Below, piece after piece: positions 1 through 64,000 of a stretch of 64,000 bases of DNA. Under the pieces are notes generated by a model. That model was not told where the DNA came from. It worked only from the letters and a program-made list of their open reading frames with translations, and did not search any database. The translations under genes and the position numbers were made by a program. This DNA comes from an uncultured Bacilli bacterium (GTDB taxonomy: Bacteria; Bacillota_I; Bacilli_A; RF39; UBA660): assembly GCA_947627675.1 (NCBI GenBank), contig CANQWY010000002.1, forward strand, positions 108 through 64,107. Direction: 5' to 3'. Numbering within the stretch: the first letter of the stretch is position 1; each line of letters begins with the position of its first letter.

Positions 1-5
1 CATAT

Positions 6-716
6 TTACTTTTTTTCATAAGCATCAATCATTTTCTTAGATATCTTTTGATATGCAAAATTATTAGGATAATAAGATTTTGGATTATCAAAATATTTAC
101 TATTATTAGATATAAAACTAGTATCAATAAAAATATCATTATTTCTTTTACATAATTGCTTATATTTATTATTTATCTTAGAAATTAATTTATCATATTT
201 AGAATTGTTTTCATAGTAGCCTATTACATATATTTTTTTATTATAATATTTTTTTATTTCACTTATTAATTTCTCATATTTATCATATACGCTTTCTACT
301 ATTTTATTCTCTTTATAAATTGATAAATACTCTTCTGTATTTGTTTCTAATATTAAATCATTTAAACCAATAGATAGTGATATAATGTCAGCATCCGATA
401 ATAATCTTCTTAAATTATAATTATCAGAATCTATTGTTATTGTTTCATCCACTAATATATCATTATATAATTCTGTAATAGTTTTAGTTTTACTGGTATA
501 AGTTTTATTATATATTGATAAAATATTTTTATCTTGCAAATAATCTTTAAAATAATCACTATAACCATAACTTATAGCTCCATATGAATTTTCACCCAAA
601 GATAATGAGTCACCTAATGATACATACGTAATATTGTTATTATTAGTTTCTTGATATATAAAATAAATTGATGATGTTAAAAGAATTAAAATAATAATTT
701 TTATTTTTTTATTCAT
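6..716 (-). CDS. Secreted SGNH/GDSL-family hydrolase-like protein
   Basis: N-terminal signal peptide (MNKKIKIIILILLTSSIYF). GDSLSLG motif typical of the SGNH/GDSL hydrolase block I. Confidence 0.45.
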   Translation of the reverse strand: MNKKIKIIILILLTSSIYFIYQETNNNNITYVSLGDSLSLGENSYGAISYGYSDYFKDYLQDKNILSIYNKTYTSKTKTITELYNDILVDETITIDSDNYNLRRLLSDADIISLSIGLNDLILETNTEEYLSIYKENKIVESVYDKYEKLISEIKKYYNKKIYVIGYYENNSKYDKLISKINNKYKQLCKRNNDIFIDTSFISNNSKYFDNPKSYYPNNFAYQKISKKMIDAYEKK

Positions 717-748
717 AATTCCTCCAAAAAAAAGAGTCTTTAATATAT

Positions 749-2002
749 TTATATTTCTCGACTCTTTATTTTAGCACCTACTTGAGTTAATTTTTCAACT
801 ATATTTTCGTATCCTCTTAATATATGTTCAACATTTGTAATCATAGTTTTACCATCAGCAACTAATGCAGCAGCAACTAAACTTGCACCGGCTCGTAAGT
901 CTGTGGCAACGACTTCTTTTCCCTTCAATTTATTTGGTCCAATTATAGTTGCAGTTTGATTTCTTATTGAAATATCAGATCCCATTTGACATAAATATGG
1001 AACATTCATAAAACGATTTTCAAAAATAGTTTCTTCTACTTTACTTTCTCCTGAACATTGTGTTAATAGTGTTATGAAAGGCTGTTGCAAATCTGTTGGA
1101 AAGCCAGGATAAGGAGCAGTTTTTATATTTGTTGTTTTATAATTTTCTCCTTTTGATATTATTATATAATCTGGGCCTATTTCTAGTTTAGCACCTATTT
1201 CTTGAAGCTTCGATATTAAAGAATCTAAATGTTCAGGAATTATATTATCTATTTTTAAATTATCACCACAAAGCGAACCTATTATTATATATGTTCCCGC
1301 TTCTATTCTATCTGGTATTACCTCATGGAAACATCCGTGTAAGTGTTTGACACCTTCTATTTTTATAGTTGATGTACCTGCTCCCGTAATATGAGCTCCC
1401 ATATTATTTAAAAATGTAGCAACGTTTACTATTTCTGGTTCTTTGGCTGCATTATCTATCGTTGTTTTACCTTCAGCCTTTACAGCTGCTAGCATAATAT
1501 TAATTGTAGCTCCTACAGATGCAAAATCTAGATATATAGGACAACCTACTAATTTTTCAGCTTCAACTGTATATTTATTTCCTTCAATATGCACTTTAGC
1601 TCCTAATGCTTCAAATCCTTTTAAATGTAAGTCTATTGGTCTTGCTCCTATTGAACATCCACCTGGAAAATACATTACTACTTTTTTATATTTTCCTAAA
1701 AGAGCTCCCATAAAATAATAAGATGCACGTAATTTTTTAGAATATTCTTCGTCTATTTCATTATTTTTGATATTTGAGGGATCTATTATTATACTTTCAC
1801 TTGCTCTTTTAGTAACAACTCCTAGATGATTTAATATTTCACATAAATTATCAGTATCAGTTATTTCTGGAATATTACAAATCGTTGTTTTAGAGTCTGC
1901 TAATATAGCAGCAGGAATTAAAGCAACCGCACTATTTTTGGCACCACTAATTCTAATAGTACCAGATAATTTTGTTCCACCTGTTATTTCTAATATTTTC
2001 AT
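749..2002 (-). CDS. murA: UDP-N-acetylglucosamine 1-carboxyvinyltransferase
   Basis: 417 aa. Global similarity to MurA/EPSP-synthase fold proteins, with a MKILEITGG...LSGTIRISGAKN N-terminus and the C-terminal LRAGASLV motif. Confidence 0.9.
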   Translation of the reverse strand: MKILEITGGTKLSGTIRISGAKNSAVALIPAAILADSKTTICNIPEITDTDNLCEILNHLGVVTKRASESIIIDPSNIKNNEIDEEYSKKLRASYYFMGALLGKYKKVVMYFPGGCSIGARPIDLHLKGFEALGAKVHIEGNKYTVEAEKLVGCPIYLDFASVGATINIMLAAVKAEGKTTIDNAAKEPEIVNVATFLNNMGAHITGAGTSTIKIEGVKHLHGCFHEVIPDRIEAGTYIIIGSLCGDNLKIDNIIPEHLDSLISKLQEIGAKLEIGPDYIIISKGENYKTTNIKTAPYPGFPTDLQQPFITLLTQCSGESKVEETIFENRFMNVPYLCQMGSDISIRNQTATIIGPNKLKGKEVVATDLRAGASLVAAALVADGKTMITNVEHILRGYENIVEKLTQVGAKIKSREI

Positions 2003-2326
2003 AAAGCCTCCATCACTATATTGTATTTAATTTTTGCCAATTAAGTGCATTATTTAATCTGAAATATTAGAGTTTTGTTATTTTTTTACTTTATTATATA
2101 AAATAGTTATATATATCAAACTTATTAATCCATAATTTTTATATACTACTTTACCACTAACTCTATAAGTATAATATTAAAGATATCTTTCTTTGTCAAT
2201 AAAGCTTAAAAAAAAACAAGTAAATTTGACTTATTTTTTAAAATTTCTAATAAATACATTAGCTTTTTATAATGGCTTTTGCCTGCTAAATATTCTTTTT
2301 TAATTATTGTTAATATTAATAGATGA

Positions 2327-2863
2327 CTATATTTTAAGAAAATATTTAATAGATAATAATAGTAATAAAGTACCACCAATTACATTAGCTTTGTTTTCTA
2401 CTTTGTTATTTATATATTTACCTATAGTCAAACCAGTTACAGTGAAAAGAAAACTAATTATAGAAAAAATTAAACTTGATAAATATGTATACTCATTTGT
2501 AAGTGATAAACCTAACCCTATTGTGAAACTATCAATACTTACTGTTATAGCAATTATTATTAAATATAAATAATTTATGTTTATATAGTTTTCTTTTTCT
2601 TTACTTGTAAATACTTCTATGCTTAATATTAAAAAAATTATTCCCAATATATAAGAAGAAATATGTTCTAAATTAAAAGATATTATAATACCGATATAAT
2701 TTCCAAGTAAGGGCATTATAAAATGTAATATACCTACAAGAACAGAAAAGAATATCATTTTTCTCTTATCTAATAAATTGCTAGTCGTCATGCAGATTGC
2801 TACTGAAAAAGCATCCATACTAAGTGCTATTGCTATTAAAAAATCAGTTATTATTTTATTCAT
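2327..2863 (-). CDS. mntP: Manganese efflux pump MntP family (DUF204) membrane protein
   Basis: 178 aa polytopic membrane protein with an N-terminal LSMDAFSVA motif, as in MntP/YebN. Confidence 0.65.
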   Translation of the reverse strand: MNKIITDFLIAIALSMDAFSVAICMTTSNLLDKRKMIFFSVLVGILHFIMPLLGNYIGIIISFNLEHISSYILGIIFLILSIEVFTSKEKENYININYLYLIIIAITVSIDSFTIGLGLSLTNEYTYLSSLIFSIISFLFTVTGLTIGKYINNKVENKANVIGGTLLLLLSIKYFLKI

Positions 2864-2914
2864 TGTTTCACCTAGTATAAATTTATTATTTATATTTTTA
2901 TTTATTCTTAATTT

Positions 2915-3448
2915 TTAATTTATATTTATATATTTATTTAAAATATCTTTTACCAATAAATGATATTCTATATCTTGTTCTTTTTCATCTTCATCTATTA
3001 AACAAAGTGGTGGAAACAATACGCACCAGAAATTCTGTCCTTCGCCTTTACCTAATTTTACTACAAGAGATTCATAATTACCATCTTGATATACTACATT
3101 TTTATATTCTTTTACCGGAAAGTAATTTTCACCATAATTAATATTATAGTCTATATTAGAATTATTTTCTTTTAAAGTTTTATTTATTGTATTTTCTAAT
3201 AAAGGCATTCCTTCTTTTATAGATTTTCTTACTTCTTCTAAACTATTTTTATTATTTAATAGACTTAAAATATCTTTATTTAAATTATCTTTTACTTTTA
3301 TTTTCAAATCTTGATCTTCTTTTGAATCTGAATTTGCTATTACTCTAAAACGTATAGATTCTTTTGGTATTATAACTTCTTCTTTGTTTAAATCGTTTGC
3401 AACAAATATTATTGTCAATAAAAATATGAATACAAATATTTTTCTCAT
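2915..3448 (-). CDS. spoIIR: Stage II sporulation protein R-like secreted protein
   Basis: Signal peptide followed by an IRFRVIANSDSKEDQDLKIKVKD motif that matches the conserved SpoIIR core (RLRILANSDS) as recalled from memory. Confidence 0.5.
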   Translation of the reverse strand: MRKIFVFIFLLTIIFVANDLNKEEVIIPKESIRFRVIANSDSKEDQDLKIKVKDNLNKDILSLLNNKNSLEEVRKSIKEGMPLLENTINKTLKENNSNIDYNINYGENYFPVKEYKNVVYQDGNYESLVVKLGKGEGQNFWCVLFPPLCLIDEDEKEQDIEYHLLVKDILNKYININ

Positions 3449-3517
3449 TTATCTCACCCTTCAATATATTAAAGAGTAATATTATATTTTATTATTCATT
3501 TATTTTATAACAAAATT

Positions 3518-4354
3518 CTACTTTATTAGATTTTTTGATATTATAAATATCATCCTATCTCTATTTTGCATATCTTTTAAAGATATAATTTCTACATTCT
3601 TTAAATAAGTATTTATTAAGTTTACAATAGCTTCTTTTTGCTTGTATCCTATTTCAAAGGCAATCATATATTTTTCTTTTATATTTTTATTAATTGTACT
3701 TAATATTTTTTTATAATAATAAAGACCATTTTCAGGAGCAAATAAAGCAAGATGAGGTTCATTCTTTTTTACAATTTCTTCTATGTTTTCATCATAGCTT
3801 ATATATGGTGGATTACTTATTATTACATCATATCTTTTGTTTATATTTTGCAACATATCATTTTTTATAAAATCTACTTCTATATTTAGATTTTTTGAAT
3901 TTTCTTTGGCAACTTTTAAAGCTTCTTCTGATATGTCAAGTAAAGTTACTTTTGTGTTAACCTTATTTATTTTTTGTTTTAAACATAACCCTATTGCTCC
4001 ACTTCCACAACCTAAGTCTAGTATATCGATATCATAATTAAAGTATTTATTTATGTATTTTATAGTATTTTCTACTAATTCTTCTGTTTCAAAGCGGGGT
4101 ATTAAAACATTTTTATTCACAATTAATTTGTTTCCATAAAAATTCGTATAACCTAAAACGTATTGTAATGGAATATTATTTCTTATTGCTTCTATTTCCT
4201 TTTTAAAAACATTTACTTTTTCACTTTCTACTTCTAAATCCAAATGTAACAATAGCTCCAAAGGATTTAAATTCAAAAGATCACCTAATAAAATTTTTGA
4301 ATAATCTTTATGAATATATTTTTTTGAAAAGACAAGTAATTCTTCTACTGTCAT
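3518..4354 (-). CDS. prmC: Release factor glutamine N5-methyltransferase PrmC (HemK)
   Basis: DLGCGSGAIG SAM-binding motif and NPPY catalytic motif. Lies immediately downstream of prfA, as in most bacteria. Confidence 0.85.
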   Translation of the reverse strand: MTVEELLVFSKKYIHKDYSKILLGDLLNLNPLELLLHLDLEVESEKVNVFKKEIEAIRNNIPLQYVLGYTNFYGNKLIVNKNVLIPRFETEELVENTIKYINKYFNYDIDILDLGCGSGAIGLCLKQKINKVNTKVTLLDISEEALKVAKENSKNLNIEVDFIKNDMLQNINKRYDVIISNPPYISYDENIEEIVKKNEPHLALFAPENGLYYYKKILSTINKNIKEKYMIAFEIGYKQKEAIVNLINTYLKNVEIISLKDMQNRDRMIFIISKNLIK

Positions 4355-5412
4355 TAGTTTTCTCCAGCTAGTTTTCTGGCTTGGTCCTCAGTAGTTAGGG
4401 CATCTATTATACTATCTAAATCCCCATCTATTACTCTATCTAAATTTTTAGTAGTATAACCTATTCTATGATCAGTTACTCTGTTTTGTGGATAATTATA
4501 TGTTCTTATTTTTTCAGCTCGATCTCCTGTACCTATTTTACTACGTCTCTCATTTCCTTCTGCTTGCTCTTTTTTTTCTCTTTCTAATTCATAAAGTCTA
4601 GCTTTTAATACTTTCATAGCTTGTTCTTTATTTTGAATTTGACTTCTTTCATTTTGACAAGTTACAACTGTATTAGTTGGGATATGGGTTATTCTTACTG
4701 CGGAATCTGTTGTATTTACTCCCTGACCTCCACAACCTGATGAACGATATATATCTATTCTTAAGTCTGATTGTTTGATTTCTATATCTACTTCTTCTGC
4801 TTCTGGCATTACTAAAACAGTTGCGGTTGATGTTTGCAAACGGCCATTTGATTCAGTTACAGGAACTCTTTGTACTCTATGCGAACCACTTTCATATTTA
4901 AATTTACTATATGCTCCATTACCTTTTACCATAAATTCTATTTGACTATATCCACCAGCATCTCCTTCAATTGAGTTATAAACTTCATATTTAAAACCTT
5001 TTTTTTCAGCATATCTGGTATACATTCTAAATAAGTCACCAGCAAAGATATTTGCCTCATCTCCACCAGCTGCTCCTCTAATTTCTACAATAACATTTTT
5101 AGAATCATTAGGATCTTTAGGAATTAATAATATTTCAATATTTTTTTCTAAATTTTCTTTTGCTTCTTCAAGATTTGCTAATTCATCACGTACCATGTCT
5201 TCTAACTCTTTGTCTTTTAACATTTCTTTTGTATCTTCAATGTTTTTTATTATTTTTTTATATTCTTTAAATGTTTTAACTACTTCTTCTAATTCACTTA
5301 ATTCTTTAGATAGTTCCCTTGTCTTTTTTATATCACTTAATACTTCTGTATTTGTTAAAGCATTTTCTATTTCATTATATCTATTTTCTATTTGTTCCAA
5401 GTGTTCAAACAT
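4354..5412 (-). CDS. prfA: Peptide chain release factor 1
   Basis: GGQ motif ([11 protein letters not shown]) and PVT tripeptide anticodon motif. 352 aa. Confidence 0.9.
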
Positions 5413-5618
5413 ATAATCTCTCCTTTTGCTATTTTGTATTATATCATATTATTAATTATTTTTGAATATATACATATTTTAAAGAATAAAATAACATAAA
5501 GTTAATTCTTTAGTACAGCTAGAAAAATTTTTCTTATGAAATTATCTTATTAAATATCTATTAAACAAATTTATTATCAAAAAGAGAATTTTTATTTTTA
5601 TTTTTGTTTATTATTTAA

Positions 5619-7284
5619 TCACCAAACAACAAGAGAAAGACGTGAAGCATTTTGCTTATCGCCTGAACCAGTATTGTATATAAAGCCGAAAATACCATTT
5701 TGATTAATATAATTATAGGCACCGCCACAATCAAACCAAGGGTAGGTAGAATTTACAAACTTTTGATAATCTCCATAAAAGCCAGCTGTTCCATCGGCAT
5801 TTGTTGCATCTCCTTTGATTCCAGCACTGCTTGTATATAAATTATAATATTTTCTTTCTGGCATAGGATTAAATCCAGAATTATATACACTATTATTTAA
5901 GCTTCCCATTGTTTTCTCAAAAGCACCTCCTACTGTATCATATATTCCATAGATGGTTCCGGTTGTTGATGCTCCGGTTCCAGCTATTTCTTCATAATAC
6001 TGATGTTGACAACTATTACTTATACTAGCACTTGGGCTTCCTCCACTACAGCTTGTCTTAAATCCACTATAATTATTAGTATAAATCTCTTTATTAGCAT
6101 TTTTATAATTTGAATTTCCATATTTTCCATATTTACTTTGACTTAAGTATGCCATCGCTCCCCATTCCGTATTCTTTATCATATGCGTATCATAATTTTC
6201 TCCGCTTAATCCATAATTATTGGTACCGTTAGTACCGTTTATTTGGCTCTTTATGTTATTAAAAAATGATGAATGACTTTGATTTCTTATACTTGTTTGA
6301 TTAGGTAATGAAGTTATTGCACTTATTGCTCCAGTTAACTCGAATTTGCTTATCCAAATTCCTGGTAATTCTTTATTTTCTGAATTACTTCTGGTTGTTT
6401 CTACATCACAACTGTTGCCCCAACAAAATGATGAGGGTGTATAATAATTACTTGGCGTTGTTCCGGTGTATTTACCTGCTCCTTTTTCGGTTGTAGTCGT
6501 ATTTACAAATTTGATATCGAATGCTCCGGGTGTATTGATACTTGGTGATGATGCTCCTTCTATTTGATAGCCATATTGATCCCTTAATGTATAACTATAT
6601 CTTGGGATCCATACTAACATTAAGTTTACATCATTTAAATCTATTGTTGTTCCTGATGCTGCAGTTTTATATGTTGCTCTCTTAGATGGATCTTTTATCG
6701 TTACAGCATTAGCCCATATTTGTTTATCATAGTTATACCAGCTATTATTTGTATTTTCTTTATCTGCTTTTGCCCAACTACTTCCATTCCAAACTACCGG
6801 GATCATATCTCCTACTAACTCTGGTGCATTTGGTTCATTATTGTAATAGTCTTTTGTTTCTACTTTTAGTTTCCCTTTATAACTTCCTGTCCCTGTAAAT
6901 GTTATTGTTATTTGTACACTTTCTCCTACTTTTAAGTTCGCTTCTTCTATTGTTTTACTTGCTAAAGTCCCTGTTGTTGTCGTACCGTTCTTTGTATAAC
7001 TATAACTTATATTTACATCTTCTATATCTTCAACATACAGTCTATAACTTGCATCTTCTATTCCTCTATTTTCTATTGTAAATGTATATGTTTTATTTAA
7101 TTCGATATTTTCTTTATCTGAACCATTTACTCCATATATTCCTATATATCTTGTCCCTGTTTTTATTGTTATTTCTTTTTTTGTTTCTATACTCTTACTA
7201 TATTTGGCGTAAGTAACCCCCCCCCATTAGAACTATTGTTAGTATTAGGGGTATTACTAACAATATATCTTTTCTTTTTTCCAT
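5619..7284 (-). CDS. Phase-variable SipW-signal/camelysin(TasA)-like large secreted protein, copy A (OFF state as sequenced)
   Basis: ATG at 7284 with an AGGAG RBS. It encodes MEKRKDILLVIPLILTIVLMGGG and then reaches a stop 8 codons after a C9/G9 homopolymer (7217-7225). Removing one G fuses it in frame to the 395-aa ORF 5619..6806, giving about 554 aa. The N-domain resembles TasA/camelysin and the C-domain is Cys-containing and G/Y/N-rich. Confidence 0.7.
7217..7225. repeat. Poly-G/C homopolymeric tract (9 nt) inside the signal-peptide region of copy A
   Basis: taaCCCCCCCCCatt on the plus strand. A 9-mer G/C run is extremely unlikely by chance in roughly 25% GC DNA. Its position sets the reading frame. 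Confidence 0.85.
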
Positions 7285-7490
7285 TTTCTTTCTCCTTCTA
7301 TTTTTATATCTATATAATACACTCAATTCAAAATATTTGCAAATAAAGTACTAAAACTTTTTAATAGACATTTTACAATTTTAAACAGGAACTATCATTC
7401 CTTTAAATTAAATAATTTTACATCTTTTAAATTAAAAAAGCACCTATTAATAATTAGGTGAATTAATTATACTATATATTAGTATTAATT

Positions 7491-7943
7491 TTATTGTTCC
7501 AACTCTAAATCCTCTTCATCTAGTACAACTAAATCTTTTAAATCTTCAGTTGTATCTTCATATGATGAATCATCACTATAATCATCTTCTACTTCTTCAT
7601 TTAATATTTCATCTTCATCTGGCAATTCTTCTTCCTCATCATCATCCTCTACTTGACTAACTTGCTTTTTGATTTTATCGGATGTATGATTACTTCTTAA
7701 ATCCCAGCTACCATCTTCTAATAATATAAATCTTTTATCTGTTGATAAAGAAGTATAATAATCTCCAATTTTATTTTCAAATGTAGTTTTTGGTAATTCC
7801 AAAAGCTCAATTATTTTTTTAAATAATTCTGCTGTATTCATTGGCTTTTTAGATTCTTCTAAAATCATATTAGTTATATCTTTATTAGAAAGCAATTCTA
7901 ACTCTTCTTTTTTCATTTTATTAATACTCATATTATCCTCCAT
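7491..7943 (-). CDS. rpoE: DNA-directed RNA polymerase delta subunit
   Basis: 150 aa with an N-terminal HARE-HTH-like domain and a strongly acidic D/E-rich C-terminal tail, as in Firmicutes RpoE. Confidence 0.75.
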   Translation of the reverse strand: MEDNMSINKMKKEELELLSNKDITNMILEESKKPMNTAELFKKIIELLELPKTTFENKIGDYYTSLSTDKRFILLEDGSWDLRSNHTSDKIKKQVSQVEDDDEEEELPDEDEILNEEVEDDYSDDSSYEDTTEDLKDLVVLDEEDLELEQ

Positions 7944-8042
7944 TCAAGTCATTATATGTTATTATCTATAACTTGTTTAACATTTTTATATAAAACATCA
8001 AGAATATGTATATCATACATTCATTTCTTATGCAATATATTT

Positions 8043-9788
8043 TTACATTTTTTCTGGAACTTCTATTCCTAAAATAGATAAAATTTCCATATTTGTTTTA
8101 TAAACTAATTTTGTCAATGCTAACCAAGATTCTTTTAATTCAGAATCTTTTTCTATTAGAATCTTATTTTCATTGTAGAAAGTATTATAACTACTAGTAA
8201 GTTTATAAATATAATCAGTTAAATCATTTAAAGACTTTTCTTCTAAACTTTTAGTTAATACTTGCGGTAATCTTAAAAGTAGTAGAGCAGGGGACCTATC
8301 AGAATTATTTTTAAATTTTTTAATAGCACAATTGCTAATTTCTGACTTATTTAAAAGTGATCTCATTCTAATTGTAGAATACAATAAATATGGCCCTGTT
8401 TTACCTTCTAAACTTATAAATTTTTCTGGATCAAATATGTAATCAGTTGATCTATATGGAATTAGATCAGCATATTTTAATGCTGCAATTGCTATTTTTT
8501 TAGAAGTTTCTAAAATTTGATCTTCTTCTACTATATCTTTATTTATTCTTTTTAATACCTCATCTTGCAATATGTTTATTAAATCTTTTAGACTCATAAC
8601 TCCGCCATTTCTTGTTTTAAATGGCTTACCGTCATTTCCATTCATAGTACCAAAACCAAAAAATTCTAATTTCAAGTTTTCATCTACAAGTTTACTTTTT
8701 TTGGCAGCTCTAAATATTTGTTTGAAATATAAAGATTGTCTAAGATCCGCAAAATACCATATTTCATCAAGTTTAAACCTATCGACTCTTGAATATATTG
8801 TTGCAAGTTCACGAGTTGCATAAAGAGTAGCTCCATTTCTTTTTATAACTACTAAAGGAGGCATTGGAGAATTATCACTATCTTCTTTAACATCTATTAC
8901 CTTAGCATCCTCGCTAATAGTTAGATAATTATTTTCTTCCAAATATTCAATCATTTTAGATATATAAGGATAGCATGTTGACTCTCCTTCGTATAAATCA
9001 AAAGTTGTATTAATATCTTTATATACCTGTTTTATATCTTTTATTGAAACTTCTTTGATCTTGTTCCATAGTGCTTGATATGCTTTATTACCATTTTCTA
9101 ATTGTTTAGTTATTTCAACAACTTCTTCCATTCTTTTTTTATTATTTTTAGCATCTAATGATGCCAAAGGATATATTTCGCCTAATTCCTCAGGAGTTAT
9201 ATTATAATCTATGTCATCATAATTCCCTTCATAATTTTCATCAAAATAGGGCAGAGTAGGATATCTTCTTTTAATTTCTGAAATAACCATCCCAGATTGT
9301 CTACCAATATCTCCAAAATGTACATCGCTTATTACTTCTAACCCTAAATATCTTGCAAGACGTTTTATAGCTTCACCAATATTAGCAGAACGAAGATGAC
9401 CTACATGTAAAGTTTTTGCAACGTTGGCTCCACCATAATCCATAAAAATTGTCTTTGGCTCTTCTTTATCAACATTGATACTAAAATCTTCTAACATTCT
9501 ATTTAAAGATGTGTTTAAAAAATATGGACTTAGTGTTAAATTTATGAATCCTGGACCTGCTATATTTAAATTTATAAAACGAGAATCTTTTTTTAACAAA
9601 TTTAAAATATCATTTGCAATATCTATAGGATTCTTATTATAACTTTTAGAAAGACGCATTGCATCATTTATCTGAAAATCACCTAAATCAGGTCTTGATG
9701 ATGGAACAAAAGTTATATCATCTATATCATATCCTGCTTTATTTATTATTTCTATTATTGAATATTTCAAATCTTTTAGTATACTCAT
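8043..9788 (-). CDS. argS: Arginine--tRNA ligase
   Basis: 581 aa with class I HVGH motif, DALR anticodon-binding region and overall ArgS architecture. Confidence 0.9.
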   Translation of the reverse strand: MSILKDLKYSIIEIINKAGYDIDDITFVPSSRPDLGDFQINDAMRLSKSYNKNPIDIANDILNLLKKDSRFINLNIAGPGFINLTLSPYFLNTSLNRMLEDFSINVDKEEPKTIFMDYGGANVAKTLHVGHLRSANIGEAIKRLARYLGLEVISDVHFGDIGRQSGMVISEIKRRYPTLPYFDENYEGNYDDIDYNITPEELGEIYPLASLDAKNNKKRMEEVVEITKQLENGNKAYQALWNKIKEVSIKDIKQVYKDINTTFDLYEGESTCYPYISKMIEYLEENNYLTISEDAKVIDVKEDSDNSPMPPLVVIKRNGATLYATRELATIYSRVDRFKLDEIWYFADLRQSLYFKQIFRAAKKSKLVDENLKLEFFGFGTMNGNDGKPFKTRNGGVMSLKDLINILQDEVLKRINKDIVEEDQILETSKKIAIAALKYADLIPYRSTDYIFDPEKFISLEGKTGPYLLYSTIRMRSLLNKSEISNCAIKKFKNNSDRSPALLLLRLPQVLTKSLEEKSLNDLTDYIYKLTSSYNTFYNENKILIEKDSELKESWLALTKLVYKTNMEILSILGIEVPEKM

Positions 9789-9790
9789 TT

Positions 9791-10159
9791 TTATTCTCCC
9801 TCTTGTTTTTCTATTTTAAATATATATTTTTCATGATTTAATTCATATTCTATTTGTATTTTATTATTATCCTTTAATATTTTATTTGTAAAAATTTCTA
9901 AATCTAATGAATTATTTACTTTTTTTAAAAACAGATTATTAACAGTTGTTTGATTTTCTATAAAGTTTAATACCATATATATTTCTTCATTATCTCTTTT
10001 CAAAATATTACTAGTATACTCATATAATACAAAAGTTTTTTTTGCATCATTTTCTAGATAAAAAAGAGATTTATTTTTTTCATCAACTGTTATATTTACT
10101 TTATAATTTATTTTTTCATTATAATTACCTACAGTTACAAGTGCTTTAAAATTTCTCAT
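9791..10159 (-). CDS. DUF1934 (YwiB-like) protein
   Basis: Small 122-aa protein immediately upstream of and co-oriented with argS. The ywiB-argS pairing is conserved in Firmicutes. Confidence 0.45.
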   Translation of the reverse strand: MRNFKALVTVGNYNEKINYKVNITVDEKNKSLFYLENDAKKTFVLYEYTSNILKRDNEEIYMVLNFIENQTTVNNLFLKKVNNSLDLEIFTNKILKDNNKIQIEYELNHEKYIFKIEKQEGE

Positions 10160-10293
10160 TTTTACTCCTAAAATAATACTATATTATCATTAATAAAATA
10201 ACTAAAAATTCAGCTTAAATTATAGCATAAGTTTTAAAAAAATAATACATATTTTTAAGCATTTGTATAATACTAAATATGAAGGTGAATTCT

Positions 10294-12252
10294 ATGAAGC
10301 ATTTCAAGATAATAAAAAAACTTTTATTTTTAGGAATATTTTGTACCTTTTGTATTTTTATTGGAATTTTCTTATATGCAAAATTGTCCCCAAAATTAGA
10401 AATAAAAGCTGCAAATAGCATTGCAATTTATGATAATAGTCAGACTGTTTTTTTCCATGGAAGTGATAATAAGGAATGGGTTAGTTTGAAAGATATTTCT
10501 AATAATGTAATTATGGCAACTATTTCTACTGAAGATAAAAATTTTTACAAACATAAAGGCTTTGATCTTTTAAGAATTCTAAAAGCTACATATATTAATA
10601 TTATTAATAGATCTACTAAACAAGGTGCTTCAACTATCTCTCAACAATATGCTAAAAATCTATTTCTAGATTTTGATAAAACTTGGAAAAGAAAGTGGGA
10701 TGAAGCTTTATATACTATCAGATTAGAATCTAATTATAGTAAAGATGAAATACTTGAAGGGTATTTAAATACTATAAATTATGGTCATGGAATGTATGGA
10801 ATAGAAAATGCTAGTAATTTTTATTTTAATAAAAAAGCTAAAGATTTAGACTTAGCAGAAGCAACTATATTAGTAGGTGTTCCCAAATCTCCGAGTAATT
10901 ATTCTCCGCTAGTAAATTATGATATTGCAAAAAAAAGACAAAAAGTAATTTTAGATTTAATGGTTAAAAATAAATATATCAAAAAAGATGAAGCAACTAA
11001 TGCATATAATGAAGAACTAAAATTTTATGGAAAGAAAGATGAAAATAATTCCACCACATTGATGTATTATCAAGATGCTGTTTTAGCAGAGTTGAAGAAA
11101 ATAGATAGCATTCCTAAAAATTATACTGACACTAAAGGATTGAAAATATATACTAATCTAGATATAAATGCACAAACAAATCTTGAAAAGAATATCACTG
11201 AAGAATTAGTTGAGGAAAATGACTTACAAGCATCTGCTATTATGATGAATCCTAATAATGGAGGTATTATTGCCCTTGTTGGCGGTAGAGATTACAATAA
11301 ATCACAATATAATAGAGCAACTACTGCCAAAAGACAAGTTGGTTCTACTATGAAGCCTTATTTGTATTATGCTGCATTAGAAAGTGGTTTTACAACTAGT
11401 AGTTCATTTACCAGCGAAAAAACTACTTTTACTTTTTCTGAAAGAGATGATTATTCACCAAAGAATTATAATGAAAAATACGGAAATAAAGCCATCTCTA
11501 TGGCTACTGCTGTTAGTTATTCAGATAATATTTATGCTGTCAAGACTAATTTATTTTTAGGAAGTGATTCAATGATTAATGTTGCAAAAAGAGTAGGGAT
11601 TACAGCAAAATTAGAAGATGTTCCATCGCTTCCTTTAGGGACCAATGAAATTTCAATGATTGAAATGACAGCAGGTTATGCAGCCTTTGCTAACTTAGGG
11701 TATAAAGTACATCCCCATTTAATTGAAAAAGTAGAAGATAACGATGGCAATGTATTATATAAAGCTAATAATAACAAAAATTTAGTTTTGAATTCAAGTA
11801 TTGCATATATTTTAAATAATATGCTAACAGCAACTTATGATCCTCTTTATATTGATTATAACTATCCAACAGCTATTGGCCTTTCATCAAAACTTAAGCA
11901 TACTTATTCTTTAAAAAGTGGTACCACTGATACAGACGAATGGTATATTGGGTATAATAGTGATGTTGTAACATCAGTATGGCTGGGCTATGATGATAAT
12001 CAAAACATACCATCCAAAGCTGCTTTATATGCTCAAAATATTTGGTATAAAAGCATAGAAAGTTATGAAGAAGGAAAAGAAGATAATTGGTATGTTAAGC
12101 CAGATAACGTTTCAGCGGTTTTGGTTGATCCAATTTCAGGGAAAGCTGTTGATAATAATGCTGAAAAAAAGAAATTAATGTATTTTATAAAAGGTACAGA
12201 GCCAACAATAAATCAATCAGTTTTTGATGAAAAGCTAAACATAATACAATAG
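10294..12252 (+). CDS. ponA: Class A penicillin-binding protein (PBP1A; glycosyltransferase + transpeptidase)
   Basis: N-terminal TM segment. GT51 motifs (EDKNFYKHKGFD, ...QQYAKN) and transpeptidase STMKP (SxxK) motif. The likely start is the second ATG (10294) behind an AGGTGA RBS; the ORF track starts at 10279. Confidence 0.85.
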   Translation: MKHFKIIKKLLFLGIFCTFCIFIGIFLYAKLSPKLEIKAANSIAIYDNSQTVFFHGSDNKEWVSLKDISNNVIMATISTEDKNFYKHKGFDLLRILKATYINIINRSTKQGASTISQQYAKNLFLDFDKTWKRKWDEALYTIRLESNYSKDEILEGYLNTINYGHGMYGIENASNFYFNKKAKDLDLAEATILVGVPKSPSNYSPLVNYDIAKKRQKVILDLMVKNKYIKKDEATNAYNEELKFYGKKDENNSTTLMYYQDAVLAELKKIDSIPKNYTDTKGLKIYTNLDINAQTNLEKNITEELVEENDLQASAIMMNPNNGGIIALVGGRDYNKSQYNRATTAKRQVGSTMKPYLYYAALESGFTTSSSFTSEKTTFTFSERDDYSPKNYNEKYGNKAISMATAVSYSDNIYAVKTNLFLGSDSMINVAKRVGITAKLEDVPSLPLGTNEISMIEMTAGYAAFANLGYKVHPHLIEKVEDNDGNVLYKANNNKNLVLNSSIAYILNNMLTATYDPLYIDYNYPTAIGLSSKLKHTYSLKSGTTDTDEWYIGYNSDVVTSVWLGYDDNQNIPSKAALYAQNIWYKSIESYEEGKEDNWYVKPDNVSAVLVDPISGKAVDNNAEKKKLMYFIKGTEPTINQSVFDEKLNIIQ

Positions 12253-12309
12253 GGTAATAAAGTTATTTAATTATACATATAATTATGATGTAGAGGAGAG
12301 AAATTTTAT

Positions 12310-12600
12310 ATGAATAATAATTATATGTATCCTAATTATCAAGGAAATAGCATGAGAGTAATGCCCAATAGTAGAGCAAGTCAATTACAGAATCCTTATT
12401 CCGATAGTATATTATCACATTATTTAGGAAAGAAAGCTTCTTTTTATTTAACTTTTAATGATTCAAATGAATGGAGAGATACTATTTTCAAAGGTACCAT
12501 TCAAGATACTAATAGTGATTATACAATTATTTCAGATGACACTACAAATAAACCTATATTAATGTGGAATAAATTTATTGACTACATTATTTTCGATTAA
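12310..12600 (+). CDS. gerQ: GerQ-like spore coat protein
   Basis: C-terminal region YLGKKASFYLTFNDSNEWRDTIFKGTI...IISD...ILMWNKFIDYIIFD matches the conserved GerQ/YwdL C-terminal domain as recalled from memory. Good RBS. Confidence 0.5.
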   Translation: MNNNYMYPNYQGNSMRVMPNSRASQLQNPYSDSILSHYLGKKASFYLTFNDSNEWRDTIFKGTIQDTNSDYTIISDDTTNKPILMWNKFIDYIIFD

Positions 12601-12680
12601 AAATAATAATTAATAAAAAGGGTAGCTTCCTTTTTTTTTATTTGATATAATGTTTATATAATAGTTAGGAGTCATTTGTT

Positions 12681-13190
12681 ATGAAAATATTAATTATAAT
12701 AGCATTATTTTGTTTTTTACTTTTATTAATAGTATGTACTACTATTTATTCTAAGAAAAAAGCTGATAAAATAGTATATAAAATCAATGAAGCTAAAGAT
12801 ACTATTTCTGAATATTTAGATAGAAATATTGCTATTCTAGATAGTAGTAAAGAGTATATTAATGATGATGCTTATTCTGAATCTTATGATAATATTTTTT
12901 TTGGGGGCATGAGTAGTAAAGAAACTTATCAAATTACTTGCAGATATAACTCTAAACTAAGAGAAAAGATCATGGAAAATGAAGAGCTGATAAAAAACAA
13001 AGATTTCTGCACATTAATTGATGAACTTGATGAAGTTAACAGCTATGTAGAAGGTGCAATAAAGTATTATTCTTTTTATGTTGATAAATATAAAGAAATT
13101 TTTAATAAATTTCCTGCTAAATTTATTAAATTTTTGTGTCATTATAAAAAATTTCATAATTATAAAGAAATAGATATGAGTACTTTATAA
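12681..13190 (+). CDS. Hypothetical membrane-anchored protein
   Basis: N-terminal TM helix. No confident family assignment. Confidence 0.3.
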   Translation: MKILIIIALFCFLLLLIVCTTIYSKKKADKIVYKINEAKDTISEYLDRNIAILDSSKEYINDDAYSESYDNIFFGGMSSKETYQITCRYNSKLREKIMENEELIKNKDFCTLIDELDEVNSYVEGAIKYYSFYVDKYKEIFNKFPAKFIKFLCHYKKFHNYKEIDMSTL

Positions 13191-13215
13191 AAACTGTTCA
13201 CTTAGAACAGTTTTT
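13190..13215. terminator. Bidirectional rho-independent terminator between convergent genes
   Basis: Perfect 10-bp stem AAAACTGTTC/GAACAGTTTT with 5-nt loop, flanked by A-run and T-run. Confidence 0.7.
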
Positions 13216-13219
13216 AATT

Positions 13220-13233
13220 ATTTCCCGGGAAAT
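13220..13233. promoter_or_regulatory. Noc-binding-site-like palindrome (NBS) ATTTCCCGGGAAAT
   Basis: Exact match to the 14-bp B. subtilis NBS consensus, embedded in a 22-bp perfect palindrome AATTATTTCCCGGGAAATAATT. Confidence 0.6.
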
Positions 13234-13240
13234 AATTTTA

Positions 13241-13900
13241 TTATATTTGCCAAGATATAGGCTTGATTCCCTTACTTATTAAATATTCATTTGCTTTAGA
13301 GAAAGGCTTACTTCCAAAAAAACCATTATATGCCGAAAAAGGAGAAGGGTGGGTAGATTCAATTACATAGTGATTTTTATTTGTTATTAGTTTCTTTTTA
13401 CTTCTTGCATAACTTCCCCAAAGAATAAAAACAACTGGTTCTTTTTTATCATTTATTATTTTTATTACATTATCTGTAAATATTTCCCAACCTCTTTTTT
13501 GATGAGAAGCTGGGCTATCTTTTATTACTGTTAACACTGAATTAAGTAATAATACTCCTTGTTCTGCCCAAGGAATTAAAGAATTATTTTTGGATATTTT
13601 TATATTTAAATCATTTTCCAGTTCCTTAAAAATATTTTGTAGAGATGGAGGTCTTTTTACACTATTATTAACCGAAAAAGATAACCCCTGAGCCTCATTT
13701 TCACCATGATATGGATCTTGTCCTAAAATTACAACCTTTAAATTCTCATATTTAGTATATCTAAAAGCATTAAATATTTCACTTTTTGGTGGATATACAA
13801 CTTTTTCTTTATATTCTTTTTCCACAAATCTAATTATTTCTTTAAAATACTCTTTATTATATTCATCTTTTAAATATATATCCCAACTATTTCCTATCAT
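13241..13900 (-). CDS. ung: Uracil-DNA glycosylase
   Basis: GQDPYH water-activating motif and HPSPFSA motif. 219 aa. Confidence 0.9.
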   Translation of the reverse strand: MIGNSWDIYLKDEYNKEYFKEIIRFVEKEYKEKVVYPPKSEIFNAFRYTKYENLKVVILGQDPYHGENEAQGLSFSVNNSVKRPPSLQNIFKELENDLNIKISKNNSLIPWAEQGVLLLNSVLTVIKDSPASHQKRGWEIFTDNVIKIINDKKEPVVFILWGSYARSKKKLITNKNHYVIESTHPSPFSAYNGFFGSKPFSKANEYLISKGIKPISWQI

Positions 13901-13908
13901 TTTTCCTC

Positions 13909-14364
13909 CTACTTATGATATGACTCATTATTATTTATTTTGTATACTCTATAAATCTGTTCTAATAATATTACTCTAAATAATTGATGAGGAAAAGTTA
14001 ATTTTGAAAAAGATAAATGATAATTTGCAATATCATATACTTCTTTTGAAATTCCGTAACTCCCACCTATTATAAATGTAATATTAGGATACTCAATATT
14101 TATATTATTCAATTTTTTAGCTAATTCTAAAGAAGAAATTTCTTCACCATTAATTTCTAATGTTATAATATAATCTTTTTTATTTATATATCTTAAAATA
14201 TTTTCTCCTTCTGTTTTTATTATTTTTGATAAATCTGAAAAAGATTCATCTTGTAACTCTATTACTTTTATATTTGTATATCTCCTTATTCTTTTAAGAT
14301 AGTCATCAATCGCATTTTTTAAATATTGTTCTTTTATTTTACCAATACATATTATTTTTATCAT
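13909..14364 (-). CDS. rlmH: 23S rRNA (pseudouridine1915-N3)-methyltransferase RlmH
   Basis: 151-aa SPOUT-family protein. N-terminal MIKIICIGKIKEQYL is typical of RlmH. Conserved position next to the walJ-like gene. Confidence 0.8.
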   Translation of the reverse strand: MIKIICIGKIKEQYLKNAIDDYLKRIRRYTNIKVIELQDESFSDLSKIIKTEGENILRYINKKDYIITLEINGEEISSLELAKKLNNINIEYPNITFIIGGSYGISKEVYDIANYHLSFSKLTFPHQLFRVILLEQIYRVYKINNNESYHK

Positions 14365-14373
14365 ATTATCCTC

Positions 14374-15150
14374 TTATACCTCTATTAATGGACTTACATT
14401 ATCTTGATGGGCTATTAGTATTTTTATTTTCGTTTCACCTAACATACTTTTAGTTGTACTATAAGCTAATTCCTCAGTGTTATTTTTTTCACTTAAGTGA
14501 GCAAGAAAAATATACTTAGTATTTGGACCTATTATTTGTTTTAGATATGATGCTGTTGTATTATTAGAAAGATGACCTCTATCACTTATTACCCTTTGTT
14601 TTAGAAATGGAGGATATACACCATTCATTAACATTTCTTCATCATGATTACTCTCAATTAGATATATATATTTATTTTTAATCATTTTTAAGTATTTTCT
14701 ATTAATATATCCAGTATCTGTTATATACACTAAATCTTTTCCCTTATAAGTTATAATATACCCTACAGAACATATAGTATCGTGTGATGTATGAATTAAA
14801 TCTATTTCTACATCTCCTAATTTATTTTTATCTTCTATGAATATAATTCTATCTTTTGGAACTATTTCTGAAAGTTCTTCATACATTTTTTTTGGAATTA
14901 GTATTTTTAATTTAGTGTGTTTTAAAATATTTTCTAATCCCTTAATATGATCTGAATGTGAATGAGTTATTAATATCCCGAAAAAAGAAGAAAAATCAAG
15001 GTTATTAACCTCTAATTTTCTTTTTATAGAAAGATATGTTATACCTGCATCTATTATAAAATTAATATTTCCACATAATACTATAGCACAATTACCTTTT
15101 GAACCACTTGCAAGTGTTTGAAATTTAATATTAGTACATAGACATTGCAT
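14374..15150 (-). CDS. MBL-fold metallo-hydrolase (WalJ/YycJ-like)
   Basis: HSHSDH metallo-beta-lactamase motif. Synteny with rlmH as in the Bacillus yycJ region. Confidence 0.7.
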   Translation of the reverse strand: MQCLCTNIKFQTLASGSKGNCAIVLCGNINFIIDAGITYLSIKRKLEVNNLDFSSFFGILITHSHSDHIKGLENILKHTKLKILIPKKMYEELSEIVPKDRIIFIEDKNKLGDVEIDLIHTSHDTICSVGYIITYKGKDLVYITDTGYINRKYLKMIKNKYIYLIESNHDEEMLMNGVYPPFLKQRVISDRGHLSNNTTASYLKQIIGPNTKYIFLAHLSEKNNTEELAYSTTKSMLGETKIKILIAHQDNVSPLIEV

Positions 15151-16600
15151 TTAATACTCTTCCTCCATAATATGGATAACCTATCCAAATTGCAAAATGT
15201 ACATGAACTCCTGTTGCAAAACCTGTTTTTCCCATACTACCTATTACTTGCCCTCTGCCAACTGTCTGTCCTTCTTTTACCGAAAAGTCAGCCAAATGAG
15301 CATATAATGAATAGTAACCATTATTATGATTAATTATAATATATTTTCCATTATCATATTTATATGATACCTTAACAACAGTTCCTGCCTGAGCAGCATA
15401 GATAGGAGAGCCATAGCCACATCCTGCTATATCTGTTCCATCATGAAGAGCTCCCCAGCGATATCCAAACGGACTTGAAATTGAATTACATGATGCAGGC
15501 CATCCCCAACTACCACTTGTTGCAACTGGACTACCTCCTGTATAATAACTTTCTTTTCCGCCTTTTACAACTATTTCATTAGTAACTGGAGTTATTTCTT
15601 CTGTATTTGTTGTTACAATATTCGTCGTTTCACCATTTATTTTTCTTATTTTTTGAGTTACTTTATTTTTGCCATTAATTCCCTGTTGAGTTGTTTCCTC
15701 ATATCCAACCATTTTTGAATTATCATACCTTACTTCTGTTTGATATTTTTTATCTTCATATGCAACAACTTCATCTTCTTCTACTATATTTACTTGCGGA
15801 TTTAAAATACCTATATTTACTACTTGTCCTGCATATAATAATGCATTTTCTGTATTAAACTGAGGATTTATTATTAAAAATTCCTCATTTGACATTTTAT
15901 TATTATAGGCTATTCCACTAATTGTATCACCATCTTGAATTGTATAAGTTTCTTCAGTAGAACTCTTACCGAATAATAAATACTTGCTAAGTTCATCAGC
16001 ATCTAGATATATTTTTTTATCGGTTGGTATTTTCCCTTTTTTTATTGTAATATCATTTTCTATATATATTTTTTCTATTATTTTTCCTGTATCTTTAATA
16101 GTTTGTTTTTTATTAGATTTATAAGTATTATAATCTTCTGCTAAAACAAATGATTTTACTGTCCTATTAATTGAAGTTGTAAACACTTTTTTATCTAATA
16201 CATATATTTTAATAACTTTTGTTTCTTTTTTATCTTCTTCTTTAGAGTTTATTTCCTTTTTTATACTTATTTCATATCCATCAATTGAAAATGAACTTAT
16301 ATCTTTAATTTTTGAATATATTTCTTCTGTTGTAGATATATCATTTGAATATGTTATTTCCTTTTTTATATCTAATTCATCTGGAGCATATACTTTTGAT
16401 ATATTATACTTTTCTTTTAAATTTTCCTGTTCTCTATCAATATATTTTTCTAGTGCTTTTTTTGATTTTATTAATCCTATTGATTTTCCTTCTAAATATA
16501 CATGATAAACAGTTTGTGGAGTAAGAGTAAATTTTTGCATTCCAAGAATTAATAATAGTGCACATAATAAAAGCTGAATTTTAATCTTTTTCTTTGGCAT
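15131..16600 (-). CDS. M23 family peptidase with LysM-like domain
   Basis: C-terminal M23 motifs (HDGTD..., HVHF). LysM-like segment (YTIQDGDTISGIAY). N-terminal TM anchor. Confidence 0.7.
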   Translation of the reverse strand: MPKKKIKIQLLLCALLLILGMQKFTLTPQTVYHVYLEGKSIGLIKSKKALEKYIDREQENLKEKYNISKVYAPDELDIKKEITYSNDISTTEEIYSKIKDISSFSIDGYEISIKKEINSKEEDKKETKVIKIYVLDKKVFTTSINRTVKSFVLAEDYNTYKSNKKQTIKDTGKIIEKIYIENDITIKKGKIPTDKKIYLDADELSKYLLFGKSSTEETYTIQDGDTISGIAYNNKMSNEEFLIINPQFNTENALLYAGQVVNIGILNPQVNIVEEDEVVAYEDKKYQTEVRYDNSKMVGYEETTQQGINGKNKVTQKIRKINGETTNIVTTNTEEITPVTNEIVVKGGKESYYTGGSPVATSGSWGWPASCNSISSPFGYRWGALHDGTDIAGCGYGSPIYAAQAGTVVKVSYKYDNGKYIIINHNNGYYSLYAHLADFSVKEGQTVGRGQVIGSMGKTGFATGVHVHFAIWIGYPYYGGRVLNAMSMY

Positions 16601-17942
16601 TGTTATTGTTCTCCTTTCTCATATTCAAAAATGTTGATGTATTCTTTTTAAATAGTAACTCTATTGTTGCAGTTGGACCATTACGATGTTTAGCAATTAT
16701 TAGTTCACTGATACTTGTATTGTCATCATTTCTAGCCTCTTTATTATAATAATCATCTCTATATAGAAATGATACTATATCAGCATCTTGTTCAATTGAT
16801 CCGGATTCACGTAAATCACTCATGAGTGGTCTTTTATCTTCTCTTCCTTCAACAGCTCTTGATAATTGGGCTAAAGCAATTACTGGTATATGTAATTCCA
16901 TCGCTAGTGTCTTTAAAGCTCTTGAAATATCTGATACTTCTTGTTGACGATTTGCTCCATAATTTCTTCCTCCAGATATTAGCTGTAAATAATCAATTAT
17001 TACCAAGCTAAGACCCTTTTCACTACTAGATAGCCTTCTACACTTTGCTCTTATTTCACCTATTGTTATACCAGGTGTATCATCAATATAAATATTAGTA
17101 TTTTCTAATTGACTAACTGCTTCACTAACTCTCTTCCAATCTTCATTAAGAAGTTTTCCAGTTTGAAGCTTATATCCTTCTATTTGTCCAAGTGATGATA
17201 TAATACGATTTGCAAGTTGTTCTGCACCCATTTCCAAATTAAATAACGCTACTGTTTTGCCTGTATTAATTGCAACGTTTGTTGCTAAATTTAAAGAGAA
17301 AGCAGTTTTACCCATAGCAGGACGTGCAGCAATAATTATAAATTGATTTTCATGAAGACCAGACGTTAATTTATCTAAATCATACCAACCAGTAGGTAGA
17401 CCTGTTACTTCTCCTTTTGTTTCTGCTAGTTTTTCAAGATTTTTCTCGGCCTGTATCATGACATCCTGAATAGATTTAAATTCACTGGATTTTCTATTTT
17501 TTACTATGTTTAAGATTTTTCTTTCTGCATTATCTAACGTATCATTAACATCATCTTCTGTATTATAAGAATCTGTAGCGATTGACGTTGCAGTTTCTAT
17601 TAAATTTCTTAAAATAGCAGAGTCTTCTACATCTTTTATATAATAATCGACGTTTGTTGCAACTGGAACAAAGTTTAAAATTTCTGTTAAATACTCAACT
17701 CCACCAATTTCATTAAGTTCATTTGTCTTTTGTAGTTCAGAAGTTAATGTAATAATATCTAATGGACTTTTATTATCATGAAGTTTTTTCATAGATGAAA
17801 ATATCTTAGCATGTTTATCATCGTAAAATTTTGAAGAATCTAAACTTTCACAGGCCTTTTCTAGAGCGTATTTTGACAGTAAGCAGGCCCCTAAAACTGA
17901 TTTTTCTGCTTCTATATTATTTGGCATTGTTCTAAGAGCCAT
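16581..17942 (-). CDS. dnaB: Replicative DNA helicase (DnaB family)
   Basis: 453 aa. Walker A motif AARPAMGKT and RecA-like C-domain. Conserved position after rplI. Confidence 0.9.
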   Translation of the reverse strand: MALRTMPNNIEAEKSVLGACLLSKYALEKACESLDSSKFYDDKHAKIFSSMKKLHDNKSPLDIITLTSELQKTNELNEIGGVEYLTEILNFVPVATNVDYYIKDVEDSAILRNLIETATSIATDSYNTEDDVNDTLDNAERKILNIVKNRKSSEFKSIQDVMIQAEKNLEKLAETKGEVTGLPTGWYDLDKLTSGLHENQFIIIAARPAMGKTAFSLNLATNVAINTGKTVALFNLEMGAEQLANRIISSLGQIEGYKLQTGKLLNEDWKRVSEAVSQLENTNIYIDDTPGITIGEIRAKCRRLSSSEKGLSLVIIDYLQLISGGRNYGANRQQEVSDISRALKTLAMELHIPVIALAQLSRAVEGREDKRPLMSDLRESGSIEQDADIVSFLYRDDYYNKEARNDDNTSISELIIAKHRNGPTATIELLFKKNTSTFLNMRKENNNNAKEKD

Positions 17943-17964
17943 AAAATCACCTCATATCTTTTTT

Positions 17965-18405
17965 TTATTTTATTACATGTATTTTTAGTTTAGCAAAAAC
18001 ATCTTGATACAAATTTATTTGTATATAATGAAACCCAAGAGATGAAATAGGGGAATCTATCTCAATTTGATTTTTATCTATTTTATAACCCCTCTTTAAA
18101 AGTTCTTCTTTTATTTGCTTAGCACTAATACTTCCGAATACTTTATCGTCATTTCCTGTATTAACTTTAAATTCTATTTCTAATTTTTCTAATTTTTCTT
18201 TTTCTTCTTTAGCCTTTATTTTTTCTTGTTCTTGTCTTTTTTCTGCTTTTTTATTTTCCTGTTGTAATTTTCTGATATTTTCTTCAGTCGCTTTAATAGC
18301 ATAATTATTTTTTATTAAATAGTTCTCGGCATAACCATCTTTTACTTCCTTTATTTGGCCTTTTTTAGCCTGCTTTTTTAAATCTTTTATAAAAATTACT
18401 TTCAT
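17965..18405 (-). CDS. rplI: 50S ribosomal protein L9
   Basis: MKVIFIKDLKKQAKKGQIKEVKDGYAENYL N-terminus and the coiled linker are typical of L9. Confidence 0.9.
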   Translation of the reverse strand: MKVIFIKDLKKQAKKGQIKEVKDGYAENYLIKNNYAIKATEENIRKLQQENKKAEKRQEQEKIKAKEEKEKLEKLEIEFKVNTGNDDKVFGSISAKQIKEELLKRGYKIDKNQIEIDSPISSLGFHYIQINLYQDVFAKLKIHVIK

Positions 18406-19394
18406 TTTTCCTCACCATCCTGTTTTTTTATCGTTTTCTTTAAAAGTTCATGCACTTCACTAATATTCTTTTTATTAAATGTGCAAGCACCATTATATGC
18501 ATCTCCGCCGCCACCTAATTTTTCTAGAATATGAGAAATATTATAATTTCCTATGGATCTTGCTGATAAACCTACTATATCTTTACTCATTTTGCCTATT
18601 ACAAAGCCAGCTTCAATCCCATTAAAGAGTAGAAGAGTATCTGCCATTCTTGCAAGATCTTCTTTTCTATATATTATATATGGTGTTCCTCTAGCAATTG
18701 CTATCTTATCAATTACTTCTATATTAGATAATAATTTTTGTTGTTCTATATAAGTATTTATATCTTGTTTCAATAAATATTGAACTTTTTTAGGACTAGC
18801 ACCTGATGCAGCTAAAAAATAAGCCGTATAAAAAGTATCTGCAGTTGTTTTTAAAGTAAAATTATTTGTGTCAAGAACAATTCCAGATAAAAGTAAAGTA
18901 CATATATAAGGTGATAAATCAATATTATAAATGTTTGCAATGTTAACAACTAATTCACAAGCACTAGATATATTTTCTTCTTCTATTATTAAAGCATTTT
19001 CTATTGTATCATTTCCTAAGTCATGATGATCTATTATTAGCTTTTTATCAAAATAATCAAGAGCTTCTTCATTTTGGACTAATTTTCTTTTATTAGTATC
19101 TAATATTATTAAAAGATTTTTTTTATTTTTTTTATGTAAATAAATTGGAATATCCGCAGATTTTATAAAATTATAGCATCCCTCTACTTCTTTTAATACT
19201 TTAGATACACTCATTTCCTGTTCTTTATCATCTATTACTATATAGCATTCTTTTTTTTGCTGTTTTAAAATACTATACATACCTATACAACTACCAAGAG
19301 CATCTAAATCTAAATTTTTATGTCCCATGAGAAATACATTTTTTGATTTTTTAATATATTTTTTTAATTTTAATTTATTTTCAACAAGTCCCAT
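18402..19394 (-). CDS. DHH/DHHA1 family phosphoesterase (NrnA/GdpP-like, lacks TM/PAS/GGDEF modules)
   Basis: DHH motif (IIDHHD), GGGH-like C-terminal DHHA1 motif (LGGGGDAYNGA). Sits between rpsR and rplI where gdpP lies in Bacillus. Confidence 0.6.
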   Translation of the reverse strand: MGLVENKLKLKKYIKKSKNVFLMGHKNLDLDALGSCIGMYSILKQQKKECYIVIDDKEQEMSVSKVLKEVEGCYNFIKSADIPIYLHKKNKKNLLIILDTNKRKLVQNEEALDYFDKKLIIDHHDLGNDTIENALIIEEENISSACELVVNIANIYNIDLSPYICTLLLSGIVLDTNNFTLKTTADTFYTAYFLAASGASPKKVQYLLKQDINTYIEQQKLLSNIEVIDKIAIARGTPYIIYRKEDLARMADTLLLFNGIEAGFVIGKMSKDIVGLSARSIGNYNISHILEKLGGGGDAYNGACTFNKKNISEVHELLKKTIKKQDGEEK

Positions 19395-19524
19395 AACTCC
19401 TCCAATTTATCAATTATTATTATATAATAATTTTAAATTATTGTCTAATAGGATAGATATGTTTATTAAAAATATTAAATTTCTGTATATAAAAACATTG
19501 ATAAAAACTATCAATGTTAGCATA

Positions 19525-19740
19525 TTATTTTGTATATGGTAATAGAGCAATAGCACGTGCTCTTTTAATTTCACGAGCAATAACTCTTTGATGACTTGTA
19601 CATGTTCCTGTTATTCTTTTAGATACAATTTTACCTTTTTCATTTATATATTTTTTTAAGGTTTCTGGTTCTTTATAATTTACAGTTTTTCCTGCACATA
19701 GCATACAAATTTTTTTCTTTTTACGATAAAATTCTGCCAT
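19525..19740 (-). CDS. rpsR: 30S ribosomal protein S18
   Basis: 71 aa. Conserved S18 sequence. rpsF-ssb-rpsR operon. Confidence 0.9.
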
Positions 19741-19754
19741 ATTAATCCTCCTTT

Positions 19755-20243
19755 TTAAAATGGTAATTCATCATCACTTATTTCAATGCTTGATCCAAAA
19801 TCTGCAAAAGGATTACTATCTATGTTGGTTGTCTGTTGCATTGAATCTTGTTGTTCATTAGCAAAATCATATGGAGTAGGTTCACTATTTTCATTATGAT
19901 TATTGTTATTGTTGTTTTGATTAGAACTTTTTGTTCCCAAAAATTCAACATTATCAGCTACAACTTCAGTTACATATCTTTTTTTGCCTTCTTGGTCATC
20001 ATAACTTCTTGTTTGAATACGACCATCTATTGCAACTTGACTACCTTGACTTAAATAATTTTTTACATTTTCTGCTTGTTTTCTCCATACAACAATATTA
20101 ATAAAATCTGCTTCTCTTTCTCCTGATTGATTTGCAAAAGTTCTATTTACTGCTAATGAAAATGTTGCAACAGGAATATTTGACCCTGTATATCTTAATT
20201 CTGGATCTCTTGTTAAGCGACCTATTAAAAATACTTTATTCAT
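19755..20243 (-). CDS. ssb: Single-stranded DNA-binding protein
   Basis: OB-fold N-domain and the acidic C-terminal DDELPF tail. Confidence 0.9.
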
Positions 20244-20256
20244 AAATTCCTCACTC

Positions 20257-20544
20257 TTAATTTTCTACTTTTACAGTTAAATGACGAAGTATATTTTCAT
20301 TGATTCTCGTTAAACGCTCAAATTCACTAATAACTTCACTTGTTGCCTCAACAACATATAGAAAATAATAACCTGTTTTCATTTTGTTTATTTCATATGC
20401 TAGTTCTTTTTGACCAATTGCTTTTTCTTCTATAATATTTGCTTTACCATCTGTTAATACTTTTTTCATAGTTTCTGCAATATTTTTAATTTCTTGTTCT
20501 TGTAAATCAGATCTAACTATAAACATTAACTCATACTTTTTCAT
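20257..20544 (-). CDS. rpsF: 30S ribosomal protein S6
   Basis: 95 aa. [14 protein letters not shown] is typical of S6. Confidence 0.9.
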
Positions 20545-20697
20545 TATTACACCTCCTTTTGGACATTAGGCCTTCATTTGAAAGCAAGGAGTATTTTAAA
20601 TACTCGAGTGTATTATATCAAATATTTATTTATTTGTAAAACTTTTTTCTTAAAAAATTATTATTTAACCTATATTTTGTTTTCAAATAAAATATAG

Positions 20698-21798
20698 CTA
20701 TACATTAAATCTAAAATGACAAATATCTCCATCTTGCATTAAATAATCTTTACCTTCAAGTCTAGCTTTTCCATTTTCTTTAACCTTTAATTCATTACCA
20801 TATTTTACTAAATCATCATAACTAATAACTTCAGCCTTTATAAAACCTTTTTCGAAATCGGTATGAATAATTCCAGCGCACTTTTTGGCATTCATTCCTT
20901 TTTTAAAAGTCCAAGCTCTAACTTCATCTTTTCCAACTGTAAAATATGTTGCTAAACCTAATAAATCATATGTTGCCTCAATTAATTGGTCTAATCCACT
21001 TGATTCAATATTCAAAGCTTCTAACATTTCTTTTTTCTCTGATTCGTCTAATTCACTAAGTTCTTCTTCTAATTTTGCGCAAAGTTTTACAACAGGAGCT
21101 TTTTCTTTTCTAGCATATTCTCTTACCAATTGAACATAGTTATTATCATCTTTAGATATTTCTTCTTCACTAATATTAGCTAAATATATGATTGGTTTAA
21201 TTGTAAGAAAACTATATGATTTTAATATTTGCTTTTCTTCTTCTGTATAATCAACTAATCTTAGTGGAATATTATTTTCTAAGGCTGTTTTTGCTTTTTC
21301 TAATGCTTCAGTTTCCAATAAATCTTTTTTATCTTTACTAGTTCTAGCTTTCTTTGAAACTTTTTCTAATCTATTATTTACAATATCTAAGTCTGCTATT
21401 GTAAGTTCTAAATTTATTGTTTCTATATCTCTTATTGGATCTACATTTCCATCTACATGAATAATTTTGCCATTTTCAAAACATCTAATAACTTCACATA
21501 TTGCATCAGTCTCTCTTATATGAGATAAAAATTTATTACCTAAACCCTCACCATTAGATGCTCCTTTAACAAGACCAGCTATATCTGTAAATTCATATGC
21601 TGTAGGTATTGTTCTTTGAGGATTATACATTTCCTTTAAGTTATCTATCCTTTTATCTGGAACTGTTACTACTCCAACATTTGGATCAATCGTTGCAAAA
21701 GGATAATTTTCTGCTAAAATATGCTTCTTTGTTATTGCATTAAATAAAGTAGACTTCCCAACATTTGGCAAACCAACTATTCCGGCTGTTAAACTCAT
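20698..21798 (-). CDS. ychF: Ribosome-binding ATPase YchF
   Basis: GIVGLPNVGKSTLFNA G1 motif. 366 aa with TGS C-domain. Confidence 0.9.
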   Translation of the reverse strand: MSLTAGIVGLPNVGKSTLFNAITKKHILAENYPFATIDPNVGVVTVPDKRIDNLKEMYNPQRTIPTAYEFTDIAGLVKGASNGEGLGNKFLSHIRETDAICEVIRCFENGKIIHVDGNVDPIRDIETINLELTIADLDIVNNRLEKVSKKARTSKDKKDLLETEALEKAKTALENNIPLRLVDYTEEEKQILKSYSFLTIKPIIYLANISEEEISKDDNNYVQLVREYARKEKAPVVKLCAKLEEELSELDESEKKEMLEALNIESSGLDQLIEATYDLLGLATYFTVGKDEVRAWTFKKGMNAKKCAGIIHTDFEKGFIKAEVISYDDLVKYGNELKVKENGKARLEGKDYLMQDGDICHFRFNV

Positions 21799-21894
21799 TT
21801 TATTACCTCTTTTCCGTTTTATTATTATAACATATCATTACATTTTTATATATAGTAGATTTAAAATTTTTTAAATTAAAAAAGGCTTATGCCT

Positions 21895-23502
21895 TTATAT
21901 AGTTGGATATACTCCTGGACCTATTGGAATACCAATAATATACCAGCCAATTATCAATAAAATCCATGTTATACTTATAATTAAAAAATATGGTGTTATA
22001 TTTTTAATAGAATGATGAATTGTTATTGGTTTCTGTTTATTTTGATTATATATATTTAAATAACCTAAATATATTATAAATGATCCTAAAAATGGCGTTA
22101 TTCCTTTAGTCATTGAATCGGCAACACGCATTATTATTTGAGCAAATTGTGGAGAAAGATTAGCCTGCATAAACATTGGAACAACAATAGGAGAAAATAT
22201 CTGCCATTTTGTTGTTGTATTTGTTAAAAATATATTTGAAAAAGCAATTATAATTAAAGTTACTATAATTAATGGAATATCTGTAAATTCTAAGTGAGAT
22301 AGTAGTGTTGATAATAAACATGATATTACCACACCTATATTTGTTTTTTTCCACGCCGTAATAAACACAGAGAAAACAAACATTAAAGTTAATAACATTC
22401 CTGAATTTTTAAAATATTCATTTATTTTTTCTATTAATTCTCTGTCATTTTTGATACTTTTAGCTCCTATTAAGTAACTTATTCCTACTATTACAAAAAA
22501 TAATGTAATTAAAAATATAAATGAATCATGTAAATATGCATTTTCACCAAATAATTGATTCATATATGACTTCTCACTAGTATCTAAAAGTAGTCCTGAT
22601 AATGGTAGATTAGGAATTAGCATATAAACAAATATTAATATTAATACAATACTAGTAACTAAGGCATATAAAAGACCTCTTTTTTCATTTTTTTCCTTTG
22701 CTATTTTATTTTGTTCAGCTTCTTCAATATCTGTAATTACAAGCTCACTTGTTTTTAAAGTTTGTCCTGTTATACTATCATGAAAATGATATTTGCCAAT
22801 GCTTTTACTTATTACTTTTTCTATTATAAGAGTGCCCACCACTGAAATTATAATACTTGATATGCATATAAAAATCAGATTAGAAGTTAAACTTATATGA
22901 AAAGATGTATCTATTAAAGATGCTGCTGTTTGAGTATAAGGTATCAAATTAATGTCGCACCAACCTGTAAATAAACTAACACCACTACCAAAAGCGGTTG
23001 CACAAAATGCTGTTGTAATACCTAATAAGGGATTACGGCCATTAAGTTCATATACTAATGCTGCTAAAGGTATTAATACAGCATATAATGAATCACTAGC
23101 AATAGATGAAATAACTCCTAAAAAAATAAAAATAAAGGTTAATTTATATTTTGCTATTTTTTTTAATTTTCTCCTAGATAATGTTTCTAATAAACCAGTT
23201 GCTGATGCAAATGATATTCCTATTAAAGATACTATTAACATACTAAATGGTGCAAAAGATGCAAAGCTACTTAAAGAATTTTTTATTAACGATTTTATAT
23301 TATTAAATGTTAATAAATTTTCAACAGATACCATCTTTGGTTCTAATTCTTTCGCTTGTTCGTTTACAATATTATAATTGGCTTGAATTTGAAGGTGTGA
23401 TAATACTGAACTTAATAATAATATCAATATAGTAGAGACTACAAAAATAGTTATTGGATGGAAATAGAATTTTTTTAATTTTAATCTTCTTTTTTCTTGC
23501 AT
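21895..23502 (-). CDS. AbgT/YdaH-family transporter
   Basis: 535-aa polytopic membrane protein. The N-terminal region (NLLTFNNIKSLIKNSLSSFASFAPFSMLIVSLIG) resembles the AbgT family signature. Confidence 0.6.
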   Translation of the reverse strand: MQEKRRLKLKKFYFHPITIFVVSTILILLLSSVLSHLQIQANYNIVNEQAKELEPKMVSVENLLTFNNIKSLIKNSLSSFASFAPFSMLIVSLIGISFASATGLLETLSRRKLKKIAKYKLTFIFIFLGVISSIASDSLYAVLIPLAALVYELNGRNPLLGITTAFCATAFGSGVSLFTGWCDINLIPYTQTAASLIDTSFHISLTSNLIFICISSIIISVVGTLIIEKVISKSIGKYHFHDSITGQTLKTSELVITDIEEAEQNKIAKEKNEKRGLLYALVTSIVLILIFVYMLIPNLPLSGLLLDTSEKSYMNQLFGENAYLHDSFIFLITLFFVIVGISYLIGAKSIKNDRELIEKINEYFKNSGMLLTLMFVFSVFITAWKKTNIGVVISCLLSTLLSHLEFTDIPLIIVTLIIIAFSNIFLTNTTTKWQIFSPIVVPMFMQANLSPQFAQIIMRVADSMTKGITPFLGSFIIYLGYLNIYNQNKQKPITIHHSIKNITPYFLIISITWILLIIGWYIIGIPIGPGVYPTI

Positions 23503-23505
23503 ATA

Positions 23506-23718
23506 TTATTTACCTTCTTCTTCAATTATTTTTTTTATTTTCTTATTAAAATCTATGCGTGAAATAAAAAAAGTACGACCACATGTTTGACATTTTATTT
23601 TTATGTCAGCACCTACTCTTAATACTTCCCAAATATCTCCGCCACATGGATGTTTTTTTCTCATTTGACATTTTGTTCCTATTGTATATTCTTTTTTATT
23701 TTCCATTATGCACCTCAA
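23506..23718 (-). CDS. DUF951-like small zinc-ribbon protein
   Basis: 70 aa with two CxxC-like pairs (C..C...CQTCGR). Confidence 0.4.
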   Translation of the reverse strand: MRCIMENKKEYTIGTKCQMRKKHPCGGDIWEVLRVGADIKIKCQTCGRTFFISRIDFNKKIKKIIEEEGK

Positions 23719-24520
23719 CTTGTGGGAATGGTATTTTAATATTAGCTTTATCTAATGCTTCTTTAATTTTTTTACGCATTATTCTTTGAGTATTATATTG
23801 TTCCATCGAACTAACTGTTGCTGTTAATCTATATACTATTGCAGAGTCACCTAAAGAATCTATTCCTAATACTTTAACACTACCCTTAATTTTTGGTAGA
23901 GTTTTAGTTAAATCAGCTGCTACAGAATCTAATATTTTTTCAACTTCATCAAGATCGGCATCATAATCTACTCCAACATCTACAACTGCAACTGAATCTG
24001 CTAAATTATAATTTATTACTTCTGTAATATTATGATTAGCTATAATTTTAGTTCTACCTTTATAATCTTTAATTCTAGTAGTTTTAAGCCCAATAAAAAC
24101 TACCTCTCCCATAAAACCATTTACTTCTATATAATCACCGATCTCGTATTGATCTTCTGCAATTATAAATATTCCCGCTAAAAGGTCTTTGGCAATATCT
24201 TGAAAAGCAAGTCCAATAATTGCTGCAGTTATACCTAAACCAGCTACAATAGATTTTATATTAATACCATATATTGTTAACTCTGCCAAAACTGTAAAAA
24301 TAATTATTACATATTTTAAAATGTTTAAAATCATTATTCTTATTGTATCTGCTCTTTTTTGATGATGTCTTTTTACTAAAATTTTAGCCTGTCTTTTTTG
24401 AAAAATATTATCTATAATTCTTTTTAGAATAGTATAAGAAATAATAGCTATTGCAATATATATTATAGGTAAAGTAAAATATTTTATATCTATTTCGTAA
24501 GTACTAAATAAAGTTATCAT
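23696..24520 (-). CDS. Small-conductance mechanosensitive channel (MscS family)
   Basis: 274 aa. Three N-terminal TM helices followed by the MscS beta-domain pattern. Confidence 0.7.
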   Translation of the reverse strand: MITLFSTYEIDIKYFTLPIIYIAIAIISYTILKRIIDNIFQKRQAKILVKRHHQKRADTIRIMILNILKYVIIIFTVLAELTIYGINIKSIVAGLGITAAIIGLAFQDIAKDLLAGIFIIAEDQYEIGDYIEVNGFMGEVVFIGLKTTRIKDYKGRTKIIANHNITEVINYNLADSVAVVDVGVDYDADLDEVEKILDSVAADLTKTLPKIKGSVKVLGIDSLGDSAIVYRLTATVSSMEQYNTQRIMRKKIKEALDKANIKIPFPQVEVHNGK

Positions 24521-24529
24521 ACCTTCTCC

Positions 24530-25429
24530 TTATTTATCTAAATGCATTATTTCTAATAATCTATTTAAATCATTATTATTAGTAAAACTTATTTCTATTT
24601 TATTTTTCTTTATTTTTACTTTTGTACCAAGTCTTTCATTTAAACTTTCTTCAATATATTTATATGGATTTATTTTTTCTTCTTTTTTAGTAATTTTAAT
24701 CCTTTTTGGATATTCTTCATTATCTGTTGTAATACTTTCAATTTCTCTAACACTTAAGCCATCTGTTATTATTTTATCAGTTAATTCTTTTATTTGATAA
24801 ATATCATCTAATTTACTTAATACTCTTGCATGACTCATTGAAATTTTGTTTTCATTTATTAAATTTTGAGTTTCTTCTGGTAAATTCAAAAGTCCTAAAA
24901 TATTTGTAACATGAGATCTACTTTTTCCTAGTCTTGATGCTAATGTCTCCTGAGTTATATTTAAATTTTTTATTAAATTTTCATATGCTTTTGCTTCTTC
25001 TATTGCAGTTAGGTTTTCTCTTTGTAAATTTTCTAATAAAGCTATCTCCATCATTTCTGAATCTGAAAAATCTTTAACAATAGCTGGAATTTCTTCTAAA
25101 CCAGCTAGTAGGGATGCTTTAACTCTTCTTTCACCTGCAATTATTTCATAACCTTTAATACTTTTTTTGGCAATAATTGGCTGAAATACACCATGTTCTT
25201 TAATAGAAGCTGCTAATTCTTCTAATTTTTCTTCATCAAATACTTTTCGTGGCTGATATGGATTACTTCTTAATTCTTTTAATGGAATTTTTACGATTTC
25301 TTCTTTTGGAGTCTGCTCAATTATTTTTTCTTCAACTCTTGTATAATCGATTGGTTCACTATTAAATAATTCTTCTAGTCCTTTACCTAAGGCTTTTCTT
25401 TTAATATTATTCTGTTCCATTTCTATCAA
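24530..25429 (-). CDS. parB: Chromosome partitioning protein ParB/Spo0J
   Basis: ParB box II GERRVKAS, HTH region and C-terminal dimerisation domain. 299 aa. Immediately downstream of parA/soj. Confidence 0.85.
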   Translation of the reverse strand: MIEMEQNNIKRKALGKGLEELFNSEPIDYTRVEEKIIEQTPKEEIVKIPLKELRSNPYQPRKVFDEEKLEELAASIKEHGVFQPIIAKKSIKGYEIIAGERRVKASLLAGLEEIPAIVKDFSDSEMMEIALLENLQRENLTAIEEAKAYENLIKNLNITQETLASRLGKSRSHVTNILGLLNLPEETQNLINENKISMSHARVLSKLDDIYQIKELTDKIITDGLSVREIESITTDNEEYPKRIKITKKEEKINPYKYIEESLNERLGTKVKIKKNKIEISFTNNNDLNRLLEIMHLDK

Positions 25430-26195
25430 TCACTTCCTTTGCAAGATTTATATATGCTTCTGAACCTCTGCTTTTTGGATCGTAAGCAATAATTGGTTCA
25501 CCATGTGATGGTGCTTCTGTTAATCTTATTAGTCTAGGAATTATTGTATTATAAACTTTTTCTTTAAAAAATTTACGAATATCATCTACTACTTCAAATC
25601 CTAAATTTGTTCGCGAATCTAACATAGTTAATAAAACTCCTTCTATTTGAAGTGTAGGATTTAACGTTTTTTGAGCAAGCATTATAGTATTTAATAATTG
25701 CATTATTCCCTCTAATGCAAAAAATTCACATTGAACTGGTATAATAACAGAATCTGAAGCTGTTAAAGCATTAGTTGTAATTAAACCAAGAGAAGGAGGA
25801 CAATCAATTATAATATAATCAAATTGATTCTTTATTTTATCTAAGTTAATTTTTAATTGATTTCCTTTTTGATATCCAGGTTCTTGTTGACTTTTTTCTA
25901 AAAGTTCTATATCAAGGCCTGCTAAATTTATCGTTGCTGGCATTACTTGTAAATTTTTATATTTTGTTTTAATTATAGCTTTTTCTATACTACATTTTCC
26001 TATTAAAACGTCATATATGCTTTTATCAATATCAGCTTTATTTATTCCTACACCTGTTGTTGTATTACCCTGAGGATCTAAGTCTATTAATAAGACTTTT
26101 TTTCCTAATACTGCAAGAGATGCAGAAAGATTTATACTTGTAGTTGTTTTGCCTACGCCACCTTTTTGATTTACTAGTGCTATTGTCTTTCCCAT
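25407..26195 (-). CDS. parA: Chromosome partitioning ATPase ParA/Soj
   Basis: Deviant Walker A KGGVGKTT. 262 aa. Confidence 0.9.
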   Translation of the reverse strand: MGKTIALVNQKGGVGKTTTSINLSASLAVLGKKVLLIDLDPQGNTTTGVGINKADIDKSIYDVLIGKCSIEKAIIKTKYKNLQVMPATINLAGLDIELLEKSQQEPGYQKGNQLKINLDKIKNQFDYIIIDCPPSLGLITTNALTASDSVIIPVQCEFFALEGIMQLLNTIMLAQKTLNPTLQIEGVLLTMLDSRTNLGFEVVDDIRKFFKEKVYNTIIPRLIRLTEAPSHGEPIIAYDPKSRGSEAYINLAKEVIDRNGTE

Positions 26196-26310
26196 CTAAT
26201 CACCTTTTCTTTTTTATTTCTAACAAATTATATTTTATCAAATATTTATTTATTTGAAAACATTATTATTTTTATTTCTGTGTAATTAAAAAGCATAAAT
26301 TAAATTATGC

Positions 26311-27804
26311 CTAGTAATTACTGTTTTTATCTATTCTTATTAATATTTGATATTGATTTTCAAAATTCATTTCATCAGTATCTATCTTAGCACCATGAAG
26401 TTCTAAGTTTTTTAAGGTTTTTCGTATTTCATCTACTATTTGTCTAATATTATATTCTTCTTCTCCATTCCTTTTATTATTATTTAAATTTTCATCCATT
26501 AGAACATTACCTAAAGATTTATTAGACTTATTTATTTTTTGTTCTTCTTTTATTGGTTTTTGAAATAATGTTTGGTTGATATCCACTAATGACTCTTTAT
26601 GGTCAGTAGTTGGCTTTGATGATTTAGCAAATTCTATTAAACTATTATTAGAAGCTGCTTGATTACTAAACATATCTCCAAGGTCTGATTTAGGTATTTC
26701 GCCTGTATTAGGTAACTCTATTGACATCAAATTAGGAGCTGAAAAATAATCTTCTTTGTTATTATAATTTTTATTTTCGCTTTCTCTCAATGCTTCTTCA
26801 GCTGGAGTAAATTTTTTATTATCTTCATTATTATCATTAACAAAAGTAGGTTTAATATTTAGTAAAGTATCTAAATCTGATTTATTATTAGATTCTGTTT
26901 TTGAATCTATTGAAGAATTTATATCTTCTAAATCTTTAGTATTGTTTCTTAAATCCATTAAATTTATCGGTTTAGATAGAAGTGAAGAATTGTCACCATT
27001 TAAATCAGGATATTTTTCATTTTCTTCTTCTTCATTATCAATTTCACCATAATTTATTATTTCGCTATTTTTAGAATCATTAGGAGGAGTCATTAAAAAA
27101 CTTGGCATCTTATTTAGATTATTACTTTCTATTGAAACTGGTGTTGGGTTTATGAGATTTTTTAAATCTTTTTCATCTTTTATCTTATCATCATTCATAT
27201 TAATTTCCTTTATCTCATTTTCTAATTGTCTTACTGTCATCTTTTGTTTTATCACTTTTTTTAACATTTCTACTTGTTTATCATGATCATTCAAATTTAG
27301 TAAAGTCCTAGCATGTCTCTCTGAAATTTCTTCTTTCAGTAAAGATTTTTGAACCTCTTCTGTCAAAGAAAGTAACCTTAATTTATTTGCAACTGCTGAC
27401 TGGCTTTTACCCATAGTTTTAGCTAAACCCTCTTGTGTCATATCATCAAGTTCTATTATTTTTTGATATGTTCTAGCTTCTTCTATTGGATTTAAATTTC
27501 TTCGTTGTAAATTTTCCAATAATGCTACTTTAGCAGCTTCCTTATCATCTAAATTTCTAATTATCGCAGGTATTGTTGTTAATCCAGCAAGTGCAGATGC
27601 TTTATATCTTCTTTCACCTGCAATTATTTCATATTTACTCTCACTTATTTTCCTTACTATTATAGGTTGTATAACACCATGTTCTTTGATAGATACTGCT
27701 AATTCTTTCAAAGCTTTTTCATCAAAGAGTTCACGAGGTTGAAATCTATTAGGTATTATATCATCCAGATGTATATATATTACTTCCTGATTATCATTCA
27801 TCAA
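26311..27804 (-). CDS. noc: Noc-like ParB paralog with long low-complexity C-terminal extension
   Basis: ParB N-domain with GERRYKAS box II and an HTH. It occupies the noc position (rsmG-noc-soj-spo0J order). 497 aa, with an N/D/E/K/S-rich tail of about 300 aa. It has no N-terminal amphipathic-helix extension. Confidence 0.65.
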   Translation of the reverse strand: MMNDNQEVIYIHLDDIIPNRFQPRELFDEKALKELAVSIKEHGVIQPIIVRKISESKYEIIAGERRYKASALAGLTTIPAIIRNLDDKEAAKVALLENLQRRNLNPIEEARTYQKIIELDDMTQEGLAKTMGKSQSAVANKLRLLSLTEEVQKSLLKEEISERHARTLLNLNDHDKQVEMLKKVIKQKMTVRQLENEIKEINMNDDKIKDEKDLKNLINPTPVSIESNNLNKMPSFLMTPPNDSKNSEIINYGEIDNEEEENEKYPDLNGDNSSLLSKPINLMDLRNNTKDLEDINSSIDSKTESNNKSDLDTLLNIKPTFVNDNNEDNKKFTPAEEALRESENKNYNNKEDYFSAPNLMSIELPNTGEIPKSDLGDMFSNQAASNNSLIEFAKSSKPTTDHKESLVDINQTLFQKPIKEEQKINKSNKSLGNVLMDENLNNNKRNGEEEYNIRQIVDEIRKTLKNLELHGAKIDTDEMNFENQYQILIRIDKNSNY

Positions 27805-27921
27805 TTTTCATCCCGCTTTCTATTCTATTCCATTTTAATTATAGCAAATGAAAAATTTAATTTCAAGAAAAATGTCATTATCTGAAAAGAAAAAATACCA
27901 TTTATAATTAGGTATTTTTTG

Positions 27922-28143
27922 TTATCTTATTCGTACATTACTATTTTCTAATTCATCTATATCAATAGAATCAGATATATTATTTTTATATGTACTATTT
28001 TTTAATTGTTCTTCTTTATACTTTTTATAATATTCCGAAAGCTCATATAATGATAATCCTGTACTTTGGGCTAGTGTTTCCATATCAACATTTCCTGATT
28101 CAAAACAAGTTTTTATATATTGTATTACTGTTTCTTCTTTCAT
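27922..28143 (-). CDS. Small hypothetical protein (HTH-like)
   Basis: 73-aa ORF between noc-like gene and rsmG. No family recognised. Confidence 0.3.
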   Translation of the reverse strand: MKEETVIQYIKTCFESGNVDMETLAQSTGLSLYELSEYYKKYKEEQLKNSTYKNNISDSIDIDELENSNVRIR

Positions 28144-28233
28144 ATTTTTCCTTTCTTTTACTACTTTTACAAATTTATTATAGCATAAAAAAATAGAATT
28201 CTATTAAAATAATAATAAATTTACGTCAAGTAA

Positions 28234-28914
28234 TTAAAATTCAGTATTATTTTTTGAGCAAGTCACTTTTTCTATTACCAGTATGGTTCTTTGGCTATTT
28301 TCTTTAGGTAGAGCAAAACTTTCTTTCCTTGTTATTTTTAATTTATATTGATTTAATTTATTGTTCCTATTAATTTCTTGTAATTCTTCTTCTATATGTG
28401 CTTTTAATGGAATGAATTTAGTGCTTCCATCAATCAAATTGCATGTATAATCCAAAAGTTTTGATAAATTTGCAACTGCTCTTGTCGTTATTACATCAAA
28501 GCTTTTATCACTATATTCTTCAATTCTTTTATGTACAGTATAAATACCTGTTAAATTTAATTGTTTTATTACTTCATTTAGAAAAGTTATTCTTTTATTA
28601 AGAGAATCTAATAATGTTACTTCTAAATTTGGATATACTATTTTTAAAACTAATCCTGGAAAGCCGGCTCCTGTACCAAAATCAAGCAAAGTTTTTACTT
28701 TTTTAAGATTAATTACTTTTACAATCGTAAGACTATCATAAAAATGCTTTAAATATACTTCATCTTTATTAATAATCCTAGTTAAATTCATTTTTTTATT
28801 CCATTCAATTAATAAACAATAATATTTTTCTAAATTATTTAGCTGATCACAAGTTAAATTAATACCTAATTTTTTTAATTCAAATATAAACTCTTCTTTA
28901 GACATGTTCTTCAT
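28234..28914 (-). CDS. rsmG: 16S rRNA (guanine527-N7)-methyltransferase RsmG (GidB)
   Basis: 226 aa. GTGAGFPG SAM motif. Synteny with mnmG. Confidence 0.85.
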   Translation of the reverse strand: MKNMSKEEFIFELKKLGINLTCDQLNNLEKYYCLLIEWNKKMNLTRIINKDEVYLKHFYDSLTIVKVINLKKVKTLLDFGTGAGFPGLVLKIVYPNLEVTLLDSLNKRITFLNEVIKQLNLTGIYTVHKRIEEYSDKSFDVITTRAVANLSKLLDYTCNLIDGSTKFIPLKAHIEEELQEINRNNKLNQYKLKITRKESFALPKENSQRTILVIEKVTCSKNNTEF

Positions 28915-30787
28915 TCCTTTTTAAATAAACCATTAATATTGAAATATCTGCTGGATTAACACCACTTATACGAGAAGCTTGTCCAAGTGAAGTAGGGCGA
29001 ACTAATTCTAATTTTTCACGGGCCTCACTAGCAATATTAGGGATTTTTTGATAATCAATATCAGTAGGTATTAATTTATTTTCTAATTGTAACATTTTTT
29101 CAGCATCACGATTTGCTTTTTTAATATAACCTTCATATCTAACATTTATTTCTACATATTCTTTTATCTCATCATCATATGGAATTTTATAAAAATATTC
29201 TATTTCTTTCATTGTTATTTCCGGTCTTTTTAATAAATCATACAAAGTTATACTGTCTTTTAATAAAGAAGTATTTATTTTTTTTAGGTAAAGATTATTT
29301 TCTTTTGTTGGATTTATTCTATTTTCTTTTAAAAATTTATATAATTTACTAATATTATTTTCTTTTTCTTTAAATATTTGATATTTTTTTTCATCAATTA
29401 AGCCTATATCATAGCCATATTTTCTAAGTCTTATATCAGCATTATCATTTCTTAGTAAAAGTCTATATTCTGCACGAGAAGTTAACATTCTATATGGATC
29501 TTTGACACCTTTTGTTATAAGATCATCAATTAAAACACCAATATATGCTTCATTTCTTTTTAAAATTAAGGGCTTTTTATTTTCTAATTTTAATGCGGCA
29601 TTCACCCCAGCCATTAATCCTTGTGCTGCTGCTTCTTCATAGCCACTGGTTCCATTTATTTGTCCTGCAGTATATAAATTTTCTACTATTTTTGTTTCTA
29701 AAGTTTGTTTTAATTGCTTAGAATCTATTGCATCATATTCTATTGCATAAGCATATTTTAATATTTTAGCTTTTTCTAATCCTTTTAATGAATTGACCAT
29801 CTTTTCTTGGATATCATAAGGCATACTTGTAGAAAAACCTTGTAAATAAACAGTATCACCATAATCATTACTACTTAAATCCATACTTTCTGGCTCTATA
29901 AATAATTGATGTCTTTCCTTATCACTAAATCGTACAACTTTATCTTCTATTGAAGGACAATATCTAGGGCCTATTCCCTCAACATACCCACCGTACATAC
30001 TGGATTTATTCAAATTATCTTTTATTATTTTATGGGTATTAGAATTTGTATATAGAAGATAGCATGGTACTTGTTTATCTATATCATAATAAACATTATT
30101 ATCATGGGAAAAAGTATGAACTTTAGTATCACCATTCTCTACATTTAATTTAGAATAATCAATTGTATTCTTATCAATTCTTGGTGGTGTTCCGGTTTTC
30201 AACCTTAATATATTAAAACCTATTTTTTTTAAATCGTCACTTAAAGATTTACTTGGCTTTTCACCATGAGGGCCACTACTTTTTTTATTACTACCTACTA
30301 AAACTGTTCCCTTCAAATATGTTCCCGTTGTTAAAATTAATGCTTTTGTATAAATTTTTCTACCATCATCTAGAATTACACCTTTTATTTTATTATCTTC
30401 TACTATTAAATGCTCTACCATGGCCTCTGCTACATCTAAATTAGTTGTATTTTTAATAGTTTTTACCATTTCTTTTGGATATATTACTTTATCTATTTGA
30501 GCTCTTAAAGCTTGCACTGCTGGACCTTTTTTAGTATTTAAAAGCTTTATTTGAAGAGTTGATTTATCAGCATTTTTTCCCATTTCTCCACCTAAGGCAT
30601 CTATTTCTCTTACAATTATACCTTTAGCGGGGCCTCCAATTGATGGATTACAAGGCATATCTGCTATATTATTTATATTTCCAGTTATTAAAAGAGTCTT
30701 ATGATTTTTTCTTGCTGATGCTAAACTTGCTTCACATCCTGCGTGTCCTGCTCCTACTACAATTATTTCGTAATCCATTTTAATCAT
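28898..30787 (-). CDS. mnmG: tRNA uridine 5-carboxymethylaminomethyl modification enzyme MnmG (GidA)
   Basis: 629 aa. FAD-binding VVGAGHAGCEA. Confidence 0.9.
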   Translation of the reverse strand: MIKMDYEIIVVGAGHAGCEASLASARKNHKTLLITGNINNIADMPCNPSIGGPAKGIIVREIDALGGEMGKNADKSTLQIKLLNTKKGPAVQALRAQIDKVIYPKEMVKTIKNTTNLDVAEAMVEHLIVEDNKIKGVILDDGRKIYTKALILTTGTYLKGTVLVGSNKKSSGPHGEKPSKSLSDDLKKIGFNILRLKTGTPPRIDKNTIDYSKLNVENGDTKVHTFSHDNNVYYDIDKQVPCYLLYTNSNTHKIIKDNLNKSSMYGGYVEGIGPRYCPSIEDKVVRFSDKERHQLFIEPESMDLSSNDYGDTVYLQGFSTSMPYDIQEKMVNSLKGLEKAKILKYAYAIEYDAIDSKQLKQTLETKIVENLYTAGQINGTSGYEEAAAQGLMAGVNAALKLENKKPLILKRNEAYIGVLIDDLITKGVKDPYRMLTSRAEYRLLLRNDNADIRLRKYGYDIGLIDEKKYQIFKEKENNISKLYKFLKENRINPTKENNLYLKKINTSLLKDSITLYDLLKRPEITMKEIEYFYKIPYDDEIKEYVEINVRYEGYIKKANRDAEKMLQLENKLIPTDIDYQKIPNIASEAREKLELVRPTSLGQASRISGVNPADISILMVYLKRNEEHV

Positions 30788-32143
30788 CTACTTTCCTACA
30801 CAAAAATTTTTAAATAAATTGTCTATTATTTCATCACTATAATCAATACCTATAATTTGTCCCAAATAATCAAAAGCTTCTTTTATATCTATTTCTATCA
30901 TATCAATAGGAGTATTATTGTTAGCAGATAATTTAGCTTTTTCTAATGATTTTAGAGCTAGTTTGGCCAGTGATATTTGTCTTGAATTAGTTAAATATGT
31001 ATAATCCTTTGTTTCTATTTTATCTAAATTGAACATTTCTTTTATTTTTTCCTTTAGAGAATCTATTCCTTTTAAAGAAGTTGTATTAGTACTAACAACT
31101 ACTCTATCTTTTATTTTTTCTTGTTCTATTTGTGAAGATAAATCATTTTTATTTATAACAACGATGCTTGTTTTATTTTTTGTTTTTTCAAGTATTTCTA
31201 TATCTGCTTTTGTTAATTTTTCATTATTATTTAGAATCACTAGTATTAAATCTGCTTCTTCAATTAATGATAAACTTTTTTCAACACCTATTTTTTCTAC
31301 AATATCATTTGTTTTTCTAATACCTGCTGTATCTATTATATTTAGAGGAATGCCATCTAAATAAATATTTCCTTCTACTATATCTCTTGTTGTTCCCTCA
31401 ATTGAAGTTACTATTGCTTTATCATATTCAAGAAAGCTATTTAAAACACTACTTTTTCCAACATTTGGCCTACCTATTATAACTGTTTTTATTCCAGTTT
31501 TAATTATTTCTTTATTTTCAGACTCTTCTATTAATTTTTGTAATTGTTTTATTTGTCCCATTAAAATTTTTTTAATTTTACTAATAGTCATAACTTCAAT
31601 ATCTTGGTATTCTGGATAATCAATATTTACTTCTATATTTGAAATCAAATCTCTAAGATCATTTCTATATTCTTCTATTAATTTAGATAATTTTCCTTCA
31701 ATATTATTTATAGCAAGATCTCTTTCTTTGTTAGTTTTACTTTCTATTAAGTCCATTACTGCTTCACTTTGAGTTAAATCTATTCTTCCATTTAAAAAAG
31801 CTCTTTTAGTAAATTCTCCTCTTTCTGCTAATCTTGCACCGTTTAAAAGTAATATTTCTAATACTTTATTAGTTGTACTTATTCCACCGTGACAATTTAT
31901 TTCTACAATATCCTCTTTAGTATATGTCTTAGGACTTAGCATTATTGATATTAATACTTCATCTATTACTTGATTTTTATCTATAATTTTTCCATAATGA
32001 ATTGTATGAGATTTTACTTTTGTTAAATCACAGCCTGTAAAAACTTTATTAGCAATGGAAATAGCATTTTTACCACTCATTCTTACAATTGAGATGGCAC
32101 CAACTCCAAGAGCAGTTGAGATTGCTGCTATTGTATCATTCAT
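30788..32143 (-). CDS. mnmE: tRNA modification GTPase MnmE (TrmE)
   Basis: G-domain GRPNVGKSS and C-terminal CVGK motif. Confidence 0.9.
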   Translation of the reverse strand: MNDTIAAISTALGVGAISIVRMSGKNAISIANKVFTGCDLTKVKSHTIHYGKIIDKNQVIDEVLISIMLSPKTYTKEDIVEINCHGGISTTNKVLEILLLNGARLAERGEFTKRAFLNGRIDLTQSEAVMDLIESKTNKERDLAINNIEGKLSKLIEEYRNDLRDLISNIEVNIDYPEYQDIEVMTISKIKKILMGQIKQLQKLIEESENKEIIKTGIKTVIIGRPNVGKSSVLNSFLEYDKAIVTSIEGTTRDIVEGNIYLDGIPLNIIDTAGIRKTNDIVEKIGVEKSLSLIEEADLILVILNNNEKLTKADIEILEKTKNKTSIVVINKNDLSSQIEQEKIKDRVVVSTNTTSLKGIDSLKEKIKEMFNLDKIETKDYTYLTNSRQISLAKLALKSLEKAKLSANNNTPIDMIEIDIKEAFDYLGQIIGIDYSDEIIDNLFKNFCVGK

Positions 32144-32271
32144 AGTATCCTCCTTTTTCTATATATTATAGCATAAATAGTAATCAATTAATTTTCATTA
32201 TGTTACATTTTTTACTAAATAAACTGTTTTTTCAATTCAGTATTTTTACAATTTTTAAAAAAAAGAAGATA

Positions 32272-32871
32272 TCAGTCTTCTCTTGATTTAATTACTATTG
32301 CTCTATTTGGTTCTTCTCCTACACTTTCAGTATATACAAATTTATTATTTTTTAAAGTATTGTGAATTATTCTTCTTTCATAAGAATTCATTGAATCAAG
32401 TTTTGCATCTATTTTAGTTTTTTTAACTTCCTCAGCAACATTTTTCGCAAGTCTGACTAGAGAAATTTCACGTTTTTCTTTATAATTACCAACAGTTATA
32501 ATAAACTTAAAATTCGTATCTAATTCTTTTTTTATAGCTTGATATATTATTAATTGCAATGCTTCTAAATTTTTGCCATTTTTACCTATTAATAATGCAT
32601 CGTTATCTGAAAAAATTGTAAATAATGGAATTTGTTCCTTACTAGTAATCTCTATATCAATAGAATTATAACCGATATTTTTCAAAATCTGTTTTAAAAA
32701 ATTCTCTATAAACTTCAATATTTCTCTTATTTCTATTACTCTTATTGTTACTTCTTTATCATCTGTTTTTAATTCTGTGATTAATAAATTTTTTTCTGTT
32801 TCAACAAGCTTTTTTTTAGCTTCATTTATAGCTTCTATTGTACTAGGAGCGCTAAATATATGTTTCTCCAT
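32272..32871 (-). CDS. khpB: Jag/KhpB R3H-domain RNA-binding protein
   Basis: C-terminal R3H motif (SYERRIIHNTL). Position downstream of yidC. Confidence 0.75.
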   Translation of the reverse strand: MEKHIFSAPSTIEAINEAKKKLVETEKNLLITELKTDDKEVTIRVIEIREILKFIENFLKQILKNIGYNSIDIEITSKEQIPLFTIFSDNDALLIGKNGKNLEALQLIIYQAIKKELDTNFKFIITVGNYKEKREISLVRLAKNVAEEVKKTKIDAKLDSMNSYERRIIHNTLKNNKFVYTESVGEEPNRAIVIKSRED

Positions 32872-32885
32872 ACCTAACTCCTTTT

Positions 32886-33812
32886 CTATTTTATTTTCTG
32901 TTTCTTAACAGCAATATTTTGTAGTATTGTACATAAATTATTAATGAACCAATATACACATAGAGCTGATGGCATAAAAAGGGCTGTTACAATTATCATA
33001 ACACTCATATATATTGGCATTTTTTTCATTGCTGGATCTAATGTCTGACCTGACATATTCATTTTAAATGAATAGTAAGTAGTTAATGATATTAGTAACA
33101 TTATTATAATATAAGCATAAAATGATGAGGTAGTAAAACCAACTGTTGGGGTTGTTCCTAATTGTAATCCTAAAAAATTATCTTCAAATATTGCAGGAAA
33201 ACGTTGTACTGCTTCATAAAATGCTATAAAAAGTGGTAGTTGGATAAATGAAAATAAGCAACCTGAAGCAGGTGATATATTATATTTTTTATAAACAGCC
33301 ATCATTTCTTGAGATTGCATCATCATTGATTTTTCATCTTTCTTATCAGCATATTTTTTTTGAATTCTCTGCATCTCTGGCTGAGCTTTCTTCATAAGTT
33401 CTGATTGCATCGCTGTCTTTTTTGTAAATGGATAACTTATTAACCTTATTATTAGAGTTATCAATATAAGTGCTAAAGCATAATTTTTGGTTAGTTTTCC
33501 AAGTTGTAAAATAAAATAGGCTAGAGGCTTAACTAAAAAGGTCGTCCATAATCCTTCATACTTACCATCGTTTATTTTAAAATTTTCACATTTTGGTAAT
33601 TTATTTATATCTACTTTATTTTTTTTATACTGCTTTATTGTTTCTTTATCTGTTGGTCTGCAAAGTATATTCTCTGTTAAATTTTGACCAGTTATTTTAT
33701 TAGTAACCGCTTTATTATTTTTATCAGTCAATGTTTTAGTACACCCAGTTGTAATAGTTAAAAATAATAACATAACTATTAACAACTTTTTTTTATTATT
33801 ATTTCGTTTCAT
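32886..33812 (-). CDS. yidC: Membrane protein insertase YidC/SpoIIIJ (lipoprotein type)
   Basis: Lipobox LTITTGC, then the conserved YidC 60-kDa core with multiple TM segments. Confidence 0.85.
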   Translation of the reverse strand: MKRNNNKKKLLIVMLLFLTITTGCTKTLTDKNNKAVTNKITGQNLTENILCRPTDKETIKQYKKNKVDINKLPKCENFKINDGKYEGLWTTFLVKPLAYFILQLGKLTKNYALALILITLIIRLISYPFTKKTAMQSELMKKAQPEMQRIQKKYADKKDEKSMMMQSQEMMAVYKKYNISPASGCLFSFIQLPLFIAFYEAVQRFPAIFEDNFLGLQLGTTPTVGFTTSSFYAYIIIMLLISLTTYYSFKMNMSGQTLDPAMKKMPIYMSVMIIVTALFMPSALCVYWFINNLCTILQNIAVKKQKIK

Positions 33813-34143
33813 CTAAATCTCCTTTATTTAATAGTAGAGAAAATAATTGTTTTGTCAAATCTTGATATGTTAAATCTAATGCTCTACTTCTTAATATTAT
33901 AATATAATCTCTATTATTAATATAGCTTTTTCTATAAATATCTAAAATGCTCCTTATCTTTCTTTTATATTTATTTCTAGTAACAGCATTTCCTATTTTC
34001 TTCCCTACAGAAATACCAAATCTATCATATTTTAAATTATTTGATTTAGTATATACTACAAAATATTTATTTTTTTTACATAATCCTTTATTTATTAGAG
34101 CATTAAATTCTTCCTTTTCTTTTACTATATACAGTTTTCTCAT
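33799..34143 (-). CDS. rnpA: Ribonuclease P protein component
   Basis: 114 aa, basic, RNR-like motif region. Between rpmH and yidC. Confidence 0.8.
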   Translation of the reverse strand: MRKLYIVKEKEEFNALINKGLCKKNKYFVVYTKSNNLKYDRFGISVGKKIGNAVTRNKYKRKIRSILDIYRKSYINNRDYIIILRSRALDLTYQDLTKQLFSLLLNKGDLDETK

Positions 34144-34194
34144 TTTTTACCTTCTTTAAAATTTAAAAAACCACTGTTTCATCAAACGGTGGAA

Positions 34195-34317
34195 TTATTT
34201 ACAAAGATTTTTACGCCCTTTACGACGACGACGATTTAATATATTTGTTTTCTTACGTGCAAAAAAGCCTAATTTTTTAGATTTTTTACGATTATTTGGT
34301 TGATAAGTTCTTTTCAT
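34195..34317 (-). CDS. rpmH: 50S ribosomal protein L34
   Basis: Hand-translated 40 aa MKRTYQPNNRKKSKKLGFFARKKTNILNRRRRKGRKNLCK. Not in the ORF track because it is shorter than 60 aa. Confidence 0.9.
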   Translation of the reverse strand: MKRTYQPNNRKKSKKLGFFARKKTNILNRRRRKGRKNLCK

Positions 34318-34439
34318 AAAATTCCACCTCCAGACATAAATCTACCTTATTATAATAAAAAATAGTTTTACTTGTCAATTAAAAGTTGCTTTTTTATACC
34401 AATTTATGCTGAAGATAACATTTTTATTAGTTACTTTTG

Positions 34440-34660
34440 TAATAATTATTAACTTATATAATATAGTTATATGTTTTCCACATAATTAACATACTTGTGT
34501 ATATCTTTTTTTTAACTGTTTATAAAAAAAATTGTGGAAAATGTGGATAAGTTGTTTTTTCTTTTATGAAACAATATTATCTTTTGTGGAAAAAATTGTG
34601 AATTACTTGTGGATTAAATTTTTTATTATTTTTTTATTTATTTTTTCCACAAATTGATTT
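34440..34660. promoter_or_regulatory. oriC upstream DnaA-box cluster (rpmH-dnaA intergenic)
   Basis: Perfect TGTGGATAA at 34543-34551, plus at least 5 one-mismatch boxes (TGTGGAAAA twice, TGTGGATTA, TTTTCCACA twice) in both orientations. Confidence 0.75.
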
Positions 34661-34701
34661 ATTATAATTGTTATATAAGTTGCTTGGAGGGAGATGGTTG
34701 A

Positions 34702-36060
34702 ATGAATGTTGAGGTCCTATGGACCAACTTTTTACAAAAGATAAAAGAAGAACTATCTTCTCTAGCATTTGATACTTGGTTTAAAGATACAAAACTCTTT
34801 AAATTAGAAAATAATAAAGCTATTATTGTTGTTCCTATGCCTATTCATAAAAAGCATTTATCGGATAATTATGAAGAACAAATAAAGTTTATTTTAAATA
34901 CTATTACTGGTAATAATTATGATATCGAATTTTTTTTAGAAGAAGAAATAAAAGAAAGTACTATCAAACAACAAATAGAAGACATTCCTACTAATAAAGT
35001 TGATAATAAAATTAACAACAATCTAAATAGTAAATACTCATTTGAAAATTTTATAGTTGGAAATAGTAATAAATTTGCTCAAGCCGCAGCCTTATCGGTT
35101 GCTGAAAACCCTGGAAAAATGTATAATCCACTATTTATATATGGAAATAGCGGACTTGGAAAAACACATTTAATGCATGCTATTGGTAATTATATCGTTA
35201 AAAATAGCAATAAAAGAGTTTTATATGTAACAAGTGATCAATTTATCCAAGATTTTATCGGTATTAATAAAAAAGATAATACTGGAACAAATTTTAATTA
35301 TGTTGACTTTTTTAAAAACAAATATAGAAATGTTGATGTTTTAATAATAGATGATATTCAATTTCTAGGTGGTGCTACTCAAACTCAGCAGGAATTTTTC
35401 CATACATTTAATACTTTATATAGTGACTCTAAGCAAATAATTATTTCATCTGATAGATCACCTGATGATTTAAAACTTCTAGAAGATCGTCTTAGAACTC
35501 GATTTTGTTGGGGACTTACTGTTAACATTTTTCCTCCAGATTTTAATCTTAGAGTAGAAATTATCAAAAGAAAAATAATAGCTGGTAATTTTGAAAAAGA
35601 AATACCAGAAGATGTTATAGAATATATCGCTTCTAATATGGGAAATGATGTTAGACAATTAGAGGGATCTATAACAAGGCTCGTTGCCTATTCTGCTATT
35701 ATGGGGGGAACCTCAATTACATTGTCTCTTGCAATTGAAGCCTTAAAAGATTTTATAAGTAAAGGCATTAGTGAAAAAAACGATATTCATAGAATACAAA
35801 AAGTAGTTGCAGAATTTTTTCAAATTAGTGTTGAAGATATTAGAAGTAAAAAAAGAAGTAGTAATATTGCATTTCCAAGACAAATAGCAATGTATTTATG
35901 TAGAAACATAACCAATGAATCTTTTCCTAAAATAGGAACAGAATTTGGAGGCAAAGATCATTCTACTGTTATGCACTCAGTAGAAAAAATATCTCAAGAA
36001 ATAAAAGTTAATAAAGATTTAGATAATATAATAGAAAAATTAAAAAAAGATATTGGCTGA
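34702..36060 (+). CDS. dnaA: Chromosomal replication initiator DnaA
   Basis: 452 aa. AAA+ Walker A GNSGLGKTHL. C-terminal DnaA-box-binding domain. Confidence 0.95.
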   Translation: MNVEVLWTNFLQKIKEELSSLAFDTWFKDTKLFKLENNKAIIVVPMPIHKKHLSDNYEEQIKFILNTITGNNYDIEFFLEEEIKESTIKQQIEDIPTNKVDNKINNNLNSKYSFENFIVGNSNKFAQAAALSVAENPGKMYNPLFIYGNSGLGKTHLMHAIGNYIVKNSNKRVLYVTSDQFIQDFIGINKKDNTGTNFNYVDFFKNKYRNVDVLIIDDIQFLGGATQTQQEFFHTFNTLYSDSKQIIISSDRSPDDLKLLEDRLRTRFCWGLTVNIFPPDFNLRVEIIKRKIIAGNFEKEIPEDVIEYIASNMGNDVRQLEGSITRLVAYSAIMGGTSITLSLAIEALKDFISKGISEKNDIHRIQKVVAEFFQISVEDIRSKKRSSNIAFPRQIAMYLCRNITNESFPKIGTEFGGKDHSTVMHSVEKISQEIKVNKDLDNIIEKLKKDIG

Positions 36061-36202
36061 TATGTGGATATTTTCATTAATAAACTTTTTTTTCCACAAA
36101 CTATTTTTAAAAAAAATATTTATAAAATATGAAAAAATATTGTTTTCCACATTTTCCACAGTTATAATAATAATATCTATAAAAAAGAAAGAAGGAATAT
36201 AG
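36061..36202. promoter_or_regulatory. oriC downstream DnaA boxes + AT-rich unwinding region (dnaA-dnaN intergenic)
   Basis: TGTGGATAT at 36063, TTTTCCACA three times (36090, 36144, 36153), and a run of more than 90% AT between them. Confidence 0.7.
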
Positions 36203-37333
36203 ATGAAACTAAGAATAAAAAAAGAAATATTACAAGAAGCAATAAATAAGGTATCAAAAGCTATATCAACTAAAAATTTAATCCCTGTACTTGCAGGAAT
36301 AAAATTTGAACTTAAAAAAAATAAATTAACTTTAACTGCATCTGATAATGACATTACTATTCAAACTACTATTGAAGGATATGATAATGAAGATTTTCAA
36401 GTAGAAGATGAAGGTAACATTATAGTTCAAGGAAAATATATATTAGATATAGTTCGTAAATTACCAGATAAATATATAAATATAGAAGTAATAGATGAAT
36501 TAAAAATATTAATTTATACTGAAAACAGTGAATTTAATTTAAATGGTATTAATGAAAATGAATATCCTTCTATTAATTTAGAAGAAAGTAAGAAAAAAAT
36601 TGATATCAATAGTTCAATATTTAAGGATATTGTTAATCAAACTGCTTTCGCATCTAGTAATGAAGAAACAAAACCAGTTCTTACAGGAATTAATTTTAAT
36701 ATAGTAGGTAATATTTTAGAATGCAATTCTACAGATAGTTATCGTCTAGCACGTAAAGTCATTACATTAGATAAAGCAAGTGAAGAAAATTATAATATAG
36801 TAATTCCTAGTCACAATATTGTTGAATTTACAAGAATAATGGATGAAGATATTTCAGGTATAGTAGAAGTACATATATTTAATAACAAAATTTTATTTAA
36901 ATATAAAAATGTTTTATTCCAATCAAGATTAATTAATGGAACTTATCCAAATACTGCTAATTTAATGCCAGATTCTTCATATATGATTATTACTGCTAAT
37001 TTAAGTGATTTTTATGATGTAATAGATAGAGCTAGTATTTTAACTAGTGATAAAGAAAAGAACGTTGTAACATTAGAAACTAATGGTGATACTTTAATTT
37101 TAAAATCTTCTTCTATTGAAATAGGTAGAGTAGAAGAAAAAATGAAAATAAGTAAAAATGTTGATGATGATATAAAAATTTCCTTTAGTGCTAGATATAT
37201 GATGGAAGCATTAAAAAGTTTTTCCACAGAAACTGTTGAAATTCATTATGTTGGAGAAATAAAACCAATTATTTTAAAATCAAGTCAAGAAGAAACTTTA
37301 ACCCAATTAGTTTTACCTATAAGAACATATTAA
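36203..37333 (+). CDS. dnaN: DNA polymerase III beta sliding clamp
   Basis: 376 aa, three-domain clamp. Follows dnaA. Confidence 0.95.
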   Translation: MKLRIKKEILQEAINKVSKAISTKNLIPVLAGIKFELKKNKLTLTASDNDITIQTTIEGYDNEDFQVEDEGNIIVQGKYILDIVRKLPDKYINIEVIDELKILIYTENSEFNLNGINENEYPSINLEESKKKIDINSSIFKDIVNQTAFASSNEETKPVLTGINFNIVGNILECNSTDSYRLARKVITLDKASEENYNIVIPSHNIVEFTRIMDEDISGIVEVHIFNNKILFKYKNVLFQSRLINGTYPNTANLMPDSSYMIITANLSDFYDVIDRASILTSDKEKNVVTLETNGDTLILKSSSIEIGRVEEKMKISKNVDDDIKISFSARYMMEALKSFSTETVEIHYVGEIKPIILKSSQEETLTQLVLPIRTY

Positions 37334-37470
37334 AAACAATATTTAAGAAGATCAACTAGATCTTTTTATTTTTTTAGTCTATCCTACAAAATACGATAAA
37401 TATCGACTAAGAAATATGCTATTATTTGTTTAGAAAACGAGAAAAAAGTCGTTTTCTAGGGGGAGAAAAT

Positions 37471-37938
37471 ATGAAAAAAGAATATGAAATTAATGATGGA
37501 ACATTAGCAGTTATATCTTTAAAAGATGGAAATTCTAAAATATTGGAGGATAATCAAAATTATATTGTGTCTTGTAGTAGCTTTGATATTTTAGATCATA
37601 GTTGTAAATATTTTGGCAGTAGTTATTTAGGAAGGAAAGAAGGCTCAAAATCAATGATTGGTGCTAGTTATAAATTACCTATTGTAATTGAAGACTCTCG
37701 TGATATTGTCTTTTTTCCAACATCTAGTCCTGAGGATAGTGAATGTATATGGATTGCAGTTAATAAAATTGTTACTTTTAATCAAGAAAAATATAATACA
37801 ACTAAAATCATTTTTGAAAATGGAATAGAGCTTATTGTTCCTTTATCATATAGGTCGGTTGAAAATCAAATTTATAGAGCAACTAGATTGACTTATCTAT
37901 TAAAAACTCATAAATCTAATAATAGAAATAGGATATAA
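37471..37938 (+). CDS. comK: ComK-family competence transcription factor-like protein
   Basis: Strong similarity to the B. subtilis ComK core (YEINDGTLAV..., SCKYFGSSYLGRKEGS..., KLPIVIEDSRDIVFFPTSSPEDSECIWI...) as recalled from memory. The start is taken at the second ATG behind a GGGGGAG RBS; the ORF track starts at 37426. Confidence 0.7.
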   Translation: MKKEYEINDGTLAVISLKDGNSKILEDNQNYIVSCSSFDILDHSCKYFGSSYLGRKEGSKSMIGASYKLPIVIEDSRDIVFFPTSSPEDSECIWIAVNKIVTFNQEKYNTTKIIFENGIELIVPLSYRSVENQIYRATRLTYLLKTHKSNNRNRI

Positions 37939-38232
37939 AATTGTATTTAGTTATAAAAGTAATTACTAATATTAATCGCTTAAATGCGATTTTTCTTTTA
38001 TTTTTATATATAGTTTTATAATATAAAGTAAATAGAAATCTTATTAAATAAGAAAATATGTTTGTTCAATATTTTAATGATAATTGTAAATTTATATATT
38101 TTTTTAGTAAAGATGGTATAAAATTGTTAATTTTCGTGCATAAATGCCTTTTTTATGCTATAATATAGTCGTATGTATGGGAATACTGATCTAGGGGATA
38201 GGTGATAAAATGAGTGGTTTTTAGGGTGAATA

Positions 38233-39342
38233 ATGGAAATTAGCAAAATTAATTTAATAAATTTTAGAAACTATGATAAATTAAATATTACTCTTAACAA
38301 AAATATGAATATTTTTATTGGCAGTAACGCTCAAGGAAAAACTAATATATTAGAGTCAATTATTATTCTAGCTTTAACAAAATCAAATAGAGCTAATTTA
38401 GAAAATAATTTAATAAAATTTGGAAAAGAAAAAGCTATAATAAAAGGAAAAGTTAAAGATAATAAATTATTAAGAGATTTATCTGTGGAAATTTTAGATA
38501 ATAACAAAAAACTAGTAGTTAATAAAACACAGATTAGAAAAGTATCTGAATATATTTCTAATTTAAATATAATTTCATTTATGCCTGATGATTTAGAAAT
38601 TATAAAATCATCTCCTAGTATCAGAAGAAATGTTTTAAACATACAGTTAAGTCAACTATCTAAGAAATATTTGAATACTTATAATGAATATAATAAAATT
38701 TTAAAGTCAAGAAATGAATACTTGAAAGTATTATTTACTAGTGGTCTAGCAGATAAAAAATATTTAGATATTATTACAGACAAACTTATTGAAAAAGCTA
38801 TTGTTATTTATATGATGAGAAAGGAATATATAGATTCTATAAATGAATCTATTTCTAAAATATATTTTAATATTGCGGGGGAAAATGGATTGTTTGTAAA
38901 ATATATTCCAAATATAAATATAGAAAGTTTTGATTATGATACTATTAAAAATATATTAGAAAATACTTTTAAGACCAATTACAAAAAAGAACTTAATTAT
39001 GGTATTACTTTGTTTGGACCTCATAGAGATGATATTGCCTTTATTTTAGATGAAAAAGATTTAAAACAATATGGATCTCAAGGCCAACAAAAACTTTCTA
39101 TTATATGTTATAAACTATCTGAGATTGATATATTTAAGAAAAAGTGTATGACTAAACCTGTGTTACTGTTTGATGATATTTTCAGTGAACTTGATATAAA
39201 AAAGAGAAATAAACTATTAAATTATGTTGCTACTGGTATTCAAAGTGTTATTACAACTACAGATTTAAAAAGTATTCAAAAAAAGTATTTAGCTGATGCT
39301 TATATATTTGAAGTAAATAATGGAAAGGTTATTAGAAAGTAG
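38233..39342 (+). CDS. recF: DNA replication and repair protein RecF
   Basis: Walker [13 protein letters not shown]-like architecture. 369 aa. Confidence 0.9.
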
Positions 39343-39355
39343 GGATTTTATGGAT

Positions 39356-41281
39356 ATGGAAGAAAAAGTTGAAACAACTTATGATTCCTCAGCTATTCAA
39401 GTACTTGAGGGATTAGAAGCAGTTAGAAAAAGACCTGGTATGTATATTGGTTCTACTAGCATTAGAGGGCTTCATCATTTAGTTTGGGAAATAGTCGATA
39501 ATGCAATAGATGAAGCTTTAGCAGGTTTCTGTAAGCATATTGAGGTTACTATTAATAAAGGTAATAGCATTACAGTAAAAGATGATGGACGAGGAATTCC
39601 AGTTGATGTTCATCCAAAAACTCATAAAAGTACTGTTGAAACTGTTTATACTGTATTACATGCCGGTGGAAAATTTGGTGGCGGTGGCTACAAGGTTTCT
39701 GGTGGTTTACATGGTGTTGGAGCAAGCGTTGTTAATGCACTAAGTGAATGGTTAGAGGTAAAAGTTTATAAGAATGGAAAAGTATATTTCCAAAGATATA
39801 GTAATGGTGGTCATCCAGAAGATGATTTAAAAGTAATTGATAATTGTGATGATGATAGAACGGGTACAGTTGTAACCTTTAAACCTGATCCAGATATATT
39901 TACAGATACTACTATATATGATTATGAGATACTTAAAACTAGACTTAGAGAATTAGCATTTTTAAATAAAGGTTTACGAATAACATTATATGATTTAAGA
40001 GATGTGGAAAAAAATGATAGTTTTTGTTACGAAGGTGGTATTAGACAATATGTAGAAATGCTAAATAAAAATAAGACTCCAATTCATGAGACAATAATCG
40101 ATGTGAGTGGGGAAGATAAAGGAATTTCATTAGAAGTTGCTTTACAGTATAATGAGACATATAATGCTGCTATTTATTCTTTTGTTAATAATATTACAAC
40201 ACCTGAAGGAGGAACACACGAAGATGGTGTTAGGCGTGCTTTAACTAGAATTTTAAATAAATATGCGACTAGTAGCGGACTTTTAAAAGAAAAAGATGAT
40301 CCACTAACAGGTGAAGATGTAAGAGAAGGAATTACAATGATAATTTCTGTTAAACATCCAAATCCTCAATTTGAAGGTCAAACAAAAACGAAACTTGGTA
40401 ATAGTGAGGTAAGAACAATTGCTGATAAAATATTTAGTGATAGCTTTGAGAGGTTTTTAATGGAAAATCCTAATCAAGCTAAGACTATAATAGAAAAAAG
40501 TATGACAGCATCAAGAGCTAGAGTAGCAGCAAAAAAGGCCCGTGAATTAACAAGACGTAAGGGAGATTTAGATGTTACTAACTTTTATGGAAAACTTTCT
40601 GATTGTAAAAGTAAAGATCCTAGTGAAAGTGAAATTTTCTTAGTAGAAGGTGATTCGGCAGGTGGATCTGCTATTAAGGGACGTAATAGTATTACTCAGG
40701 CTATACTTCCATTAAGAGGTAAAATTTTAAATGTTGAGAAAGCTAGATTAGACAGAGCTTTGTCAAATGAAGAAATTAGAACTATTATTACGGCATTTGG
40801 CACTGGTATTGGTGAGGAATTTGATCTAAGTAAATTAAGGTATCATAAGATTATTATAATGACTGATGCAGATGTTGATGGTAGTCACATTAGAGTTTTA
40901 CTTTTAACTTTATTTTATCGCTTTTTTAGACCATTAGTTGAAGCTGGGCATGTTTATGCTGCTCAACCTCCATTATTTTGTATCAAACATGGAAAGACAA
41001 TAAAATATGTATTAACAGAGCAAGAACGCGATCAATATTTAGCATCTCTTCCACCTAATACTAAACGCGACGTTAATCGTATGAAAGGATTAGGGGAAAT
41101 GGATGCTGAAGAACTTAATGAAACAACAATGGATATTGAAAAAAGAGTATTGAGACAAATTACAGTAGAGGATGCAATGGCTGCCGATGAGGTTTTTGAA
41201 AAACTTATGGGTGAAGAAGTTGGACCACGTCGTGAATTTATTGAACAAAATGCTGTTTATGTTGAAAATTTGGATATTTAG
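39356..41281 (+). CDS. gyrB: DNA gyrase subunit B
   Basis: GHKL ATPase, Toprim and the [20 protein letters not shown]-terminal signature. The start is taken at 39356 (RBS AGGGA); the ORF track starts at 39320 and overlaps recF. Confidence 0.95.
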
Positions 41282-41292
41282 GAGGTATAAAA

Positions 41293-43767
41293 ATGGCAGA
41301 TAGATTAGAAAAAAATAATATAGTACAAGAAGTTAAGGATTCATTTCTTGAATATTCAATGAGCGTTATTGTATCACGTGCTTTACCTGATTTAAGAGAT
41401 GGTTTAAAACCAGTACATAGACGTATTTTATATTCAATGGATGAATCTGGTTATACACCTGATAAACCTCATAAAAAGAGTGCTAGAATAGTAGGAGATG
41501 TAATGGGAAAATATCATCCTCATGGTGACTCTTCTATATATGAAGCAATGGTTAGAATGGCTCAAGATTTTTCTTATAGATATATGCTGGTTGATGGACA
41601 TGGTAATTTCGGAAATATTGAGGGTTATGGTGCCGCTGCAATGCGTTATACAGAATCTCGACTTTCTAAAATTTCTCTAGAACTTTTAAGAGATATTAAT
41701 AAAAATACTGTTAATTTTAGTCCAAATTTTGATGAAACTGAAAGAGAACCAGAAGTCCTTCCAGCTAGATTCCCTAATATTTTAGTAAACGGTGCAATGG
41801 GAATTGCAGTTGGAATGGCGACTAATATTCCTCCTCATAATTTAAGTGAAGTTATAGATGGTTGTGTTGCTTATATTGATAATCCTGATATTGATTTGGA
41901 TGGTTTGATGAAATATATTAAAGGACCAGATTTTCCAACAGGTGCTACAATATTAGGAAATAGTGGTATTAGAAAGGCTTATGAAACTGGTCGTGGTTCT
42001 ATAACTATTAGAAGCAAGGCAAGAATAGAGGAAGAAAATGGTAAACATTATATTATAGTCGATGAAGTTCCATATGGAGTTAACACACTTGAGCTAAAAA
42101 ATAAAGTTGCTGAACTTGTTCATAATAAAACAATAGAGGGAATTAGTGATTATCATACCGATTTGAAAGATGGAGTTAGAATAACAATAACTTTAAAAAG
42201 AGATGCAAATCCTCAAGTAGTTCTTAATAATTTATATAAACATACTTCCTTTCAAATTAATTATGGAATTATATTTTTAATGCTTGATCAAGGTGTTCCT
42301 AAAACTTTAGGTCTTAAAGATATTATAGTTAAGTATATTGATTATCAAAAAGAAGTTATAATTCGCCGTACTAGATTTGATTTGGATAAAGCTGAAAAGC
42401 GTGCCCATATCTTAGAAGGATTAAAAATAGCTTTAGATCATATAGATGATATTATAAAATTAATTAAATCTTCAAAGAGTGATGAAGAAGCTATGAAAGG
42501 TTTAATTAATAATTATAATTTAAGCGAAGCACAGGCCCAAGCTATTTTGGAAATGAAACTTAGAAGATTAACAGGATTAGAACGAAATAAAATCGAAAAT
42601 GAACTTAATGCTTTGCTTAAAGAAATAGAAGAACTAAAAGCCATATTAGCAAGCGATGAAAAAATTTTAAATATTATAAAAGAGGAAATGTTAGATATAA
42701 AAAGTAGATTTGGTGATGAAAGAAAAACTAATATTGATATGACTGCTATTGAATATATTGAAGACGAATCTTTAATTCCAGTTGATGATATTATAGTTAC
42801 ATTAACAAATAAAGGTTATATTAAACGTGTTAAAAGTGATGTTTATAGAACACAAAATCGTGGAGGAGTAGGAATTAAGGGTATGGCAACTAATGAAGAA
42901 GACTTTGTTGAGAGTTTAGTTAATATGAAGACTCACGATTATTTATTGTTTTTCTCAAATTTTGGTAGAGTTTATAGATTAAAAGGATACGAAATTCCTG
43001 AATTTGCTAGACAATCTAAAGGATTACCAATTATTAATTTACTATCTTTAGATAAAGAAGAAAAAATCAATTCAATGATAAATATTTCATCTGAAAATGA
43101 AAAAGTCAAATATTTAATTTTTGTAACAAAAAATGGTCTTGTAAAAAGAACACCTCTTAATGAATTTGATTCGATACGAACAAGCGGAAAAATTGCGATT
43201 ACTTTAAAAGACGATGATCAGCTAATTAGTGTTAGAAAAACTTCTGGAAATGATGAAATAATTATAGGTGCAAGTAATGGACGTATGGTTAGATTTAATG
43301 AAAATGAAGTTAGGTCAATGGGACGTACAGCAAGTGGAGTTAAAGGTATTGAATTAGATGAAAGTAATGTTGTTGGATCTGAAGTTGTGAAACCAAATCA
43401 ATATGTTTTGATTGTTACAGAAAAAGGCTATGGTAAACAAACTTTGATTGATGAATATAGATTGACTCATAGAGGAAGTAAAGGTGTAAAAGCACTAAAT
43501 ATGACAGATAAGAATGGTAGTATTGTGTCTTTAAAAACTATTGATAATATAGAAGAGGTAGACTTAATGATTATTACCAATAGTGGTGTTATAATGCGAA
43601 TGCCTTTATCTCAGGTATCTGTTTTAAAAAGAGCGACTCAAGGAGTTAGACTTATTAATTTAAAGGATGATCAAACTGTTTCAACTGTTGCAATAGTAGC
43701 TAAGGAAGAAAGTCAAGGCATTGATACTATTGAAGATGCTGATAATAAAGAGATTACTTCTGAATAG
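41293..43767 (+). CDS. gyrA: DNA gyrase subunit A
   Basis: 824 aa. Active-site Tyr region (AAMRYTE). QRDR-like motif [13 protein letters not shown]-terminal beta-pinwheel. Confidence 0.95.
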
Positions 43768-43840
43768 AAGTAATCATTTTTATTATATTAGTACATTTGA
43801 AATAATATAAATATTAGTTATTAGTTTACAAATAAGTAAA

Positions 43841-43885
43841 ATTGGCATACTTAAAAAGATCTAAATGGTATTTGGCATTGTCAAT
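43841..43885. repeat. Conserved ~45-bp motif, copy 1 (ATTGGCATACTTAAAAAGATCTAAATGGTATTTGGCATTGTCAA)
   Basis: About 80% identical to a second copy at 44615..44662. Function unknown. Confidence 0.4.
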
Positions 43886-44005
43886 TTTTGCAGGCTTCAA
43901 AGAAAAAACTCTTTTTAAGAGTAAATCTATTATAAACAAATGTTCTATTAAATTAAATTGATTTTCTAATTTACTTAGCAAAAATATCTTATATTTTATT
44001 TCTAT

Positions 44006-44034
44006 CTCATTATGAAAATAATTTTCATAATGAG
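44006..44034. promoter_or_regulatory. 29-bp perfect palindrome CTCATTATGAAAATAATTTTCATAATGAG (possible 7-1-7 Fur-family-like operator)
   Basis: Perfect inverted repeat. The inner TGAAAAT-A-ATTTTCA resembles the Fur-family 7-1-7 box TGATAAT-N-ATTATCA with one mismatch per half. Confidence 0.3.
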
Positions 44035-44614
44035 AAAATAGCTATAACATGGATGTATGAATTTTCATAATTTTAAATAAATATTAAATTTTTTTTATTA
44101 TGTTCCTACCACATAACATAATAAAAATCCCTGTTATGCTGGTGATAGTTGAAGAAGTGATAGCATTAGTGAAAAAACTAAATCACCTTTTGATATAATA
44201 GATAATGGTTTGCCAATCAAAATCTAAAATCAGAGGAGAATTTATTTTAGAGGCAAAAAAATGATAAAAGTTCATTTTTTCATGCGAGATGGAATTGTCA
44301 ATATCACCATGTATTATTAAATATACTCCAATATCTCTAATAAATTTTCTATATATTACCTTTCTTCTATATTTTGGTGTGAAGGCTATGTGAATATAAA
44401 GTAGTTGTAATAGTAAAAGTGCGGCATATCCAGATCATTATACATATGTTAGTAAAAATTCCACTAAAATTAGTGTATTATCTTTTATGAAATATTTAAA
44501 GGATAAGAATAGATAGATCAAATATATATGATTAAGATTTGGAAGATAAAATAAAAGATTAAAGAAGTTAGAATGAATAGACATGTTTACGGGTAAGTAA
44601 TAGTGACAAAGATA

Positions 44615-44662
44615 ATTGGTATATTAAAAAAGCTCTAAATGGTAGCTGGCACTGTCAAACTT
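44615..44662. repeat. Conserved ~45-bp motif, copy 2
   Basis: AATTGGTATATTAAAAAAGCTCTAAATGGTAGCTGGCACTGTCAAA aligns with copy 1. Confidence 0.4.
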
Positions 44663-44764
44663 TAATATAATAAATGAAATTGAGATGTTTTCATTGAATT
44701 ATATAGATATATTAATCATAATTTTATATGAATCTATAAATTATGTACAATATATAATTAAGTA

Positions 44765-45335
44765 AATTATTTCCCGGGAAATAATTTAAAACTTTTTATT
44801 TATAGAAATTTCAAATTTTAATTTTTTAATTAAAAATAATTTGATAACATTTTTTAAGAAATTAATTCATTTATAAAAATATTATCATTATTTAGTATTA
44901 ATAAAAAATATAAACTCAAACTTGATATTTTTTAAAGATTAACGTTTCACGTGAAACATTGTATTTTTTTCTTATTCTTATCATTAAATTTTTTTAGGAT
45001 ATTATTTCCCGGGAAATAATTTAAAACTTTTTATTTATAGAAATTTCAAATTTTAATTTTTTAATTAAAAATAATTTGATAATATTTTTTAAGAAATCAA
45101 TTCATTTATAAAAATATTATCATTATTTAGTATTAATAAAAAATATAAATTCAAACTTGATATTTTTTAAAGATTAACGTTTCACGTGAAACATTGTATT
45201 TTTTTCTTATTCTTATTATTAAGTTTTTTTAGGATATTATTTCCCGGGAAATAATTTAAATAATTATAATGTTTCACGTGAAACATAAAGAAATAAGCAG
45301 TTATTAAATAAAAAAAATATTTCCCGGGAAATATT
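44765..45335. repeat. 235-bp direct tandem repeat (2 full units + partial) carrying alternating NBS and parS palindromes
   Basis: NBS ATTTCCCGGGAAAT at 44769, 45004, 45239 and 45319. parS at 44943 and 45178 (CGTTTCACGTGAAACA, 15/16) and at 45270 (TGTTTCACGTGAAACA, 16/16). Unit period is exactly 235 bp with near-identical units. Confidence 0.85.
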
Positions 45336-45391
45336 TTGAAATAGATAATATAAATAAATTGCTTTTTTTAATAGTTTATTATAAAATGTAA

Positions 45392-45473
45392 TCGTGCAAT
45401 AAATTTATGTGGAAACAGGTCAGGATCGGAAGATAGCAGCCTTAACACAATAGATTTATGTGCACTTTTTTTT
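45392..45473 (+). ncRNA. ffs: Signal recognition particle RNA (small 4.5S-type SRP RNA)
   Basis: Conserved domain IV sequence CAGGUCAGGAUCGGAAGAUAGCAGCC flanked by a pairing helix (GTGCAATAAATTTATGTGG / CACAATAGATTTATGTGCAC) and a T8 run. Located next to tadA and dnaX, as in Bacillus. Confidence 0.6.
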
Positions 45474-45482
45474 GGAGGAAAT

Positions 45483-45929
45483 ATGAAAGAAAAATATATG
45501 CTTATTGCTATCGCAGAAGCAGAAAAAGCTTTAAAATTAGGTGAAGTACCTGTGGGTGCTGTAATTGTAAAAGATGATAACATTATATCAAAAGCTTATA
45601 ATAAAAAAGAAAAAAATCAAATGGTTACTTCACATGCAGAAATTTTAGCAATAGAAAAAGCTTCAAAAAAACTAAAAAATTGGCGTTTAGAAGATTGTGA
45701 GCTATATGTTACTTTAGAACCTTGTCCTATGTGTGCTAGTGCAATAAAACAATCCAGAATTAAAAAAATTTATTATGGCCTAAGCAATAGCGATAAAAAT
45801 AATAGAAAAATAATTGAGCTGATTTTACAGAAAGATTATGTTAATCCTGAAGTACAAATAAATAACGGATATTTTTCAAAACAAATAAATAAATTGTTAA
45901 GTAATTTTTTTAGAGATATAAGAAAATAA
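45483..45929 (+). CDS. tadA: tRNA-specific adenosine deaminase
   Basis: HAEILAI and PCPMCA zinc-binding motifs. 148 aa. Confidence 0.9.
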   Translation: MKEKYMLIAIAEAEKALKLGEVPVGAVIVKDDNIISKAYNKKEKNQMVTSHAEILAIEKASKKLKNWRLEDCELYVTLEPCPMCASAIKQSRIKKIYYGLSNSDKNNRKIIELILQKDYVNPEVQINNGYFSKQINKLLSNFFRDIRK

Positions 45930-45987
45930 TGTATATTTAGATAAAATTTTGATATAATTTAATCTGTTAGGTTGGTGAAATAAATAT

Positions 45988-47649
45988 ATGTATCAAACGT
46001 TATATAGAAAATATAGATCTAAAAAATTTTCTGAACTAGTTGGACAAGACGTTATTGTTAAAACATTAAAAAACTCTATAAAAAACGAAAAAATTTCACA
46101 TGCATATTTATTTGTAGGTCCACGAGGAACAGGAAAAACTTCAACTGCTAAAATATTCGCGAGAGCTGTAAATTGCTTAGATAATGATGCTGGAGAAATT
46201 TGCGGAAAATGTTCTATGTGCAATATATCAAATAGTAGCGAATGTTTAGATATTATAGAAATAGATGCTGCTTCTAATAATGGTGTAGATGAAATAAGAA
46301 ATTTAAGAGATAAAGTTAATTTAGTTCCTAATCAACTTAAATATAAAGTATATATTATTGATGAAGTACATATGTTAACTATCCAAGCTTTTAATGCTTT
46401 ATTAAAAACACTGGAAGAACCACCAGAACATATTATATTTATATTGGCAACTACTGATATACAAAAAGTTCCGGAAACTATTATATCTAGATGTCAATGT
46501 TTTAATTTTTCTAGAATGACACAACAAAATATAATAGATAATTTATCTAAAATATGTAATGAGGAAAAAATTAATATAGATTTAGAAGTACTAAAGCAAA
46601 TTTCATTAGCTGCTGATGGCGGAATGAGAGATGCACTGAGTATTTTAGATAAGTTAATTTCATATGGTGAAGATAATATAAAATTAGATGATTTTTTACA
46701 ACTTAATGGTCTAGTTACAGTAACTGAAATAGAAAGTTTTATAAACTATATTTTTTCTAAGGACGTAAAAAATGTTATTGATCAAATATGCGATTGGAAT
46801 TTAAAAGGTAAAAATTTAATTCAAATTATGATGCAATCATTAGAATATTTAAAGGATAAATTAATTAGAGCATATACAGATAATAATGATATTAATACTA
46901 ATAAATATCAAATGCTTGCAAATTTATTGAATGAAAAAATGATAAATATTAAAAAAAGTTCTAATCCTAATATTTATATTGAAATTATTCTTTTAGATTT
47001 TATTTCTTCACTTAATAATGAGTTAAATATTTCCCGGGAAATAATTCCAGAAAAAAGTTCGAGTGATAATAATGTTTCACGTGAAACATTATTAGAATCA
47101 AAAAATACAATTAACTACAAACAAATAGAAAAAAAAGATATTACTAACTCTTTAGATGAACAAAATAGTAATATAAGAGATATAATGAATGTTAGAATAA
47201 ATAATACTTTTATAGATGCAACAAAAAACGAACTAAAACAAATGATAAATGAATTTAGTAAATTAAATGATTATGTTTTTGATCAAAATATTGGTTATTT
47301 AGTTTGTGCATTATTAGAAGGAAAGATTAGATTAAGTAGTTCTGAATATATAGTAATAAGTTATGAATATGACTCAGTAGTAAGTACAAATATTGTTAAT
47401 TATCAGAAAATGGAATCTGTTTTAAAAGATATACTTAATATAAATAAAAAAATTGCAATTATTTCTGATTCTGATTGGAATAAGGTTGCAAAAGATTTTA
47501 TAGAAAATAAGAAAAATAACATTAGTTATGAATATATAGAAGAACCAGAACTATTGTTTGATAAAACAAAAAAAATAGAAAATAATACAAATAATAAAAA
47601 TAATGATAGCATTTCAGATGTATTTGGTGATATAGTAGAAATATACTAA
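45988..47649 (+). CDS. dnaX: DNA polymerase III subunit tau (single-product, gamma/tau)
   Basis: AAA+ GPRGTGKTS. Zinc module CGKCSMC. 553 aa. Position before ybaB-recR. Confidence 0.9.
   Translation: MYQTLYRKYRSKKFSELVGQDVIVKTLKNSIKNEKISHAYLFVGPRGTGKTSTAKIFARAVNCLDNDAGEICGKCSMCNISNSSECLDIIEIDAASNNGVDEIRNLRDKVNLVPNQLKYKVYIIDEVHMLTIQAFNALLKTLEEPPEHIIFILATTDIQKVPETIISRCQCFNFSRMTQQNIIDNLSKICNEEKINIDLEVLKQISLAADGGMRDALSILDKLISYGEDNIKLDDFLQLNGLVTVTEIESFINYIFSKDVKNVIDQICDWNLKGKNLIQIMMQSLEYLKDKLIRAYTDNNDINTNKYQMLANLLNEKMINIKKSSNPNIYIEIILLDFISSLNNELNISREIIPEKSSSDNNVSRETLLESKNTINYKQIEKKDITNSLDEQNSNIRDIMNVRINNTFIDATKNELKQMINEFSKLNDYVFDQNIGYLVCALLEGKIRLSSSEYIVISYEYDSVVSTNIVNYQKMESVLKDILNINKKIAIISDSDWNKVAKDFIENKKNNISYEYIEEPELLFDKTKKIENNTNNKNNDSISDVFGDIVEIY
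47029..47088. promoter_or_regulatory. NBS (47029-47042) + perfect parS (47073-47088) pair embedded in-frame in the dnaX coding sequence
   Basis: ATTTCCCGGGAAAT and TGTTTCACGTGAAACA (inside the 26-bp perfect palindrome AATAATGTTTCACGTGAAACATTATT), separated by 30 bp. Encodes ...NISREIIPEKSSSDNNVSRETLL... in the variable linker of tau. Confidence 0.75.
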
Positions 47650-47668
47650 AAATGAAAGGGTGATATAT

Positions 47669-47962
47669 ATGAATATGCAAGCAATTATGAAACAAGCACA
47701 AGCAATGCAAAAAGATATGATGAAAATAAAAGAAGAAATTGATAAAACAGAATTTGAAGGTGAAAGTTCTTTTGTTAAAGTTAAAATTAATGGAAAAAAA
47801 GAACTTTTAGAGGTCAAGATCAATAGTGATAATATTGATAAAGACGACATAGAAATACTACAGGATATGATTGTTGTTGCAACAAATCAAGCAATGCAAA
47901 AAGTAGATAAAATGACAGAAAGCAAAATGTCTAAATATGGTAATATACCAGGATTGTTTTAA
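47669..47962 (+). CDS. ybaB: Nucleoid-associated protein YbaB/EbfC
   Basis: About 97 aa, MNMQAIMKQAQAMQKDMMK... typical YbaB. Between dnaX and recR. Confidence 0.85.
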   Translation: MNMQAIMKQAQAMQKDMMKIKEEIDKTEFEGESSFVKVKINGKKELLEVKINSDNIDKDDIEILQDMIVVATNQAMQKVDKMTESKMSKYGNIPGLF

Positions 47963-47967
47963 TTCAT

Positions 47968-48564
47968 ATGTATCCAAATAGTATAAAAAACTTAATTGAG
48001 GCTTTTAAGTATTTGCCAGGAATCGGTCAAAAGACAGCCGAAAGGTTAGCATTTTCTGTTATAGATTTTGAAGATGAAGAAATTGAATTTTTTGAAAATA
48101 GTTTGTTAGACATTAAAAATAAGATCCATACATGTTCTATATGTAATTCGCTAACAGAAAATGATATTTGTGATATTTGTAGTGATAATCATAGAGATAG
48201 TAATATTTTATGTGTTGTTGATGATGTAAAAACAATTTTTACTTTTGAAAATATGAATGTATTTAAGGGGAAATATCATGTCTTAAAAGGTCTTATTTCG
48301 CCTATTGATGGTATAAATCCTGAAGATATAGGAATTTCTTCCTTAATAGAACGAATTAGAAAAGAAAAATTTAATGAAATAGTGTTTGCATTTAGACCAA
48401 GTATTGAGGGAGAAACTACAGCATTATACATTAAAAAAATTATAGAAGATTTAAATATAAAAACTACAAGATTAGCAAGTGGTATACCTATGGGAGCTGA
48501 TATGGAATACATTGATAGTCTAACGTTAGAAAGAGCACTAAGTGATAGAAAAGAAATAGAATAA
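47968..48564 (+). CDS. recR: Recombination protein RecR
   Basis: HhH N-terminus, C4 zinc finger (CSICNSL...CDIC) and Toprim domain. 198 aa. Confidence 0.9.
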   Translation: MYPNSIKNLIEAFKYLPGIGQKTAERLAFSVIDFEDEEIEFFENSLLDIKNKIHTCSICNSLTENDICDICSDNHRDSNILCVVDDVKTIFTFENMNVFKGKYHVLKGLISPIDGINPEDIGISSLIERIRKEKFNEIVFAFRPSIEGETTALYIKKIIEDLNIKTTRLASGIPMGADMEYIDSLTLERALSDRKEIE

Positions 48565-48601
48565 TTATTTATTTTTTTCATATTATTTTGTAGGTGATAA
48601 T

Positions 48602-48787
48602 ATGAAAAAAATATTAGAAATATTAAAGAAAATAGTATTTAGTTCTTTTCTTTTATATGGTTATAATCTTATTGCTAGTAATTTTAATTTAATAATTCCA
48701 ATAAATATTATTACAATATTTATTGTTACGTTATTAGGAGCTCCTGGTTTGTTTGCATTAATACTTTTTAAAGTTACTGTTTTGTAA
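48602..48787 (+). CDS. bofA: BofA-like small membrane protein (pro-sigma-K processing inhibitor family)
   Basis: 61 aa. The C-terminal IIPINIITIFIVTLLGAPGLFALI resembles the BofA conserved C-terminus as recalled. Lies after recR, as in B. subtilis. Confidence 0.45.
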   Translation: MKKILEILKKIVFSSFLLYGYNLIASNFNLIIPINIITIFIVTLLGAPGLFALILFKVTVL

Positions 48788-48814
48788 ATATTAAAAGTGT
48801 GAGAGGTGTTAGCT

Positions 48815-49648
48815 ATGGATTTTAATATTCAAAAAGAATTTTTTAATTTTCTTAATAAAGAAATTAAAACAAATAGAGTTTCTCACGCATATCTAATTGA
48901 GACTAATAATTTTTCTGATATTGATAATTTTTTAAATGTTTTAGTTAAAATGCTTCTTTGCCCAAATAAAAATATAGAAAATAATTGTAATAAATGTAAT
49001 ATATGTAACTTAGTTGATAGTAATAATTATCCTGATTTGAAAATAATAGATACTGACACAAATTTTATAAAAAAAGAACAGTTATTAGAGGTAATGGATA
49101 ATTTTAAAAATAAATCGCTATATGGTATTAGACAGATATATATTATAAAAGATGCTAGTAAACTTAATAGTTCATCTGGTAATACAATTTTAAAATTTTT
49201 AGAAGAGCCTTCTCCTAACATTATTGCAATATTGTTGTGTAAAAACCGTTATAATGTCTTAGAAACTATAATATCTAGATGTCAAATCTTTTCATTAAAA
49301 AGTGATTCTGATTTAATATATGAAGATAAAGTAAATACATTAATTTTAGCATTATTTGACAAAAATAAAGGTTTTTTAGTATTTAATGAAATACTTTCAA
49401 TAATTCCAGATAAAAAAGAAGCTGTAAAGTATTTAAGAATTATAGAAGAATATTTTTTTAATATTATAAATAAAAAGGAAAATATATTAAAGGAGGATAT
49501 AGTAAAATTTATTACAAGTATTAGTGATGATATTATTTATAAATTAATATTAATTATAGAAAAATATTTAAATATAATGAATTTTAACGTTAACTATAAA
49601 CTTACTATAGATAATTTACTTATTGAAATAGAGGGGGTAATTGCATGA
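48815..49648 (+). CDS. holB: DNA polymerase III delta-prime subunit
   Basis: AAA+-like clamp-loader fold with HAYLIE motif. Position before ricT. The start is taken at 48815 behind a GAGAGG RBS; the ORF track starts at 48806. Confidence 0.75.
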   Translation: MDFNIQKEFFNFLNKEIKTNRVSHAYLIETNNFSDIDNFLNVLVKMLLCPNKNIENNCNKCNICNLVDSNNYPDLKIIDTDTNFIKKEQLLEVMDNFKNKSLYGIRQIYIIKDASKLNSSSGNTILKFLEEPSPNIIAILLCKNRYNVLETIISRCQIFSLKSDSDLIYEDKVNTLILALFDKNKGFLVFNEILSIIPDKKEAVKYLRIIEEYFFNIINKKENILKEDIVKFITSISDDIIYKLILIIEKYLNIMNFNVNYKLTIDNLLIEIEGVIA

Positions 49649-50427
49649 AAAATGTAGAAGTGATGATAGAGGGTAGTAATGATAAGATTTTTTGCAATAG
49701 TAATATTGATTTAGTAAAAGGAGATCAAGTAATTGTTTCAATAAATAATATTTTATATAATGGATATGTAGTTTTAGAGGCTGATATTGATAATTCTAAT
49801 TCTAATAATGTTGTTAGAAAGGTTAATATAAAAGATATTAATATTATAGAAAAAAATCGTAAAGATTGTATTAATGCTCTGGAAGAGGTTAAAAAAATTT
49901 CAAAAAAGTTAAATCTATTTATGAGCTTTGTTGATTGCTATTATACGTTTGATAGAAAACAATTATATTTTACATTTGTTGCTGATAATAGAGTAGATTT
50001 TAGAGAATTGGCAAAAAGATTAGCTGAAAAATATAAAACAAGGATTGAACTAAGACAGATTGGAATACGTGATAAAGCAAAGAAAATAGGAGGGTTAGGA
50101 CCTTGTGGTCTATTTTTATGTTGTAATAAATTTTTGAATGATTTTAATAGTGTCTCTATCAATATGGCTAAGAATCAATTTTTAGCTTTAAATCCTTCCA
50201 AAATCAATGGATTATGTGGTAGATTATTATGTTGCTTGAAGTATGAAGATTTTCAATATAAAGAATTAAAACAAGGTGCTCCTAGTATTGGCTCTTATTA
50301 TGAAACTGAAAAAGGTAAAGGAAAAGTAATAAGTATAGATATTTTTAAGAATACTTGTAATATTGAGTTAGATGATAAAAGCATTATTGTAGCTAATTAT
50401 GGTGAAAAAGATGAAAGTACTAAATGA
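49645..50427 (+). CDS. ricT: PSP1-domain regulator RicT (YaaT)
   Basis: 260 aa. PSP1 C-terminal domain with conserved Cys cluster (GPCGLFLCC...GLCGRLLCC). Confidence 0.75.
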   Translation: MKNVEVMIEGSNDKIFCNSNIDLVKGDQVIVSINNILYNGYVVLEADIDNSNSNNVVRKVNIKDINIIEKNRKDCINALEEVKKISKKLNLFMSFVDCYYTFDRKQLYFTFVADNRVDFRELAKRLAEKYKTRIELRQIGIRDKAKKIGGLGPCGLFLCCNKFLNDFNSVSINMAKNQFLALNPSKINGLCGRLLCCLKYEDFQYKELKQGAPSIGSYYETEKGKGKVISIDIFKNTCNIELDDKSIIVANYGEKDESTK

Positions 50428-51139
50428 AATTTTAGATTATAATATGAAAATATACCAAGATAATGATTGGTTTTGTTTTTCAATTGATAGTATAATTCTT
50501 GCTAATTTTTTAAATATAAGGCAGCGGGCAAAAAAAATACTAGATTTAGGTACAGGTAATGCAATTATTCCATTAATTTTATCACGCAGAACTAATTCAA
50601 TAATCGAAGGAGTTGAAATACAAAAAGATTTAGTTGATCTTGCTAACAATTCTATAAAATATAATAAATTAGAAGATAGAATAAAAATATATAATTGTGA
50701 TATAAAAGAATTTGGTAAAAATAAAAAATTGTATAATACATATGATATTATTGTGTGTAATCCCCCTTATTTTAAAAAAAATGCTAATAGCATTAAAAAT
50801 TTAGATGTACATAAAGCTATTGCCAGGCATGAGATGTGTATTACTCTCGAAGATATTTTCCAAGTGGCTTTCAATTTATTAAAAGAAGGTGCCGTTTATG
50901 CAACTGTAAATAGAGTTGATAGATTTGTAGAAATAATGGAATTATTTAAAAAATATAAATTTGAAGTTAAATATATTAGATTTGTTTATGACAATGTAGA
51001 CTCTAAGCCAAGTTTATTCTATATTGAAGGGATAAAATGCGGTAATTCAGGACTTATCATTGATAGACCATTTATTATGTATGACAAAAATAATATTGAA
51101 ACTGACGAATATAAAAAAATAAAAGAAGGTAAAATATAA
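50399..51139 (+). CDS. tRNA (adenine37-N6)-methyltransferase-like (YabB/TrmN6 family)
   Basis: SAM motif LDLGTGNA and the CNPPYF catalytic motif. Confidence 0.7.
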   Translation: MVKKMKVLNEILDYNMKIYQDNDWFCFSIDSIILANFLNIRQRAKKILDLGTGNAIIPLILSRRTNSIIEGVEIQKDLVDLANNSIKYNKLEDRIKIYNCDIKEFGKNKKLYNTYDIIVCNPPYFKKNANSIKNLDVHKAIARHEMCITLEDIFQVAFNLLKEGAVYATVNRVDRFVEIMELFKKYKFEVKYIRFVYDNVDSKPSLFYIEGIKCGNSGLIIDRPFIMYDKNNIETDEYKKIKEGKI

Positions 51140-51176
51140 TTATTAAATTTTTATAAGAAATTTTATGGAGGTAGTA

Positions 51177-52022
51177 ATGGTACAAAAAAGTTATGATAAT
51201 AGTCCCACTTTATATTTAATTCCAACTCCTATTGGAAATATGGAAGATATTACATTAAGAGCACTTTCTCTACTAAAAAGTGTTGATTTAATATTGTGTG
51301 AAGATACTAGAACATCATCTCAATTACTAAAAAAATATAATATAAATAAAAAACTGGTAAGTTGTCATGAATTTAACGAAAATAAAATAAAAGAATATGT
51401 TGTACAAGAGTTAAAGAAAAATAAAAATATTGGATTAATTACAGATCAGGGTAGTCCCATTATCAGCGATCCAGGCTATATTGTTTGCAATTATGTTATA
51501 CAAAATGGATTTAATGTAGTTGGCCTTCCGGGAGCAACTGCATTTGTTCCAGCTTTGATATCATCAGGTATAAATGCATCTCATTTTTTGTATTATGGTT
51601 TTTTAAGTAATAAAAATTCTAAACAAATTCAGGAATTGCAATCTTTAAAAAATTATCCTTACACTATTATTTTTTATGAAGCTCCTCATAGAATAATAAA
51701 AACACTAAATAATATTTTAGAAATATTTGGAGATAGATATGTTTCTATTAGCAGAGAAATCTCTAAGATACATGAGGAAGAGATAAGAGGAAATATTAGT
51801 CAATGTCTTACTAAAATGAATGTAATTAAAGGTGAATATGTGATAGTTATTGAAGGCACAAGTATAGAAAATGATTATAGTAATATATCTATTAAAAAGC
51901 ATGTAGAACTTTATTTAAATGATAATATGAGTGAAATGGAAGCTATAAAAATAGTTGCTAAAGAAAGAAAGGTACCCAAATCAATTATTTATAAAGAATA
52001 TATTCAAAGTAAAAATAATTGA
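51177..52022 (+). CDS. rsmI: 16S rRNA (cytidine1402-2'-O)-methyltransferase RsmI
   Basis: Tetrapyrrole-methylase-fold protein, YLIPTPIGN... typical RsmI N-terminus. The start is taken at 51177 behind a GGAGG RBS; the ORF track starts at 51165. Confidence 0.85.
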   Translation: MVQKSYDNSPTLYLIPTPIGNMEDITLRALSLLKSVDLILCEDTRTSSQLLKKYNINKKLVSCHEFNENKIKEYVVQELKKNKNIGLITDQGSPIISDPGYIVCNYVIQNGFNVVGLPGATAFVPALISSGINASHFLYYGFLSNKNSKQIQELQSLKNYPYTIIFYEAPHRIIKTLNNILEIFGDRYVSISREISKIHEEEIRGNISQCLTKMNVIKGEYVIVIEGTSIENDYSNISIKKHVELYLNDNMSEMEAIKIVAKERKVPKSIIYKEYIQSKNN

Positions 52023-52047
52023 TAAAAAATATATTAGGAGATTGAAT

Positions 52048-52614
52048 ATGAAGTTAATTGTAGGATTAGGTAATCCAGGTAAAGAGTATGAAAATACTAG
52101 ACATAATATAGGATTCTTTATGATTGATAAATACTTAGCTAGTAAAAATATATATGATTTTAAATTTAAGTTTAAAGGATTATATGTTGATACAATTATT
52201 AATAATGAAAAGGTCATTTTTTTAAAACCTCAAAGTTTTATGAATTTATCAGGAGAAGTAGTAAAAAAATATCTTGATTTTTATAAAATAAATGTAGAGG
52301 ACATTTTAATTATTAGTGATGATTTAGATCTTAATATTGGTAATTTTAAGTTAAAAAGTAAAGGTAGTAGTGGTGGACATAATGGATTAAAAAATATTGA
52401 ATTAAATATTAATACTCAGCAATATAAAAGAATAAAAATTGGTATTTCAAATAACAAAAATATAGATACAAAGGATTATGTTTTATCAAAATTTAGTAAA
52501 GATGATATTATTATATATAATAATTTAAGTAAAATAATAATTGAAATACTAGATGATTTTTTTTATCAAGAATTCGATTTTTTAATTAGCAAATATAACA
52601 GAAAAAACAGGTGA
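52048..52614 (+). CDS. pth: Peptidyl-tRNA hydrolase
   Basis: MKLIVGLGNPGKEYENTRHNIGF canonical Pth N-terminus. The true start is the internal ATG with an AGGAG RBS; the ORF-track start at 51955 is an upstream artefact. Confidence 0.9.
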   Translation: MKLIVGLGNPGKEYENTRHNIGFFMIDKYLASKNIYDFKFKFKGLYVDTIINNEKVIFLKPQSFMNLSGEVVKKYLDFYKINVEDILIISDDLDLNIGNFKLKSKGSSGGHNGLKNIELNINTQQYKRIKIGISNNKNIDTKDYVLSKFSKDDIIIYNNLSKIIIEILDDFFYQEFDFLISKYNRKNR

Positions 52615-52619
52615 TTTTA

Positions 52620-55600
52620 ATGAAAATTACAGATATTATAAATAGTCAAACTGAAAAAAATCTTGTAGGATTAACAGATCCTTCTTTTTCGCTTTATCTA
52701 TATAGTCTACTTGAAAATAAAAATAAAAATATTTTAGTTGTTGTAAACTCTCTATATGAAGCTAATAAAATTTATTCTTATTTATCTTCATTAACTAATA
52801 ATGTATATCTATTCCCAATGGATGATTTTTTAACAAGTGAAGCTTTAGCAATTAGCCCTGATTTACTTATAACTAGAATGGAGACAATTAAAGAGATTAC
52901 TAGTAGTACACATAAAAATATAGTTATCACAAATTTGATGGGTTATTTAAGATATTTACCTTCAAAAGAGAAATACTTATCTAGCATAATTAATCTCAAA
53001 ATAGGAGATAACATCGACCCTAAAACTCTTTTTACAAAACTTTATAATTCTGGATATAAAAGGGAATCTCTAGTTACTAATACTGGTGAAATAGGATTAA
53101 GGGGCTTTGTTATAGATGTATTTCCTTTAGGTTTAGAAAACCCAGTTAGAATAGAATTTTTTGGCGATGAAATTGAATCTATTAGATATTTTGATGCTAA
53201 TTCTCAAAAATCAATTTCAAATATGACTAATATTACCATATATCCAAATTCTGAATTCTTAATTGATTTAGATTGTGAAGAAGAAAATTTATTTAAACAA
53301 AAATATTTACCAAAGTATAGCAGAAATAATATTTGTAATATATCAGATTATTTAAATGACAAATTTACTATATATAAAGATTATGAACAAATAGAAATTG
53401 GTTATAAAGCTATTGTTGAAGAAATTTTTGAATATCAAAGTAAGACTGATATTAAGTTTAAAGATAACTATATGCATGATTTTTATACTTTAGTTGATAA
53501 TAATGCAATTAAATATATGTCTGTTGATAATATAAGTAGTACTATAGAATGTTATAATTATAATATAAAGACTATAGGTTCTTTTAATGAAAAAATTGAT
53601 TTGATAAATAATTTTATTAATAAATGCATTACAGATAAGAAAACTATAATAATCTTTTTAAAAGAATATCAAGTAAAAAATGTTTTAAAAAATATTAATA
53701 GTAAATGTTTTATAACAGATATCAATAATATATATAATGAAAAGATTAATATAATTGTTAATGATTTTGATGAGGGCTTTATATGTGATAAATATGTTAT
53801 ACTTACTAGTAAAGAATTGTTTTTAAATCATACTGAAAATAAAAAATATAAAACTAAATTTAAATATTCTAGTAAAATAACAGATATTAATAAATTAGAA
53901 AATGGTGATTATGTTGTTCATAGTGTTCATGGAATAGGTATTTATAATGGTATAAAAAAGCTTAAAAGTGGTAGTGTAAATAAAGATTATATAGAAGTTA
54001 TATATCAAGGTAATGATAAACTTTATATTCCAGTAGAAAAAATAGATTATTTATATAAATATTCTGCTAAAGAAGGAATAGCGCCTAAAATAAATAAACT
54101 TAATGGTAATGATTGGCAGAAAACCAAAAATAGGGTTAGTAAAAAAGTTTCTGATATGGCAGATGAACTTATAAAATTATATGCAGAAAGGGAAAGCAGA
54201 AAAGGGTTTGCTTTTTCTAAAGATACAGATTTACAAAAAAAATTTGAGGAATCCTTTGAATTTGAATTAACGGCAGATCAAAAAAATTCTATAAAGCAAA
54301 TCAAGGAAGATATGGAATCTACAAAACCAATGGATAGGTTATTATGTGGTGATGTTGGTTTTGGAAAGACAGAAGTTGCTTTTGTTTCTGCATTTAAAGC
54401 TATATCTGATTCAAAACAAGTTTTATTGTTGTGTCCTACAACAATATTATCTAATCAACATTATAAAAATGCTCTTATAAGATTTAAAGATTTTCCTGTA
54501 AATATTGCTCTATTTAATAGATTTACTAGCAGTAAAGAGACTACAAGAATAATTGAAGGTTTAAAAGATGGAACTATTGATATGATAATTGGAACACATA
54601 GATTATTAAATGATAAAATTAAACCAAAAGATTTGGGACTTTTAATAATTGATGAAGAACAAAGATTTGGAGTTAAACACAAAGAAAAAATTAAACAATA
54701 TAAAACAAATGTTGATGTTTTAACATTAACTGCAACTCCAATACCAAGAACATTGCAAATGTCTATGACTGGTATTAGAAGTTTATCATTGATAGAAACT
54801 CCCCCTGTTAATCGTTATCCTGTTCAGACTTATGTTCTTTCAGAACAAGATCAAATTATTAAAGATGCAATATATAAAGAATTATCAAGAAATGGACAAG
54901 TTTTCTTATTATATAATAATATAGAGAATATAGAGAAAATAGTTTTAAAAGTTAAAAATCTTGTTCCTGATGCTAAGGTAGTATATGCTCATGGTAGGAT
55001 GAAAAAAGAAGAGCTAGAAGATAGAATGATAGAATTTATTAATCATAAATATGATGTTTTAGTTTGTACAACAATTATTGAGACTGGTATAGATATTCCT
55101 AATGTTAATACTTTAATTATTTTGAATGCTGATAGGTTTGGACTAAGTCAGTTATACCAGATAAGAGGAAGAGTTGGTAGAAGTAGCCGTTTTGCATATG
55201 CTTATCTTATGTATGAACCATTTAAAAATCTTACAGAGACTGCAACAAAAAGACTTAATGTCATAAAAGAATTTACTGAATTAGGAAGTGGCTTTTCTAT
55301 TGCGACCCGTGATTTATCAATTAGAGGAGCAGGGGATATTTTAGGGAGTGAACAAGCTGGTTTTATTGACAGTATTGGAATAGATTTATATCTTAAAATG
55401 TTAAATGATGAAGTAAAAAGAAGAAAGGGAGAAAATATCGAAACAGATATTGAAAATGTAAAACCTCTTTTAAATGTAGATACTCATATTAAAGATAGTT
55501 ATGTAGATAGTGAAGATTTAAAAATAGAAATTCATAGAAAAATAAATACGATTGATAGTGAAGAAAAACTAGACCAAGTAAAGAAAGAATTAGAAGACCG

Positions 55601-55919
55601 TTTTGGAATGATAGATGAAGATTTAGAAATTTATATGTTAGAAGAATTTTTTGAACATTTAGCAACTAAAGTAGAATTAAATAATGTTATTGAGACTAAA
55701 AATTATATTGAATTAATATTTAACAAGGAAATAATTAATAAAATTAGTATAGAAGATTTATTTACAGAGTCTTTTAAAATAACAAATATGTTTCGTTTTC
55801 AAAAAAGAGGAGATACTTTTGTAATAATACTTGATACTATTAGGCTAGAAAAACATTATATATATTATTTAATAGATTTAATGAAATTAATTATATCAAT
55901 GAAGACAATAATCAATTAG
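52620..55919 (+). CDS. mfd: Transcription-repair coupling factor Mfd
   Basis: About 1100 aa. UvrB-homology N-domain, superfamily-2 helicase motifs (GDVGFGKTEVA, DEEQRFG) and TRG motif region. Follows pth. Confidence 0.9.
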   Translation: MKITDIINSQTEKNLVGLTDPSFSLYLYSLLENKNKNILVVVNSLYEANKIYSYLSSLTNNVYLFPMDDFLTSEALAISPDLLITRMETIKEITSSTHKNIVITNLMGYLRYLPSKEKYLSSIINLKIGDNIDPKTLFTKLYNSGYKRESLVTNTGEIGLRGFVIDVFPLGLENPVRIEFFGDEIESIRYFDANSQKSISNMTNITIYPNSEFLIDLDCEEENLFKQKYLPKYSRNNICNISDYLNDKFTIYKDYEQIEIGYKAIVEEIFEYQSKTDIKFKDNYMHDFYTLVDNNAIKYMSVDNISSTIECYNYNIKTIGSFNEKIDLINNFINKCITDKKTIIIFLKEYQVKNVLKNINSKCFITDINNIYNEKINIIVNDFDEGFICDKYVILTSKELFLNHTENKKYKTKFKYSSKITDINKLENGDYVVHSVHGIGIYNGIKKLKSGSVNKDYIEVIYQGNDKLYIPVEKIDYLYKYSAKEGIAPKINKLNGNDWQKTKNRVSKKVSDMADELIKLYAERESRKGFAFSKDTDLQKKFEESFEFELTADQKNSIKQIKEDMESTKPMDRLLCGDVGFGKTEVAFVSAFKAISDSKQVLLLCPTTILSNQHYKNALIRFKDFPVNIALFNRFTSSKETTRIIEGLKDGTIDMIIGTHRLLNDKIKPKDLGLLIIDEEQRFGVKHKEKIKQYKTNVDVLTLTATPIPRTLQMSMTGIRSLSLIETPPVNRYPVQTYVLSEQDQIIKDAIYKELSRNGQVFLLYNNIENIEKIVLKVKNLVPDAKVVYAHGRMKKEELEDRMIEFINHKYDVLVCTTIIETGIDIPNVNTLIILNADRFGLSQLYQIRGRVGRSSRFAYAYLMYEPFKNLTETATKRLNVIKEFTELGSGFSIATRDLSIRGAGDILGSEQAGFIDSIGIDLYLKMLNDEVKRRKGENIETDIENVKPLLNVDTHIKDSYVDSEDLKIEIHRKINTIDSEEKLDQVKKELEDRFGMIDEDLEIYMLEEFFEHLATKVELNNVIETKNYIELIFNKEIINKISIEDLFTESFKITNMFRFQKRGDTFVIILDTIRLEKHYIYYLIDLMKLIISMKTIIN

Positions 55920-56039
55920 AAATATTATACTTCTTACTTAAATAACCAAAAATATAAATACCCCTTCTTTTTCTTGCACATGATATTTTGCAATGTTATA
56001 ATAAATACTATACAAAAGTAGAAAGAAAATAGGTGTTTT

Positions 56040-56687
56040 ATGAGCGAATTAGATGAAATAAAAGAACAGTCATTAAATAATTATAAATTAGCAGTACAAG
56101 AAATTATAAATAATAATACATTATCTTTATTAGAAGATGATATTATGAGTTTGCTAAAAAAACCACCTCTTGATTCTATGGATATTATAAAAAATAAATT
56201 TTTATTAGTAGCAAAAAGAGAAAATATTATATTAAATACCGTTAACTTAGATAAAAAATTAGAAATATATCGTGAAAGAATAAATAAAGATATAATTTTT
56301 ATAAAGAATATAAGAATAGATATGTTATCTAAAACTGTATCAAATTTTAATCCTAAAAAAGAATTTGATACTATAAAGATAACTAAAAAAGATTTATCTT
56401 CTGTAAATAAAAAGATTAATAGCCAATTAAAGGAAAAAATAAAAATTAATATTAATAGATTTATAATAGATGAAATTATTAATATCTATAATGGCATTAA
56501 TAATATACAATATAATAAAATATACAATGAGTTATCTAAGTATTTTAGAACAGTCTATCAAAAACAATTAGTGGAAAATATAAATATTAAAATATTAGTT
56601 AAGGATACAACACTTATAAATGGAGTAAAAGAACAAGGAGAAAGATATATTTTTACTAAAACAAATTCTAGAATTAATGATTTATAA
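56040..56687 (+). CDS. Hypothetical protein
   Basis: 215-aa ORF between mfd and spoVT. No family recognised. Confidence 0.3.
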   Translation: MSELDEIKEQSLNNYKLAVQEIINNNTLSLLEDDIMSLLKKPPLDSMDIIKNKFLLVAKRENIILNTVNLDKKLEIYRERINKDIIFIKNIRIDMLSKTVSNFNPKKEFDTIKITKKDLSSVNKKINSQLKEKIKININRFIIDEIINIYNGINNIQYNKIYNELSKYFRTVYQKQLVENINIKILVKDTTLINGVKEQGERYIFTKTNSRINDL

Positions 56688-56778
56688 TTGATTGATTAAA
56701 TTATCATTTTTTCTTTCTTTTTTGAATAAAATCAAGAAAATTAGAGAAAATAACTATAGATAAGAAAGAGAGGAATAT

Positions 56779-57309
56779 ATGAATACGACAGGAATAGTAC
56801 GCAGAATTGATGATTTAGGTAGAATAGTAATTCCTAAAGAAATAAGAAAAACATTAAGAATAAAAGAAGGAGATCCTTTAGAAATTAGTATTATTAATGA
56901 TAATATTTTATTAAAGAAATACTCTTCAGTAGAAGATTTTGAAAATATGTTTAATATTTTTATTGCAAAAATTAATGATATCATTAATAAAAATATATTA
57001 GTTTTTGATAGGGATAAAATAATATGTGCAAATGGTGATTTAAAACTTTCTAATTATAAAGATAAAAATATATCTACTAATTTATATAAAATGATGGAGG
57101 AAAGAAAAATAAATTGTATTGGGAATTCTTCATTAGAAGTTATAGAACAAGATTTGATTATAGATAATTATATATTTTCTAGCATTATTACAAATGGTGA
57201 TGTAATAGGAGGAGTTTTGATATATTCTGAAAAAAATGATATTGATGATCAAGATAAGATGTTTTTAAGTTTAATTATAAATATTTTTGTTAAATATATT
57301 GAAGAATAA
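56779..57309 (+). CDS. spoVT: Stage V sporulation protein T (AbrB-N + GAF-like)
   Basis: N-terminal AbrB/MazE swapped-hairpin domain (TGIVRRIDDLGRIVIPKEIRKTL). 176 aa. Conserved position after mfd. Confidence 0.7.
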   Translation: MNTTGIVRRIDDLGRIVIPKEIRKTLRIKEGDPLEISIINDNILLKKYSSVEDFENMFNIFIAKINDIINKNILVFDRDKIICANGDLKLSNYKDKNISTNLYKMMEERKINCIGNSSLEVIEQDLIIDNYIFSSIITNGDVIGGVLIYSEKNDIDDQDKMFLSLIINIFVKYIEE

Positions 57310-57329
57310 TTTTATAAATGATATAATTA

Positions 57330-57600
57330 TACTGATTTAAATGTATAGAAGAAGAGGTTATTATACTGATAATTTAAGAGAGTTTCTGGTTGGTGAAAAG
57401 AAATATTATTGTTTAATAATTATGGCTTTGGAACTATTATATTGATATGTAAATATAATCGTATATAGGCGTTAACTATTTGAGTGTATAATAAAGTTAT
57501 TATAAAGTAAGGTGGTACCACGGATTTAGATTCGTCCTTATATGTTATAATGACTTTTTATTTTTATAAATAAGCATAATATTAAATTTAGATTAAAAAA
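57330..57600 (+). promoter_or_regulatory. T-box riboswitch leader of metG
   Basis: T-box consensus AGGTGGTACCACGG at 57510-57523, followed by U-rich terminator/antiterminator region. About 300-nt leader. Confidence 0.6.
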
Positions 57601-57626
57601 TATATAATAGAATAGGATGTGTTTTT

Positions 57627-59147
57627 ATGAAAAAAAAATTTTATATTAGTACAGCAATTGCATATACTACATTTAAACCACATATAGGAAATACTTATGA
57701 AGTTGTTTTAGCAGATAGTATTGCTAGATTTAAAAGATTGCAAGGATATGATGTTTATTTTCAAACAGGTACTGACGAACACGGTAATAAAATTCAAGAA
57801 AAAGCCGAAGAAAAAGGCATTAGTCCTAAAGAATATGTTGATAATATTTCAAATGAAATTAAAAAAATTTGGGATTTGATGGATACTAGTTATGATAAGT
57901 TTGTAAGAACAACAGATGAACATCATGAACAAATAGTAAAAAAGATATTTAAAAAAATGTATGATAAAGGTGATATTTATAAAGGAGAATATAAAGGACT
58001 TTATTGTACTCCTTGCGAATCATTTTGGACAGAATCTCAATTAGATGATAATGGTTGTTGCCCTGATTGTGGAAGAGAAGTAAAAGAAGCAAAAGAAGAA
58101 GCCTATTTTTTTAAACTTTCTAAGTATCAAGATAGATTACTAAAATATATTGAAGAAAATCCAGATTTTATTCAACCTTCATCTAGAAAAAATGAAATGA
58201 TAAATAACTTTCTAAAACCTGGTTTACAAGATTTATGTATAACTAGAACTAGTTTTGATTGGGGAATACAAATTGATTTTGATCCTAAACATGTTATATA
58301 TGTCTGGCTTGATGCTTTAACTAATTATATTACTAACATAGGATATGATCCTGATGGATCAAGTGACGAATTTGCTAAGTATTGGCCATGTGATATCCAT
58401 TTAATAGGAAAAGATATTATTAGATTTCATGCAATTTATTGGCCTTGTTTTTTATGGAGTCTTGACTTACCTCTTCCAAAAAAAGTCTTTGGACATCCTT
58501 GGCTTTTAATGAATAATGATAAAATGAGCAAAAGTAAAGGTAATGTGATATATGCTGATTCTTTAGTTGAGAAGTATGGAGTAGATGCAGTTCGCTATTA
58601 TTTATTACATGAAATTCCATATTCAAGTGATGGAAATATTAGTTATTCCCTAATAGAAGAAAGAATTAATAGTGATCTTGCAAATATTTTAGGTAATCTA
58701 GTTCAAAGAACAATTTCGATGGGAAACAAATATTTTAATTGTATTATTGTAAATAAAGAAATAACAGACAAATTAGATTCAGAATTTATTAATAAAATAA
58801 ATCAGTTAAATGAAAAAGTTTGCTCTGATATGGATTCACTACATATTGCTAATAGTATTGATGATATATTCAATTTATTAAGAGATAGTAATAAATATAT
58901 TGATGAAACAATGCCTTGGAACCTTGCAAAAGATGACAACAAAAAAGATAGATTAGAAACTGTAATTTATAATTTATTAGAGTCTATTAGAGTATGTGGA
59001 TTATTACTTAGTTCATATATGCCTAGTACAAGTAAAAAAATTCTAAAACAATTAAATAATAATAGAAATGAGCTTAATTATGTTAAAGATAATCAATATA
59101 AATTGAATAATCCAGAACCACTTTTCATGAGGATTACAAATAAATAG
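57627..59147 (+). CDS. metG: Methionine--tRNA ligase (short form)
   Basis: Class I HIGH (KPHIGNTYEV) and KMSKS motifs. Zinc knuckle CTPCE...CPDCG. 506 aa. Confidence 0.9.
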   Translation: MKKKFYISTAIAYTTFKPHIGNTYEVVLADSIARFKRLQGYDVYFQTGTDEHGNKIQEKAEEKGISPKEYVDNISNEIKKIWDLMDTSYDKFVRTTDEHHEQIVKKIFKKMYDKGDIYKGEYKGLYCTPCESFWTESQLDDNGCCPDCGREVKEAKEEAYFFKLSKYQDRLLKYIEENPDFIQPSSRKNEMINNFLKPGLQDLCITRTSFDWGIQIDFDPKHVIYVWLDALTNYITNIGYDPDGSSDEFAKYWPCDIHLIGKDIIRFHAIYWPCFLWSLDLPLPKKVFGHPWLLMNNDKMSKSKGNVIYADSLVEKYGVDAVRYYLLHEIPYSSDGNISYSLIEERINSDLANILGNLVQRTISMGNKYFNCIIVNKEITDKLDSEFINKINQLNEKVCSDMDSLHIANSIDDIFNLLRDSNKYIDETMPWNLAKDDNKKDRLETVIYNLLESIRVCGLLLSSYMPSTSKKILKQLNNNRNELNYVKDNQYKLNNPEPLFMRITNK

Positions 59148-59258
59148 TAGACATATTTTTTGTCAACTTATATAAACTTAGTATAAAAACATTTTGATAC
59201 TAGGTTTTTTTATGGTATATTCAATTTGTAGTAAAAAAATTTACAGAGGAGAAAAACT

Positions 59259-59429
59259 ATGTCAGATGATACTATTAGTAAGCTAATTAATTTGGATAGT
59301 ATATATGCTTTAAGTTGTATTTTTTTACTCTTGTTAATAGAAAGCGATAGAAATATATTAGATGTTATATATTTATTTGTTGTAACTTTCTATTATATTA
59401 GAATAAAAGTTCATAGAAAGAAATCATGA
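59259..59429 (+). CDS. Small hydrophobic protein (56 aa)
   Basis: Hand-found ORF with AGAGGAG RBS, MSDDTISKLINLDSIYALSCIFLLLLIES... Below the ORF-track length cutoff. Confidence 0.3.
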   Translation: MSDDTISKLINLDSIYALSCIFLLLLIESDRNILDVIYLFVVTFYYIRIKVHRKKS

Positions 59430-59471
59430 TTTTTTATAAGTTATGTTTTTTTTGTTTTAGGAGGTATTTAT

Positions 59472-60233
59472 ATGTATATTGATACACATTGTCATATTTC
59501 AAAAGATTATTATTCAGATATAGATAAAATTATAGAAGAAAATAAAAAAAATTTTATTGATAAAATAATTATTTCTGGTTGTGATAAGAAAAGTATTATT
59601 GAGAGTATTGATATATCTAATAAGTATAAAGATATATATTTATGTATAGGATATCATCCTGATGAAGTAGGAAAAATAACAAATTTTGATATAGTTATTG
59701 ATGAACTAGAAAAAATTGTTAGTAGTAATAAGAAAATAGTTGCTATAGGTGAAATAGGATTAGACTATTTTCATAATAAGGAAAATAAAGATTTGCAAAT
59801 AAAATTTTTTGAAAAACAACTTTCGTTAGCGGAAAAATTAAAATTGCCAGTAGTTATTCATTCTAGAGAAGCTACAATGGATACAATTAATTGTTTAAAG
59901 AAATTTAATGTTACTGGGGTAATCCATTGTTTTAGTGGTAGTTTAGAAACTGCTAATATATATATTAAAATGGGATTTAAACTAGGAATAGGAGGAGTTG
60001 TAACTTTTAAAAATTCTAAATTAGTAGAAGTTGTAAAAAATATTGGTTTAGATAATGTAGTTTTGGAAACTGACAGTCCTTTTTTAGCTCCAGAGCCATA
60101 TAGAGGTACCATTAATAGTTCAAAAAATATTCCTATAATTGCAGATAAAATTGCCAGCACTCATAATATATCAAAAGAAGATGTTGGGAAAATTACTAGC
60201 GATGTGGCTCGTAAAGTTTTTAAATTAGATTAG
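59472..60233 (+). CDS. tatD: TatD-family deoxyribonuclease
   Basis: HCH N-terminal motif (IDTHCH), 253-aa TIM-barrel hydrolase. Follows metG, as does yabD in Bacillus. Confidence 0.85.
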   Translation: MYIDTHCHISKDYYSDIDKIIEENKKNFIDKIIISGCDKKSIIESIDISNKYKDIYLCIGYHPDEVGKITNFDIVIDELEKIVSSNKKIVAIGEIGLDYFHNKENKDLQIKFFEKQLSLAEKLKLPVVIHSREATMDTINCLKKFNVTGVIHCFSGSLETANIYIKMGFKLGIGGVVTFKNSKLVEVVKNIGLDNVVLETDSPFLAPEPYRGTINSSKNIPIIADKIASTHNISKEDVGKITSDVARKVFKLD

Positions 60234-60243
60234 TTTTATATAA

Positions 60244-60873
60244 AAAGAAAAAAATAAAACATCAAAACAAGTATTATTATCAGTACTTGGAGTAGCAATT
60301 TTGATTGTTGCTGTTGTAGGTATTTCATTCGCTGCTTTTACTTATACTAAAACAGGAGTTCAAGAAAACACTATTTCTACTGGTACCGTTACTATGTCTT
60401 ATACTGAAGGTCAAAATGGTATAAATATTGAGAATGCTATTCCTATGACCGATACTCAAGGTAAGGCTTTAACAGGTGATAATAATGTCTTTGATTTTAC
60501 TGTTTCTGCCACTATCACTGGTAAGACAACTATTAACTATGAGGTTGTTGCTGTTAAAGACTCCTCAAGTACAATTTCTGATGATAGTATTAGATTATAT
60601 CTAGAAGATAGTGATCAACAAAACGAAGGATATGAAGAAGTATTTGGCCCTGCTAAATTTACTGGAATATCATCACCATCTACATATGGAGCCCCAACAG
60701 GAACGATGCAACTTGCACAAGGTTCGTTTACTAATAATGCTGATGATGGTGCTCAAACTACAATTACTAAATATTATCGCTTAAGAATGTGGGTTGATTC
60801 ATCTTATGAACTTACTGGTACTTCTCAAAAATATAAAGTTACTGTTAACGTCTATGGTAAAGGTCAAGATTAA
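60244..60873 (+). pseudogene. Camelysin/TasA-like N-domain paralog lacking a canonical start codon
   Basis: The open frame begins right after a stop at 60241 with a complete SipW-type signal-like sequence (KEKNKTSKQVLLSVLGVAILIVAVVGISFAAFTYTKTG) but no ATG or GTG; the first possible start is TTG at 60301, inside the hydrophobic region. The body resembles the TasA beta-sandwich N-region. Confidence 0.45.
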
Positions 60874-60995
60874 GATTAAATTAAGGAGAGCGTAAGGTCT
60901 TTTTTATTTTTAGAGATAATGCTAGAAGAATAAAGTACTTGAAAATAAAAAATAGATGATGTAGAATTTAAATATAAAATAGAAGGAGAAAGAAA

Positions 60996-62643
60996 ATGGA
61001 AAAAAGAAAAGATATATTGTTAGTAATACCCCTAATACTAACAATAGTTCTAATGGGGGGGGGTTACTTACGCCAAATATAGTAAGAGTATAGAGACTAA
61101 AAAGGAAATAACAATAAAAACAGGGACAAGATATATAGGAATATATGGAGAAAACAAAGAAAATATAGAATTAAATAAAGAATATACATTTACAATAGAA
61201 AACAGAGGAGCAGAAAACGCAAGTTATAGACTATATATCGAGAATATAGAAAATAGTAGTATAAGTTATAGTTATACAAAGAACGGAATAACAACAACCG
61301 GAACATTAGCAAGTAAAACAATAGATGAAGCCAATTTAAAAGTAGGAGAAAAAGTACAAATAACAATAACATTTAGCGGAAGTGGAAATTATAAAGGAAA
61401 ACTAAAAGTAGAAACAAAAGACTATATTAATGAACCAAATGCACCAGAGTTAGTAGGAGATATGATCCCAGTAACATATAATGGAACAAACTGGGTAAAA
61501 GCAGATATAAATAAAAACAATTGGTATGATTATAATAGAGGAGTCTGGGCGAATGCTGTAACGATAAAAGATGCAAATAAAAGAGCAACATACAAAAGTG
61601 CTCAAGCAGGAACACTAATAGATTTAAGTTATGTAAACTTAATGTTAGTATGGATCCCAAGATACTCATATACATTAAGACAATCATATGGATATCAAAT
61701 AGATGGAGCATCAACCCCAAGCATTAATACACCCGGAGCATTTGATATCAAATTTGTAAAGACAAGTACAACCGAAATGGGAAGCGGAAAATATAGTGGA
61801 GAAGAACCAACAGGCTATTTTACACCCTCATCATTTTGTTGGGGCAACAGTTGTGATGTAGAGTCGACGAGAGGGAGCTCAGGAAATACAGAATTATCTG
61901 GAATCTGGATAAGTAAGTTTGAGCTTACTGGAACAATAAGTGTAATAACATCAAAACCAAATGAAACAAGTATAACAAATCAAAGCACATCTTCGTTCTT
62001 TAATGCTATAAAAACACAGATAAATGGAAGTAGTGGAACAACAAATTATGGATTAAGCGGAGAAAATTACGATACGCATATGATAAAGAATACGGAATGG
62101 GGAGCAATGGCATATTTAAGTCAAAGTAAATATGGAAAATATGGTAATTCAAATTATACAGGAGCAAATAAAGAGATTTACATAAACAATTATAGTGGTT
62201 ATAAAACAGGATGTAGTGGAGGAAGTCCAAGTGCTAGTCAAAGTTCTAGTTGCCAATATACTTATAATATAGAAACAAATGGAACCGGAGCCAGTACTAC
62301 TGGAACAATATATGGAATATATGATACATCAGGAGGAGCTTATGAAAGAGTGATGGGGAACTTTAATAATGTGCTACCAGCTTCTAGATTTAATTCCATG
62401 CCAGAAAGAAAATATTATAATTTATATACAGGAACAATAGGAATCAAAGGAGATGCAATAAATGCAGATGGAACGGCAGGTTTTTATGGAGATTATCAAA
62501 TATTTGTAACTTCTTCTCAACCTTGGTTCCAACGTGGCGGTTACTATGGCAATGGTGTTATCGCGGGCGTCTTCAGCTTCTACTACAGCAATGGCGATGC
62601 TATCCACTACCGCGGTTCACGCTTTGCTATTTCTACTTGGTAA
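60996..62643 (+). CDS. Phase-variable SipW-signal/camelysin(TasA)-like large secreted protein, copy B (OFF state as sequenced)
   Basis: ATG 60996 with AGGAG RBS, then MEKRKDILLVIPLILTIVLMGGG, a G9 tract (61055-61063) and a stop 8 codons later. With G8 it reads through LMGGVTYAKYSKS... into ORF 61462..62643, giving about 548 aa. It is 90-95% identical at the nucleotide level to copy A over the 5' 150 nt. Confidence 0.7.
61055..61063. repeat. Poly-G homopolymeric tract (9 nt) in the signal-peptide GG(G) motif of copy B
   Basis: taatGGGGGGGGGttac. Identical in length and context to the copy A tract. Confidence 0.85.
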
Positions 62644-62655
62644 ATAAAAAAACAA

Positions 62656-62692
62656 ATAAATCTACTAGAAAATATAAAATTCTAGTAGATTT
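62656..62692 (+). terminator. Rho-independent terminator of copy B
   Basis: Stem ATCTACTAGAA / TTCTAGTAGAT with loop, followed by TTTTCAATTTTC. Confidence 0.65.
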
Positions 62693-62840
62693 TCAATTTT
62701 CAATTATAACTAAAAAAATAATTAAATTATCATGAAAAGTAAAATATATTAAATATTTAATAAAAAAAAGTATGTCTCATAATTATAGGTTTTAGTTTTA
62801 CAAAAAAATTAGTTATTAGTTTAATAATATATACTATTTT

Positions 62841-63899
62841 TTATTTACTATTATTTAGTTTAATTAACTTATAAAATTTATCATCATATTTTAGTTTTAT
62901 TTCATTATCCAATAAAATATTTATATATATAACTACTGGGTAGCCTTTTACTATATTTAAATATTTGCCATTATTTATAACTTTATAGAAATTATCTTTA
63001 TAGTTTACAATATTACCATCTAACATTTCTGTTTCAATTTTTATATAATACATATTAGATAAATCTAAATTTTTTGTGGATAAAAAATGATTTTTAGTAT
63101 TTTTAGGATTATATGAATACTTTTTATTTAGATATTCAACATAAAAACTGTTAAACCAATCATTTAATTTATTATATTTTTTTATATCAAATCTTTTTAA
63201 ATCATTAATCAACCTATTTTGAATAATTCTATTTTTATTTTCTATTTTTCCTTTAGATGGCACTGTATAAGTAGTAATTAAATTAATTTTAAGATTTTCG
63301 CATATCTTTGCTAACCTAAAAAGTTCTTCTTCTTTTTTATTTAGAATTGTATGAATATCGCAGTATATATTCTCTGGTATACCATATTTTTTTAGAATAA
63401 TATCTAATATACGTAAGTATCCTAAAAGACATTCTTCTGGCATAAAGTAGCCTGCTAATATTTCACCAGTAGCATCATCAATTGCCATATGTAATGAAAA
63501 ATTTTTATTATTCTGTAGCCAGTCGTTAGGGGTTCCGTCAATAATTATTAAAATGCCTCTATTAGGCATTGGTTCTCGTAAAGGATGATATGTATAATCT
63601 TTAATATTTTTATAGCTATTAGGTTTAGGCCAATTAAATTTTTTAAATAAATTTTCATAAAATGAATAACTTCTTTTTTTTAAATTATTTTTTATTACTA
63701 TATCTTGCTTATTTTGATTAAATATAATATCTTCATGATAGATATCCATAAATTGCTGTATACTAATATTTGGATAGTTTAATTTAAAATTTTTAATAAA
63801 ATTAATTTCTTTTATAGATGATGAATTATTAGATGGTTTATTTGATAAGCCATGAATAAGTGCTCTGTTTATATCTTTTTCCATTATAATTTTTGACAT
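62841..63899 (-). mobile_element. DDE (rve-like) transposase ORF of an IS element, possibly N-terminally disrupted
   Basis: Candidate catalytic D in LIIIDGTPNDW, a downstream acidic block, and GK-x-E (VPSKGKIENKNRIIQN) matching the integrase-core E region. The frame is open upstream of the ATG to about 63986, with an HTH-like stretch (GILTGYTKRQI) but no start codon. Confidence 0.5.
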
Positions 63900-64000
63900 A
63901 TTAATTATTTGTCGTTTAGTATATCCAGTTAGTATACCAATATGTAAATATGTAAAATTATTTTTGCCATCTATTTTATTTTTTATCAGTTTTAATGCAT

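What the first reader, a model, noticed from the sequence alone, without database searches (positions are those of the whole stretch)
44765..45335. Tandem 235-bp array interleaving perfect Noc-binding sites and parS sites near the origin
The array carries four exact copies of ATTTCCCGGGAAAT (the 14-bp Noc-binding consensus defined in B. subtilis). They alternate, at fixed phase, with three copies of the ParB/Spo0J site TGTTTCACGTGAAACA (two 15/16, one 16/16) inside nearly identical 235-bp direct repeats. The array lies about 1 kb downstream of gyrA in an otherwise gene-free stretch. Each unit's sites are embedded in longer perfect palindromes of 22-26 bp. A regular tandem arrangement that juxtaposes both sites is, as far as I know, undescribed. 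It suggests a compound centromere-like or organising element, or co-recruitment of the two ParB paralogs encoded 18 kb away in this same window.
Basis: partly seen in the sequence, partly recalled or inferred. Interest (0 to 1): 0.8.

Follow-up and report, generated by a model that had tools for sequence, protein, structure and literature searches.

The report
Interleaved ParB and Noc-type binding sites
About 10 kb from the replication origin, this gut bacterium carries a cluster that mixes docking sites for its chromosome-partition protein ParB with docking sites for a Noc-like sister protein; the same mixed cluster sits at the same spot in well over a hundred related uncultured species, which suggests a two-protein centromere that I could not find described in the papers searched.

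Summary
The window holds four exact 16-bp NBS sites (TATTTCCCGGGAAATA) and three parS sites at 44768-45333. Part of this stretch is a 235-bp unit repeated 2.1 times, about 10 kb right of oriC. A further NBS+parS pair lies inside dnaX.

The 235-bp duplication is the least important part, because another assembly of the same organism has one unit fewer. The conserved feature is a mixed NBS/parS cluster in the gyrA-(SRP RNA/tadA)-dnaX interval.
- It appears in about 116 of 120 species-level genomes found by a site-pair search.
- In an independent sample chosen only by GyrA homology, 30 of 41 complete intervals hold both site types, 10 hold parS only and none is empty.
- NBS-parS spacing shows a roughly 10.5-bp periodicity near half-turn phase, in both samples.

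The neighbouring rsmG-noc-parA-spo0J operon encodes a Noc ortholog with invariant NBS-type specificity residues (Q173, K179, R201). It lacks Noc's N-terminal membrane helix and carries a clade-specific disordered insert of about 230 aa.

Best reading: a composite centromere that co-loads two ParB-family CTP clamps. No binding has been tested. I rate it a new variant of a known kind.

The parts
44758..45260 (.). 235-bp direct repeat, 2.1 copies (units 44758-44992 and 44993-45227, plus a partial third). Each unit carries one NBS and one parS.
   Evidence: Another assembly of the same organism (L001) has exactly one unit fewer.
44768..44783 (.). NBS 1, exact TATTTCCCGGGAAATA, centre of a 26-bp perfect palindrome (44763-44788)
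44943..44958 (.). parS 1, CGTTTCACGTGAAACA (15/16)
45003..45018 (.). NBS 2, exact, within a 20-bp perfect palindrome
45178..45193 (.). parS 2, 15/16
45238..45253 (.). NBS 3, exact
45270..45285 (.). parS 3, 16/16, within an 18-bp palindrome (45269-45286)
45318..45333 (.). NBS 4, exact, within a 24-bp palindrome (45314-45337), about 57 bp upstream of the SRP RNA gene
47028..47088 (.). Second NBS (47028-47043) and parS (47073-47088, 16/16) pair, inside the dnaX coding sequence. Both lie in the same reading frame (N-I-S-R-E-I and N-V-S-R-E-T).
   Evidence: An NBS at the equivalent dnaX codon (about 346-379) is present in 18 other species.
13219..13234 (.). Solitary exact NBS in a convergent intergenic gap, about 21 kb left of oriC
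26311..27804 (-). Noc ortholog, long form (496-497 aa). It has the ParB N domain with GERR and ENLQR CTP motifs. Its HTH carries Q173, K179, S184 and R201. It has no N-terminal amphipathic helix, a disordered insert of about 230 aa with conserved short motifs, and a Noc-type C-terminal domain.
25407..26195 (-). ParA/Soj ATPase
24530..25429 (-). Spo0J/ParB. It has the N-terminal LGKGL peptide and specificity residues R173, I179, N184 and S201. The true start is probably the ATG at 25420.
34474..36160 (.). oriC: DnaA-box clusters on either side of dnaA (34474-34651 and 36063-36160). This places the array about 10 kb to the right of the origin.

Best explanation
The 44.77-45.33 kb stretch is this organism's version of a clade-wide composite centromere. 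It is the origin-proximal cluster of parS sites, in the gyrA-dnaX interval, where Spo0J/ParB nucleates. Sites for the sister protein encoded in the same operon are interspersed among them.

Proposed mechanism.
1. Spo0J dimers nucleate on A-TGTTTCACGTGAAACA-T, bind CTP, close into clamps and slide onto flanking DNA. This gives the ParA-driven partition and SMC-loading complex (family knowledge; inferred here).
2. Dimers of the Noc ortholog nucleate on the adjacent TATTTCCCGGGAAATA sites through Q173, K179 and R201, and load as CTP clamps in the same way. The CTP motifs are intact; loading is inferred.
3. The two kinds of loading site lie 22-130 bp apart, whereas ParB-family spreading covers kilobases. 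Both clamp populations must therefore occupy the same few kb and form one mixed nucleoprotein complex.
4. The roughly 10.5-bp periodic NBS-parS spacing is centred near half-integral turns (about 26, 36, 47, 57 and 68 bp). This suggests that neighbouring nucleation complexes sit on opposite helical faces, so that both can be occupied at once.
5. The Noc ortholog lacks the N-terminal membrane helix that nucleoid occlusion needs in B. subtilis. Instead it has a long disordered insert with invariant short motifs. It most likely acts as an adaptor that gives the centromere an extra function (tethering, positioning or regulation through an unknown partner), not as a genome-wide occlusion factor.

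The 235-bp tandem duplication is simply how such clusters grow and shrink.
For: Shown.
- The sites are real and far above chance.
- Every parS in the 64-kb window has an NBS within 60 bp centre to centre (32-60 bp), including an independent pair inside dnaX.
About 116 of the hits are the orthologous gyrA-dnaX interval of low-GC uncultured gut Bacilli, including Ca. Onthousia.
- In 67 loci with both anchor genes, the interval holds 204 NBS and 296 parS in 123 kb, against 12 and 3 in 398 kb of flanks.
- In the unbiased sample chosen by GyrA alone, 30 of 41 complete intervals hold both site types, 10 hold parS only, 1 holds NBS only and 0 are empty. The intervals hold 63 NBS and 153 parS in 118 kb, against 5 and 2 in 332 kb of flanks. 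Of 98 NBS, 52 have a parS within 40 bp.
- Thirty-three loci have tandem units carrying both sites, with periods of 62-474 bp and up to 13 copies. The spacer sequences of the different arrays were not compared directly.
- No third conserved motif exists; only SRP RNA k-mers are shared.
- Spacing periodicity: R=0.28 at 10.75 bp, n=294. It survives spacer de-duplication with jitter-null p=0.0005. It is replicated in the unbiased set with R=0.41, phase 4.8 of 10.5 and p about 1e-5. Same-type next-neighbour spacings have phase about 0.
- Protein: the best PDB hits are Noc. It scores 294.9 bits against TIGR04285, and its C-terminal domain matches model positions 202-255. GKSQSAVANKLRLL[S/A/T]L...ISERHAR is invariant in 35 homologs of 55-100% identity.
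- Jalal et al. 2020 (PMC7383237) show that Q173 and R201 switch specificity to NBS and that a single K at position 179 or 184 suffices.
- The rsmG-noc-parA-spo0J operon is conserved.
Against: - No binding data exist for either protein in this clade.
- A quarter of unbiased relatives have parS-only clusters, and others have a single NBS at the edge of a parS run. Interleaving is therefore not obligatory. The excess of N/P alternation over random order is modest: 125 switches against 111.5 expected, p=0.009.
- I could not show that loss of NBS tracks loss or change of the Noc ortholog.
- The window's own spacings (32, 45, 48, 60 and 175 bp) do not sit cleanly on the preferred phase.
- Phylogenetic non-independence inflates the periodicity statistics.
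- The genome-wide NBS distribution is unknown. Solitary NBS occur in flanks at about 1 per 33-66 kb, similar to B. subtilis and S. aureus densities. The protein may therefore also act chromosome-wide.
- A membrane-binding element hidden in the insert cannot be excluded.
Confidence: 0.6

Rival explanations
1. Canonical nucleoid occlusion. The protein is an ordinary Noc that tethers DNA to the membrane and blocks Z-ring assembly. The array is just an unusually strong Noc loading hub that happens to lie beside the parS cluster, and many more NBS are scattered round the chromosome.
For: The sequence is closest to Noc structures, the gene sits at the canonical rsmG-noc-soj-spo0J position, and the C-terminal domain is Noc-type. 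Solitary NBS exist away from the cluster (13219 in the window; 12 in 398 kb and 5 in 332 kb of flanks), a density like B. subtilis or S. aureus.
Against: All 35 aligned homologs start about 22 residues later than B. subtilis and G. thermoleovorans Noc, so helices alpha1 and alpha2, including the membrane-targeting helix, are absent. Stop codons lie immediately upstream of the start. A Noc lacking that helix is impaired in occlusion (PMC8429893). NBS density in the interval is about 55 times that of the flanks and is tied in helical phase to parS, which occlusion does not explain. No NBS occurs in the 21.5 kb left of oriC in a relative.
Confidence: 0.15
2. Insulator or roadblock. NBS-bound Noc-like dimers serve mainly to confine or shape ParB spreading. 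One example would be protecting the adjacent SRP RNA, tadA and dnaX promoters from ParB coating. Another would be trapping ParB clamps in a compact, dense focus.
For: The sites lie directly between and around the parS sites. The last NBS is about 57 bp upstream of the SRP RNA gene. Some relatives have a single NBS at the edge of a parS run, e.g. 'NPPPPPP'. That DNA-bound proteins block sliding ParB clamps rests on my own knowledge of the family; the term 'roadblock' did not occur in the one paper I searched for it.
Against: A CTP-clamp protein leaves its loading site after closing, so it makes a poor static roadblock. Strictly alternating arrays of 6-13 units are hard to explain as boundaries. 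The long conserved insert with invariant motifs suggests partner recruitment instead of passive blocking.
Confidence: 0.1
3. Neutral hitch-hiking. NBS and parS are each functional in their ordinary, separate ways. They are juxtaposed only because tandem duplication in a recombination-prone AT-rich spacer copies whatever lies there.
For: The window's own array is a 97-98% identical duplication that is absent from another assembly. Arrays often sit at contig ends. Unit lengths vary widely. One quarter of relatives lack NBS in the interval.
Against: Duplication cannot create the first juxtaposition. Pairs also occur in non-repetitive clusters and inside dnaX. Arrays with many different unit lengths (62-474 bp) all carry both sites. 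NBS-parS spacing is helically phased in two independent samples, while directly adjacent same-type (N-N, P-P) spacings show no such periodicity. Fifty-three percent of NBS in the unbiased set lie within 40 bp of a parS.
Confidence: 0.1
4. One protein binds both motifs (a dual-specificity Spo0J), or the palindromes are targets of something else such as a restriction-modification system or a transcription factor.
For: The window's Spo0J has S at position 201, a residue common in dual-specificity variants in the deep mutational scan. CCCGGG and CACGTG are classic restriction sites (my own knowledge).
Against: Spo0J has R173 and no K or R at positions 179 or 184, which the scan associates with parS specificity. 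S201 is lineage-specific, since a relative has canonical G201. All 6 CCCGGG in the window are embedded in the full 16-mer with conserved AT flanks to 22-24 bp, and the parS flanks are 95-97% conserved. That is far beyond a hexamer target. A dedicated paralog with invariant NBS-type residues is encoded in the same operon.
Confidence: 0.05

Closest known systems
Noc-NBS nucleoid occlusion system of Bacillus subtilis and Staphylococcus aureus
   Same: The 16-bp site is identical (TATTTCCCGGGAAATA). The protein is ParB-family and sits in the same rsmG-noc-soj-spo0J position. It has intact GERR and ENLQR CTP motifs, NBS-type residues Q173, K179 and R201, and a Noc-type C-terminal domain.
   Different: It has no N-terminal amphipathic membrane-targeting helix. 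It has a clade-specific disordered insert of about 230 aa: only 54 cluster representatives among 1.84 billion proteins match the insert plus C-terminal domain. Its sites are concentrated and interleaved with parS at one locus. In B. subtilis (about 70 sites, from my own knowledge) and S. aureus (41 loci) they are scattered over the origin-proximal part of the chromosome.
Chromosomal ParABS centromeres with clustered parS (B. subtilis origin-proximal parS; multi-parS clusters in Caulobacter, Myxococcus, Corynebacterium, from my own knowledge)
   Same: There are several consensus parS sites within about 1-2 kb, roughly 10 kb from oriC. ParA and ParB are encoded nearby. ParB has the N-terminal LGKGL peptide.
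   Different: The parS sites are interspersed, often one for one and in helical phase, with sites for a second ParB-family paralog. No parS lies inside spo0J.
RacA-ram system of sporulating B. subtilis (my own knowledge)
   Same: It works in a similar way: a second, separate set of GC-rich palindromes concentrated round the origin recruits a dedicated protein that gives the origin region an extra attachment function.
   Different: The protein family is unrelated (RacA is not ParB-like). The ram sites are spread over a much wider origin region (my own knowledge) and are not interleaved with parS. No CTP clamp is involved.
Composite plasmid or prophage centromeres built from two motif types (e.g. 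P1 parS BoxA/BoxB, my own knowledge)
   Same: Two different short motifs are arranged at fixed spacing to build one partition complex.
   Different: There both motifs are read by one ParB through two domains. Here each motif is apparently read by its own paralog, and the element is chromosomal.

Membership tests
Noc-NBS nucleoid occlusion system | ParB-family protein with CTP-binding N-terminal domain motifs (GERRxR, ENLQR) | tested here: met
   Pfam ParB_N and HTH_ParB. G62-E63-R64-R65 and E96-N97-L98-Q99-R100 are invariant in 35 homologs.
Noc-NBS nucleoid occlusion system | NBS-type specificity residues at positions 173, 179, 184 and 201 (QKKR in Noc, RTAG in ParB) | tested here: met
   Q, K, S/A/T and R are invariant across the clade. 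PMC7383237 reports that one K at 179 or 184 is sufficient. Three of the four residues match.
Noc-NBS nucleoid occlusion system | N-terminal amphipathic membrane-targeting helix (first ~10 residues; alpha1-alpha2 within the first ~26) | tested here: not met
   Query residue 4 aligns to residue 24-26 of the Noc structures. All homologs start M-x4-EV..LHLDDIIPNRFQPR. In-frame stop codons lie directly upstream.
Noc-NBS nucleoid occlusion system | Curated NCBIfam equivalog score (TIGR04285, cut-off 315 bits) | tested here: not met
   294.9 bits for residues 7-230. The C-terminal domain alone adds 18.7 bits against model positions 202-255. The total is just under the cut-off, and the model is split by the insert.
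Noc-NBS nucleoid occlusion system | Gene between rsmG (gidB) and soj-spo0J | tested here: met
   Window; relatives L122 and L123.
Noc-NBS nucleoid occlusion system | NBS scattered over the origin-proximal chromosome and absent near the terminus | tested here: inconclusive
   Only origin-proximal DNA was available. The sites are about 55-fold concentrated in one 1-2 kb interval, with sparse solitary sites in the flanks.
Noc-NBS nucleoid occlusion system | Protein binds NBS, spreads with CTP, and recruits DNA to the membrane | not testable with these tools
   Needs biochemistry or ChIP.
Chromosomal ParABS centromere | Consensus 16-bp parS palindromes close to oriC | tested here: met
   Four parS at 0-1 mismatch lie 10-12.5 kb from the DnaA-box clusters. 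All 41 unbiased relatives but one have parS in the same interval.
Chromosomal ParABS centromere | ParA ATPase and a ParB with R173, the HTH domain, the C-terminal dimerisation domain and the N-terminal ParA-interacting peptide | tested here: met
   (ParB_N, HTH_ParB, ParB_C at 23.6 bits, just under its 23.8-bit cut-off; KRKALGKGLEELF peptide).
Restriction-modification target sites | The short core (CCCGGG or CACGTG) is the conserved unit, and occurs irrespective of flanks | tested here: not met
   All 6 CCCGGG lie in the full 16-mer. Flanks are conserved to 18-24 bp across 120 species.
Simple tandem (minisatellite-like) duplication | Head-to-tail near-identical units, with copy number variable between isolates | tested here: met
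   2.1 copies at 97-98% identity. L001 has one unit fewer, although assembly collapse cannot be excluded.

The most novel reading that the evidence does not exclude
In this clade the centromere is a true two-component kinetochore. ParB and a membrane-helix-less Noc ortholog nucleate side by side on opposite faces of the helix and interact physically. They form one mixed CTP-clamp complex, and the disordered insert of the Noc ortholog recruits a partner (a pole or membrane anchor, or division or replication machinery). This would be a living example of an alternative, possibly ancestral, job for Noc at the centromere, distinct from genome-wide nucleoid occlusion.
Probability: 0.3. Interest if true: 0.85.

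Novelty: new variant of a known kind. Interest (0 to 1): 0.7.

Why it matters
ParB and Noc are the textbook pair for how a duplicated DNA-binding protein gains a new specificity and a new job. In the model organisms their sites and functions are spatially separate.

Here nature has placed the two site types next to each other, in helical register, at the centromere of a large group of uncultured, reduced-genome gut Bacilli. The Noc ortholog in these organisms has lost the one feature needed for nucleoid occlusion.

If the inference holds, three consequences follow.
- It gives a natural system for asking how two CTP clamps that differ at two DNA positions load, slide and avoid or exploit each other on the same DNA.
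- It suggests a centromere-associated role for Noc-type proteins, which bears on how Noc evolved from ParB.
- It supplies ready-made array designs (62-130-bp units) for the ParB/Noc-based DNA-labelling tools already in use (PMC11109969 and PMC11798528, listed).

Tried and rejected
- Restriction-site idea: rejected.
- A third conserved motif in the arrays: a k-mer enrichment over 121 loci found only SRP RNA words. DnaA boxes were not enriched.
- A structured RNA in the interval: Rfam at permissive threshold found only the SRP RNA.
- Promoter-like sites in 43.7-45.5 kb: no more than in shuffles.
- Hybrid half-site palindromes (NBS half plus parS half): none in the window.
- Measured fitness of the exact residue combinations QKSR and RINS in the supplements of Jalal 2020: not held.
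- Domain or solved-structure match for the insert and C-terminal domain: nothing in Pfam or PDB. Only the Noc model's C-terminal end matched.
- AlphaFold2 of the Noc ortholog: low confidence overall (pLDDT 60). It was used only to mark the folded N-terminal core, the disordered insert and the helix-hairpin C-terminal domain. No fold search was run.
- Linking a Noc-ortholog contig (L122) to one of the gyrA loci, to pair protein and array in one genome: no near-identical overlap found.
- Position 201 of Spo0J as a clade-wide oddity: rejected, because L122 has the canonical G.
- L123 could not be read in the script sandbox, so its sites and its Spo0J were not checked.
Full report
**1. What is in the window.**
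Reading 44000-46200 and motif searches confirm the reported sites.
- Four exact NBS sites start at 44768, 45003, 45238 and 45318. Each is the full 16-mer TATTTCCCGGGAAATA.
- Three parS sites start at 44943 and 45178 (CGTTTCACGTGAAACA, 15/16) and at 45270 (16/16).
- Dinucleotide-preserving shuffles of the whole window give 0.13 NBS-like matches (up to 2 mismatches) and 0.28 parS-like matches (up to 3 mismatches). Six and four were found.

The repeat is a 235-bp unit in 2.1 copies at 97-98% identity. The distal NBS-parS-NBS triplet (45238, 45270, 45318) lies outside that register.

An NBS (47028) and a perfect parS (47073) lie 45 bp apart inside dnaX, and a solitary NBS lies at 13219. Every parS in the 64 kb therefore has an NBS within 60 bp centre to centre.

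All six CCCGGG hexamers in the window (0.27 expected) lie inside full NBS sites. This rules out a hexamer-level restriction-site explanation.

**2. Context.**
The GC-skew minimum and two DnaA-box clusters flanking dnaA (34474-34651 and 36063-36160) place oriC about 10 kb left of the array.

Gene order is rnpA-yidC-jag-mnmE-mnmG-rsmG-[Noc-like]-parA-spo0J on the left arm and dnaA-dnaN-recF-gyrB-gyrA-[array]-SRP RNA-tadA-dnaX-ybaB-recR-bofA on the right arm.

The 'gene-free' kilobase between gyrA and the array contains a decayed, internally rearranged IS200-like transposase relic. An intact 155-aa Y1_Tnp ORF sits at the same place in relative L072.

**3. The duplication is recent and not fixed.**
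A second assembly that encodes identical TadA, DnaX, YbaB and RecR (L001) is base-for-base identical through the region, except that it has exactly one 235-bp unit fewer. This is either real copy-number polymorphism or repeat collapse in one assembly. Either way, the 235-bp periodicity is not the conserved feature.

**4. The conserved feature.**
I scanned one genome per species (GTDB representatives) for NBS-N(17-47)-parS.

blastx against the window's ORFs shows that essentially all hits are the orthologous gyrA-(tadA)-dnaX interval. GyrA identity to the window is 55-88%. The records are low-GC (23-31%) uncultured gut MAGs with closed chromosomes of about 1.3-1.5 Mb. They are labelled Bacilli, Erysipelotrichaceae, Tenericutes, Mycoplasma or Ca. 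Onthousia (Bacilli incertae sedis).

Many hits carry long, strictly alternating arrays, for example:
- L093: 83 bp x 13 copies
- L037: 125 bp x 10.7 copies
- L108: 127 bp x 7.3 copies
- L036: 84 bp x 5.8 copies

In all, 33 of 122 loci have tandem units that carry both sites, with periods of 62-474 bp. Several arrays are cut by contig ends or split between two contigs of one MAG, so these copy numbers are lower bounds.

In the 67 loci that contain both anchor genes, the interval (median 1.35 kb) holds 204 NBS and 296 parS in 123 kb. The flanks hold 12 NBS and 3 parS in 398 kb.

**5. An unbiased sample.**
The first sample was selected for having a pair. I therefore fetched 80 further loci from metagenomes by GyrA homology alone (72-83% identity).
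- Of 41 complete gyrA-dnaX intervals, 30 have both site types, 10 have parS only, 1 has NBS only and none is empty.
- The intervals hold 63 NBS and 153 parS in 118 kb. The flanks hold 5 NBS and 2 parS in 332 kb.
- Architectures range from PNPNPNPNPN to NPPPPPP and PPPPPPP.
- After dropping duplicate architectures, 52 of 98 NBS have a parS within 40 bp.
- N/P alternation exceeds random order only modestly (125 switches against 111.5 expected, p=0.009).

The parS cluster at this locus is thus universal in the clade. NBS co-residence is frequent (about three quarters of intervals) but not obligatory.

**6. Site anatomy and spacing.**
Logos over 390 NBS and 472 parS sites show recognition beyond 16 bp. 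The extended forms are AAA-w-TATTTCCCGGGAAATA-w-TTT and A-TGTTTCACGTGAAACA-T, with the flanking A and T at 95-97%. No third conserved motif exists in the clusters.

NBS-parS centre-to-centre distances are periodic.
- Peaks lie near 25-27, 35-37, 45-49, 57-58 and 68-70 bp.
- In the first sample, counting each distance once per locus, R=0.28 at 10.75 bp (n=294).
- After collapsing similar spacers, R=0.22 (n=236), and a +/-5-bp jitter null gives p=0.0005.
- The unbiased sample replicates this: R=0.41 at 10.5 bp, phase 4.8 bp, p about 1e-5, n=66.

The phase is close to half a turn. Same-type next-neighbour distances (N-P-N and P-N-P) have phase about 0 at 10.5 bp, weakly (p=0.03 and 0.003). Directly adjacent P-P and N-N pairs show no periodicity, though n is small.

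My reading, which is an inference, is that the two kinds of nucleation complex tend to lie on opposite faces of the helix. Two caveats apply: related species are not independent, and the window's own spacings (32, 45, 48, 60 bp) are not exemplary.

**7. The proteins.**

*Spo0J-like (24530-25429, minus strand).* It has the N-terminal KRKALGKGLEELF peptide and the ParB_N, HTH and ParB_C domains. Its specificity residues are R173, I179, N184 and S201.

*Noc-like (26311-27804, minus strand).*
- Its best PDB matches are Noc structures: 222 bits to G. thermoleovorans Noc and 190 to B. subtilis Noc, against 179 to Spo0J.
- It scores 294.9 bits on TIGR04285 (cut-off 315).
- It reads GKSQSAVANKLRLLSL...ISERHAR, that is Q173, K179, S184 and R201.
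- Jalal et al. 2020 showed that these four positions encode parS versus NBS specificity (RTAG versus QKKR). Q173 and R201 read the two differing bases, and a single lysine at 179 or 184 is sufficient.
- In 35 homologs of 55-100% identity, Q, K and R are invariant and position 184 is S, A or T.

*Departures from Noc.*
- Every homolog begins about 22 residues later than Noc, so the amphipathic membrane-targeting helix is missing. In the window, in-frame stop codons lie directly upstream of the start. Deleting that helix impairs nucleoid occlusion in B. subtilis (PMC8429893).
- A disordered insert of about 230 residues sits between the HTH domain and a C-terminal domain that still matches positions 202-255 of the Noc model.
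- The insert carries invariant short motifs (NYGE, DLDSLLN, PAEEALRESE, DYFxAPxLM, SLIDF, SLGxALMxE).
- The insert-plus-CTD module is rare. It matches 54 cluster representatives out of 1.84 billion at E up to 1e-3; the full-length forms are 443-545 aa.

The rsmG-noc-parA-spo0J-mscS operon is conserved in two relatives. One of them has no NBS or parS at all in the 21.5 kb around the operon and oriC.

**8. Interpretation.**
The simplest account of all this is a composite centromere. The parS cluster loads Spo0J/ParB clamps, and the interspersed NBS load clamps of the Noc ortholog. Loading sites are tens of base pairs apart, while spreading in this family covers kilobases (8-10 kb for S. aureus Noc). 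The two proteins must therefore share the same DNA.

Without its membrane helix, and with a motif-bearing disordered arm, the Noc ortholog looks more like an adaptor attached to the centromere than a genome-wide occlusion factor.

What is shown:
- the sites, their conservation, their enrichment and their spacing;
- the specificity residues;
- the missing helix.

What is inferred:
- who binds what;
- co-occupancy of neighbouring sites;
- the function of the complex.

The rivals are canonical occlusion, an insulator or roadblock role, neutral hitch-hiking and a single dual-specificity binder. They are weighed in the structured fields. None explains the combination of conserved co-location, helical phasing and loss of the membrane helix as well. 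The parS-only lineages and the sparse solitary NBS keep them alive.

**9. Comparison and novelty.**
The parts are known kinds: parS/ParB and NBS/Noc. In B. subtilis and S. aureus the NBS are scattered over the origin-proximal half or two thirds of the chromosome (41 loci in S. aureus).

Three searches of the held literature found no report of NBS interleaved with parS, nor of a Noc lacking its membrane helix. The library is incomplete, so this is absence of evidence.

I rate the finding a new variant of a known kind. I rate interest at 0.7. A ParB/Noc specialist would be surprised by the phased co-location and the helix-less Noc, and the hypothesis can be tested with synthetic genes alone. No binding has been shown, however, and the window's own array is a modest example.

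Noticed in passing
window 43840-44663: The 'gene-free' DNA between gyrA and the array is a decayed IS200-like (Y1_Tnp) transposase relic with an internal inverted piece (44318-44392 on the minus strand). It is bracketed by 50-nt direct repeats at 43840-43889 and 44614-44663 (82% identical). Relative L072 has an intact 155-aa tnpA at 5328-5795 in the same interval.
   Followed up: yes
window 47028-47088 (inside dnaX, 45988-47649): The NBS and the parS lie in the same reading frame of the DnaX linker and encode N-I-S-R-E-I and N-V-S-R-E-T. An NBS at the equivalent codon (about 346-379) is present in 18 other species, so a protein-binding palindrome has been maintained inside a coding sequence.
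   Followed up: partly
window 24530-25429 (-): The Spo0J/ParB has serine at specificity position 201. Jalal et al. 2020 report glycine as absolutely conserved there in ParB orthologs, and S/T as typical of dual-specificity variants. Relative L122 has the canonical glycine, so this is lineage-specific.
   Followed up: partly
window 27922-28143 (-): A small 73-aa ORF (MKEETVIQYIKTCFESGNVDMETLAQSTGLSLYELSEYYKKY...) fills the 430-bp gap between rsmG and the Noc ortholog. The gap is only about 110 bp in L122, so the ORF is not conserved there. In L123 an IS110-family transposase sits at this position.
   Followed up: no
L197-L203 (metagenome loci, GyrA about 74% identical): One human-gut lineage has 6-8 parS and no NBS in the gyrA-dnaX interval. 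Whether it has lost or changed the Noc ortholog could not be checked. It is the natural negative control.
   Followed up: no
L097 (Synergistaceae MAG, GC 0.60), 4184-7203: NBS-like and parS-like sites lie next to a ParB-family gene in a non-Firmicute, high-GC genome. Noc is thought to be confined to Firmicutes. This may be chance or a convergent paralog.
   Followed up: no
L090/L095, L006/L020, L016/L055, L057/L078: Each pair of contigs comes from one MAG. In L090/L095 the gyrA side and the dnaX side each end in an array at or near a contig end, so the array appears to break the short-read assembly. The other pairs may be similar, though in L078 the sites lie about 4 kb from dnaX. True copy numbers are probably higher than observed.
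   Followed up: partly
window 57337-57542 and 45390-45471: A T-box leader lies upstream of the ORF at 57627-59147. The small SRP RNA gene lies immediately downstream of the array, and the last NBS is about 57 bp upstream of it.
   Followed up: no
L122 30-485: A ComK-family gene sits next to dnaN in a relative. Together with bofA in L001, the other assembly of the window's organism (6120-6305, after recR), this hints that these reduced genomes keep remnants of competence and sporulation genes.
   Followed up: no

Follow-up and report, generated by a model that had tools for sequence, protein, structure and literature searches.

Why does an essential replisome gene carry, in frame, two palindromes that match loading sites of ParB-family proteins, and is it the DNA or the encoded peptide that is kept? 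The window analysed is a 64-kb stretch (64,000 nucleotides) of an uncultured Bacilli genome, nearly the entire contig, and all in-genome site counts refer to it. A motif scan of the window matched the Noc-binding site (NBS) core ATTTCCCGGGAAAT exactly at 47029-47042 and parS, TGTTTCACGTGAAACA, exactly (16/16) at 47073-47088. Compared to the 16-bp palindromic NBS consensus TATTTCCC-GGGAAATA (PMC7383237), the dnaX NBS matched at 16/16 positions (47028-47043). The gene and its two predicted sites are:

45988 to 47649, plus strand: dnaX (DNA polymerase III tau, 553 aa), NCBIfam NF004046 at 489 bits, alignment A1
47028 to 47043, no strand: 16-bp NBS TATTTCCCGGGAAATA in dnaX codons 348-352, an exact match to the published consensus
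47067 to 47094, no strand: 28-bp perfect palindrome holding the 16/16 parS (47073-47088), read NNVSRETLL

The NBS codons ATT TCC CGG GAA ATA encode ISREI and the parS encodes VSRET. Both sites translate in frame as ...LNISREIIPEKSSSDNNVSRETLLE... with the ORF 45988-47649 undisrupted, and they are placed at the beginning of the hypervariable linker behind domain III of tau. An earlier sequence-only reading had placed an exact NBS and a 16/16 parS 30 bp apart and in frame in this linker, and the motif scan, the NF004046 match and the translation bore this out (gap 30 bp, start-to-start 44 bp, parS downstream). The palindrome around parS measured 28 bp rather than the 26 bp given there, and the NBS is itself a 16-bp palindrome. 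Allowing up to 2 mismatches, the window held 6 NBS (expected 0.13) and 4 parS (expected 0.01), and no shuffle reached either count. The dnaX parS, one of just two perfect parS in the window, lies 12.4 kb from the dnaA start, and the cognate ParB and ParA genes are present in the window. Identical sequence was found in a second, separate metagenome assembly (L081), and the sites are therefore no assembly artefact.

Conservation of the NBS was assessed first in protein and then in DNA alignments. ISREI occupied the same alignment column (residues ~345-353) in 90 of 120 DnaX relatives (49-100% identity), with the rest of the linker hypervariable. Orthologous DNA was obtained by exact-protein look-ups, and 9 of the 10 distinct sequences, window included, contained the exact NBS in frame 0 with identical codons (52-100% protein identity). 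Two of these codons are rare, CGG making up 2 of the 567 Arg codons in the window (0.4%) and TCC 28 of the 1200 Ser codons (2.3%), and given codon usage the probability of ISREI being written with these codons was 1.6e-5. The NBS codons were the longest codon-invariant run of the gene; just 42 of the 156 amino-acid-invariant degenerate columns of dnaX kept a single codon, and among nine orthologues the NBS formed a 16-nt invariant island in a stretch with a mean column identity of 63%. The exact NBS was also detected in the linker of 17 of 57 more distant full-length dnaX genes, 13 times as ISREI and 4 times as YFPGN. The YFPGN version (NYFPGNNF), seen in four distant lineages, is the other reading frame of the same site within a single uninterrupted ORF. 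Since the same NBS is read in two frames, it is the DNA that is conserved and not the peptide. The other 40 of the 57 distant genes lacked the NBS, and some lineages can therefore do without it. Broken motifs differed by single-nucleotide steps (ISQEI, ISWEI, ISRKI), after which the encoded peptide drifted.

These data bear directly on the idea that ISREI (and VSRET) are functional tau peptide motifs and the palindromes incidental. Residues that are almost invariant amid a variable linker would be expected from such a motif, but identical rare codons in every lineage, the YFPGN reading in four others, the presence of the same 16-22-mer palindrome in non-coding arrays and the loss of the peptide once one nucleotide breaks the palindrome would not. 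The two-frame result together with codon usage refuted this idea, and we give it practically no credence. What selection preserves at the dnaX NBS is evidently the DNA sequence and not the peptide it encodes, the basis being rare codons invariant in nine orthologues and two reading frames. The site also appears to date back to the ancestor of a large clade of uncultured Bacilli, with strong purifying selection acting on its DNA. One dnaX site remains base-for-base identical throughout a large clade of gut bacteria yet to be cultured, so at this point the protein sequence follows from the DNA site. The suggestion of strong selection for a site at this coordinate was thus supported at least for the NBS by synonymous conservation, rare codons and the two frames. 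Orthologous DnaX proteins with the same residues but no palindromes had been named as the contrary outcome; the orthologues kept both residues and palindrome.

The parS has a shallower history. The same in-frame parS was present in the dnaX of L084, and VSRET was found in the linkers of P0003, P0004, P0010, P0011 and P0043. In total parS was intact in 6 of 120 close DnaX relatives, many sister lineages carried a decayed VSHET in place of VSRET, and on a neighbour-joining (NJ) tree intact or relic forms were limited to one subclade, the window's own. This parS apparently arose once, in the ancestor of that subclade, and has been under weaker selection and often decayed. With so few intact copies, the parS may be close to neutral in this genome and duplicate the role of the upstream array. 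Intact in-frame parS also occurred in dnaX of distant lineages, two in L005 and one in L109. The pairing itself varied: the sites were 44 bp apart (start-to-start) in the window and 53 bp in L084, their order was inverted in L109, and the dnaX of most relatives had an NBS without parS. Because order and spacing vary there is no rigid module, and the compound module of fixed order and spacing that had been proposed was abandoned. The claimed similarity to the spacing of the last array unit also failed, the gap being 30 bp in dnaX versus 17 bp in that unit (45252 to 45270).

A more modest reading is that only the NBS is functional, the dnaX parS being a redundant and almost neutral relic that this species has yet to lose, which would leave the pair without joint meaning. 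The low number of intact copies, the VSHET relics in many sisters, the three further parS located 1.8-2.1 kb upstream and the unconserved spacing and order are all consistent with this. It fits poorly with a dnaX parS that is one of two perfect copies in the window and lies within a 28-bp palindrome exceeding what the core needs, with the intact in-frame parS of distant dnaX genes, and with the interleaving of NBS and parS throughout the arrays of the lineage. On balance we consider it unlikely, though a reading to be taken seriously.

The remaining sites were located by the same scan:

44758 to 45337, no strand: interleaved intergenic NBS/parS array of two 235-bp units and a short terminal unit
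44769, 45004, 45239 and 45319: NBS of the array
44943 and 45178 (15/16) and 45270 (16/16): parS of the array
13216 to 13237, no strand: solitary NBS (22-bp palindrome) between convergent genes, the sole window NBS beyond the gyrA-dnaX cluster

Array and dnaX sites form a cluster of 5 NBS and 4 parS within 2.3 kb, between gyrA and dnaX and 10-12.4 kb right of dnaA. Of the sites in the 64-kb origin window, all four parS fall within 2.2 kb and 5 of the 6 NBS belong to the cluster, in which NBS-parS spacing ranges from 17 to 174 bp. The array in L081 differed in copy number by one unit. Among 120 metagenome stretches defined as loci carrying an exact NBS-parS pair, 114 had it in the gyrA-tadA-dnaX neighbourhood, and interleaved NBS and parS sites clustered between gyrA and dnaX are characteristic of this lineage. 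The expectation that other NBS-parS pairs would be found held, as they were abundant in the loci of relatives, but these pairs were located in upstream intergenic arrays. Literature searches on NBS/parS arrays and on an NBS within dnaX returned nothing relevant. Across 129 loci, 24 of 28 genic sites fell in dnaX; open frames of ~100 codons running across the arrays of L116, L127 and L157 were left out of this count and put down to chance, since the arrays consist of repeats with few stop codons.

The nearby array raised the question of whether the pair had arrived in dnaX as a small in-frame palindromic mobile element carrying NBS and parS, which the sequence-only reading had envisaged as an insertion of ~25 codons comparable to the Rickettsia palindromic elements (RPE). 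The tandem array holds both sites and varies in copy number between samples, a few flanking A/T bases are common to the dnaX sites and the array copies, and orthologues differ strongly in linker length, all of which a mobile element would explain. However, the likeness to array copies was limited to those few A/T bases flanking each core, the inter-site sequence was unrelated, and no repeat reached past the protein-binding cores. The DnaX alignment gave 90 of 120 orthologues an NBS at one shared column and frame; the parS was ancestral to its subclade and decayed through point mutation, spacing and order changed between lineages, and genic copies were concentrated in dnaX rather than dispersed over genes. 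RPEs are mobile repeats of 100-150 bp that occur in numerous genes and are polymorphic for presence or absence. The dnaX sites resemble them as palindromic DNA translated in frame within a protein, but are 16-28 bp, positionally orthologous and nearly exclusive to dnaX. Insertion as a discrete block was rejected, as orthologues have just the 16-nt core in common while flanks and spacer are unrelated. A mobile origin of the pair is extremely improbable.

The position of the sites in dnaX, which we take to correspond to where E. coli makes gamma, was also considered at the RNA level. Here hairpins in the dnaX mRNA would pause ribosomes or promote frameshifting, resulting in a gamma-like short product as in the programmed -1 frameshift (tau/gamma) of E. 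coli dnaX, which likewise has a structured element at the border of domain III and linker. A 12-bp hairpin was predicted at parS (MFE -16.3 kcal/mol, z = -2.9); 10 nt upstream there is an A6G run, and the -1 frame terminates after 3 codons. Yet the A-run is out of X XXY YYZ register and missing from orthologues, off-frame stops are common at 25% GC, and the conserved element is the NBS while the parS hairpin is the stronger. Given the non-coding copies and the DNA-binding proteins that match them, no RNA function is needed to account for the conservation. A programmed frameshift signal was rejected, as the hairpin is present but nothing apart from the NBS is conserved; unlike in E. coli, a conserved slippery heptamer is lacking here and the conserved element is a predicted protein-binding DNA palindrome. 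We regard an RNA-level role as very unlikely.

Candidate readers for both sites are encoded in the window:

26311 to 27804, minus strand: long Noc-type ParB paralogue (497 aa), presumed NBS reader, ParB_N and HTH_ParB domains
24530 to 25429, minus strand: ParB/Spo0J (299 aa), presumed parS reader, best PDB match B. subtilis Spo0J
25407 to 26195, minus strand: ParA/Soj ATPase, ParA-family matches

The best PDB matches of the 497-aa paralogue were Noc structures. Its specificity positions read Q-K-S-R as compared to Q-K-K-R for the Noc type (Q173, K179/K184, R201 equivalents); a single permissive Lys suffices for NBS specificity (PMC7383237), and Q-K-x-R was kept in 119 of 120 relatives. The protein combines a ParB-type N-terminal (CTP-binding) domain with an HTH DNA-binding domain, as Noc does, and its gene adjoins rsmG, between rsmG and soj, in a soj-spo0J neighbourhood like that of canonical Noc. 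It is long, at ~500 aa, and carries a long low-complexity insert. An N-terminal amphipathic membrane-targeting helix was looked for in this protein and 120 relatives and was absent in all; the ORF begins 16 residues ahead of PNRFQPR with stop codons just upstream. The protein also scored below the NCBIfam TIGR04285 (Noc) cut-off (294.9 bits vs 315). The helix is needed for nucleoid occlusion by Noc (PMC8429893), and with a score below the cut-off and no helix, classical nucleoid occlusion may not apply. In ParB/Spo0J, the residue corresponding to position 173 is the ParB-type (parS-type) Arg; the protein also carries an N-terminal ParA-interaction motif, KRKALGKGLEEL, and its match to the ParB_C dimerisation domain was marginal (23.6 bits, curated cut-off 23.8). 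Judged by these domains and residues, ParB and Soj make up a canonical pair in this genome, which also codes for a long Noc-type paralogue whose specificity residues are of the NBS type. By analogy, each of the two ParB-family proteins would bind its own dnaX site.

The dnaX palindromes are therefore, in our view, very probably cis-acting chromosomal loading sites, an NBS and a parS that are genic members of an origin-proximal cluster, with DNA dictating peptide and the two sites co-localised rather than modular. The NBS would load the Noc-type paralogue and the parS would load ParB/Spo0J, the pair representing the downstream, genic end of the interleaved cluster near the origin, tolerated in dnaX because the tau linker after domain III is poorly constrained. 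The DNA motif would set the linker peptide, IISREII in one frame and NYFPGNNF in another. If the biochemistry of B. subtilis applies, each protein would nucleate on its own site, bind CTP, close to a clamp and slide onto flanking DNA, and loaded ParB would recruit SMC and interact with Soj. As the NBS is ancient and strongly kept and the parS is later and often decayed, the pairing is best described as co-localisation in a cluster and not as a fixed or mobile module.

In B. subtilis, several parS, the loading sites of Spo0J/ParB, lie inside genes, spo0J itself included; its parS were reportedly described by Lin & Grossman (1998) and Livny (2007), and Noc-binding sites by Wu (2009). The window parS share with them the 16-bp palindrome (consensus quoted in PMC7383237), the origin-proximal location, the occasional intragenic position and a ParB encoded beside soj, and differ in being interleaved with NBS and in the copy within the dnaX linker. 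The NBS consensus is likewise identical over 16 bp to that of B. subtilis and S. aureus, which also have a Noc-type paralogue with Q/K/R between rsmG and soj. In these model species the NBS are spread over the chromosome arms and Noc has an N-terminal membrane helix (PMC5540599, PMC7383237, PMC8429893), whereas in the 64-kb window NBS are clustered beside parS near oriC, one is fixed in dnaX across a large clade, and the Noc-type protein, of ~500 aa, has a long low-complexity insert and no such helix. In B. subtilis, moreover, the region near ter lacks NBS. The DNA uptake sequences (USS/DUS) in coding regions of Pasteurellaceae and Neisseria are similar in that a non-coding DNA motif sits in tolerant protein parts, with preferred frames, and imposes peptides. 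Each genome has USS dispersed in hundreds to thousands of copies, whereas the dnaX NBS occupies just one orthologous position, retained over deep divergence in an essential gene. By this account, coding freedom in an essential gene of the replisome can give way to a chromosome-organisation site, and do so through deep evolutionary time.

A further, tentative proposal that we hold to be possible but doubtful is a two-clamp origin system, in which interleaved parS and NBS beside oriC would load ParB and the helix-less ~500-aa Noc-type paralogue next to each other, with a role at the origin rather than in membrane-tethered occlusion of the classical kind. The dnaX NBS would be undeletable, immune to contraction of the tandem array because it is inside an essential gene. 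The Noc-type protein might then organise or mark the origin domain, or couple the origin domain to tau expression, and if so the arrangement could represent an extant intermediate stage in the divergence of Noc from ParB. The arrangement, NBS and parS interleaved beside oriC with a presumed Noc-type reader lacking a membrane anchor, is unstudied and occurs in abundant uncultured gut and rumen Bacilli. It makes two questions testable: the ancestral role of Noc following ParB duplication, and whether CTP-dependent clamps cooperate or are mutually insulated when two of them load at sites tens of bp from each other. For annotation, ISREI in these DnaX proteins should be treated as a DNA footprint and not as a protein motif.

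The window covers the oriC region and has a GC content of 25%. Its genes, and the Noc-binding sites (NBS) and parS sites of the intergenic array, are arranged as follows.

Genes and array sites of the oriC region
Minus strand: rsmG, the Noc-type gene, soj and spo0J
Plus strand: dnaA (34702), dnaN, recF, gyrB and gyrA (end 43767)
Directly 3' of gyrA: non-coding stretch of 1.7 kb
45390-45471: SRP RNA, after the 1.7-kb non-coding stretch
After the SRP RNA, in order: tadA, dnaX (45988-47649), ybaB and recR
44769, 45004, 45239 and 45319: NBS of the array
44943, 45178 and 45270: parS of the array

Within dnaX we located an exact NBS core, ATTTCCCGGGAAAT, at 47029-47042 and an exact parS, TGTTTCACGTGAAACA, at 47073-47088, both being the published consensus of their site type (PMC7383237). 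The full NBS is a 16-bp palindrome, TATTTCCCGGGAAATA, at 47028-47043. It is read as ATT TCC CGG GAA ATA (ISREI, codons 348-352) and the parS as GTT TCA CGT GAA ACA (VSRET); exact matches and reading frame thus bore out the sequence-only reading that both sites are in frame, although the perfect palindrome round the parS measures 28 bp (47067-47094) and not 26 bp as that reading had it. With up to 2 mismatches allowed, the window contained 6 NBS-like sites versus 0.13 expected and 4 parS-like sites versus 0.01 expected.

The array between gyrA and the SRP RNA was made up of two tandem units of 235 bp each and ended in a short unit, with NBS and parS alternating strictly along it. Array and dnaX pair together packed five of the six NBS and all four parS of the window into 2.3 kb, lying 10-12.4 kb to the right of where dnaA starts. 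The dnaX pair has a 30-bp spacer with no counterpart within the array, where the gap between NBS and parS is 160 bp in the long units and 17 bp in the last one. In L081, the locus from a second assembly with an identical DnaX protein, the array was one 235-bp unit shorter and the gyrA-tadA spacer was shorter by 235 bp; array copy number (44758-45227) differs between samples, so the tandem arrays evidently grow and shrink. A metagenome scan for exact NBS-N(12-42)-parS pairs, which chose loci by their arrays and not by dnaX, returned at least 120 stretches, and the gyrA-array-tadA-dnaX-ybaB-recR-holB neighbourhood was present in 114 of 120 stretches among the matches listed. Far denser upstream arrays, and no dnaX site, were seen in two loci whose DnaX is 46-50% identical, L001 (seven NBS at L001:1-450, period ~62 bp) and L002, a complete 1.52-Mb MAG chromosome (six NBS and six parS at L002:2600-3320, period ~125 bp). 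A solitary NBS at 13216-13237, a 22-bp palindrome (AATTATTTCCCGGGAAATAATT), lay directly after a terminator-like hairpin between ung and the convergent ORF 12681-13190. Between gyrA and the array, ~0.7 kb of DNA that appears not to be coding is bracketed by a 50-nt direct repeat, 82% identical (43840-43889 and 44614-44663).

The nearest DnaX relatives share just 63-65% identity with the window's protein, and their source is uncultured 'Bacilli bacterium' MAGs of gut and rumen samples. When 30 of these were aligned, the linker after domain III proved hypervariable in both length and sequence, a nearly invariant K-I-I-S-R-E-I-I-S being the one exception. Orthologue alignment showed that ISREI is not an inserted block, as 90 of the 120 best DnaX relatives had it at the same place (residues ~345-353). 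Orthologous DNA was fetched by exact-protein look-up for ten distinct orthologues, and nine of them (window counted) shared an exact NBS, its frame and its five codons; the tenth, L087, had lost it. Across these nine sequences a single codon was kept in only 42 of 156 amino-acid-invariant degenerate columns, and ISREI was the longest codon-invariant run of dnaX. The DNA alignment placed the NBS as a 16-nt invariant island in a stretch averaging 63% column identity. The ISREI codons are the rarest available in the window ORFs, where CGG makes up 2 of 567 Arg codons (one being the NBS codon) and TCC 28 of 1200 Ser codons, and the probability of the NBS spelling from codon usage alone was 1.6e-5.

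The array-selected loci held 57 full-length dnaX genes, 36-51% identical to the window's, and an exact linker NBS was found in 17. Thirteen of these read (I)ISREI(I) and four (L111, L159, L161 and L201) read NYFPGN(N) from identical nucleotides in a different frame, each as one uninterrupted ORF of 524-549 codons with both sides aligning to DnaX. Broken NBS in relatives were single-nucleotide steps away (ISQEI, ISWEI, ISRKI), and the peptide was unrecognisable in lineages without the motif. The two reading frames and the drift of the peptide without the motif ruled out ISREI as a tau peptide motif and excluded a protein-level role as the cause of its conservation. Together these alignments indicate that conservation at the dnaX NBS acts on the DNA and not on the peptide.

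Only 6 of the 120 best DnaX relatives had VSRET in their linker; in L084, a relative's locus, the underlying DNA was an exact parS whose frame matched that in the window. VSHET, found in many sister lineages, is a parS with its central CG changed to CA. On a neighbour-joining tree of DnaX built without the linker, NBS-bearing sequences spanned almost the whole tree and intact and relic parS were limited to the subclade with the window's organism, which argues that the dnaX parS is inherited and not newly inserted. Constraint on it appears weaker than on the NBS, and there is a smaller but fair chance that this parS is a near-neutral remnant. VSRET also occurred in the N-terminal zinc module (residue 80) of two DnaX relatives (P0083 and P0093), which suggests a candidate parS at a second position in their dnaX.

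The sequence-only reading had treated the pair as a compound module with the order, and similar spacing, of the last array unit. Start to start, NBS and parS were 44 bp apart in the window versus 53 bp in L084, the order was reversed (parS then NBS) in the dnaX of L109, and the linker carried two parS in L005 and two NBS in L196. As spacing, order and number vary, there is no rigid module. The L109 pair was the only one deep inside a real gene, again dnaX, of 207 metagenome pairs among the matches listed. Over 129 loci we counted 324 exact NBS and 382 exact parS, with only 28 sites well inside long ORFs, 24 of them in dnaX; the remaining four were three NBS in a yabB-like methyltransferase and one parS in tadA. 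A mobile in-frame palindromic element of the Rickettsia type, also raised by the earlier reading, would be expected to scatter over many genes, whereas here genic sites concentrate in dnaX. This distribution, the NBS at one dnaX place in most relatives with the same codons in the nine orthologues, the parS inherited within a subclade and the lack of a rigid module led us to reject insertion of such an element. Instead, the essential dnaX gene has a tolerant stretch in which sites of the adjacent cluster turn up repeatedly. The methyltransferase NBS (L016:8806, L017:8713 and L130:334, in three distant relatives) was read in frame as NYFPGNNFDI just before the NPPF motif; the window orthologue (50399-51139) is without it. 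The tadA parS (NVSRET, L123:6318) was exact, in frame and near the 3' end in one relative.

In E. coli, frameshifting in dnaX yields gamma, and it does so where domain III meets the linker. A hairpin or frameshift signal in the dnaX mRNA could draw on the 12-bp hairpin at the parS (-16.3 kcal/mol, z = -2.9) and on an A6G run that precedes it by 10 nt, with a -1 frame TGA three codons on. Against this, the run does not sit in register and orthologues do not share it; what is conserved is the NBS and not the hairpin, making an RNA-level signal unlikely. The run lies at the domain III/linker border (GAA AAA AGT TCG AGT GA, 47050-47066), and together with the -1 stop is probably there by chance.

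Two proteins of the window have residues matching the sites. The 299-aa protein beside soj is a canonical ParB with B. subtilis Spo0J as its best structural relative by sequence, an Arg of the parS type where Caulobacter ParB has R173, an N-terminal KRKALGKGLEEL motif and a marginal ParB_C dimerisation domain (23.6 bits against a curated cut-off of 23.8). The 497-aa protein beside rsmG matched Noc structures best, fell just under the NCBIfam Noc cut-off, and has Q, K and R at three of the four NBS-specificity-switching positions and Ser at the fourth; one permissive Lys is enough for NBS specificity (PMC7383237). It begins 16 residues before PNRFQPR with stop codons just upstream, and so lacks an N-terminal membrane-targeting helix, unlike B. 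subtilis Noc, whose N-terminal membrane helix is needed for nucleoid occlusion (PMC8429893). Like the missing helix and the score under the cut-off, a low-complexity insert of ~250 residues, followed by a conserved C-terminal domain, sets it apart from canonical Noc. This helix-less, insert-bearing architecture was common to all 120 relatives examined (450-535 aa), and Q-K-x-R was kept in 119 of the 120. Some of these relatives come from contigs of ~1.3 Mb.

Clamp loading has been described biochemically for B. subtilis and Caulobacter proteins (PMC7383237, PMC8429893). Beyond what is established here (the sites, DNA-level selection, the syntenic cluster and two proteins with matching specificity residues), we propose that ParB and the Noc-type protein would each nucleate on their own palindrome, bind CTP, close as a clamp and slide onto flanking DNA; the outcome would be a nucleoprotein domain of both proteins immediately right of oriC. 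ParB would go on to engage Soj and SMC, and the loaded Noc-type clamp, having no membrane helix, may serve to organise the origin domain or to mark it rather than to tether DNA to the membrane. We speculate that the genic NBS is long-lived because unit deletion cannot remove a site inside an essential gene.

B. subtilis is already known to have parS and NBS sites within genes, so this type of arrangement is not new. Our literature search found no report of an NBS fixed at one dnaX position throughout a large clade and dictating, as DNA, the encoded peptide in two frames, of alternating origin-proximal NBS/parS arrays syntenic across >100 metagenome loci, or of a clade-wide Noc-type protein without a membrane helix. 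After recR, in the window as in most relatives, comes a bofA homologue (61 aa, 48602-48787), hinting that sporulation-related genes are kept in this uncultured lineage.

Follow-up and report, generated by a model that had tools for sequence, protein, structure and literature searches.

How does a reading frame of 209 codons stay intact when no usual start codon stands at its 5' end? This is the question raised by ORF X, which follows the tatD gene in the 64,000-nucleotide stretch of DNA analysed here (the window). A preliminary description had presented it as a start-less frame of 210 codons directly behind the tatD stop, and had offered three readings: a silent cassette, a gene with non-canonical initiation, or a decaying duplicate. 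The lack of a start holds: neither ATG nor GTG precedes the hydrophobic core in the frame 60244-60873. The frame is open as described, but it consists of 209 codons plus the stop TAA 60871-73 (frame 1), and an in-frame TAA (60241-43) stands between it and the tatD stop (TAG 60231-33). From 60244 to the hydrophobic core the codons read AAA GAA AAA AAT AAA ACA TCA AAA CAA GTA TTA TTA TCA GTA CTT GGA GTA GCA, with not a single ATG, GTG, TTG, CTG or ATN among them; the earliest start-like codons are ATT 60298 and TTG 60301, both in the middle of the h-region. The features of the locus are collected in Table 1.

Table 1. Features at and around ORF X (window positions; a slash within a sequence marks the putative cleavage point).
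Feature	Position	Strand	Content or basis
tatD (YchF/TatD family nuclease), upstream neighbour	59472..60233	+	TIGR00010, 254.8 bits against a cutoff of 206
Junction sequence	60234..60241	+	Comparison with L047 3860-3875
A-rich leader remnant	60242..60258	+	17 of 24 nt kept; AAAAAGAAAAAAATAAA, identical to L045; ungapped comparison of seven copies
ORF X	60244..60873	+	Truncated n-region, conserved hydrophobic segment, FA/AF motif, beta-sandwich domain
5' constant block, 90 nt	60259..60348	+	99-100% identical in seven copies; encodes TSKQVLLSVLGVAILIVAVVGISFAAFTYT
GGAG-N8-TTG, possible internal ribosome-binding site and start	60289..60303	+	Product of 190 aa, would begin MIVAVVGISFAAF
Putative SipW-type cleavage region	60319..60351	+	G-I-S-F-A/A-F-T-Y-T-K, sequence inspection
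Variable core	60349..60777	+	Mean pairwise identity 50-84% per 30-nt window
3' conserved region	60778..60892	+	CGCTTAAGAATGTGGGT (RLRMWV), less conserved stretch, near-identical GTTACTGTTAACGTCTATGGTAAAGGTCAAGATTAA, GATTAAATTAAGGAGAGCG past the stop
Terminator-like hairpin after ORF X	60877..60909	+	-7.1 kcal/mol against -13.0 in paralog L046
Copy B, downstream neighbour	60996..62643	+	Own Shine-Dalgarno sequence, ATG 60996
ISNCY-family transposase gene	62841..63899	-	NF033594, E=8.5e-48, 163 bits (below the equivalog cutoff of 250)

The length of the frame is not a product of chance, since shuffled versions of its variable part contained on average 13 in-frame stops and none was free of them. 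The GC content of ORF X is indeed higher than that of its surroundings, as had been claimed (0.33 against 0.254 for the window, top 4% among 630-nt windows). By codon position it amounts to 0.44, 0.42 and 0.13, the third position being like that of the housekeeping genes; the excess thus lies at the first and second positions and reflects amino-acid composition. Foreign DNA as the source of the high GC is ruled out by the native third position. An alternative genetic code was likewise rejected: none of 19 large genes has an in-frame TGA, and all three stop codons of standard table 11 (TAA, TAG, TGA) are used as such. Rfam returned no known RNA element between 58 and 64 kb, and sigma-70-like matches that might mark an internal promoter are not enriched (18, against 23 in shuffled sequence).

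ORF X belongs to a large protein family for which Pfam has no model. Its homologs form 1,121 clusters at 90% identity, and the family comprises 4,402 representatives at 50% identity clustering (E<=0.001); ORF X itself has no Pfam match at E<=1 and no match in NCBIfam. The domain either stands by itself (about 200-220 aa) or forms the N-terminal part of a larger protein (up to 1,743 aa), frequently in fusion with large C-terminal domains. Nearly all members consist of a Met, a short charged stretch, a conserved segment and then the beta-sandwich, and among the best 150 of the 4,402 representatives the great majority match from about the first ten residues of the protein. Family members begin M-(D/N/E/K)5-15-NTSKQ and continue along the consensus SKQxLLSVLGVAILxVAVVGxSFAAF, which is nearly invariant from S7 to F32, with G26, A30 and F32 as invariant columns around the putative cleavage site. 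Such near-invariance is unusual for a signal peptide. The complete signal-like n- and h-region previously ascribed to ORF X is there only in part: the h-region and the FAAFTYTKTG motif are present, but the n-region is reduced to KEKNK.

The end of the conserved segment recalls TasA, in which Phe at P2' makes the protein a SipW substrate (TWA/AFND) (PMC10269814). In ORF X the signal likewise ends in small-x-A/A-F with Phe at P2' (ISFA/AFTY compared to TWA/AFND), the first mature residues of TasA align with those of the ORF X family (xTxxTGT, then NxxP), and the mature part is a beta-sandwich in both, predicted for ORF X by AlphaFold with pLDDT >90 for residues 60-209. TasA, a fibre protein like camelysin (CalY), has its dedicated signal peptidase SipW in the Bacillus tapA-sipW-tasA operon; the sister-species ortholog of ORF X is followed immediately by a gene for an archaeal-type signal peptidase I. 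The similarity to TasA is limited to the signal and the first ~35 mature residues. A comparison by hhalign of the ORF X segment with the TasA signal region did align TWA/AFND, at a probability of only 6%; the TasA/camelysin models Peptidase_M73 (Pfam) and NF046066 (NCBIfam) gave no match above their curated thresholds; and the best NCBIfam TasA match, that of family member P0080, covers residues 7-80 only (E=0.003, 16.9 bits against a cutoff of 450). TasA was not found by the family profile in the PDB, nor was it among the best 50 Foldseek matches of ORF X, which in the PDB were only generic jelly-roll and CBM folds at E about 1e-3. Unlike TasA, ORF X has a hydrophobic segment that greatly exceeds a usual signal peptide both in length and in conservation, and its family is multicopy and mosaic. 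The domain is beta-rich, as had been proposed, but TasA likeness of its mature part did not emerge from these comparisons: the family is related to TasA in signal and context, and not demonstrably in fold. ORF X is best read as a copy of a gene for a secreted protein that probably is processed by a SipW-type peptidase.

In sister species, the same place in the genome is held by family genes with a regular start. The sister loci L047 and L052 share 73.5% (spoVT-metG-tatD flank) and 77.6% (tatD) nucleotide identity with the window, and their gene order is spoVT, metG, tatD, one or two ORF X-family genes, signal peptidase I, three small genes, and ksgA; tatD precedes the ATG-bearing ortholog in both. 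The signal peptidase I is recognized by TIGR02228 (111 and 107 bits, cutoff 51.9) and scores 91 bits on the SipW model. A Shine-Dalgarno sequence and an ATG accompany the syntenic family gene in L047/48/49 and L052/54, laid out as a TGTATATAAT box, AGGAGG and ATG with an intergenic region of 126 nt. The window retains none of this: the intergenic region and the Shine-Dalgarno sequence are absent, as are the ATG and the first codons, and the family homology sets in only at 60242. A normal ATG in an ortholog had been expected to point to a simple point mutation; such orthologs do exist (L047, L052), but what the window has lost is the whole 5' region. Over the ~87 nt inspected, the 5' block of the window differs from that of L052 at 3 positions, all in ATT TTG ATT. 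The majority of copies in the other genomes examined have their ATG (in a few, GTG) immediately ahead of the charged n-region, exceptions being L013 (one of 12 family loci from CAOJDX01), whose start is lost, and the 5'-truncated L025.

The lineage of the window contains at least 15 distinct proteins of the family, and the canonical family start is found in none of the 15. Six are called from the internal TTG; six others start at a GTG or TTG overlapping the TGG TAG end of an upstream gene that resembles copies A and B of the window (see below); two use an ATG situated 54 nt upstream, within locus-specific DNA; and one, P0022 (available as protein sequence only), begins MVFAYIIKKG. DNA of six paralogs (L040, L042, L044, L045, L046 and L050) from four ENA samples of one study gives, together with the window, seven copies for comparison. 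They are located after spoVG, after ybjQ, after copy-A/B-like genes and beside a type IV pilin gene, and from the shared samples, similar coverage and identical blocks we infer that the loci lie in one genome. An in-frame canonical start is absent from the window copy, L044, L045 and L046, and L045 carries a premature TAA inside the 5' block. All seven share the anatomy of a variable core between constant ends (Table 1), with an abrupt fall in identity to about 66% past the 5' block. An exact scan of JGI metagenomes with 40 nt of the constant block gave no matches.

In the window copy, family sequence gives way to the tatD tail 17 nt ahead of the 5' constant block. The junction resembles the 3' tail of the sister-species tatD (TTTATGTAA in L047, TTTTATAT in the window) and its last base gives the T of the in-frame TAA 60241-43; the match to the paralog leader ends at 60242, with none further upstream. 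In the other six copies the A-rich leader measures 24 nt and varies by substitutions only, the sequence further upstream being locus-specific. A Shine-Dalgarno remnant within the leader is degenerate in most copies, and the part kept in the window contains neither a Shine-Dalgarno sequence nor a start codon. Alignment of this low-complexity leader with ATG-bearing relatives is ambiguous, and the lineage would have lost its ATG either by a deletion of 30-39 nt or by substitution to AAG, ATA, TTA or GTA, depending on how it is read.

The cores of the paralogs differ by dS values of 0.5-1.1 with a median dN/dS of 0.44, and downstream of the 5' block no copy has a stop or a frameshift. End blocks that are identical while the cores are that divergent call for ongoing exchange among the copies. 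In the four-gamete test 54.5% of the informative site pairs fail, and in a PHI-like test the incompatibility of neighbouring sites is 0.495 as against 0.545 after shuffling, with none of 2,000 permutations as low. Segments are also shared in varying combinations: TKTGVQENTISTGT is common to the window copy and P0024, DSSYELTGTSQ to the window copy and P0010, and VAKKGEGCTI to P0002 and P0019; P0003, P0019 and P0029 are identical over 58-61 residues and then divergent; and P0004 and P0020 have the same locus-specific N-terminal extension with cores that are only 57% identical. Among the copies, the 42 nt upstream of TTG 60301 contain one variable site, compared to 5 in the 24 nt of the leader (p=0.02), and in the window these 42 nt are identical to those of L052, which belongs to another species.

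Two further genes of the window, copies A and B, had been connected with ORF X in the preliminary description, which took ORF X for a paralog of their N-domain and a possible donor of sequence to them. Copy A (minus strand, G9 at 7217-25) is 83% identical to copy B, whose own G9 tract (61055-63) puts it out of frame. The proposed motif parallel is found: FAAFTYTKTG of ORF X has its counterpart in GVTYAKYS of both copies. Past the signal region, the similarity stops. BLASTP of ORF X against the two copies covers residues 8-63 only (the signal plus about 20 residues, E=0.002), hhalign against their N-domain gives a probability of 16%, and the N-domain of copy B has weak Ig-like matches (CARDB/DUF11) and none to the ORF X family. 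With ORF X as query, tblastn detected no paralog within the 64-kb window, and at the DNA level no repeat family joins ORF X to copies A and B. As they share no stretch beyond 11 nt with it, ORF X is not a donor for these genes; the paralogy envisaged with their N-domain is not supported. The C-domain of copies A and B (shared motifs ...PELVGDMIPV..., WYDYD and WANAVTIKD...) carries an N-terminal ORF X-type domain in other genomes and in L044, and the two kinds of N-domain therefore are alternative modules at an equivalent position. The intergenic sequence between ORF X and copy B recurs behind the paralogs L045 and L046, which makes ORF X plus copy B a repeated two-gene module. The hairpin after ORF X was not flagged by a consensus terminator scan. 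Beyond copy B, the transposase gene, identified as ISNCY by tblastn matches to annotated ISNCY transposases, occupies the stretch that in sister species holds sipW, the three following genes and ksgA; by tblastn there is no sipW in the 64-kb window. Site-specific inversion is not supported as an explanation of the locus: the window has no second or inverted 5' block at <=3 mismatches.

We tentatively favour, at somewhat less than an even chance, the reading of ORF X as a silent cassette in a recombining multigene family. The silent-cassette option put forward earlier would then be plausible within ORF X's own family, though not for copies A and B. ORF X would be a 5'-truncated copy without promoter, ribosome-binding site and start codon, from which a full-length exported protein could not be made in place. 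Its frame would stay intact through segment exchange with other copies, by homologous recombination via the constant blocks, and on that account it would serve a family of variable surface or fibre proteins as a silent reserve cassette, expressed only once its sequence has been transferred into a translatable copy. Candidate recipients would be the sipW-adjacent copy of the lineage and those copies that gained an ATG, GTG or TTG in frame. The former is indicated by contig L055 (same sample as L046 and L051, similar coverage), which begins inside the 3' constant block and continues with an ancestral-type terminator matching the L047 intergenic region, sipW, three small genes, ksgA and yabG. A contig that opens with the 3' block before sipW implies that the lineage has a family copy directly upstream of sipW; the 5' end of this copy is missing because the assembly breaks at the repeat. 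It is a candidate expression site, as is the P0004/P0020 locus with its in-frame ATG and differing cores; a copy uniting promoter, ATG and constant block was not seen among the lineage copies. The anatomy, the mosaicism and the intact frames fit a silent cassette, as do the strong conservation of an N-terminal coding part that is untranslatable (1/42 against 5/24 variable sites) and the degenerate Shine-Dalgarno remnant of most leaders. Several observations weigh on the other side. The recombination signals mark exchange, without direction or flow from silent to expressed copies; the dN/dS and the intact frames may reflect history before the start was lost; and that every copy seen should share a null 5' end makes more sense if this end is in fact functional.

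GGAG-N8-TTG is present in all start-less copies and could render them translatable in place. This leads to a rival reading that we hold unlikely but live: the lineage family would be translated from TTG 60301, with the upstream GGAG (N8 spacing) as ribosome-binding site. What used to be the n-region, together with the first half of the h-region, would now be 5' leader, all copies would be live, and ORF X would be transcribed by read-through from tatD, behind which a scan found no terminator before ORF X. It is in this form that the earlier suggestion of non-canonical initiation survives; upstream of the core it has no support. The GGAG-N8-TTG spacing is like that of other genes in the window, and defects of the reading frame (the TAA of L045 and that at the window junction) occur only upstream of the TTG. 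TTG makes up only 8% of Leu codons, is present in every start-less copy, and is absent from the 8 ATG-bearing homologs that encode this peptide, which have TTA or CTT; as the block is identical in all copies, however, the TTG arose only once, and by chance would be expected with a probability of about 0.08. With such a start, a single start-less 5' end could have spread through all copies while these stayed functional. Its product, on the other hand, would lack the charged n-region and the nearly invariant S7 to I19, and the roughly 10 residues left ahead of the putative cleavage site would be fewer than a normal signal peptide needs. No inspected family member naturally begins there, and the 42 nt upstream, more conserved than the leader and identical to L052, are unexpected for a mere leader. 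That ORF X is a plain pseudogene, either a duplicate that lost its function recently or a syntenic copy whose 5' end was replaced by a defective one, with an intact frame that merely reflects recent loss and no role as a donor, appears quite unlikely to us; the decaying duplicate of the preliminary description shares this estimate. The missing promoter, Shine-Dalgarno sequence and ATG, the in-frame TAA at the junction, the decayed terminator, the IS element adjoining the module with the broken sipW-ksgA synteny, and the premature TAA of L045 all accord with decay, and start-less copies occur occasionally in the families of other genomes, e.g., L013. Yet at least 15 copies keep frames of at least 190 codons in DNA of 25% GC, where 13 stops per copy are expected at random, and every defect lies within the first 10% of the gene. 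Moreover, the start-less copies share in the mosaic pattern, and the identical ends around divergent cores need ongoing exchange.

Translation of the full frame by an unusual route, be it initiation at a non-start codon, read-through of tatD with a frameshift, or phase variation at the A7 run (60248-54), is highly improbable. The constant length of the 24-nt leader in six of the seven copies, in frame despite its A-runs, would agree with it, and with one A fewer in the A7 run the tatD frame, past its TAG, would continue into ORF X. Nevertheless, from the TAA to ATT 60298 the frame offers no codon of the start-like kinds listed above; the other two frames have no start past their stops at TAG 60231-33 (tatD frame) and TAA 60221-23 (third frame); and a common upstream start is excluded by upstream flanks that differ between loci. 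A fusion to tatD needs read-through of a stop plus a shift, the Shine-Dalgarno remnant is degenerate, and the genetic code is the standard one. The tatD frameshift or read-through was rejected on a three-frame translation of 60228-60300, which contains no start after the respective stops.

Neisseria pilE/pilS, the vlhA pseudogenes of Mycoplasma synoviae, the MgPa repeats of M. genitalium and Borrelia vlsE are silent-cassette systems that operate by gene conversion. The ORF X family resembles them in its many copies without promoter, ribosome-binding site and start, in the variable core between conserved blocks, and in copies made mosaic by segmental exchange. In contrast to these systems, the expression site is only a candidate here; the cassettes are full-length frames with a signal peptide and their own terminator, whereas those of the known systems are internal fragments; their loci are spread over the chromosome, and a separate phase-variable gene accompanies each of them; and some copies have usable alternative starts. 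The vlp, vsp and vsa genes of Mycoplasma offer a second comparison: they too are a multigene surface family, in a low-GC, host-associated relative of the Firmicutes, with a nearly identical block of leader and signal peptide in all copies, and the homopolymer switching (G9, copies A and B) is found in the neighbours of ORF X. Those systems keep a start in each copy or work by site-specific inversion at a defined site (vsa). ORF X differs from vsa in that the window has no inverted block and no linked recombinase, and the proteins of its family, unlike those of Mycoplasma, are not lipoproteins.

The start-less 5' end has consequences for annotation as well. Gene callers give 190-aa proteins from the internal TTG, a call that probably is wrong or at least unproven, and the identical end blocks break assemblies precisely at the informative locus. 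If the TTG nonetheless were the true start, a whole paralogous family would have moved its start codon into its own signal peptide. Recombination-based surface variation is documented mainly in pathogens (Neisseria, Borrelia, Mycoplasma). The silent-cassette reading of ORF X, if true, would extend it to an uncultured, spore-forming lineage of gut commensals, and to a TasA-like, SipW-dependent family without a Pfam model. In its widest form, which we regard as doubtful though a real possibility, an uncultured low-GC gut Firmicute may vary a TasA-like, SipW-processed surface or fibre subunit by gene conversion in the manner of pilS and vlhA, with more than 12 full-length but start-less cassettes, scattered around the chromosome and each paired with a poly-G phase-variable gene, feeding one translatable sipW-adjacent locus, and the identical 90-nt 5' and roughly 60-nt 3' blocks serving as recombination handles. 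If so, both the protein family and the bacterial group would be new to antigenic variation of this type.

Copies A and B, the poly-G phase-variable pair of the window, are 82.6% identical overall, and their 5' leader and signal regions are visibly identical to just beyond the G9 tract. Because the ATG and the long frame are out of register at this tract length, both copies appear to be OFF; a tract of G8 or G11 would bring them back into frame. Two more members of the poly-G gene set are found in the same lineage (loci L050 and L044 in the table below); the gene start in L050 adjoins a phage-type integrase.

Coordinates of the features discussed (in the window unless a locus is named; L040, L044 and L050 are same-lineage loci with paralogs of ORF X, the start-less frame between tatD and copy B; L047 and L052 are sister-species loci)
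Feature	Location	Strand	Remarks
Copy A	5619-7283	-	G9 tract at 7217-25
Copy B	60996-62643	+	G9 tract at 61055-63
Poly-G gene start	L050 4820-4949		ATG ... AAT GGGGGGGGG; directly after ORF X paralog
602-aa protein	L044 1084-2892		ORF X-type N-domain fused to copy-A/B C-domain
Small protein after sipW	L047 6002-6502; L052 5917-6429		sister species
Type IV pilin-like gene	L040 1631-1771		MEKYSKINNKGFTLIEVIAAVV...; downstream of ORF X paralog having in-frame ATG
Tandem repeats	44755-45390		two tandem 235-nt units (97% identical) and partial third copy
ISNCY-family transposase gene	62841-63899	-	E=8.5e-48

The window contains the replication origin region, since the GC skew switches sign near 34-35 kb (33800-37400) and dnaA starts at 34702 (TIGR00362, 520 bits). 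Copy A is found about 27 kb to one side of this region and copy B about 27 kb to the other, each on the leading strand. The tandem repeats, each of which carries the palindrome TATTTCCCGGGAAATA, are situated downstream of an 824-aa gene (41293-43767), as is a second palindrome, GTTTCACGTGAAAC, which occurs nearby at 45270-45286 and again at 47073-47089.

Directly 3' of copy B, where the sister species have sipW to ksgA, the window has the ISNCY-family transposase gene, which may mark a rearrangement that parted ORF X from sipW. The small protein that follows sipW in the sister species gives a short match to the N-domain of copies A and B (HTFNVTNRGSVDASYKVMIYD vs YTFTIENRGAENASYRLYIEN; tblastn E=0.03-0.04). 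A possible identity for it is an accessory subunit of the TapA or CalY kind.

Occasional start loss in the ORF X family also occurs outside the lineage of the window: of the 12 family loci in a different genome, one (L013, CAOJDX010000005.1, 3911-3990) has lost its ATG (KGVKVWKKNKEII vs KGVKKMKQKKKNKEII in a paralog). The constant 5' block of ORF X (60259-60348) shows only three differences over the approximately 87 nt compared with L052 (4031-4120), a locus of another species; the tatD genes of the two are only 78% identical. This suggests either nucleotide-level constraint on the block or its exchange between lineages.

Follow-up and report, generated by a model that had tools for sequence, protein, structure and literature searches.

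Putative poly-G switches in a lectin-fold protein family of uncultured gut Bacillota

Two paralogous genes interrupted at a nine-G tract

The window in this study is a 64-kb stretch of DNA from an uncultured Bacilli bacterium, with a GC content of 25.4%. Near its end, on the forward strand, lies a gene that we refer to as copy B. Its start codon, ATG 60996–60998, is preceded at a distance of 7 nt by a GAAGGAG Shine-Dalgarno sequence (AGAAGGAGA, 60981–60989, + strand, read directly from the DNA) and further upstream by a promoter-like element, TTGAAA-17-TAGAAT (60939–60967, + strand), which is a consensus match only and agrees with the consensus at 10 of 12 positions. From this ATG, the frame encodes MEKRKDILLVIPLILTIVLM and then enters a homopolymer of nine Gs at 61055–61063 (+ strand), as read from the sequence. 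In this G9 state the product is MEKRKDILLVIPLILTIVLMGGGYLRQI, followed by a TAG stop codon at 61080–61082. The corresponding short ORF (60996–61082, + strand) comprises 28 residues, namely the n- and h-regions of a signal peptide and the residues GGGYLRQI. A sequence-only reading of this DNA had described a run of nine Gs in DNA of about 25% GC, with the frame ending eight codons later, and both statements are confirmed.

Across the tract runs a long open frame (61054–62643, + strand) of 529 codons plus stop, in which the first start codon does not occur before 61462. When we replaced the tract in silico, this frame was fused to ATG 60996 solely at G8, yielding 548 aa, or at G11, yielding 549 aa; G6, G7, G9, G10 and G12 all led to a stop within 27–32 codons. 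The earlier expectation that removal of one G restores an ORF of about 548 aa is borne out, but the triple-glycine motif attributed to this product is not: the G8 allele reads LMGGVTYAKY, with two glycines, and three require G11.

The tract of copy B is far beyond chance. A base-composition estimate predicts about 6e-4 G9 runs per strand, and the longest run of G or C in the 64 kb is 6, leaving aside this tract and its twin described below. With nine Gs, it falls within the range that we treated as hypermutable for homopolymers, i.e. at least 7 G/C. A role as a G-quadruplex was ruled out by inspection, as there is one single G run.

The twin is found in copy A (5619–7284, − strand), a paralogue with the same leader, which likewise stops after 28 aa as sequenced and would encode 554 aa at G8. 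Its tract (7217–7225, − strand) appears as nine Cs on the forward strand and as nine Gs on the gene strand, so that the reading frame is broken identically in the two copies. A 5′ block of 179 nt (60976–61154, + strand), spanning the ribosome-binding site, the signal peptide, the tract and about 30 codons beyond, is 98% identical to positions 7126–7304 of copy A, compared to 80–85% for the gene bodies. The block recurs in L035, an independent ENA metagenome contig (ERZ27249483) that represents the DNA locus of the related protein P0023 and harbors a third copy of the leader, again with G9 and out of frame. All three known copies of this leader (3/3) are G9, with no G8 or G11 allele among them, and a search for the exact leader pattern with variable G length returned no match in metagenome or viral contigs.

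The proteins encoded by copy A, copy B and L035 differ by 15–30%, and each gene retains a stop-free frame of 529–540 codons. Over the 146 codons that follow the tract, up to the first internal methionine, dN/dS among the three ranges from 0.24 to 0.42, similar to the 0.29–0.36 of the C-terminal part. Judged by these ratios, the 146 codons are coding sequence under purifying selection, even though they would be untranslated at G9, and this argues that copies A and B are not dead genes. Synonymous divergence is lower at the 5′ end, with a dS of 0.15–0.27 in the first 40 codons vs 0.54–0.70 in the C-terminal part.

Copy B is flanked by two further features. Upstream lies an orphan ORF (60244–60873, + strand) that represents the other N-domain type of the family, without an ATG and without a C-domain; it matches the N-terminal halves of the related proteins P0024, P0030, P0038 and P0043 and is probably a recombination remnant. 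Downstream lies an ISNCY-like transposase gene (62841–63899, − strand; NCBIfam NF033594, E 8.5e-48), whose score of 163 bits is below the 250-bit cut-off of this model.

Domain composition and the variable 3′ end

An AlphaFold2 model of the 529-aa frame, computed from an alignment of 97 sequences, has a pLDDT of 92.9 and a pTM of 0.85. It is composed of an Ig-like β-sandwich N-domain (61135–61422, + strand; residues 28–123 of the frame) and a C-domain of about 393 aa (61462–62640, + strand). In a Foldseek search against the PDB, the top match was TaqVP, a DGR variable protein of Thermus aquaticus (E 1.6e-7), which identifies the C-domain, on the basis of the model, as a DGR-type C-type-lectin domain. 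This FGE-like C-type-lectin fold is shared by the DGR variable proteins TaqVP (5vf4), TvpA of Treponema denticola (2y3c) and Mtd of a Bordetella phage (1yu0), and it provides an affiliation for a domain that the sequence-only reading could not place in any family. At the sequence level, the relationship is faint: the Pfam family FGE-sulfatase matched 3 of 25 relatives weakly, with a best E of 0.0017, and a profile of the family had no sequence-level match to any PDB chain. Unlike the known DGR variable proteins, members of this family possess N-domains of their own, which are Ig-like, and signal peptides of a TasA-like or prepilin-like type, and they are multicopy.

The N-terminal part had previously been taken for a camelysin/TasA-like domain behind a SipW-type signal peptide. 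There is some likeness, in that the hydrophobic core of the copy B signal peptide is followed by GG-V-TYA-K-Y and then by a ‘TGT’ strand; the motif following the core in TasA is GGGTWAAF. Unlike in TasA and camelysin, however, most of the protein is made up of a lectin-fold domain that is unrelated, and the copy B protein and 25 relatives have no match to Peptidase_M73 at E ≤ 1 in Pfam or NCBIfam. The N-domain has weak matches only in these databases (DUF11, HYDIN/VesB Ig and CARDB), and a fold search with it returned generic Ig-like sandwiches only and no TasA-like fold. We therefore reject membership in the camelysin/TasA family. The proposed signal-peptide type fares slightly better, as TIGR04088 (SipW-dependent signal) matches 2 of the 25 relatives weakly (best E 0.069); the copy B protein itself has no such match.

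With its frame repaired, the protein has more than 2,268 relatives in the databases, and most of the 120 listed carry no Pfam domain. Among about 20 close relatives (64–100% identity), 17 are annotated solely from an internal methionine, with lengths of about 390–420 aa, which suggests that these genes, too, are headless in their sequenced form. More distant relatives are full-length (550–630 aa) and begin with a signal peptide, after which comes a (T/S)YA-x-(F/Y) motif. The best match to the protein of the window in the genome collection is 55–56% identical. When the N-terminal 156 aa served as a protein query for ‘on’ alleles, a single match was returned and known relatives such as P0002 were missed; this result is uninformative and does not speak for the absence of such alleles.

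In copy B, the 3′ end of the gene differs markedly in composition from the remainder. The last 138 nt (62506–62643, + strand) resemble a DGR variable region (VR): they are GC-rich (49%), with a GC3 of 0.48 vs 0.18 and an A content of 19% vs 44% in the rest of the gene. This segment aligns in frame with the pairs of VR and template repeat (TR) in the related loci L042 and L049, and has variable codons of the form NNC (TAC, GGC, ATC, AGC, CAC) at sites that are AAY in the related templates. As in DGR variable proteins, the variable stretch of the family is located at the extreme C-terminus: among 25 close relatives, pairwise identity is 31% in the C-terminal stretch of 24 residues vs 72% in the C-domain. 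A similar jump in 3′ composition occurs in 44 of 106 family genes, including 13 of the 22 tract-bearing genes in which both ends are complete; the 3′ end of copy A is AT-rich and lacks this footprint.

DGR cassettes are present in relatives. The family gene of L042 has a 3′ end (4292–4391) that matches a downstream segment (5481–5580) at 88%, and all mismatches (12/12) are an A in the downstream copy; in L049, the same is true of 95% of 19 mismatches. The mismatches between VR and TR are thus confined, or almost confined, to template adenines, as in DGR systems. L042 also has genes for bAvd (E 4.3e-22) and for a reverse transcriptase (RVT_1, E 1.7e-18), the latter with the motif IGNYTSQ. The variation is visible between L044 and L047, one locus from two samples, which have at least 38 differences within 4678–4767, a few more at their poly-G tract and about nine elsewhere in the 2-kb gene. 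Within the 64-kb window, we found no template repeat, Avd or reverse transcriptase, and its one Y-x-DD motif sits in an unrelated frame of 456 aa. Because the window contains neither a template nor a reverse transcriptase, we infer the status of copy B as a current DGR target from its 3′ footprint, and on balance lean towards it.

Poly-G tracts across the family

To place the tract of copy B in context, we collected 115 related loci (636,654 nt, gene always on the + strand; L numbers) from genome and metagenome collections. They derive from uncultured gut Bacilli, Erysipelotrichaceae, ‘Clostridia’ MAGs and human-gut contigs; a phage origin of the family was rejected, as no relatives were found among viral contigs. 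On the gene strand, these loci contain 26 runs of at least seven Gs vs one run of at least seven Cs, where base composition predicts about one run. The G runs lie at the 5′ ends of the genes, 280–1,730 nt ahead of the conserved C-domain, the exceptions being a G7 in L051, which resembles a stretch of a ribosome-binding site, and two tracts on contigs that break off before the gene body. Of the 90 family genes whose 5′ end is complete, 24 carry a tract there. Tract lengths are 7 (n=3), 8 (n=5), 9 (n=8), 10 (n=7), 11 (n=4) and 12 (n=1), with a mode of nine.

These tracts come in three architectures. In the first, exemplified by the two genes of the window and by L016, L073, L068 and L082, the tract is part of the signal-peptide coding region. 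In L016 (39% identity) and L073, it is located at the end of the signal-peptide h-region, the same position as in copy B, and in L068 a G9 is found within a prepilin-like leader. In the second, it occupies the spacer of a sigma-70-type promoter (L004, L005, L063, L067, L075, L070 and L096), assigned by consensus matches only, for instance in the forms TTGACA-9 nt-Gn-TAGAAT (L004, L005) and TTGACT-t-G8-7 nt-TATAAT (L063, L067, L075). In the third, it is part of a short leader ORF, 100–175 nt upstream of the gene. In the leader type of L044 and L039, a terminator-like hairpin, likewise a consensus match only, lies downstream of the tract.

Tract length varies between closely related sequences. 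L044 has G10 and L047 G11 at their common locus, and the surrounding 300 nt are otherwise identical. The tandem paralogues of L036 have G9 and G10 in shared flanks; L039, L054 and L040 carry G9, G10 and G11, respectively, and L004 and L005 carry G12 and G10. Tracts within coding sequences are in frame, i.e. on, in L016 (G9), L068 (G9) and L073 (G7), and out of frame, i.e. off, in copy A, copy B, L035 and L082, which has two copies with G11 each. In L082, the on lengths are 9 and 12, an offset unlike that of copy B. Together, the length polymorphism and the mixture of in-frame and out-of-frame states in the family are the signature of slipped-strand contingency loci.

A candidate contingency switch, its alternatives and its parallels

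We consider it likely that the G9 of copy B (on lengths G8 and G11) is a contingency switch that operates by slipped-strand mispairing and gates the translation of a secreted or surface protein. The architecture of a contingency gene, as proposed from the sequence alone, is upheld by the intact upstream signals, the selected downstream frame and the polymorphic, partly in-frame tracts of the family. As all three copies of the leader are G9, we infer the switching at the copy B locus itself. With its transcription and initiation signals intact, copy B at G9 would be translated through the n- and h-regions of the signal peptide up to the stop eight codons past the tract, leaving the 1.56-kb body untranslated. 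If replication removed one G or added two, the signal peptide would be joined to the body, and individual cells would flip between off (G9, G10) and on (G8, G11) by replication slippage. The sequenced population would then be off at both paralogues. In the on state, a precursor of 548 or 549 aa would be made, consisting of a signal peptide with the TYA-K-Y motif, an Ig-like stalk and a C-type-lectin ligand-binding domain; we presume that it is exported and either displayed or released, and that it has an adhesin-like role at the cell surface.

Three other explanations have to be weighed against such a switch. The homopolymer may have been misassembled, the true tract being G8 (or G11) and the genes intact. 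After all, the contig is metagenome-assembled, judging by its relatives, homopolymers are error-prone, and one G fewer results in a perfect ORF; yet the same G9 is seen twice in this contig and once more in the unrelated ENA assembly of L035, the 17 headless close relatives come from other assemblies, and tracts of 7–12 in relatives are in frame at some loci and out of frame at others, which makes an error quite improbable. Still less credible is the view that both copies are plain pseudogenes, inactivated by frameshift and decaying. They are indeed out of frame as sequenced, and the transposase gene and the orphan N-domain fragment beside copy B indicate a rearranged locus. Decay is, however, hard to reconcile with stop-free frames of 529–540 codons in three copies that differ by 15–30% in a genome of 25% GC, with the low dN/dS of a stretch that would be untranslated, with an intact promoter-like site, ribosome-binding site and ATG, and with a frame that gives a confident structural model.

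A fixed G9 could also be subject to programmed, non-heritable recoding, be it RNA polymerase slippage or +1 ribosomal frameshifting, resulting in constant low expression. This would fit the fact that the three leaders have exactly nine Gs each, that the 179-nt block is near-invariant while the bodies differ by 15–30%, that dS is reduced in the first 40 codons and that nearly all close relatives are annotated headless. Nonetheless, we regard recoding as unlikely, if less so than the two preceding explanations. Other tracts within coding sequences are in frame (L016, L068, L073) or differently offset (L082), and the length of the tract in the DNA differs between orthologous loci. Many tracts, moreover, are located in promoter spacers or leaders, beyond the reach of recoding; those in promoter spacers can act solely through DNA length, which argues against an obligatory recoding design. 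Lastly, the nearest analogue studied by experiment was found to switch by replication slippage (PMC9187656).

This analogue is found in Bifidobacterium breve UCC2003, in two genes for sortase-dependent pili, bbr_0113 and bbr_1889, that switch when replication slips at an intragenic G tract; the Sec signal and the body of these pilins are split by the tract, the genes are mostly off, and slippage restores expression (Penno et al., 2022; PMC9187656). The parallels to copy B are close: both are found in Gram-positive gut commensals, both have a Sec signal and a body in two ORFs parted by a G tract, both are off in the reference state, and both have a strong start upstream and a downstream ORF without a usable start. 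By contrast, B. breve has a high-GC genome, and its switched proteins are sortase-assembled LPXTG pilins without a DGR, whereas copy B encodes a DGR-type lectin-fold protein without LPXTG in a genome of 25% GC, and its tract recurs across a large paralogous family, promoters included.

More distant parallels exist in pathogens, in which repeat-tract phase variation is best described. In Neisseria gonorrhoeae, pilC has a G run and opa has CTCTT repeats in the signal-peptide coding region, the same placement as in copy B. To our knowledge, phase variation in gut commensals is known mostly from invertible promoters and one bifidobacterial pilus case. The polyG/C loci of Campylobacter jejuni have G tracts of 7–12 with a mode of nine, as in the present family, and, like copy B, are switched on and off at the level of translation through frameshift (Bayliss et al., 2012; PMC3401435). 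In that species, insertions predominate among the mutations of G8 tracts and deletions among those of G11 tracts (PMC3401435), a bias that would explain a mostly-off gene with on lengths of 8 and 11. The C. jejuni and Neisseria loci differ in that they belong to other phyla, encode unrelated proteins and are not coupled to a retroelement-diversified domain.

Such a coupling would set the present family apart. If the binding tip is the target of a DGR elsewhere in the genome, expression (through the poly-G tract) and binding specificity (through the DGR) would vary independently, and a single gene appears to combine two mechanisms of hypervariation. In its general form, the idea is that of a two-tier system, i.e. 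a multicopy family of exported lectin-fold proteins with DGR-rewritten tips, each copy separately gated by a poly-G tract in its signal peptide, leader ORF or promoter spacer; we give this an even chance. Taken separately, both poly-G contingency switches and DGRs are familiar. Our literature searches gave no report that connects DGR targets with repeat-mediated phase variation, none on phase-variable TasA-like proteins and none on this protein family, which is not searchable as such.

The poly-G switch, as we propose it, is a recurrent feature of a very large protein family from uncultured gut Bacillota of low GC, and many members of this family would be mis-annotated as headless proteins of about 400 aa. 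With DGR targets as the switched proteins, the two fastest known targeted mechanisms of bacterial variation would act on the same genes. If so, off copies could be diversified ‘offline’ and switched on later, allowing for combinatorial bet-hedging over which copies are displayed and what each of them binds. The family thereby offers a testable system for why DGR targets need on/off control, with immune pressure (IgA), phage and the cost of display as possible reasons. Both kinds of variation could be quantified in vivo from metagenomic read data; in L044 and L047, both hot spots already differ between two samples of one gene.

Homopolymeric G tracts upstream of family genes

At seven loci related to copy B, one of two surface-protein genes of the window that carry a G9 tract, G8–G12 tracts separate the −35-like from the −10-like hexamers of family genes (L004:3340-3351, L005:3334-3343, L063:1850-1857, L067:2287-2294, L070:1955-1962, L075:23-30 and L096:2153-2162). 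Tracts of this promoter-spacer type would switch the genes at the level of transcription. When L004 is compared with its paralogue L005 (L004:3383-3450), 8 nt are missing from L004 directly after the start codon, namely GAAGAAAA, a single unit of a short direct repeat, so that the ATG is out of frame. The loss is a second lesion of slippage type in this gene.

In one leader type, the tract instead lies within a short ORF, 100–175 nt 5' of the family gene (L044:2755-2843 and L039:1487-1562; also L036, L040, L047 and L054), and a strong terminator-like hairpin separates the two. Such a layout might serve as a phase-variable attenuator, or else reflect a split signal peptide; the leader peptide of this type, ..NNCS-GGG-(Y/H)FR.., is also the in-frame N-terminus of the protein relatives P0030 and P0038.

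In a further family member (L068:716-2275), the TYA-type signal is replaced by a prepilin-type N-terminus (..KGFTLIELLAVIVILAV..), whose short leader, ahead of the cleavage motif, contains G9 in frame.

DGR cassettes and the 3' end of copy B

Complete DGR cassettes adjoin family genes at two loci, L042:2539-7144 and L049:2689-4936. In the former, the variable region (VR; 4292-4391) differs from the template repeat (TR; 5481-5580) at 12 positions, at all of which the TR base is A, and the genes for the accessory protein bAvd (5739-6095) and the reverse transcriptase (6080-7144) lie 3' of the VR/TR pair; L049 contains one VR and two TR-like copies. In the window, the 3'-terminal 138 nt of copy B (62506-62643) have a GC content of 49%, an A content of 19% versus 44%, and abundant NNC codons, a 3' end that its inverted paralogue, copy A, does not have. 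This segment resembles a DGR variable region, the template of which would lie elsewhere in the genome.

Genomic setting of the two copies

The window is centered on oriC (~34250), close to dnaA (34702-36060), which is followed by dnaN, recF and gyrB; GC skew changes sign at 32–36 kb. Copies A and B are inverted relative to each other and both co-directional with replication, and their tracts (7217-7225 and 61055-61063) are nearly symmetric about the origin, at distances of 27.0 and 26.8 kb. Recombination between the two copies would invert the origin region.

Upstream of copy B, an orphan ORF (60244-60873, +) encodes the other N-domain type of the family. It begins ~10 nt past the tatD stop codon, ends just short of the copy B promoter, and has neither an ATG nor a ribosome-binding site, its only candidate start being an internal TTG at 60301. 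At the related locus L035, just its final ~25 nt are kept. The ORF is probably a leftover of cassette replacement. Directly downstream of copy B lies an ISNCY-like transposase gene (62841-63899, −), whose match to NF033594 (E 8.5e-48) falls under the curated cut-off.

Elsewhere in the window, two tandem repeats of 235 nt, 97% identical, and a partial third copy (44755-45387) immediately precede the small SRP RNA gene (45390-45471, Rfam) on its 5' side, each copy bearing a TTTCCCGGGAAA palindrome.
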